DNA of 16,760 nucleotides from Promethearchaeati archaeon (GTDB lineage Archaea > Asgardarchaeota > Heimdallarchaeia > Heimdallarchaeales > Heimdallarchaeaceae): the NCBI GenBank assembly GCA_013166775.1, contig JABLTJ010000056.1, positions 1 to 16,760 on the forward strand, read 5' to 3'. A program made the translations under genes and the position numbers. The notes below the pieces were generated by a model that made no database searches, was not told where the DNA came from, and worked only from the letters and a program-made list of their open reading frames with translations. This document shows, piece after piece, positions 1-16,760 of the stretch (position 1 is the stretch's first letter; every line of letters starts with the position of its first letter).

Positions 1-183
1 ATAGCAAACAAACAAGATTTACCTGGTGCAGTAGAAGCTCCTTTACTTATTCAATTACTTGGATTGCATCTTGATATGTCTGAAAGAACTTTCGCAATCT
101 TTGATGCAAGTATTCTATATGGTAGTGGTGTAATCGAAGCCTTTACTTGGGTAATTAACCAGCTAGAAATTGCAGATAAATAG
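1..183 (+). CDS. Arf/Arl/Sar-like small GTPase, C-terminal 60 aa (5'-partial, missing from the ORF track)
   Basis: Frame 1 reads IANKQDLPGAVEAPLLIQLLGLHLDMSERTFAIFDASILYGSGVIEAFTWVINQLEIADK*. It has the G4 motif ANKQDL and the Arf-type ending (AS..G.G..E.F.W). Confidence 0.9.
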   Translation: MANKQDLPGAVEAPLLIQLLGLHLDMSERTFAIFDASILYGSGVIEAFTWVINQLEIADK

Positions 184-290
184 AAATCCATTAGCATTTC
201 TAGATTTAGAATTACATCAATTTTTTATTTCACATAATGTTTATGTATCACTCTAAGATAACTGTACTTAAACGATTTTAGTAAAAATGG

Positions 291-2024
291 GTGAAAAAAA
301 TGAGTAAAAATAGATTTCATTTGATTTGTATGAATTTTCTAATTGTTCTGATACTTTGTACAAGTTTTTTCAACGCTAGTAATCCTATTCATGCACTTCA
401 AGAAGAAAATTCTTCAAAGCTTAATCTAGAGTATAATGATTTTTCAACATGGAGATGGTCAGATTTAGAATTGGTTTCAAGTGAAAGTATAGATGACTCT
501 TCTGCTCCTTCCTTTGCAATAGATTCATATGATCAAGTTCATGTGGTATGGAAAGATATCTCAGGATTAGGAGGATCATCTGAAGAAATATACTACAAAT
601 ACAGGAGACCAGGATTAGGCTGGAGTACAACTGAGGTTATTTCAACGGAAGGTACTGGTTTTTGTACCCTTCCGGATATTGCAATTGACAGAGATGATAA
701 TGTACACATTGTTTGGCAAGACGCATCAGATGTTGGTGATCTCGGAGGATTAGATTATGACATCTTTTACAAAATGTGGAATATTACAGATGATACTTGG
801 TCTACCACCAAAGTGATTTCAGAAGAGAGTGACCAGAATTCCCAACAGCCAAGAATAATGATAGATCTTTTCCAGAATATACATGTTGTTTGGGAGGACT
901 ATTCTAATTATGATGGTTCTGGATTAAGTTGGGATATTTTCTATAAACGTTGGGGACCTCTATCGGGGTGGACATTAGCAGAAGTAGTATCTCAAGAGAG
1001 TCTTGGATTTGCGTTAAATCCTTCAGCAGATGTTGATATGAAAGGAAATGTTCATGTAACATGGAATGATGGTACCGATTACTTAGGTTCAGGAACTGAC
1101 AATGATATCTTTTACAAATATTGGAATGTAGTTTCCCAATCATGGACTATTGCTGAAGTATTATCTACTGAAAGCGATTTCGATTCCACTTATCCTGTTC
1201 TCAAAGTTGATTCTGTAGGTAATATTCACGTTTCTTGGCGAGATATATCTGAATATCTTTGGGCTGAAGCAGGATATGACATCTTCTATAAGAGTTTTAA
1301 GCAAGGAACCGGTTGGACAAATTCTGAAATTGTTTCTACTGAAACAACCGATGATTCTCATAACCCAGAACTAGCTGTTAACGATTTGGGGCAAGTTTTC
1401 GTGTCATGGACGGATGAAACTAATTTTGGATCTAATGGAATTGATACTGACACTTTCTTCAAAATCAGAGATCCCGTGCTTGAAGGATGGCATGGGTTTC
1501 AAATATTAACTAAGGATAGTACTTCTGATTCATATAGTCCAAGACTAAAACTGGATAGGTATGGTAACTTGCATATGGTTTGGTTTGATGCAACAGCTTT
1601 CTTAAATTCCGATACTGATTACGATATATTCTACAATTCTTTTGGAGCTCTTCCAGTTTCTCCTGCTTTAGCTATTATCAACCCAAATCCAACAGGAAGT
1701 GACGAGATAAGTCTCGAATGGGAAGAACTCTCAGATGCCACTGAATACCATATTTATCGTTCGAGTGAATACATCTGGAAAACTAAAACGTTAACACCAA
1801 TTGGAGCATCAGATTACGGTGGATATACAGATACACTTCCATTACAAGGAACCTACTATTATGTTGTTGTAGCTGAGAATTTGTACGGTAATGGTTCGAT
1901 TTCTGAATGTAGATCTATAATGTATGATGTACCTTCTCTTTCTGAGATATTAATTCCCGTAGGAATTATACTTGGATTCTCGACGATTATGTTTGCAATT
2001 CTGTTGATTAAGCGTAAGAAATAG
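291..2024 (+). CDS. Membrane-anchored surface protein: signal peptide, 7 beta-propeller-like repeats, Fn3-like domain, C-terminal TM
   Basis: Seven ~58-aa repeats of the form P.(I/L)..D..g.(V/I)H(V/I).W.D....D.DIFYK. An Fn3-like segment (LEW...EYHIYRS...YYYVVVAEN) is followed by a TM helix and KRKK. Start is GTG 291 or ATG 300. Confidence 0.8.
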   Translation: MKKMSKNRFHLICMNFLIVLILCTSFFNASNPIHALQEENSSKLNLEYNDFSTWRWSDLELVSSESIDDSSAPSFAIDSYDQVHVVWKDISGLGGSSEEIYYKYRRPGLGWSTTEVISTEGTGFCTLPDIAIDRDDNVHIVWQDASDVGDLGGLDYDIFYKMWNITDDTWSTTKVISEESDQNSQQPRIMIDLFQNIHVVWEDYSNYDGSGLSWDIFYKRWGPLSGWTLAEVVSQESLGFALNPSADVDMKGNVHVTWNDGTDYLGSGTDNDIFYKYWNVVSQSWTIAEVLSTESDFDSTYPVLKVDSVGNIHVSWRDISEYLWAEAGYDIFYKSFKQGTGWTNSEIVSTETTDDSHNPELAVNDLGQVFVSWTDETNFGSNGIDTDTFFKIRDPVLEGWHGFQILTKDSTSDSYSPRLKLDRYGNLHMVWFDATAFLNSDTDYDIFYNSFGALPVSPALAIINPNPTGSDEISLEWEELSDATEYHIYRSSEYIWKTKTLTPIGASDYGGYTDTLPLQGTYYYVVVAENLYGNGSISECRSIMYDVPSLSEILIPVGIILGFSTIMFAILLIKRKK

Positions 2025-2026
2025 AA

Positions 2027-2048
2027 CCTCTCTCTTTCTTTTTTTTTT
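2027..2048 (+). terminator. Archaeal oligo-T/pyrimidine-rich terminator
   Basis: cctctctctttctttttttttt directly after the stop at 2024. Confidence 0.6.
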
Positions 2049-2147
2049 CAAGATTATTTGATAACATATATTAAGAACTGTGATATATTCAAACAAATCA
2101 CATGAAGGTGGCAAGTTCTGTTCAAAAAATCAAATAAGATTACAAAA

Positions 2148-4106
2148 TTGTGCATAGTTATATTCCTGAGTTCTTTTCTGATTTTTAGTATACCAAATAC
2201 CTATAGTTCTTCTGAAGATACAAATAATTTTTTAGACAATTATAACATTTCAGATAATCCAAAAATAAAGCAAATACCATTTTCTCTAGTTGATTTAGAG
2301 GATTTTTGTAATGGTTATATTCTCGACCAACTAGACGAAAACGATATTGGTGGAATGAGTATTTCCGTAGTTAAGGATGGAGAGCTGTTTTTCACTAGAG
2401 GATATGGTTACTATGATAGATGGCTTCTAGAACCTGTTGATCCAAACAGGACTCTTTTTAGAATTGGTTCAATTTCTAAAACATTTAACGCAATTGCGGT
2501 TCTTCAATTAGTTGAGGATGGTATTTTGGATTTGGATACTGATGTTAATGAGTATTTGACAGAATTCAAAATTCCTGATACTTATCCTGAAGCAATCACT
2601 TTAAGACACTTACTCACACACTCAGCTGGATTTGAAGAATCAAGATTTGCAGTAGTTTTAGATTCTCCAACTTATCTGGAACCATTAGAAGAAATTCTAA
2701 AAAACGGAATACCTGAAAGAGTAAGACCTGTGGGTGAATTAACAGCTTATTCAAATTATGGAACAGCTTTAGCTGGATATATTGTTCAATTGAAATCTGG
2801 AAAGGATTTTGCTCAATATATCAAGGATGAAATCTTCACTCCTCTAGGTATGAATAAAAGTTCATTCGAACAACCATTACCATCTGGTTTAGATGATGCT
2901 ATGTCTAGAGGTTTTGATGAAAATAAAATACCTGGTTTCTTTGAATATATCACAGTAATTCCAGCAGGAGCAGGAAGTTCAACTGCAGTTGATATGGCAA
3001 AATTAATGCTAGCTTTAATGAATAATGGTACTTACAATGGAGCAAGAATCCTTGAAAATGAAACAATGCAATTGATGCAAGAAGATCATTTTATTGCCCA
3101 TCCCAACCTTCCTAATGTGAATCTTGGCTTATATGAATTGGACATAAACAATAAACATATTATATCTCATGGTGGCGATACAATCTTCTTTCACAGTTAT
3201 ATGTTCATGTTTCCTGAAGAGAATTTGGGAGTATTTGTTTCATACAACAGTGTTAACGGAGTAATAGCTTCTAGAGCATTCTTCAGTACTTTTGTAAATA
3301 GATATTTTCCATTTCCAGGACGGACTGTTACACCAATGATAGGTTATAATAAAGGACTGAGAAATTTTGCAGGATTCTATGTTCCTGCTAGAAGATATTA
3401 TTCAGATACAGAACATATTAGGGAGTATGATTTTCTAGAAACAGGGTATGAAATAAGCATTTCAAGAGGAAAATTAAAACTTTCTATGCTAAACAGTATA
3501 GACTTTATTCAGATTGAACCTAATTATTTTGTTGAATCAACAGGTCAATACGATTTTAGATTAGCATTCATAAATGATAGTAAGGGAGATATCACGCACC
3601 ATTATATGAACTTCTCCCCAACAGTAGTAGCATCAGAAAAAGTCCATCCACTTTACGAAAAATCAGAGGGATTATCTGTAACCATAGCTGTTATCGGAGC
3701 ATATATCTTCATGTCTTTAATCTTCTGGGCTATTACTGGTTTCACAAATCGTAAAAGGAAGGAAGAAAAAGCTCCTACAATCCTGAGAGTAGCGAAGTGG
3801 ACGGTAGCTGGAGTGTTTATCCTTACTACTCTAATTTACTCTTTATTCCTAACATATTCTCTTTCAACTATACTTCTAGATACAGAACAACTTATTTACT
3901 CTCAAGGGTGGTTAGTAGCTTCTATAATAGATATTATTCTAACTGTAGGTCTAATAGTGTTTACTGGACTTTCATGGTTAGGACTAGGTAAAGTAGAAAA
4001 CAAACCATATTGGTCTACTTGGGGAAAAATAAACTACTCAATTATGGCTACCTTATGTATTGTGTTTACTTGGAGTTTCGGATATTGGAATCTTTTGGGA
4101 ATCTAA
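2148..4106 (+). CDS. Membrane-anchored serine hydrolase, beta-lactamase class C / peptidase S12 family
   Basis: FRIGSISK (SxxK), LLTHSAGF, YSN and HGG motifs. N-terminal hydrophobic signal and ~4 C-terminal TM helices. The true start may lie upstream (see findings). Confidence 0.9.
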   Translation: MCIVIFLSSFLIFSIPNTYSSSEDTNNFLDNYNISDNPKIKQIPFSLVDLEDFCNGYILDQLDENDIGGMSISVVKDGELFFTRGYGYYDRWLLEPVDPNRTLFRIGSISKTFNAIAVLQLVEDGILDLDTDVNEYLTEFKIPDTYPEAITLRHLLTHSAGFEESRFAVVLDSPTYLEPLEEILKNGIPERVRPVGELTAYSNYGTALAGYIVQLKSGKDFAQYIKDEIFTPLGMNKSSFEQPLPSGLDDAMSRGFDENKIPGFFEYITVIPAGAGSSTAVDMAKLMLALMNNGTYNGARILENETMQLMQEDHFIAHPNLPNVNLGLYELDINNKHIISHGGDTIFFHSYMFMFPEENLGVFVSYNSVNGVIASRAFFSTFVNRYFPFPGRTVTPMIGYNKGLRNFAGFYVPARRYYSDTEHIREYDFLETGYEISISRGKLKLSMLNSIDFIQIEPNYFVESTGQYDFRLAFINDSKGDITHHYMNFSPTVVASEKVHPLYEKSEGLSVTIAVIGAYIFMSLIFWAITGFTNRKRKEEKAPTILRVAKWTVAGVFILTTLIYSLFLTYSLSTILLDTEQLIYSQGWLVASIIDIILTVGLIVFTGLSWLGLGKVENKPYWSTWGKINYSIMATLCIVFTWSFGYWNLLGI

Positions 4107-4108
4107 GA

Positions 4109-4927
4109 TTACCCTAAAATTTCTTTCTTTTTTCTTTCATAAAATTCCATCATATTCTTAGCATAGGTCTCATGATAGATGCCTAACTCACGGAATCTTT
4201 CTACAAGGAATCTTTCAAAATATGAAATCATATTATCCATTGTCTGAAATAGATTCTTACGAGTTAATTCCTTTACCATTATTTTATTAAAAGCTTCAAG
4301 TCGTACTTCATCCAATTTTTTCTCTATTCTACGATAATTTTCCCTTTTCCTCTGAGCTAAGGTATCCTCAAATTCAATAAGATATTTACGATAGAAATCT
4401 ACACAATCTAATGCATCCCAAAATTCTCCTCTTCCTATCTTTGAAATAGTATAACTCAATCCCATATAGAAATGCTGAATCTTGTTTCTAAGATCAGATA
4501 AATCTATTTCCCAAGTAAGTTTAGCTGATTCTTCAACCATTTTTGCTAGATGATCATCTGGATCATAGATGATATCTATATTCACTTTATCTGGACGAGG
4601 AAGAGGAGGAATCATACTAAAAGAAAAGTCGACTTTTATTTCTTCTTTTTCATATAAAGTAACATAAGTATAGGGGAAAATAGACATAGCTTCAGCTTTC
4701 AGTTCACCAATTTGCTGTGCAATTAATAATCTGTCTTCTTTCATACTTTTTCTATCATCCTCTGTTTCACATATTATGCTCAAATCTATATCTGAATACT
4801 CATCAGCTGTTTGAGAACCACTAATATAAATTCCTCTAACCCTTTTGTCTTTTATTAGAACAGTATAAGCTCTATCAACGAGATCCTGATGTTTAGGAAG
4901 GTGTGAGAATTTCTTAATTTTACTCAT
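4109..4927 (-). CDS. Pol-beta-superfamily nucleotidyltransferase, aminoglycoside 6-adenylyltransferase/LinB-like
   Basis: GS...DEYSDID motif, third Asp in KVDF, and a helical C-terminal domain with KIGRGEFW. ATG 4927 is preferred over TTG 4942. Substrate unknown. Confidence 0.75.
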   Translation of the reverse strand: MSKIKKFSHLPKHQDLVDRAYTVLIKDKRVRGIYISGSQTADEYSDIDLSIICETEDDRKSMKEDRLLIAQQIGELKAEAMSIFPYTYVTLYEKEEIKVDFSFSMIPPLPRPDKVNIDIIYDPDDHLAKMVEESAKLTWEIDLSDLRNKIQHFYMGLSYTISKIGRGEFWDALDCVDFYRKYLIEFEDTLAQRKRENYRRIEKKLDEVRLEAFNKIMVKELTRKNLFQTMDNMISYFERFLVERFRELGIYHETYAKNMMEFYERKKKEILG

Positions 4928-5051
4928 AACAGCCCTTAGCAATGCTTTTAATATGAATTGTTCGGTGAATACGTAATTCCATAATTTCGAATTCTTGTCT
5001 TTATTATGAGACGTAATATTTAATATCTCATTAAATAAAATAAAACTGGGT

Positions 5052-6173
5052 ATGATAATGGAAAAAGAAATCTTTTACCTACCTGTTGATATTCTTCACT
5101 ATTTCATGATAGATGTTTTCAGAGGTTTAGGCTATCCTGAAGAACAAGCTCAAGTGAGTGCTGACGTTTTAATAGAATCTGACTTAAGAGGAATACCTTC
5201 TCATGGGGTCCAGAGGTTGAAATATTATTACGATAGAGTGAAAAATGAGCAACACCTTATCAGGGATTTTGAGATTATAAAAAACAAAGAAGCAACAGCA
5301 GTAATTGATGGTCATCATGGCAATGGGCATTATATTGCTAAGAACGCTATGCAGATGGCGATAGTTAAAGCTAAGAAATATGGTCTAGGAATGGTTGTGG
5401 TCAGAAATAGTACTCATTATGGTATTGCAGGTTATTATGCTCTTATGGCAACAGATGAGGGATGTATTGGTATAACTGGAACAAATGCACGACCAGCAGT
5501 TGCTCCTACGTTCGGTGTTGAGCCTATGTATGGAACAAATCCTCTAACCTTCGGATTTCCAACCAACGACGATTTTCCCTTTATTCTTGATTGTGCAACT
5601 TCTATAATTCAACGAGGAAAAGTAGAGATAGCTGCGAGAGAAAAGAAACACTTGCACAAAGGTACAGTAATCGATAGAAAGACTGGAAGATCTAGGATTG
5701 ATGCAGCTCAATTACTTGTAGATTTCGTTGAACAAAAAGCAGCATTATTACCATTGGGAGGTATTGGTGAAGAGTTGTCAGGACATAAGGGATATGGTTA
5801 TGCAACAGCTGTGGAAATACTTTCTGCAGCATTACAAGATGGCAGTTTTCTAAAAGATTTAGCAGGTTTAGATATACTAGGAAATAAAATCCATTTCAAT
5901 GTCGGACATTTCTTTATAGCTATAGATCCTGAATTCTTTATGGGATTAGATGCGTTCAAGAGTATCGCAAGTGCGATTTGTGTTGGACTGAGAGAATCAG
6001 ATAAAGCACCAGGTGAAAAGAGAATCTTTACAGCAGGAGAAAAGGAATTTGAAGCAGAAAGAATTGTTAGAGAGAAAGGTGTTCCCTTGAACAAAAGCAT
6101 ACAAGAAGATCTTATTTTCATGAGAAACGAATTAGGATTAGATGGGTATACCTTCGAATTTGAAGAGAATTAA
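5052..6173 (+). CDS. Ldh_2-family (malate/L-lactate/sulfolactate/ureidoglycolate-type) NAD(P)-dependent dehydrogenase
   Basis: DLRGIPSHG, RNSTHYG, GTNPL, DCATS, GHKGYG and GHFFIAIDP are characteristic Ldh_2 motifs. Confidence 0.92.
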   Translation: MIMEKEIFYLPVDILHYFMIDVFRGLGYPEEQAQVSADVLIESDLRGIPSHGVQRLKYYYDRVKNEQHLIRDFEIIKNKEATAVIDGHHGNGHYIAKNAMQMAIVKAKKYGLGMVVVRNSTHYGIAGYYALMATDEGCIGITGTNARPAVAPTFGVEPMYGTNPLTFGFPTNDDFPFILDCATSIIQRGKVEIAAREKKHLHKGTVIDRKTGRSRIDAAQLLVDFVEQKAALLPLGGIGEELSGHKGYGYATAVEILSAALQDGSFLKDLAGLDILGNKIHFNVGHFFIAIDPEFFMGLDAFKSIASAICVGLRESDKAPGEKRIFTAGEKEFEAERIVREKGVPLNKSIQEDLIFMRNELGLDGYTFEFEEN

Positions 6174-6222
6174 TTTTGCTATTCACAATCCTTTTAAAGA
6201 AAAACGTTAATAATTTAAGGAT

Positions 6223-6702
6223 ATGGAAACCAAAATTGATTTCTCTGATACTAGTAGAAAAGAAAAACAACGAAAAAGAAAATTAGGTTTAGTAGTAACT
6301 GCTCTAATTTTTTTAATTCTAGCAATAATAAGTTGGAATATACATTATATCCGTTGGCTTCTAGTTTTTTATATATCTATTTCTGTATTTGTGATTTGTT
6401 CAATTGCGTTTTTGATTCTAAGGAATCGATATAAAGAAAGCTTCCGACCTAAAGAAGAAGCTGTATTAGAATCTAAAACAAAAATAAGAAAATTAAAACC
6501 AATTCTGATTTCACTATCGATTATTGATTTAATTTCAATTGTTATGATTGTTCTATCAGTTCCTCAATTTGATATAATTTGTTCTGGAATGGTTTGTATA
6601 GGTCCCTTATTAACCTTCATTGTTTTATTAATTATTTCAGGTGGATTTACTATTGTAAAATTTGCACAATTTCTTGATATTAGAAGAGTGAGTAGAACAT
6701 AG
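6223..6702 (+). CDS. Hypothetical 4-TM membrane protein
   Basis: 159-aa ORF with four hydrophobic segments separated by basic loops. Confidence 0.7.
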   Translation: METKIDFSDTSRKEKQRKRKLGLVVTALIFLILAIISWNIHYIRWLLVFYISISVFVICSIAFLILRNRYKESFRPKEEAVLESKTKIRKLKPILISLSIIDLISIVMIVLSVPQFDIICSGMVCIGPLLTFIVLLIISGGFTIVKFAQFLDIRRVSRT

Positions 6703-6735
6703 TTCAGAGTTGAACTAAATAAGATAATATAGAAA

Positions 6736-7851
6736 TTAATCCATTATTATCTCTTCAGGAGGAACAAAGGGAAAAACTCTTCTCACTATATCTGAAGCAT
6801 CTTCAAAGATTCCCACTGCTCCATCAAATTTATCAATCGAAGGTTTGTACTTGAGATAAAATCTCTCTGTGAAATGTTTAGCAGCTGTTTGAAGAATGAA
6901 TGAATCGCTATCACAAACTATAAGAGTAGTAAGATTCCTTTCCAGATTTTCAACAATAAGCAGTTTCTTGTCTCTAAAACTTACCTTACGCAAATCTGTT
7001 CTTGCTCCAGTGGTTTCAGCAATCAATGATCTCAAAGCTGTTATAATACCTGAAAAGAGAATATCTTCTCCTATTTCAGGTTCTCCTTTACCAATTCGAA
7101 CTGAATAGAGTAGTAATCCAGCTTCATTAAAGACGAGTATTTTATTTATTTTAGCAGGGAGAAGATAAACGTAGAACGGATTAGCGATAAAAGCGATAGC
7201 TAAAATACCAAAGGTTATACTGAAAGGAATAGCTCCATAAAACTGTAGATTTTCATTAACTTGAATAGTCCATCTTTCAAAGATTTTAAGTGTAGCAAAA
7301 AAGAAACCAATACCAAAGGCTACTGCCATAGCTAAACTTATTCTTCTAAGTTTACGATATTCTACTTTTCTGATATCTTGGATGAAAATATATAGAGCTT
7401 CAGCAAGTACAAAAGCTTGAAGGATATTGAGAATTATGCGAGAACTTCTATATTCTGCAGCTAAAGAGGATTCTAAACCAAATGATAATTCAATAAAATA
7501 GACAGCTAAATATCCACCGAGTAGAACTGATGCAAAACCAAGTAGAATCGTACTGGGTTTTTCACTTCTAATAAACTCCAGATAAAGGAACAAGCCAAAT
7601 AGAGCTATACCCGATGGTATCATATGTATCTCTTGAATAGTACTACTGCTGTTGATTTTTCCGTTCTGTGTTGGGAAAAATATAGCGATTTCTATCAATG
7701 ATTGTAAAACTATAAAGGAGAATAATGTAATGAACCAAGTAAAACCAGTTATTCGATCCTTTAGCCTTCTATACAAGAAATATGCTAAAATGATTAGAAT
7801 AATAGCTAACTGAGCGATTTTAATGTACAATTCTATTAATGTAGCTGCCAT
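6736..7851 (-). CDS. 7-TM membrane protein fused to a C-terminal longin/roadblock-like domain
   Basis: Seven hydrophobic helices in aa ~5-230, then KILVFNEAGLLLYS...LFSGIITALRSL...FTERFYLKY...FDG..GIF, a pattern typical of Asgard longin-like domains. Confidence 0.75.
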   Translation of the reverse strand: MAATLIELYIKIAQLAIILIILAYFLYRRLKDRITGFTWFITLFSFIVLQSLIEIAIFFPTQNGKINSSSTIQEIHMIPSGIALFGLFLYLEFIRSEKPSTILLGFASVLLGGYLAVYFIELSFGLESSLAAEYRSSRIILNILQAFVLAEALYIFIQDIRKVEYRKLRRISLAMAVAFGIGFFFATLKIFERWTIQVNENLQFYGAIPFSITFGILAIAFIANPFYVYLLPAKINKILVFNEAGLLLYSVRIGKGEPEIGEDILFSGIITALRSLIAETTGARTDLRKVSFRDKKLLIVENLERNLTTLIVCDSDSFILQTAAKHFTERFYLKYKPSIDKFDGAVGIFEDASDIVRRVFPFVPPEEIIMD

Positions 7852-7958
7852 CTCTTAAAAGTAGAATCACCTTTTTAAAAGTTTAATTCTAGTAACGTTG
7901 AAATCTGTTTTATCAGTATAAAATCAAAGGGATTTAAGATATTTTTGAGTTTTCTTAC

Positions 7959-8477
7959 TTAGATCTCCTTTTCCATAAAAGTCCAGTGTTCTAGAAACTC
8001 TTTAGGAGCTTCTGTTTCAGGATATGGTTCACGCTGGATAAAACCAAATTTCTTGTATAGACCCTGTGCTGCAATGTTATATGGTCCTACATCCAGATAT
8101 ATTTTTGAAAAGCCAAAATTCTTAGCATCATCTGTCAATTTATCAAGAAGAGATTTTCCTAGTCCTTTCCCTCTATAACTGGATTTTACATACATTCGTT
8201 TGATTTCACAAATTCCTTCCTTAATCTTACGAAGAGCTCCCATCCCAATATAATTATCTCCGTCTCTTATCAAATAGCATATTCCTTTTGGGGGAAAATA
8301 GGAAAAAAATTCCTCTTTATTATTTTCTACATATTCTTCTGGAGTTCCAATTAGTGGAATAACATCTGTGTTAAAAGACTCAATGAACTGATCCCAAACC
8401 CATTCAAAGTATTCAATGTTCAATTTTACGAACGCTGTTTTATCTTGATCAGTTTTGATTGTGACAAAATCTATCAT
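7959..8477 (-). CDS. GNAT-family N-acetyltransferase
   Basis: CEIKRMYV..YRGKGLGK (acetyl-CoA motif A) and AQGLYKKFGF. ATG 8477 is preferred over TTG 8495. Confidence 0.92.
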   Translation of the reverse strand: MIDFVTIKTDQDKTAFVKLNIEYFEWVWDQFIESFNTDVIPLIGTPEEYVENNKEEFFSYFPPKGICYLIRDGDNYIGMGALRKIKEGICEIKRMYVKSSYRGKGLGKSLLDKLTDDAKNFGFSKIYLDVGPYNIAAQGLYKKFGFIQREPYPETEAPKEFLEHWTFMEKEI

Positions 8478-8620
8478 AAAGAACAATATTCTCAAAATTA
8501 TATTAAATTAACTTATTAACGAAAAATCAAAACAGAAGAGCTTTTGTGTATGCTAAAACACAATAAATACTATATCTTTCCGATGTAAAATTAATATAGG
8601 TCTAAAAGAACAGATAATTA

Positions 8621-8977
8621 ATGGTATCCAACACAGAGAAGCAAGATTATGAATTGCTTCTACTTCTCAGTACTCTGGGAGCAAATAAAATCAGAGCAAT
8701 TCTAATCTTAGCTCATCTCTACCCAAAAGCAATAACTGCTACACAACTCTCTGATATCCTCGGATACTCAATGAAAGCAAGAACAATATATCGAGGAATT
8801 CTGGAAGATCTACAGTTAAAGGAACTAATCTATCTGGATAAGCTCACACCCAAAGTAGCAAGTATTAGACTGAATCATGACAATCCTCTGTTGAAAAGGT
8901 TAATAGATTTAGCTAAGAATCATGGGGAAAACTATCAACAAATAATCAACGAACTGATGGTGAAAGAAGATGTCTGA
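8621..8977 (+). CDS. Winged helix-turn-helix transcription regulator (ArsR/TrmB-like)
   Basis: RAILIL...ITATQLSDILG...TIYRGILEDL...LI pattern, 118 aa. Overlaps the next gene by 8 nt. Confidence 0.7.
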   Translation: MVSNTEKQDYELLLLLSTLGANKIRAILILAHLYPKAITATQLSDILGYSMKARTIYRGILEDLQLKELIYLDKLTPKVASIRLNHDNPLLKRLIDLAKNHGENYQQIINELMVKEDV

Positions 8978-9548
8978 AAATAAGAACTATTTGAGATCAA
9001 TACTCAAAGGAGATCCTATTAGCAAGAAATACTGGAAGAAACTAACCTTCTATTCAGTATTAGTGATATTTCTATCTCTACTGATAACATCAATATCTGT
9101 TGTGAATTATTCACCGGAACCAGAAACCTATAATGGGAATGGACTAGAAATATTAACCGTTAGAGATGCTTCTGGAATTGCAACAATAGAGATTCCAAGA
9201 TGGGCATTTATTCTGTTCGTTATTGCGGGACTAGGAGTGTCAGGAGTATTTATTGGGTCTTACCTTGAAAAAACACTTTTGTTTAAAGACAAAGAATGGC
9301 TAACAAGCTGGGATAAAGTTGGAGAAATAAAATACAGAAGATTCGGGAGAAAAGCAAGAATTTCTACAGAAAAAGGGGATATAATAATCTCAAGAGCTAG
9401 CGAAACATATATTTTGGAATTACCTGTCATAGAAAAGAACGATATAACCAAATTTGGATTCTTAAGGATGAATGGAGATTATCTTACACTAACAAGTGAT
9501 GAAGAATTATTCAGTATTTTACATCTATTCATTGCCATTACTAGTTGA
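8970..9548 (+). CDS. Hypothetical 2-TM membrane protein, probably co-transcribed with the wHTH gene
   Basis: Two TM helices and a soluble C-terminal domain. SD-like ggtga at 8959-8963. Confidence 0.7.
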   Translation: MSENKNYLRSILKGDPISKKYWKKLTFYSVLVIFLSLLITSISVVNYSPEPETYNGNGLEILTVRDASGIATIEIPRWAFILFVIAGLGVSGVFIGSYLEKTLLFKDKEWLTSWDKVGEIKYRRFGRKARISTEKGDIIISRASETYILELPVIEKNDITKFGFLRMNGDYLTLTSDEELFSILHLFIAITS

Positions 9549-9591
9549 AATTTTTCAAATACTGGAAGAAAAAGGAAAAATGAAGAAAAAT

Positions 9592-9654
9592 TGAGCTAGT
9601 CGTTAATCATACTGGTTAAGACCCTGTGATCAACTTCATGAGCAGCTAGCTCAC
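9592..9654 (-). ncRNA. Candidate ~63-nt hairpin sRNA
   Basis: Stems UGAGCUAG/CUAGCUCA and GUUGAUCA/UGAUUAAC. Upstream TTTATATA box (9681-9674) and downstream T-rich tract (9590-9567), all on the minus strand. Confidence 0.5.
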
Positions 9655-9824
9655 AAAATTAATGAGTTTTGAGTATATAAACTTCTGAAATACAATAAAT
9701 ATTGGTTAAAAAACATTTCTTCGAATAAAAAGGGAAAATGCTTATATCTTTCACTCTTATTGCCTATTATTCTTGATTTGAATAATTTCGTTTTATATAA
9801 ACGCGATTAGAACAAAAGAGTTGA

Positions 9825-9906
9825 TATATTGAAAAAGAAAAAAATATCATTATATTTCTAATTTATATTGAAAAAGAAAAAAATATCATTATATTTCTAA
9901 TTTATA
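9825..9906. repeat. Exact 39-bp tandem duplication
   Basis: tatattgaaaaagaaaaaaatatcattatatttctaatt at 9825-9863 and 9864-9902, plus 4 nt. It includes the TrxR stop codon and the T-rich terminator. Confidence 0.95.
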
Positions 9907-11084
9907 ATTTTCAGATAATCACGAATCTTCAAAGCCACCCTAGCTCCCTCACCAACTGCTGAAGCAATTTGTCTTGTCGATTTACTCCTACAATCACCAA
10001 TTGCATATATTCCTTGGATATTTGTCATCATATTTTCATCTGTTTTAATAAATCCATTTTCATCTAAAACCGCAAGATGTTCTACGATTTTAGCATTTGG
10101 TTCAAGCCCTGCAAATATGAACACTCCATCCGGTTTGAGAATAACTTCTCTTTGATTAATTCTATCAAAGCAAACTACTCCCTTTAGTTGTTTTTTCTCC
10201 CCTGTTTGAAATTCCTTAATTTCATAACTTGTCAAAGTTTTTATTTTAGGATTTGCAGATATTTCTTTCTGAATAACCTTAGAAGCTGTTAATTCATCCA
10301 TAATCTCTACAATTATTATTTCTGAAGCAAAACGAGACAAGATAAGGGATTCTTGTAGAGCAGAATTTCCTCCTCCTACAACTAAAACTTTCTTATTTTT
10401 ATAGTATGAACCATCACATATTGCACAAAAATGAATTTTGTACCCAGTTAAATACTCTTCACCTTCAACACTAAGTTTTTTGTATTCGGTTCCAGTAGCT
10501 AAAACTATAATCTTTGCTTTTAAAACATCCCCATGAGAAGTTCTAACAATAAATCCTTTTGCTTCCTTTTCAATTTTAGTAACTAATGTAGCTTTGAGCA
10601 ATTCTACTCCAAACTTCTCAGCTTGTTGAGTAAAAGCTAATGCTAGATTCTCACCAGTTACACCTTTAGGAAAACCAGGATAGTTCTCTATTCTTTCAAT
10701 GTAAAATAATCTTCCTCCTAAAGCACCCTTTTCAATAACAATAGTACTCATACCTTCTCTAGCTGAATAAATGGCACAAGTTAATCCGGAAGGTCCACTT
10801 CCAACAATTAGAACATCATAATTGGTTTTGGAAGGTTTTGATACTAAATCTAATTTCTCAGCAAGCTCAACATTTGTTGGTTCTATAAGATATGTTCCAT
10901 CAGAAAATTCTATAGTTGGAACTTTTCTTTTACCATCATTAATTTTTTCAACTATTTGTGCAGCTTTCTCATCCTCTGCGATATTGATCAATTCATAATC
11001 TATTCGATGTTCAGCGAGAAATAATTTGGATTTCTTACAATCAGAACACCAAGGAGTACCATAAAATCTGATTATTTTCATCAT
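9897..11084 (-). CDS. trxB: Glutaredoxin-like domain fused to thioredoxin reductase (FAD-dependent disulfide reductase)
   Basis: N-terminal WCSDC and VPTI (Grx/NrdH-like). GSGPSG FAD motif, ENYPGFP, CAICDG active site, GGGNSA, and GIYAIGD. Confidence 0.9.
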   Translation of the reverse strand: MMKIIRFYGTPWCSDCKKSKLFLAEHRIDYELINIAEDEKAAQIVEKINDGKRKVPTIEFSDGTYLIEPTNVELAEKLDLVSKPSKTNYDVLIVGSGPSGLTCAIYSAREGMSTIVIEKGALGGRLFYIERIENYPGFPKGVTGENLALAFTQQAEKFGVELLKATLVTKIEKEAKGFIVRTSHGDVLKAKIIVLATGTEYKKLSVEGEEYLTGYKIHFCAICDGSYYKNKKVLVVGGGNSALQESLILSRFASEIIIVEIMDELTASKVIQKEISANPKIKTLTSYEIKEFQTGEKKQLKGVVCFDRINQREVILKPDGVFIFAGLEPNAKIVEHLAVLDENGFIKTDENMMTNIQGIYAIGDCRSKSTRQIASAVGEGARVALKIRDYLKIIN

Positions 11085-11410
11085 TCTTGCGAAGAAGAGA
11101 ATATCAATTCAATTTGAATATTTGCCAATGACTGTAAAAAATACACATAATAAACTCTAACATGAATATTTTTCTCGTATCTGAAAAGAATTATGCAAAG
11201 AAATTCTGAAATAAACAAGATATTCTAGTTTTCTCTTTGGAGACTTTTAGAAAACCAAGATCCTAAATATATCTATATAGCTAAGATACTTGTTCTCTAA
11301 CACTTACTTTACCTACTTCTAATCATAGGTAAGTAAGTACTCTAGAGAGTACTCTACCAATGCAGAATTGTCCTTTGTTCTGCAATGTGCGTTTCGCACT
11401 GCTTGCTTTT

Positions 11411-12814
11411 TTATCTGTAAGCTACTGTTTTTCCACTACTACCGTTACTGATGTGTTTGTAAATAGCTGCTCCGTTACCGTTGGTGTGTCCATTGGCATA
11501 GTTACTGTTTCCATTACCAATGTGTTTGTGTAGATTGACTTCACCAAAGTTACCATTTTTGTGTTTTTCTTCTATAACAGTAACAACACTATTGAATAAC
11601 CAATCTTCGTTAGTTTTCCATTCAGAAGCGTCCCAATCGAAGTTATCGATGTAGAACGGCCACCACATCCCATGCTTCCCAAAGAAGTCCAGGGAGTAGA
11701 TTTTGTGATTCTTGAAAGTACTCCAAATCAAGTAAGATAACTTGGAATCGTAGTATGGAGGAAGTGATAATCTAAGGAAAATACCCCGATCTAAGAGCTC
11801 AAAGCCTGTTTGAAAAGGTGGATTTTCTTCATTCAAAAAGTTGTAGAACTGGTTCTTTTCCTTTTCAGAAGCATCTTCAATAATAAAAGCACGTGTAACA
11901 TGCTCCTCAAAAAGCTTCCTACTAAAATTCCATCTAGGATTAGTTATCAGATAATTCTTGACTACGTTGTAGTATTTTCGACCAAAATCGACTTTGGTGT
12001 TGTGGCCATTGCGGGTATCAAAGAACTCCCCAAGATTGTAGTAGAAGTTCTTCTCAGTGTCTGAAAGACGGATTTTCTTACCTAAGTGTTGGTAATATTC
12101 TCTGTAGTATTCAATAAGATCTGTTTGCTTGGTACGGATACCTATTTGTTTTCCATTTTCAGAGTGACTAGTAAGATCACGTAAGAGTAGGAAATGGAAA
12201 GGCTCGATAGGTTTTTCTCCTTCATCAGTAACAACAACAATTTTGCCGTTTTTAACAGTAACAGCGCTTCTAACTCCGTTAACTAAATCAGAACTCTTTT
12301 GTAAACGTTTTTCCCAGAAGGAAATGATATCAAAAGGTTCAGGTTCAGATGTGTAATTGGGTAAGGGAGCTGGTCGTGAGAAACGATGACCTGTAGCTTT
12401 GAAAATTGTATAGTCGTCACAAAATTCTTCTTCAACGAGATATTCTAAGAACTTATTAAAAGCTCCATTGACGTTTGTAGGTAGATCGAATTGGGCATAA
12501 ATGCCGAATCTTTCGCCGTAAAAACGATTGTATCCGCGTATATAATTGTGTTCAGATATGGCGCTTTGTAAGAGCGTAAACTGGTGGAGTTGGGAAATAT
12601 TGAAAACAACACCATATCTGGCAAGACCTATACGTTCGGGAACGAAAGAGGCAATAGGGTTGCGAAGAATACCTTTAGTTTTTAGTGATTCTACTCGTCG
12701 AATCATGGTTTGTGGAGAAATGTTGAGTTTCTTACCCAACGAAGAATATGGCTCCAGTGGATAATTCTGCAAGACATTCAAGATTTTTCTGTCAAGTATG
12801 TTGAGTTGATCCAT
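11411..12814 (-). CDS. Large Lrp/AsnC-type wHTH transcription regulator (probably tandem HTH-RAM units) with low-complexity tail
   Basis: LDRKILNVLQ...YSSLGKKLNISPQTMIRRVESLKTKGIL is an AsnC-type HTH, followed by RAM-like beta/alpha segments and a second degenerate unit from FHFLLLRDL. ATG 12814 has SD-like gaggt upstream. Confidence 0.8.
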   Translation of the reverse strand: MDQLNILDRKILNVLQNYPLEPYSSLGKKLNISPQTMIRRVESLKTKGILRNPIASFVPERIGLARYGVVFNISQLHQFTLLQSAISEHNYIRGYNRFYGERFGIYAQFDLPTNVNGAFNKFLEYLVEEEFCDDYTIFKATGHRFSRPAPLPNYTSEPEPFDIISFWEKRLQKSSDLVNGVRSAVTVKNGKIVVVTDEGEKPIEPFHFLLLRDLTSHSENGKQIGIRTKQTDLIEYYREYYQHLGKKIRLSDTEKNFYYNLGEFFDTRNGHNTKVDFGRKYYNVVKNYLITNPRWNFSRKLFEEHVTRAFIIEDASEKEKNQFYNFLNEENPPFQTGFELLDRGIFLRLSLPPYYDSKLSYLIWSTFKNHKIYSLDFFGKHGMWWPFYIDNFDWDASEWKTNEDWLFNSVVTVIEEKHKNGNFGEVNLHKHIGNGNSNYANGHTNGNGAAIYKHISNGSSGKTVAYR

Positions 12815-12855
12815 TTTTTTAGACCTCAAATTTTTTCATTTGATTTTTTTCTATT

Positions 12856-12965
12856 TTTGTACGAGAGAAATTAGGAAATCCATAAGAAATAGAGATGAAT
12901 GTACAAAACCTCTGAACGAAACTCTTGTACAAGAGCCTGAAGAGAGAGTTTTGTACAAGATCTCT
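12856..12965. promoter_or_regulatory. Array of TGTACA operator-like boxes upstream of the Lrp-type gene
   Basis: GTAC cores at 12901, 12927 and 12953 (26-bp period), plus a weaker one at 12859. Perfect palindrome ctcttgtacaagag at 12922-12935. Confidence 0.7.
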
Positions 12966-13071
12966 AGTTGAAACACCCAAATGAGACTTAAGCCCCAAAG
13001 GAGTTCACGTTTATAGACCTCTAAATTACTTCGTGTGGTTTGACCCCTTGCTATTAAGCTTATACTAAGCT

Positions 13072-13188
13072 GGTTGATCAGATAACCCCAGTATAAAACC
13101 TATGGAGCGTCGTTGACCCCTATGACGCCCCCAAGGTTTCTTTCACTACGCCGAGGAAAGGGGTGGGGTTTTCTGGCGATTTTTTTTT
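13072..13188 (+). ncRNA. Candidate ~110-nt structured RNA (three-way junction)
   Basis: GC-rich island. Pairings are 13078-13090/13164-13176, 13096-13113/13122-13139 and 13140-13144/13156-13160. T9 runs follow on the + strand. Confidence 0.45.
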
Positions 13189-13204
13189 GTTATCGTGATT
13201 TTTT

Positions 13205-13519
13205 TTATAATGTTCCGTCAGCAAATGAACCACCGATTGGTTCATCTGGATATCCTCCATCAGGACCTCCGCCACTTGCGAAGTTTCCACCGATTGGTTC
13301 ATCTGGATATCCTCCATCAGGACCTCCGCCACTTGCGAAGTTTCCACCGATTGGTTCATCTGGATATCCTCCATCAGGACCTCCGCCACTTGCGAAGTTT
13401 CCACCAATAGGTTCATCAGGATACCCACCATCAGGACCTGCGACTACAATTGCGCTTGCAACTACTGCAAGTAACGATACTAAACAAACGACTCCTAATA
13501 ATTTTGTTTTAGCCTTCAT
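13205..13519 (-). CDS. Small secreted tandem-repeat peptide precursor (104 aa: signal peptide plus 4 GPDGGYPDEPIGG-containing units)
   Basis: Signal peptide MKAKTKLLGVVCLVSLLAVVASAIVVA, then (GPDGGYPDEPIGGNFASGG)x3 and GPDGGYPDEPIGGSFADGTL. SD-like ggtgg 9 nt upstream of ATG 13519. The TATA box at 13582-13575 argues against ATG 13570. Confidence 0.8.
   Translation of the reverse strand: MKAKTKLLGVVCLVSLLAVVASAIVVAGPDGGYPDEPIGGNFASGGGPDGGYPDEPIGGNFASGGGPDGGYPDEPIGGNFASGGGPDGGYPDEPIGGSFADGTL
13230..13438. repeat. 57-bp coding tandem repeat, ~3.7 copies
   Basis: Three identical units (13230-13286, 13287-13343, 13344-13400) and a partial fourth (13401-13438) with 5 substitutions, all synonymous. 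Confidence 0.97.
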
Positions 13520-13554
13520 TTCTATTATCCACCAGCTTTTAATAATAAAGCTCA

Positions 13555-13601
13555 TGTTACAATTTTCCATAGTATATATAAAGCTTTGGAAAATCGTAAC
13601 A
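13555..13601 (-). promoter_or_regulatory. TATA box of the peptide gene enclosed by a 15-bp inverted repeat
   Basis: tgttacaattttcca (13555-13569) and tggaaaatcgtaaca (13587-13601) match 14/15. The 17-bp spacer contains minus-strand TTTATATA. Confidence 0.7.
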
Positions 13602-13933
13602 GCTACCCTCTGAAGTACCCTTAGACTGCCTTACTTGGTTTTCTAATTTAATTTGTGTCGGCAGAGAATTTTACTTAGATATTTACTTAAGTGTAAGGCA
13701 AATCAATTAACAATGTGCTTTCATCGTGTAACATTGCGGTATATATGGCCATAATATTCACTTGTCTTTTTCTTCATTTAAATATAAAAACACCTAATAA
13801 AATCTAAAATTCTTTTGATTAATTTCTTATTACTTTCAGTTAAGTTATTCACTAAATTTCGACAAAATAAGCTAGGTAGTACTCTCATTTGTGTAATCGA
13901 TTGCACATTCGTTTTCATTCTTTATTTTGCGAT

Positions 13934-16138
13934 CTAATGATATTTTTTCGCAACTAATATGACACTTAACAATTCTTCAGTTTTCATTGTAGGTGAATTT
14001 ATTATCCATTCAGGTAAATCTGGAGGATTTGAATCAACCATTTCTTGCCACTGTTCATCTGTCAGTCTATCATTCATTGGGTGTTTGAATTCATAATAAG
14101 AGAAAGTTCCACCCTTTGTTAGTCTCAGATTTCCGTCGTGATCTTGTACAACCACATATATGATAAACGGGTCACCCACTGCAACTTCTAGTATTTGTTC
14201 TGTATTTACATCTGTATATACATCTGCAATTAGAGCTAATCTATTAGCTTCTCCAGTTGATACATCTCCTATCTCGGAATCTAGTATCTCTCCAAAATTC
14301 TCCCCAACGTGACCAATGAAACGTACATCACTCTCATTCAAAGGTATGTTTTCTAATTCTTTTATGGAGATTTCTGTCAATCTATCGAATATACTCTTAC
14401 ATTCTAGTAACTTATCGTTAAAAGTTTCATTAAGTAATCCTCTTGCTGTCAATCCGTCATACATGAGTTTCACTAAACTGCTTAATCTAGAATATACTTC
14501 AGGAATTGGTTCTACATACCCATCCTTTATATGAGGACCTGAATAATAAAACGAATATGCTTGTTTTGCATAAAGAAGTGTGTCATGCCTTAATTCTACC
14601 CATGAACCCAATGTTGTCATGAGAGATTTATCTTCCCAAGCATCATTCAACATGAAACCAGGATATCCCTCAGAAGCATGATTTAGAAGTGGAAAGAGAT
14701 TGTATAACCACATCCAATAGAGGTTTTGAGTCCAATCATAATCAGTCAGGTTTCCAAATTCAGTTCTTAGTTCATGTATTTTTGAGTTATAATCAGTATA
14801 TGTGGTATTTTCTTCTTGTAAATGATAAGCTGCTCTAGAACTTCCAAAAACCGAAAAAACATCTAATGCTTTTGGGAAATTCCTTAAAGTTACTTTATTA
14901 TGTACTAATTGCTGAAAGATGTACGAATCTGGGATAAACCTTTGTCCAAACAATCTGAAGCTTTTAGTTACATCTTCAAATTCAAATTTGTCTAAAATAA
15001 ACATTGAATTGATTCTAGGATCTCTATAGTTCTTAGCATCTTCAATCATTGCTAAGATTAATGTCTCATCACTCAGCTCATCCCCTTGAACAAAACTATG
15101 ATTTTTCCATATCTGAAAATACTCTTTTGGAGTTAAATCATCGCTTTTCCCAACATAAAAGGTAGTAGGCTCGTACATCTTATCCCAAAAATCCCAACAA
15201 GTTTCATCTCCTATCGTGGAATTAAACGAAGAAACAAGTAACATTGCCATTCTTGTTTGTTCTATTCCCATTTCTATTCCCATTTCTATTCCCCCCATTG
15301 GATTCTGCAGATGAAATCCCATTCTTCCTGCATACATCATTGCTTTGAAATATTTCTTTAGAATCTCACTTTTAGTGTAATGTCCTCTGGGTTTGTATTG
15401 ACTATAATCTTCTATATATCCGAATATTGACGATTCAGCTAAAGTGCTGCTGTTTATTTTATCAAGTTCCGAATTCGCTAATTCCGAAACTTCGATAGGA
15501 ATTACATATGAATCATTTAATAGGTACAACATTACTGAGAGATAAGCGATATTTTTCCTTAGAGCATCATAAACAATAGGTTCTGTTACACTTGAATTTA
15601 TATTAAATTGTGAATCTCTTAAAGCACTTAATATTGTGATAAAATCGTTATAAAAATAATCAGCTTCTATTATTCTTAAACTATAATCAAAAAGTGAATG
15701 ATATGTATGTAAACATAAATCACTAGTTACAAAAAACGGATCTTCATTATAGGTATTATAGATTTCAAAGATGTCTGTAAATCCCTCATCTACAATTACA
15801 AATCCGTATTGAGAAATTATTTTTTTCAAATCATTAGAAAGTTCAGTTCCCTGTAAATCTACATTACTCAAATCAGAATTGATTTTTATAGGAATTATAG
15901 ATGGTTGATAATCCAATTGTTCAGGAATATACTCACCAAAACTTGTTTGAACTGATTCATCAATTGAGTAAGCTGCTGCTGTACCCTGGAGTATTCCCAT
16001 CCCTTCATAATTAATTACCCATTCATTATCTAAGGATTCGTTCGGTTTTAAAGGGAGAAATACAACCAAAGTAGAAATTATTATACATATTGAAATCGCT
16101 GAAAAACTATAGATAATCAGTTTTTTTGAGATTTTCAT
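13934..16138 (-). CDS. DUF3160-domain protein, N-terminally membrane anchored
   Basis: DYSQYKPRGHYT, FGQRFIPDS, SWVELRHDTLLYAKQ, GYVEP, SYYEF and RLTDEQW motifs match my recollection of DUF3160. Confidence 0.88.
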   Translation of the reverse strand: MKISKKLIIYSFSAISICIIISTLVVFLPLKPNESLDNEWVINYEGMGILQGTAAAYSIDESVQTSFGEYIPEQLDYQPSIIPIKINSDLSNVDLQGTELSNDLKKIISQYGFVIVDEGFTDIFEIYNTYNEDPFFVTSDLCLHTYHSLFDYSLRIIEADYFYNDFITILSALRDSQFNINSSVTEPIVYDALRKNIAYLSVMLYLLNDSYVIPIEVSELANSELDKINSSTLAESSIFGYIEDYSQYKPRGHYTKSEILKKYFKAMMYAGRMGFHLQNPMGGIEMGIEMGIEQTRMAMLLVSSFNSTIGDETCWDFWDKMYEPTTFYVGKSDDLTPKEYFQIWKNHSFVQGDELSDETLILAMIEDAKNYRDPRINSMFILDKFEFEDVTKSFRLFGQRFIPDSYIFQQLVHNKVTLRNFPKALDVFSVFGSSRAAYHLQEENTTYTDYNSKIHELRTEFGNLTDYDWTQNLYWMWLYNLFPLLNHASEGYPGFMLNDAWEDKSLMTTLGSWVELRHDTLLYAKQAYSFYYSGPHIKDGYVEPIPEVYSRLSSLVKLMYDGLTARGLLNETFNDKLLECKSIFDRLTEISIKELENIPLNESDVRFIGHVGENFGEILDSEIGDVSTGEANRLALIADVYTDVNTEQILEVAVGDPFIIYVVVQDHDGNLRLTKGGTFSYYEFKHPMNDRLTDEQWQEMVDSNPPDLPEWIINSPTMKTEELLSVILVAKKYH
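15260..15293. repeat. 12-bp in-frame tandem repeat (~2.8 copies) in the DUF3160 gene
   Basis: ttctattcccat x2 plus ttctattccc, encoding GIEMGIEMGIE. Confidence 0.9.
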
Positions 16139-16323
16139 TTAAACCACTAAACTTGCTTTTGAAATTACAGACCACAGTAATTCACAGCTTACAATGATTC
16201 AGACACTAATAAACTCTCTTCAAGTAGGGAATTTCATCTTGTTTTCCTTCTTGAATTTGGGTGAAATATGAATACTGCATAATCAGAATCTTCTTCTTTG
16301 TTTCCTTTTTACATGAACATGAA

Positions 16324-16760
16324 CTAAATACATGATGCAAAAACAAAAAAAGGTATAACATAATTCGATTGTTGTAATGAAGAAACAATTCTAGTTTCAT
16401 CGTTGTAATCGAAATAGTAGGTTACACTGGTTTCAGTTACATCAACATACATTTTTTCTATAACTACTGGAACAGGAGAAAAACTGCAGTTAGTGTAATC
16501 AAACCACATCTCATAGGTTCCCAAAGGAAGACTCTTATTTAGGTAATCTTCTACTTTGAAATATACATACTTAGTCCTATTTCTATAATAACCAGGAGGG
16601 AGCGTTAGCTCATCAATTGGCCATTGAAAAGTAAACTCATGTTTTACTATCAAACTCTTATTTCGTAGATTGGTTCTCAAATAAGGAAAGGGAAGAGGAG
16701 AACATACATAAGGAATAGTGATGGGAGATGAAGTCGGATTCACAGTCTGTTGTTCTAGAG
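16324..16760 (-). CDS. 5'-partial hypothetical extracellular beta-rich protein, with a possible frameshift near the C-terminus
   Basis: The frame is open to the window edge (LEQQTVNPTSS...), so GTG 16743 is probably not the start. An alternative frame supplies a hydrophobic and basic tail ending at 16283. Confidence 0.65.
   Translation of the reverse strand, partial: LEQQTVNPTSSPITIPYVCSPLPFPYLRTNLRNKSLIVKHEFTFQWPIDELTLPPGYYRNRTKYVYFKVEDYLNKSLPLGTYEMWFDYTNCSFSPVPVVIEKMYVDVTETSVTYYFDYNDETRIVSSLQQSNYVIPFFVFASCI

Follow-up and report, generated by a model that had tools for sequence, protein, structure and literature searches.

Positions 11411-13601 of the analyzed DNA (a 16,760-nt stretch from a Promethearchaeati archaeon, referred to as the window) form a three-part unit that is conserved in one genus of the Heimdallarchaeaceae, and consist of a gene for a repeat protein with a predicted export signal, a GC-rich element, and a gene for a double Lrp-like regulator (Table 1). 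The three spacers of the region measure 326, 390 and 414 nt, against -8 to 185 nt for the other ten gaps in the window, one gap of 348 nt excepted. The original prediction had described wide spacers amid tightly packed genes, with a peptide gene, a bracketed promoter, a GC-rich stretch, an Lrp-type gene and a triple box between them; the spacing is as it described, and all of these features were found in the sequence.

The repeat gene stands 346-394 nt before the regulator gene at 15/15 orthologous loci of the genus, of which 10 are complete and 5 end at a contig edge inside the repeats. The synteny expected between this regulator subfamily and small signal-peptide ORFs is thus strongly borne out, and it reaches beyond the orthologues: a secreted protein with a related tail, the FDPP protein described below, precedes the double-Lrp gene in two of the three paralogs of this genome and at 14 of the 18 loci sampled across five families of the class. 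Therefore, the three parts constitute one conserved module. Of 24 sister genomes, 17 contain a match, one each, to the covariance model of the element (R1), and these are exactly those with an orthologue-level match to the regulator. The window's own genome also has one match, and none is found in 36 genomes outside the genus. The flanking genes vary among loci, with the DUF3160 gene and the TrxR-like gene of the window present in 0/19 loci and a variable Pfam content in the flanks of the 10 orthologous loci examined. A PADLOC scan for defence systems returned a weak HTH match only, and a literature search found no description of a cassette of repeat peptide, RNA and double Lrp.

Table 1. Features of the cassette, in coordinates of the window.
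Feature	Position	Strand	Basis
Double Lrp/AsnC-like protein gene, 467 aa, single chain	11411..12814	-	ORF, Pfam, AF2, Foldseek
TGTACA box array ahead of regulator ORF	12857..12964	.	sequence motif
GC-rich structured element, ~180 nt	13007..13190	- (strand of genes assumed; transcribed strand either)	alignment, covariance model
Element segment complementary to peptide ribosome-binding region	13047..13087	-	duplex prediction
Element hairpin	13091..13142	-	folding, 16-sequence comparison
Gene for 104-aa protein, predicted to be exported	13205..13519	-	ORF, tandem-repeat detection; export from sequence only
Peptide-gene 5' untranslated region, partner of complementary segment	13523..13563	-	alignment, duplex prediction
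Inverted repeat at peptide promoter, arms TGTTACnnTTTTCCA / TGGAAAATnGTAACA	13555..13601	.	inverted-repeat search, alignment
Conserved upstream blocks of peptide gene, TTGCCTTACAC..CTAAGTAAA and CCGACA on gene strand	13634..13702	.	11-locus alignment, blastn

The regulator and the repeat protein

The regulator opens at its N-terminus with an AsnC-type wHTH followed by a RAM-like domain; a helical stretch then leads to a second RAM-like domain, and the chain ends in a disordered tail rich in N and G (residues 433-467). Translation from the ATG at 12814 gives MDQLN, a start common to most aligned orthologues, two of which begin with IDQLN. Residues 4-51 match the Pfam families HTH_24 (33.9 bits; cut-off 21.9) and HTH_AsnC-type (33.3 bits; cut-off 27), and this HTH is well conserved in the orthologue alignment. 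The AF2 model (pLDDT 81.3, pTM 0.82) adopts a beta-alpha-beta-beta-alpha-beta arrangement at residues 64-147, which corresponds to a RAM-like fold; the Pfam RAM family is absent among the sequence matches at E<=0.01, and the RAM assignment is one of fold. A Foldseek search aligned the regulator with full-length Lrp/AsnC chains at a probability of 1.0 over ~150 columns, and returned the siroheme decarboxylase NirDL (4ch7) as the best whole-chain match (E 1.5e-9, 419 columns). The gene had been announced as of Lrp type. The HTH scores above the Pfam cut-offs and the RAM-like fold that follows agree with this, but the protein is no classical one-RAM Lrp: with 467 aa it is three times the normal length, a fused double chain whose closest structural match is NirDL.

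Archaeal and bacterial Lrp/AsnC (feast/famine) regulators (PH0061, E. coli AsnC and Lrp, ST1022) likewise combine an AsnC-type wHTH with an alpha/beta RAM-like domain, whereas their subunits are single modules of ~150 aa and two Lrp-like halves are joined in one chain here. Such subunits assemble as dimers or octamers. The NCBIfam equivalog models score far below their cut-offs (AsnC 26.8 against 227, LrpA 20.3 against 250). Siroheme decarboxylases (NirDL and AhbA-AhbB; 4ch7, 4czd) share the fused or paired double Lrp-like architecture; the identity to NirDL is, however, 10-11%, with a TM-score of 0.40 and an rmsd of 12 A, the AhbA model NF040708 scores 27 bits against a cut-off of 140, and no haem-pathway genes are recognized in the window by Pfam. 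Unlike these enzymes, the regulator belongs to a family with numerous paralogs in a genome, each adjoining a secreted protein; paralogs show 24-45% identity to the regulator, and both halves align.

The peptide gene named in the prediction is present as a gene whose product begins with a basic and hydrophobic, signal-peptide-like N-terminus (MKAKTKLLGVVCLVSLLAVVASA), from which we infer export, and continues with repeats of GPDGGYPDEPIGGNFASGG. The array (13230-13439) comprises 3.7 copies of a 57-nt (19-aa) tandem unit with 96% matches. The number of copies ranges from 2 to 7 among loci, and the unit is centred on a P(I/L/V)(G/Q) core, which is DEPIG in most loci. Copies are near-identical within species, and units differ between species. 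Several cores in one precursor is the layout of multi-core RiPP precursors; Pfam recognized no modifying or processing enzymes of RiPPs in either the window or the flanks of 10 orthologous loci.

The repeat unit resembles the C-terminal tail of the FDPP proteins (for example FDPPGGSGDEPIGG), and is probably an amplified form of that tail. FDPP-type partners are secreted beta-sandwich proteins of ~150 aa in which FDPP is invariant (16/16 aligned partners). In the AF2 model of a full-length partner, the last tail residues fold back as a strand of the sandwich; Foldseek found no PDB match to this model at E<=0.001, and the ESM Atlas returned only unnamed clusters, under 0.9. The FDPP/double-Lrp cassette and the cassette of the window agree in regulator family, gene order, strand, the signal peptide of the partner and the tail motif P..G..DEP.G. 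They differ in that the beta-sandwich body of ~120 aa is missing here, the tail is repeated 2-7 times, and the spacer, 24-100 nt in the FDPP cassette, measures 346-394 nt and contains the RNA element. The region probably represents a genus-specific elaboration of an Asgard-wide two-gene cassette, in which a secreted FDPP-tail protein precedes a fused double Lrp-like wHTH protein. The body of the secreted protein would have been lost, its acidic tail (..P.DEPIGG..) would have been amplified into tandem repeats, and a spacer with a conserved folded RNA element would have been inserted between the two genes.

The GC-rich element

The GC content of the element is 44.6%, compared with 33.4% for the whole window, and the alignment of 16 sequences displays invariant blocks. 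BLAST of the window's own genome finds a single copy. The tRNA/tmRNA scan found none in the region, and Rfam 15 (E<=1) has no family in 11300-13760, the sole match in the window being mir-247 at 16212-16263 (E 0.3). The element had been predicted to be both GC-rich and structured. Its composition and conservation are clear, but the folding of the window sequence alone is weakly supported (z -1.28, with 21 of 200 shuffles as good); for the larger interval 12980-13204, z is -2.03 when the - strand is folded and -1.57 for the + strand. The element is taken to exceed chance because it is conserved in relatives, not from the window sequence by itself.

A hairpin of the element is formed by an inner stem GGGGCGTC/GACGCTCC, a loop with a conserved (A/G)GGTC motif, and an outer stem AAACC/GGTTT. 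An uninterrupted stem surrounds the motif, 6-8 bp long in 15 of the 16 sequences and 4 bp long in L012. Thirteen different stem sequences occur; they vary from clade to clade yet remain paired. RNAalifold predicts only 16-18 pairs from the MAFFT alignments of both strands, with 1-2 compensatory changes. Counted by column after realignment, the hairpin model (R2) is 69.2% paired, compared with 62.9% for shuffles and 72.8% for a +1 slide, the register of the stem differing between clades. Folding energies summed over the 16 sequences amount to -824 kcal/mol on the + strand and -723 kcal/mol on the - strand, with the + strand more stable in 14/16; for the central part of the element the two strands are close (-363 and -359). 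On the + strand, each of the 16 sequences has T-runs after the element (13174-13199 in the window). Neither the element nor the region upstream of the regulator contains a conserved small ORF, as reading frames are not shared between sequences and are interrupted by indels. A few exact or one-off matches to the 14-mer CAAGGGGTCAAACC occur elsewhere (G009:C69, G018:C151, G025/G029), and were treated as chance since the other blocks are missing and R1 has no match there.

A second segment of the element is complementary to the ribosome-binding region of the peptide gene. This region includes a Shine-Dalgarno-like GGTGGA 9 nt before the ATG, and the sequence AGCTGGTGGA in the 5' untranslated region is invariant in 11/11 aligned loci. 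The duplex in the window is predicted at -25.5 kcal/mol, an energy that 0/40 composition-matched shuffles reached but that 76 of 393 natural 51-nt windows match and that is, by this measure, unremarkable. Across 11 loci, homologous segments pair in 10, and in 7 the observed energy was reached by none of 40 shuffles. The cognate pair of ribosome-binding region and element is the best in its row for the window. The antisense duplex is slightly more stable (-321 versus -294). Alternatively, the segment can form a local hairpin, AGCUUA/UAAGCU. The regulator's own ribosome-binding region showed no significant pairing with the element, and the pairing with the peptide gene is absent in the related genera g2 and g4 (L022, L023, L025). 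A parallel is offered by cis-acting RNA leaders in which long-range pairing masks a Shine-Dalgarno sequence, in that a conserved segment complementary to GGUGGA and its flank competes with a local hairpin; the candidate masking segment here, by contrast, lies downstream of the ORF, about 400-600 nt away, and corresponds to no Rfam family.

Candidate DNA sites and transcription

The operator-bracketed promoter claimed for the peptide gene is found as an inverted repeat with 18-nt arms (13555-13572 and 13584-13601), 89% complementary and 11 nt apart, whose spacer in the window contains the TATA box TATATATAAA (13573-13582). Within the 3.85-Mb genome, the exact half-site TGGAAAATNGTAACA is confined to two copies, both at this palindrome, and both arms are kept in 11/11 aligned loci. 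In the other 10 loci a TATA-like TCTTAAATA follows the palindrome, at a place where the window lacks about 33 nt. The predicted triple-box operator is likewise seen ahead of the regulator ORF: exact TGTACA boxes are located at 12900, 12926 and 12952, spaced by exactly 26 nt, together with a degenerate TGTACG at 12858, and the middle box lies within a 14-bp palindrome, CTCTTGTACAAGAG. The whole window holds 7 TGTACA in total. Elsewhere in the genus, 10 of 15 loci have a pair of such boxes, exact or one-off, usually separated by 47-50 nt and situated around -123 and -76 (-105 and -61 in L021); a subclade of five loci (L007, L009, L010, L014, L017) has no box. Palindromic box arrays ahead of the regulator gene are typical of Ss-LrpB. 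We infer that the regulator binds the candidate palindrome and the TGTACA boxes.

In the RNA run X19, one contig of 1084 nt (depth 104.5) spans 12117-13200, from the interior of the regulator ORF through the element; the whole run holds 44 M letters only, and RNA contigs are strandless. In X21 and X18, contigs of relatives include both the 3' end of the peptide ORF and the first part of the element. With the element thus joined to the regulator and, in relatives, to the peptide ORF, the three parts are probably carried on one transcript. In runs X8 and X19, neither this strain's peptide ORF nor the neighbouring genes are covered by a contig; the repeats may break assemblies, and the uncovered part is evidence neither way. 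A scan for bacterial-type promoters and terminators found 2 terminator-like sites, against 1.9 expected by chance.

Readings of the cassette

The best reading, to which we assign a probability of about one half, is a dedicated regulator-target operon with an RNA layer, elaborated from the FDPP cassette. The module and its conservation, its probable derivation from the FDPP cassette, the modelled fold of the regulator and transcription over the spacer come from the data; the protein that binds the DNA sites, the strand and role of the RNA, and peptide export are proposed. The peptide promoter would drive a single transcript comprising the peptide ORF, the element and the regulator ORF. As the dedicated transcription regulator of the cassette, the double-Lrp protein would act through the candidate palindrome at the peptide promoter, and would regulate itself through the TGTACA boxes before its own ORF. 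The element, read on the gene strand, is proposed to act in cis: its complementary segment would be held in the local hairpin or paired with the Shine-Dalgarno region of the peptide gene, an alternative that may tune the output of peptide relative to regulator.

Peptide sensing, which the original prediction had inferred, is another, and in our view doubtful, interpretation of the same genes. The exported protein would be cut to units of ~19 aa or to shorter DEPIG-type peptides, which after re-import would bind the RAM-like domains and alter transcription of the cassette, in functional analogy to Rap-Phr/RRNPP-type signalling though built from unrelated parts. RRNPP-type signalling of Bacillota includes Rap-Phr, PlcR-PapR, NprR-NprX and AimR-AimP, and its signals also come from the C-terminus of an exported precursor. 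The likeness lies in the gene for a small, putatively exported peptide that adjoins a cytoplasmic regulator gene at all orthologous loci, in the many paralogous pairs per genome, and in the conserved C-terminal part of the precursor; the differences lie in a receptor that is Lrp-like with no TPR in Pfam, an archaeal host, and a multi-copy repeat precursor. The tight and ancient pairing of a secreted partner with a cytoplasmic regulator speaks for sensing, as do the two RAM-like domains of ligand-binding type and the uniformity of the copies within, but not between, species. Retention and amplification of the tail only, with loss of the folded body, is what would be expected if the tail were the active part. 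The genome also encodes at least 17 family-5 peptide-binding transporter proteins, which shows only that uptake is possible. Against this, the locus has no processing protease, dedicated importer or TPR receptor, the tail may be structural, as it folds back into the sandwich of the modelled partner, and a plain pair of regulator and target accounts for the same synteny. A broader version, which we hold just as tentatively, is a Heimdall-group system of peptide signalling, composed of parts not related to those of bacteria, in which a multi-copy DEPIG-type signal, amplified from the tail of an older secreted protein, acts on a fused double Lrp-like receptor-regulator, a cis-acting RNA able to mask the ribosome-binding site of the precursor sets the gain, and the many FDPP/double-Lrp paralogs would serve as parallel channels.

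Other readings assign different roles to the element or to the regulator. The element could be an independent small RNA of the + strand, antisense to both genes and ending at the T-runs, which would resemble the peptide ribosome-binding region instead of complementing it and might serve as a decoy or form a duplex with the sense spacer. Besides these invariably present T-runs and the more stable + strand fold, a helix UAGACC/GGUUUG that forms in the + orientation only points this way, and the stem mismatch of L012 becomes a G-U pair on the + strand only. We consider such an RNA unlikely: the hairpins of the window, L014 and L017 contain G-U pairs that agree with the gene strand, the unbroken RNA contig is unexplained by an antisense RNA of 150 nt, no conserved TATA box lies at a fixed distance, a hairpin insertion of 14-19 nt occurs where the spacing from promoter to start should stay constant, and the terminator scan is at chance level. 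It is very unlikely that the double-Lrp protein is instead an enzyme or escort that acts on the FDPP/DEPIG tail of the pre-protein before export, by analogy with the siroheme decarboxylases, and is no transcription factor. Its best whole-chain match is indeed an enzyme, a NirDL-like HTH is among its Pfam matches, and it is paired strictly one-to-one with a protein that bears an invariant short motif; but the low identity to NirDL and the AhbA score below cut-off, the well-conserved AsnC-type HTH, and the conserved palindromic DNA sites at both promoters argue otherwise, and the partner, with its Sec-type signal, would leave the cytoplasm. Scarcely credible is an invertible off-switch, in which the complementarity of 5' untranslated region and element would be a DNA inverted repeat around the peptide ORF. 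At 10 of 11 loci the ORF does lie between imperfect inverted repeats of ~20-30 nt, and the duplex energies do not separate the strands; yet no recombinase gene is found in the window or the flanks examined, the repeats hold bulges and G-U-type positions, and no strand-changing joint was seen at the repeats in four runs (RNA contigs only).

Asgard archaea are the closest prokaryotic relatives of eukaryotes, and to our knowledge almost nothing is known of their gene regulation and communication. The cassette provides a small, conserved and testable unit, with a genome-unique candidate operator, a 19-aa peptide that can be synthesized, a regulator that folds confidently in prediction and an RNA of ~180 nt. 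If the peptide is the ligand, it would represent archaeal peptide signalling of a kind for which we found no description in the literature, and a new class of ligand for Lrp-type proteins; if it is not, the cassette would still serve as a useful model, in which a dedicated archaeal regulator is combined with an unusual layer of RNA. The cassette also illustrates how the tail of a protein may become a repeat peptide.

Organization and conservation of the cassette

The repeat-peptide gene and the regulator gene lie in a two-gene stretch in which both are separated and flanked by spacers of 326, 390 and 414 nt, whereas the other gaps of the window range from -8 to 185 nt, with one exception of 348 nt. 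This agrees with the original prediction of long spacers amid tightly packed genes. The predicted peptide precursor is likewise present as an ORF: a signal-peptide-like N-terminus precedes a 57-nt (19-aa) unit, GPDGGYPDEPIGGNFASGG, repeated in 3.7 copies (96% matches).

Features of the cassette, in window coordinates
Feature	Position	Strand	Description
Two-gene stretch	11085-13933	-	genes separated and flanked by long spacers
Regulator gene	11411..12814	-	467 aa
Box array before regulator	12858; 12900, 12926, 12952		TGTACG; three TGTACA exactly 26 nt apart
GC-rich element	13007-13190		44.6% GC (window, 33.4%)
Element segment in predicted pairing	13047-13087		
Inner hairpin of element	13104-13120	-	
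Peptide gene	13205..13519	-	104 aa; basic and hydrophobic N-terminus with ASA at its end, then repeats
Ribosome-binding region of peptide gene	13523-13563		
Palindrome at peptide promoter	13555-13572 / 13584-13601		arms 89% complementary, around TATATATAAA

The regulator has matches at orthologue level in 17 of the 24 sister genomes of the genus. A tandem-repeat gene with a signal peptide, on the same strand and 346-394 nt before the regulator, is found in all 15 orthologous loci that have upstream sequence, which bears out the proposed synteny with a small signal-peptide ORF. Ten of these repeat genes are complete, and five are on contigs that end inside the repeat array (sister-genome loci L015, L017, L018, L019 and L020). 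The units vary among species (e.g., GPVEDEPIG.. and GPDDGQTDTPLQG..), and their copy number ranges from 2 to 7, a figure that may be unreliable in MAGs because repeats break short-read assemblies. A core, P(I/L/V)(G/Q), is common to the units of the species and takes the form DEPIG in most loci.

Both candidate operators of the original prediction were recovered. The palindrome that brackets the peptide promoter has arms conserved in 11 of 11 loci, and the genome contains no further copy of its exact half-site. The ten other loci carry a TATA-like box 3' of the palindrome; in the window, approximately 33 nt are missing after the palindrome and the TATA box is located inside its spacer instead. 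The triple-box array before the Lrp-type gene contains three of the seven TGTACA sequences of the whole window. Of the 15 other loci, 10 have TGTACA-type boxes before the regulator, two in each and mostly 47-50 nt apart, and one subclade of five has none.

The regulator, its paralogues and their secreted partners

The only Pfam match of the regulator above cut-off is an N-terminal AsnC-type wHTH, and the protein falls far short of the NCBIfam cut-offs for AhbA, AsnC, LysM and LrpA. An AF2 model built from 18 homologues (pLDDT 81.3, pTM 0.82) predicts the wHTH with a beta-alpha-beta-beta-alpha-beta domain and, after a helical middle, another domain of this kind and a disordered tail. The top Foldseek match in the PDB is NirDL (4ch7; E 1.5e-9, 419 columns), a fused double Lrp-like enzyme, at 11% identity, and the next matches are ordinary Lrp/AsnC proteins over the first ~150 residues. 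Taken together, the wHTH, the model with its structural matches and the low family scores indicate that the regulator is Lrp-type by predicted fold and HTH, as originally proposed, but that its 467 residues form a fused double module rather than a classical 150-aa Lrp. Databases contain few relatives, which are named as Lrp/AsnC or wHTH regulators of Candidatus Heimdallarchaeaceae. A search of 1.84 billion proteins with the C-terminal half alone gave only 56 representative clusters (E<=0.001); the majority are 350-415 aa long, and the shorter ones, about one third, are probably fragments. In one subclade, a second double-Lrp-like gene with HTH matches lies directly downstream of the regulator (L007:1-1095 and L014:1-1254).

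Each regulator paralogue in the window's own genome is directly preceded by a gene for a secreted protein. Two of these partners are ~150 aa long, with tails ending FDPPEGEPDYPPGGG.. and FDPPSGGSEGDPYIG.., and the third is a membrane-anchored protein of 294 aa. In the orthologous loci of other genera the partner is of the ~150-aa type, and FDPPGGSGDEPIGGGVSP is one example of its tails. Eighteen further paralogue loci, chosen from the regulator match list and covering five families of the class, have directly upstream the ~150-aa type (14), the ~300-aa type (2), neither (1) or a contig end (1). An FDPP motif is invariant in all 16 aligned partner proteins. The FDPP partner is modelled as an all-beta sandwich (pLDDT 86.5); searches of the PDB (E<=0.001), Pfam and NCBIfam gave no match for it. 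The repeat unit of the window matches the portion of the tail C-terminal to FDPP, which suggests that the sandwich body of an ancestral secreted protein was lost and its tail amplified into repeats.

The ~300-aa secreted partner, which takes the place of the FDPP protein before the double-Lrp paralogues of L027, L079 and L084, combines a stalk rich in proline and threonine with a membrane anchor at its C-terminus. In a related genus (L022, L023), the FDPP gene is separated from the regulator by a spacer of 336-346 nt in which a ~33-nt motif, CACGATTAGACAGAATCGTCTAATGAACACCCAC, occurs three times; the motif consists of a hairpin or palindrome with a C-rich tail after it. It has TCACGAT and a CACCC-type tract in common with the element of the window, and may represent a parallel version of the RNA/operator region or an older one.

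The GC-rich element and its predicted pairing

The structured element of the original prediction is confirmed as a GC-rich stretch. Sixteen aligned spacers contain, on the gene strand, the invariant blocks ATCGCCAGAAA.CCCCACCCC.TTTCCTC, the loop motif (A/G)GGTC, CAAGGGGTCAAACC and TTAGAGGTCTA, with variable stretches in between. Searched with a covariance model, the 17 sister genomes with a regulator orthologue, and no other sister genome, each yielded exactly one copy, and 36 genomes of other genera yielded none; Rfam gave nothing at E<=1. A hairpin around the loop motif, at 13091-13142 in the window, is possible in every aligned sequence, with 6-8 contiguous pairs in 15 of 16. The 13 distinct stems are of three main types, GGG(C/T)CT/AG(G/A)(C/T)CC, GGGGGG/CCCCCC and (GG)GCGTC/GACGC(C/T)C. 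Formal tests of the fold give weak results: RNAalifold on MAFFT alignments yields 16-18 pairs, 1-2 of them compensatory. Sliding the model-based alignment by one column gives a column-wise pair count at least as good, because stem registers differ, and the sequence of the window alone folds with z between -1.28 and -2.03. The element is thus conserved, and the evidence that it forms an RNA structure is good, though short of statistical proof. Its inner hairpin is followed on the gene strand by GGUUUU(A/U), a U-run that has five U in the L007 subclade and might serve as a weak archaeal terminator or attenuator between the two genes.

Duplex predictions for 10 of 11 loci pair positions -45..+6 of the peptide gene, among them the invariant AGCTGGTGGA, with one and the same homologous part of the element, at energies of -24 to -31 kcal/mol that were reached by none of 40 composition-matched shuffles in 7 of the 11. 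The diverged 5' UTR of the window pairs best with its own diverged element. Against this pairing, 76 of 393 natural 51-nt windows of the window DNA pair equally well with the GC-rich element and antisense versions pair slightly better. It was also found neither in the other genera examined nor between the element and the regulator's own start region.

Transcription and overall reading

RNA-library evidence comes from contigs of four runs, which carry neither strand nor transcript ends. In run X19, a single contig of 1084 nt (depth 104.5, 94% alike) covers 12117-13200, extending from the regulator ORF, of which it contains the 5' third, through the box array and the entire element; such a depth, in a run of 44 million letters, would not result from even genome coverage. 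In run X8 of that study, 11467-12658 is covered at depths between 49 and 182. Contigs of relatives in X21 and X18, runs of two further studies, extend from the invariant block 13153-13183 by 317 and 155 nt, respectively, on the peptide-gene side. The simplest reading is one sense transcript through the peptide ORF, the element and the regulator, although the contigs may instead represent overlapping transcripts.

We consider it about an even bet (roughly 0.5) that the cassette is an operon in which a dedicated regulator is paired with its target and an RNA acts in cis as a further layer. In the peptide-sensing circuit proposed by analogy in the original prediction, the regulator would itself sense the repeat peptide. 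The retention and multiplication of only the tail of the ancestral secreted protein would favour such a circuit, which we nevertheless regard as unlikely. A literature search (full-text search listings) returned no description of a cassette of this kind.

The farther neighbours of the cassette are not conserved: the DUF3160 and TrxR-like genes of the window occur in none of 19 related loci, and flank gene content varies. The DUF3160 gene is therefore placed outside the cassette. Its product (13934-16138; 734 aa, Pfam 600 bits), encoded directly upstream of the peptide promoter, has a hydrophobic N-terminus. Several hairpin-forming repeats, GTGCG..CGCAC, TGCAGAA..TTCTGCA and two copies of AGTACTCT, lie 3' of the regulator stop codon (11328-11410), where a terminator scan flagged 11387-11399 on the + strand only. 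The 348-nt spacer contains a perfect 39-nt tandem repeat (9825-9906; 2.1 copies, 100% matches) and precedes a gene for a glutaredoxin-fused pyridine-nucleotide-disulphide oxidoreductase (9897..11084). Genes for beta-lactamase-fold hydrolases are found 9 kb from the cassette in the window (2148-4106) and directly upstream in two related loci (L009, L010), the latter of which is also flanked by a gene for a family-5 peptide-binding protein.

Follow-up and report, generated by a model that had tools for sequence, protein, structure and literature searches.

Peptide systems closest to the locus

Fungal Kex2-processed repeat proteins (KEPs), which include yeast alpha-factor and the ustiloxin-type precursors, consist of a signal followed by tandem short cores only, in varying copy number; their repeats are uniform within a protein and diverse between lineages, and many of their genes have no modifying enzyme nearby (PMC7329392). 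KEPs such as alpha-factor offer the closest known layout to that of the protein described here, which, with a putative signal, resembles them in these respects (PMC7329392). Its gene lies in a window of 16,760 nucleotides, i.e. positions 1 to 16,760 of contig JABLTJ010000056.1 (assembly GCA_013166775.1), from a Promethearchaeati archaeon of the family Heimdallarchaeaceae. However, several properties set it apart from KEPs. Dibasic KR sites are missing, the protein of this genome having no basic residue after the signal and those of the related clades B, C and E single K or R residues; the host is an archaeon, with no Golgi or Kex2 context; the repeat unit can be traced to the tail of a folded protein; and a gene for a DNA-binding-type protein is always adjacent.

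A further comparison concerns the RRNPP systems of Bacillota and phages (Rap-Phr, PlcR-PapR, NprR-NprX and AimR-AimP), in which the gene of a small Sec-exported pro-peptide adjoins that of a cytoplasmic HTH protein. The present locus shows a similar arrangement. In addition, the FDPP motif ancestral to the repeat is found at the C-terminal end, as are the motifs of Phr, PapR and AimP, and several paralogous cassettes occur per genome. In contrast to RRNPP, the regulator has a tandem Lrp/AsnC fold, for which Pfam gives wHTH/AsnC-type families only and no TPR, the peptide gene comes first, the 390-nt spacer between the two genes holds a conserved RNA-like element, and the core is multi-copy. In the full-text literature we found no description of a cassette combining such a peptide with a tandem Lrp gene, and neither peptide-based signalling nor a multi-copy secreted peptide precursor was found described in Asgard archaea.

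Organization of the repeat-peptide gene

The repeat-peptide gene (13,205–13,519, minus strand; 104 codons plus stop) was delimited by translation and by its homologues. Its 104-aa product combines a 27-aa signal-like N-terminus with four 19-aa units, each made of the core GPDGGYPDEPIGG and the spacer NFASGG. Translation thus confirms the four-core mature part, with cores 2–4 each placed after NFASGG, that the initial annotation had read from the letters alone. Tandem Repeats Finder described the array with a period of 57, 3.7 copies, 96% matches and a score of 385. All units lie on the minus strand. Five nucleotide changes separate unit 1 (13,382–13,438; 19 codons) from units 2 and 3, and the earlier statement that all of them are synonymous agrees with our comparison (5/5). 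Units 2 and 3 (13,268–13,381) are identical at the DNA level, and unit 4 (13,208–13,267) matches them over its first 38 nt, diverges thereafter and ends in SFADGTL. A last unit with a divergent tail is present in every family member. Because ~150 nt of the repeat are exactly periodic, the count of four copies, taken as assembled, is only as good as the assembly. The gene itself is present in a single copy in the genome. Two further ORFs run over the array, at 13,113–13,613 (plus strand) and 13,120–13,431 (minus strand); among the ORFs found there only the 104-aa frame is kept in relatives, and the other two are by-products of the repeat.

The 27 signal-like codons (13,439–13,519, minus strand) follow the n/h/c-region pattern, with a basic n-region (MKAKTK), an h-region of ~15 aa and a c-region ending V-V-A, and they align with the signal peptides of the ~152-aa relatives discussed below. 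Together, the h- and c-regions comprise 21 apolar residues in this protein, which contains neither K nor R beyond residue 6. Where the signal-like part meets unit 1, position −1 is A or S and position −3 is V, A, T or L in 21/21 proteins of clades A and D. It had been proposed initially that the signal ends exactly where the first core begins; this is the case in clades A and D, but not in clades B, C and E, where ~25 aa lie in between. Using the family alignment, AF2 modelled a helix at residues 2–26 and returned a pLDDT below 50 for residues 32–104, and the mature part is predicted to be disordered, without a fold.

Searches of Pfam, NCBIfam and the ESM-Atlas features gave no match for the repeat peptide. 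In addition, longer fused homologues were not found in our search, which is a weak negative result. The possibility of an RTX-like Ca2+ beta-roll was ruled out, given the period of 19, the lack of a GGxGxD register and the absence of a fold in AF2. The same applies to an ALIX-type YPx3(L/I) late domain, as its Tyr is not kept in clade D, and the protein is predicted to lie outside the cell.

Family distribution and selection

A word-indexed search of 5.8 billion proteins recovered 14 homologues of 64–116 aa. One of them is named Hodarchaeales by NCBI, which bears out the initial assignment of the DNA to an Asgard archaeon. The closest relative is 83% identical over 98% of the query; it carries four units with many synonymous differences and is found in three independent assemblies. 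A profile search of 83 species genomes of the class Heimdallarchaeia placed the peptide gene in 17/25 species genomes of the same genus (16/24 when only the other species are counted) and in 0/6 genomes of other genera of the family, the remainder of the 83 genomes giving a single weak, stop-containing match only. Several species without a match have a contig that stops within the peptide gene (L009, L015, L019 and L022), and in others (L034 and L036–L038) the contig starts ~450–500 nt upstream of the regulator gene. Assemblies thus break at the repeat, and the true prevalence in the genus is probably higher than 17/25.

Across the family the number of units ranges from 2 to 7, and units are near-identical within a gene and different between species. 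Type A, to which our genome belongs, follows the pattern GPxxGYPDEPIG with G/A/S-rich spacers, and type D the pattern GPV(E/T/Q)DEPIG with spacers ending PGGA. In types B, C and E the ~25-aa stretch after the signal is followed by units such as DPTGGFPDEPIGGLFK or GPDDGQTDTPLQGITDK. The minimal core common to all types is P-x(0-5)-[DT]-[EQT]-P-[ILV]; a conserved core in variable copy number, for which the initial annotation had proposed to test homologues, is indeed present. The peptide types track the phylogeny of the neighbouring regulator.

Pairwise comparison of units within each of 16 genes gave 184 synonymous versus 19 non-synonymous differences over the nine core codons, and 48 versus 16 over spacers of equal length; within-gene pairs are not independent, but the synonymous skew is nevertheless large. 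The selection on the peptide suggested earlier from the five silent changes is thus upheld by the core codons. Locus L003, whose regulator is 97% identical to that of our genome, is informative in this respect. Its four cores are identical as protein and use differing codons for Thr, Gly, Tyr, Glu and Ile, and all four have T where all four cores of our genome have D. This indicates that the copies are not merely recent duplicates, and that each unit is maintained and changes in concert with the others between species. Purifying selection on every unit is solidly supported by these codon comparisons. The peptide family is real, genus-restricted and fast-evolving.

The adjacent tandem Lrp/AsnC-like gene

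A tandem Lrp/AsnC-like gene (11,411–12,814, minus strand; 467 aa from a conserved MDQLN start), recognized by Pfam and PDB matches, lies 390 nt downstream of the peptide gene on the same strand. Pfam reported HTH_24 (2.3e-08) and HTH_AsnC-type (4.2e-08). PDB sequence matches were to Lrp/AsnC proteins, PH0061 (2dbb) and LrpA-type structures aligning over residues 7–133, and the second half of the protein is similar to the corresponding halves of tandem Lrp proteins. The regulator therefore resembles Lrp/AsnC proteins in its AsnC-type wHTH followed by a RAM-like domain, in its second Lrp-like half and in the palindrome at the adjacent promoter. Unlike Lrp/AsnC proteins and the NirDL/AhbAB-like fused forms, it is 467 aa long, includes extensive unique parts and has a conserved tail rich in Asn and Gly. 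Because Lrp-like folds can also be enzymes, as in the case of siroheme decarboxylase, DNA binding by the regulator is a property that we infer. A complex prediction for the double-Lrp protein with peptide residues 28–104 scored 0.01, a result that counts neither for nor against an interaction.

The regulator gene was found directly 3' of the peptide gene in 13/13 loci of other GTDB species with downstream DNA (51–68% identity), and the same order was seen in the remaining contigs read. The peptide gene is strictly linked to the tandem Lrp gene, and we consider this observation solid. The upstream side is different: in our genome the neighbour is a 734-aa DUF3160 gene, and upstream genes vary among the other loci. 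DUF3160 was ruled out as a processing partner, being upstream only in this genome and missing at the locus of the closest relative. The search for conserved neighbours proposed in the initial annotation was thus successful for the downstream tandem Lrp gene but not for the upstream one.

Origin from an FDPP-tail protein

Homologues of the regulator, at 33–46% identity, occur elsewhere in our genome (G000:C47) and in other genera, and each of them is preceded on the same strand by a gene of ~152 aa. The encoded protein starts with a signal peptide, continues with a domain containing a DxDxDGxxDD loop and carries an invariant FDPP and an acidic Pro-rich tail, e.g. GGSGDEPIGGGVSP or GGDPDYPIGGGVDPGP, with the pattern FDPPGG..D(E/Y)P(I/P)GG. 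No Pfam or NCBIfam model matches it. For one 152-aa relative AF2 gave a confident eight-strand beta-sandwich (pLDDT 91.7) in which the tail is modelled within the fold (pLDDT ~92 at residues 141–150), and a fold search returned generic Ig-like, LEA_2, TMEM106B-luminal and CARDB-like matches with E-values of 5e-3 or worse. Of 300 genomes sampled across the phylum, 95 matched a profile of the FDPP family, a single genome giving up to nine matches. Both in further families of the class and in further classes, the FDPP gene is directly followed by a tandem Lrp gene of ~365 aa, and the coordinates of the two genes give at least 20 adjacent pairs. The FDPP-tail beta-sandwich gene and its tandem Lrp gene form a so far undescribed cassette, widespread in the phylum and often present several times per genome.

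The repeat unit aligns with the C-terminal tail of this family, and the F of FDPP has its counterpart in the aromatic residue of the spacer. Furthermore, the ~25-aa remnant of clades B, C and E aligns with part of the beta-sandwich domain, and a reduced, 102-aa form of the FDPP protein is encoded in another genus (L048). Maximum-likelihood analysis united the 19 regulators linked to peptide genes in a single clade (100/100), nested among the FDPP-linked regulators of the same family. We conclude that, in the genus ancestor, one copy of an old cassette lost the fold and multiplied the tail. Sequence comparison solidly supports the repeat unit as an amplified version of the C-terminal FDPPGG..DEP-IGG tail of the ~152-aa secreted beta-sandwich protein, and descent from the FDPP family is supported by genomic position and by the regulator tree. 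Like FDPP genes, the peptide gene lies upstream of an orthologous regulator gene and its signal is homologous in position. Unlike them, it has lost the beta-sandwich, of which ~25 residues are left in clades B, C and E, and carries the tail in 2–7 copies instead of one. With only the signal and the tail motif retained and the fold absent, the peptide gene is a derivative of the FDPP family and not a member of it in the structural sense.

Asp-Pro self-cleavage, which occurs at GDPH or FrpC-type sites, was also considered for the FDPP of the ancestral protein. D-P is found at unit starts in clades B and E, and not in A, C or D.

Promoter and candidate operator

The 5' leader of the peptide gene, which is conserved in 17 species (AGCTGGTGGA), contains the Shine-Dalgarno sequence GGTGGA (13,528–13,533, minus strand). 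A TATA-like box, TTTATATATA (13,573–13,582, minus strand), lies ~50 nt upstream, and an equivalent box is present in other species. It is flanked by the half-sites of a palindrome (13,556–13,600), located at 13,556–13,569 on the minus and 13,587–13,600 on the plus strand. In 17 species the palindrome follows the pattern GTTAC-n-ATTTTCCA ... TGGAAAAT-n-GTAAC, around or beside the TATA box; in our genome and in the closest relative the box sits around the middle of the inverted repeat. No second zero-mismatch copy of the half-site pattern was detected in the 3.85-Mb genome, and one-mismatch matches occur at the level of the control pattern. That the peptide promoter carries a conserved, genome-unique putative operator is solidly supported by these comparisons.

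In several promoters of the paralogous 152-aa genes, TTCCA-N15-17-TGGAA surrounds the TATA box, exactly or one base off. These palindromes suggest that a dedicated repressor from the same protein family would occlude TBP/TFB. The natural candidate for this predicted repressor is the double-Lrp protein encoded next to the peptide gene, and it may regulate that gene; both proposals are drawn from adjacency only. TGTACA boxes are present upstream of the regulator gene itself. The palindrome also provides a specific DNA target on which a fused double-Lrp regulator can be studied.

Processing and alternative explanations

The explanation we lean towards, although we put it at somewhat less than an even chance, is that of a cleaved multi-copy peptide precursor; its gene would be the output component of a two-gene cassette found across Asgard archaea, in a derived form resembling a polyprotein gene. 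The ancestral cassette consists of a gene for a Sec-exported ~152-aa FDPP beta-sandwich protein directly followed by a tandem Lrp/AsnC-type gene. In one Heimdallarchaeial genus the fold was lost and the tail multiplied, giving a signal plus 2–7 identical units of 15–19 aa. The double-Lrp protein would bind the palindrome at or beside the TATA box and gate transcription. The product would be exported, its signal peptide being removed, as sequence rules suggest, at the junction between A or S and x-Pro, and the disordered chain may then be cut in the variable spacers, after K/R in clades B, C and E and after G/A in clades A and D. Several copies of a species-specific, acidic, Pro-rich peptide of ~12–19 residues would be released and could serve as an extracellular ligand or signal.

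Nearly as likely, in our view, is that the protein remains intact, exported or membrane-anchored, and that its 2–7 acidic Pro-rich motifs form a multivalent ligand at or close to the cell surface without any processing; the partner would be one that normally recognizes the FDPP tail, for example paralogous beta-sandwich proteins, S-layer components or Ca2+. In clades B, C and E a K or R is found at 19/19 boundaries (at −1 in 17 and at −2 in 2), with none elsewhere in the repeats and none behind the final unit; K and R replace each other, and the adjacent residues vary. In clades A and D each unit is preceded by A, G or S. These boundary residues, together with a first unit that starts exactly at a −3/−1-rule site in all 21 clade A/D proteins, the predicted disorder of the chain and 13 Peptidase_S8 (subtilase) matches in our genome, count for processing. 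Ordinary cleavable signal peptides in the 152-aa relatives, and copy numbers as low as 2, which would leave little multivalency, also argue against the intact protein. However, the use of K/R in some clades and of G/A in their sisters argues against one dedicated processing enzyme, and no protease or modifying-enzyme gene is conserved beside the peptide gene in the loci compared. In the AF2 model the tail of the 152-aa relative is a structured part of the fold and not obviously a free peptide, and the long apolar stretch of h- and c-regions, with its predicted helix, leaves room for an uncleaved membrane anchor. Per-copy purifying selection, variable copy number and disorder fit multivalent binding equally well.

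As a special case of the cleaved precursor, the units could be imported by Opp-type transporters, bind the double-Lrp protein and change transcription at the palindrome, closing a sensing loop similar to that of RRNPP systems. We consider this unlikely. It would accord with the strict adjacency of an exported-peptide gene and an HTH gene in the genus, with the ancestral form of this pair across the phylum, with the up to 9 FDPP-family matches per genome, with the genome-unique putative operator and with 19 SBP_bac_5 (Opp/Dpp-type) matches in our genome; moreover, Lrp-family proteins are ligand-binding regulators. On the other hand, the receptor fold would be Lrp/AsnC and not TPR, the ligands of Lrp proteins are, to our knowledge, amino acids and other small molecules and not peptides, and the tracking of the regulator tree by the peptide types, which would suit such a loop, is also predicted by vertical descent alone. 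Far less probable still is a strict RiPP precursor, of the lasso or the C39-processed double-glycine kind, with enzymes encoded elsewhere. This idea goes back to the initial annotation, which had noted Gly1 and Asp8/Glu9 in the core and a GG before cores 2–4 at which C39-type cleavage might take place. The 88.7%-complete genome, however, gave no match to Peptidase_C39 (PF03412) or to the lasso B-family (PF13471), and the N-terminus is of the Sec type and not a double-glycine leader. Relatives have GA, TA or K/R in place of the GG, and the acidic spacing at core positions 8/9 fits lasso peptides in the protein of this genome but is not conserved, acidic residues being at positions 4–6 in clade D. 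Nor is an enzyme gene conserved beside the peptide gene. Finally, we give a negligible probability to an ORF arising by chance over a DNA tandem repeat, or to an artefact of assembly. Units 2 and 3 are identical in DNA and repeats do break several assemblies, as described above for L009, L015, L019 and L022, but the frame is kept in ~30 sequences with mostly synonymous unit differences, the promoter, putative operator and Shine-Dalgarno sequence are conserved, and the four-unit gene of the closest relative recurs in three independent assemblies. Apart from the exact copy number in our genome, this reading is effectively refuted already.

The most far-reaching proposal would be an ancient Asgard cassette for peptide communication, present in several copies and built on the Lrp fold, in which the FDPP tail, multiplied in this genus into a chain of identical units, is released outside the cell, taken up through Opp-type transporters and sensed by the double-Lrp protein, which acts at the palindrome to produce species-specific autoinduction; we regard it as a long shot. 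If true, it would provide an archaeal counterpart of RRNPP quorum sensing based on the Lrp fold, with a multi-core precursor of prohormone type in the prokaryotes most closely related to eukaryotes. The locus offers a testable candidate, with a putative product of 12–19 residues, a dedicated regulator gene, a unique putative operator and a traceable origin. Even if the protein acts intact, it would illustrate how a short linear motif from the tail of a folded protein can turn into an amplified, fast-evolving gene of its own.

A conserved intergenic element

The spacer between the two genes contains a GC-rich element (13,004–13,190), a candidate structured RNA. Rfam returned no match for it, and RNAalifold on a MAFFT alignment of the element gave a weak consensus only. 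The element is present in a single copy in our genome and was found at the same place, with long invariant blocks, in at least 16 species.

Conserved intergenic elements of the peptide-regulator locus

The intergenic region separating the repeat-peptide gene from the tandem Lrp/AsnC-like regulator gene contains a GC-rich conserved element (13004-13190), which was found at the same position in at least 16 species and is present in one copy in the organism's own genome. Long invariant blocks run through this element, e.g., GAGGAAAGGGG..TGGGG..TTTCTGGCGA and GGTTTGACCCCTTG (+ strand reading), and its hairpin stems are variable. No match for it was retrieved from Rfam. Since T-runs come after the element on the + strand, it may represent a candidate RNA convergent with the peptide gene. 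Closer to the regulator gene, the cross-species intergenic alignment revealed upstream TGTACA-type boxes (12850-12970; consensus cTTgtaca / TgTAcaa), which are at least partially conserved and are different from the palindromic operator of the peptide gene.

The double-Lrp protein and the FDPP cassette

The double-Lrp protein itself (11411-12814, - strand) carries an insertion of approximately 14 residues (…VTVKNGKIVVVTDEGEKP…) in its linker (approximately residues 183-205), present in the species under study and its closest relative and absent from other species. At the C-terminus, every orthologue of the genus has a conserved Asn/Gly-rich tail that contains Y-L-x-K-H-I-S/A-N-G. An unreduced form of the cassette is also kept in the organism's own genome (G000:C47:47865-49567; L055:1966-4099), where a 152-aa beta-sandwich gene with the FDPP tail is followed by a 407-aa tandem Lrp gene and then by a receiver-domain (Response_reg) gene of 130 aa; in loci L058, L059, and L060, the equivalent cassettes are likewise followed by the receiver gene. 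Across the phylum, up to nine cassette copies are found per genome, and in another class-level lineage (e.g., loci L093, L096, L099, and L100) the sequence of the FDPP tails is GGSGDADPCG(S/A)L(V/E)V, in which the Cys is conserved. No model for the cassette was found in Pfam or NCBIfam, and no literature on it was found.

Genomic context

The gene directly upstream of the peptide gene (13934-16138, - strand) encodes a DUF3160 protein of 734 aa (E 7.5e-180), which begins with a membrane helix and for which NCBIfam has no model; other species show no linkage of this gene to the cassette. In several metagenome-assembled genomes of the genus (L009, L015, L019, L022; L034, L036-L038) the contig ends in the repeat-peptide gene or begins just downstream, and annotation-based surveys will therefore count too few copies of the gene. 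Additionally, the own genome (G000) yielded 19 matches to SBP_bac_5 (Opp/Dpp-type) and 13 to Peptidase_S8, and this gene content suggests a lifestyle with heavy investment in extracellular proteolysis and peptide uptake.

Finally, the window contains a glutaredoxin-fused pyridine-nucleotide disulphide oxidoreductase gene (9897-11084, - strand), whose first codons are overlapped by a perfect tandem duplication of 39 bp (9825-9906; 2.1 copies, 100% match) that extends downstream into the coding sequence. One related contig of the genus has no such gene between its regulator gene and the genes of 188 aa and 120 aa.
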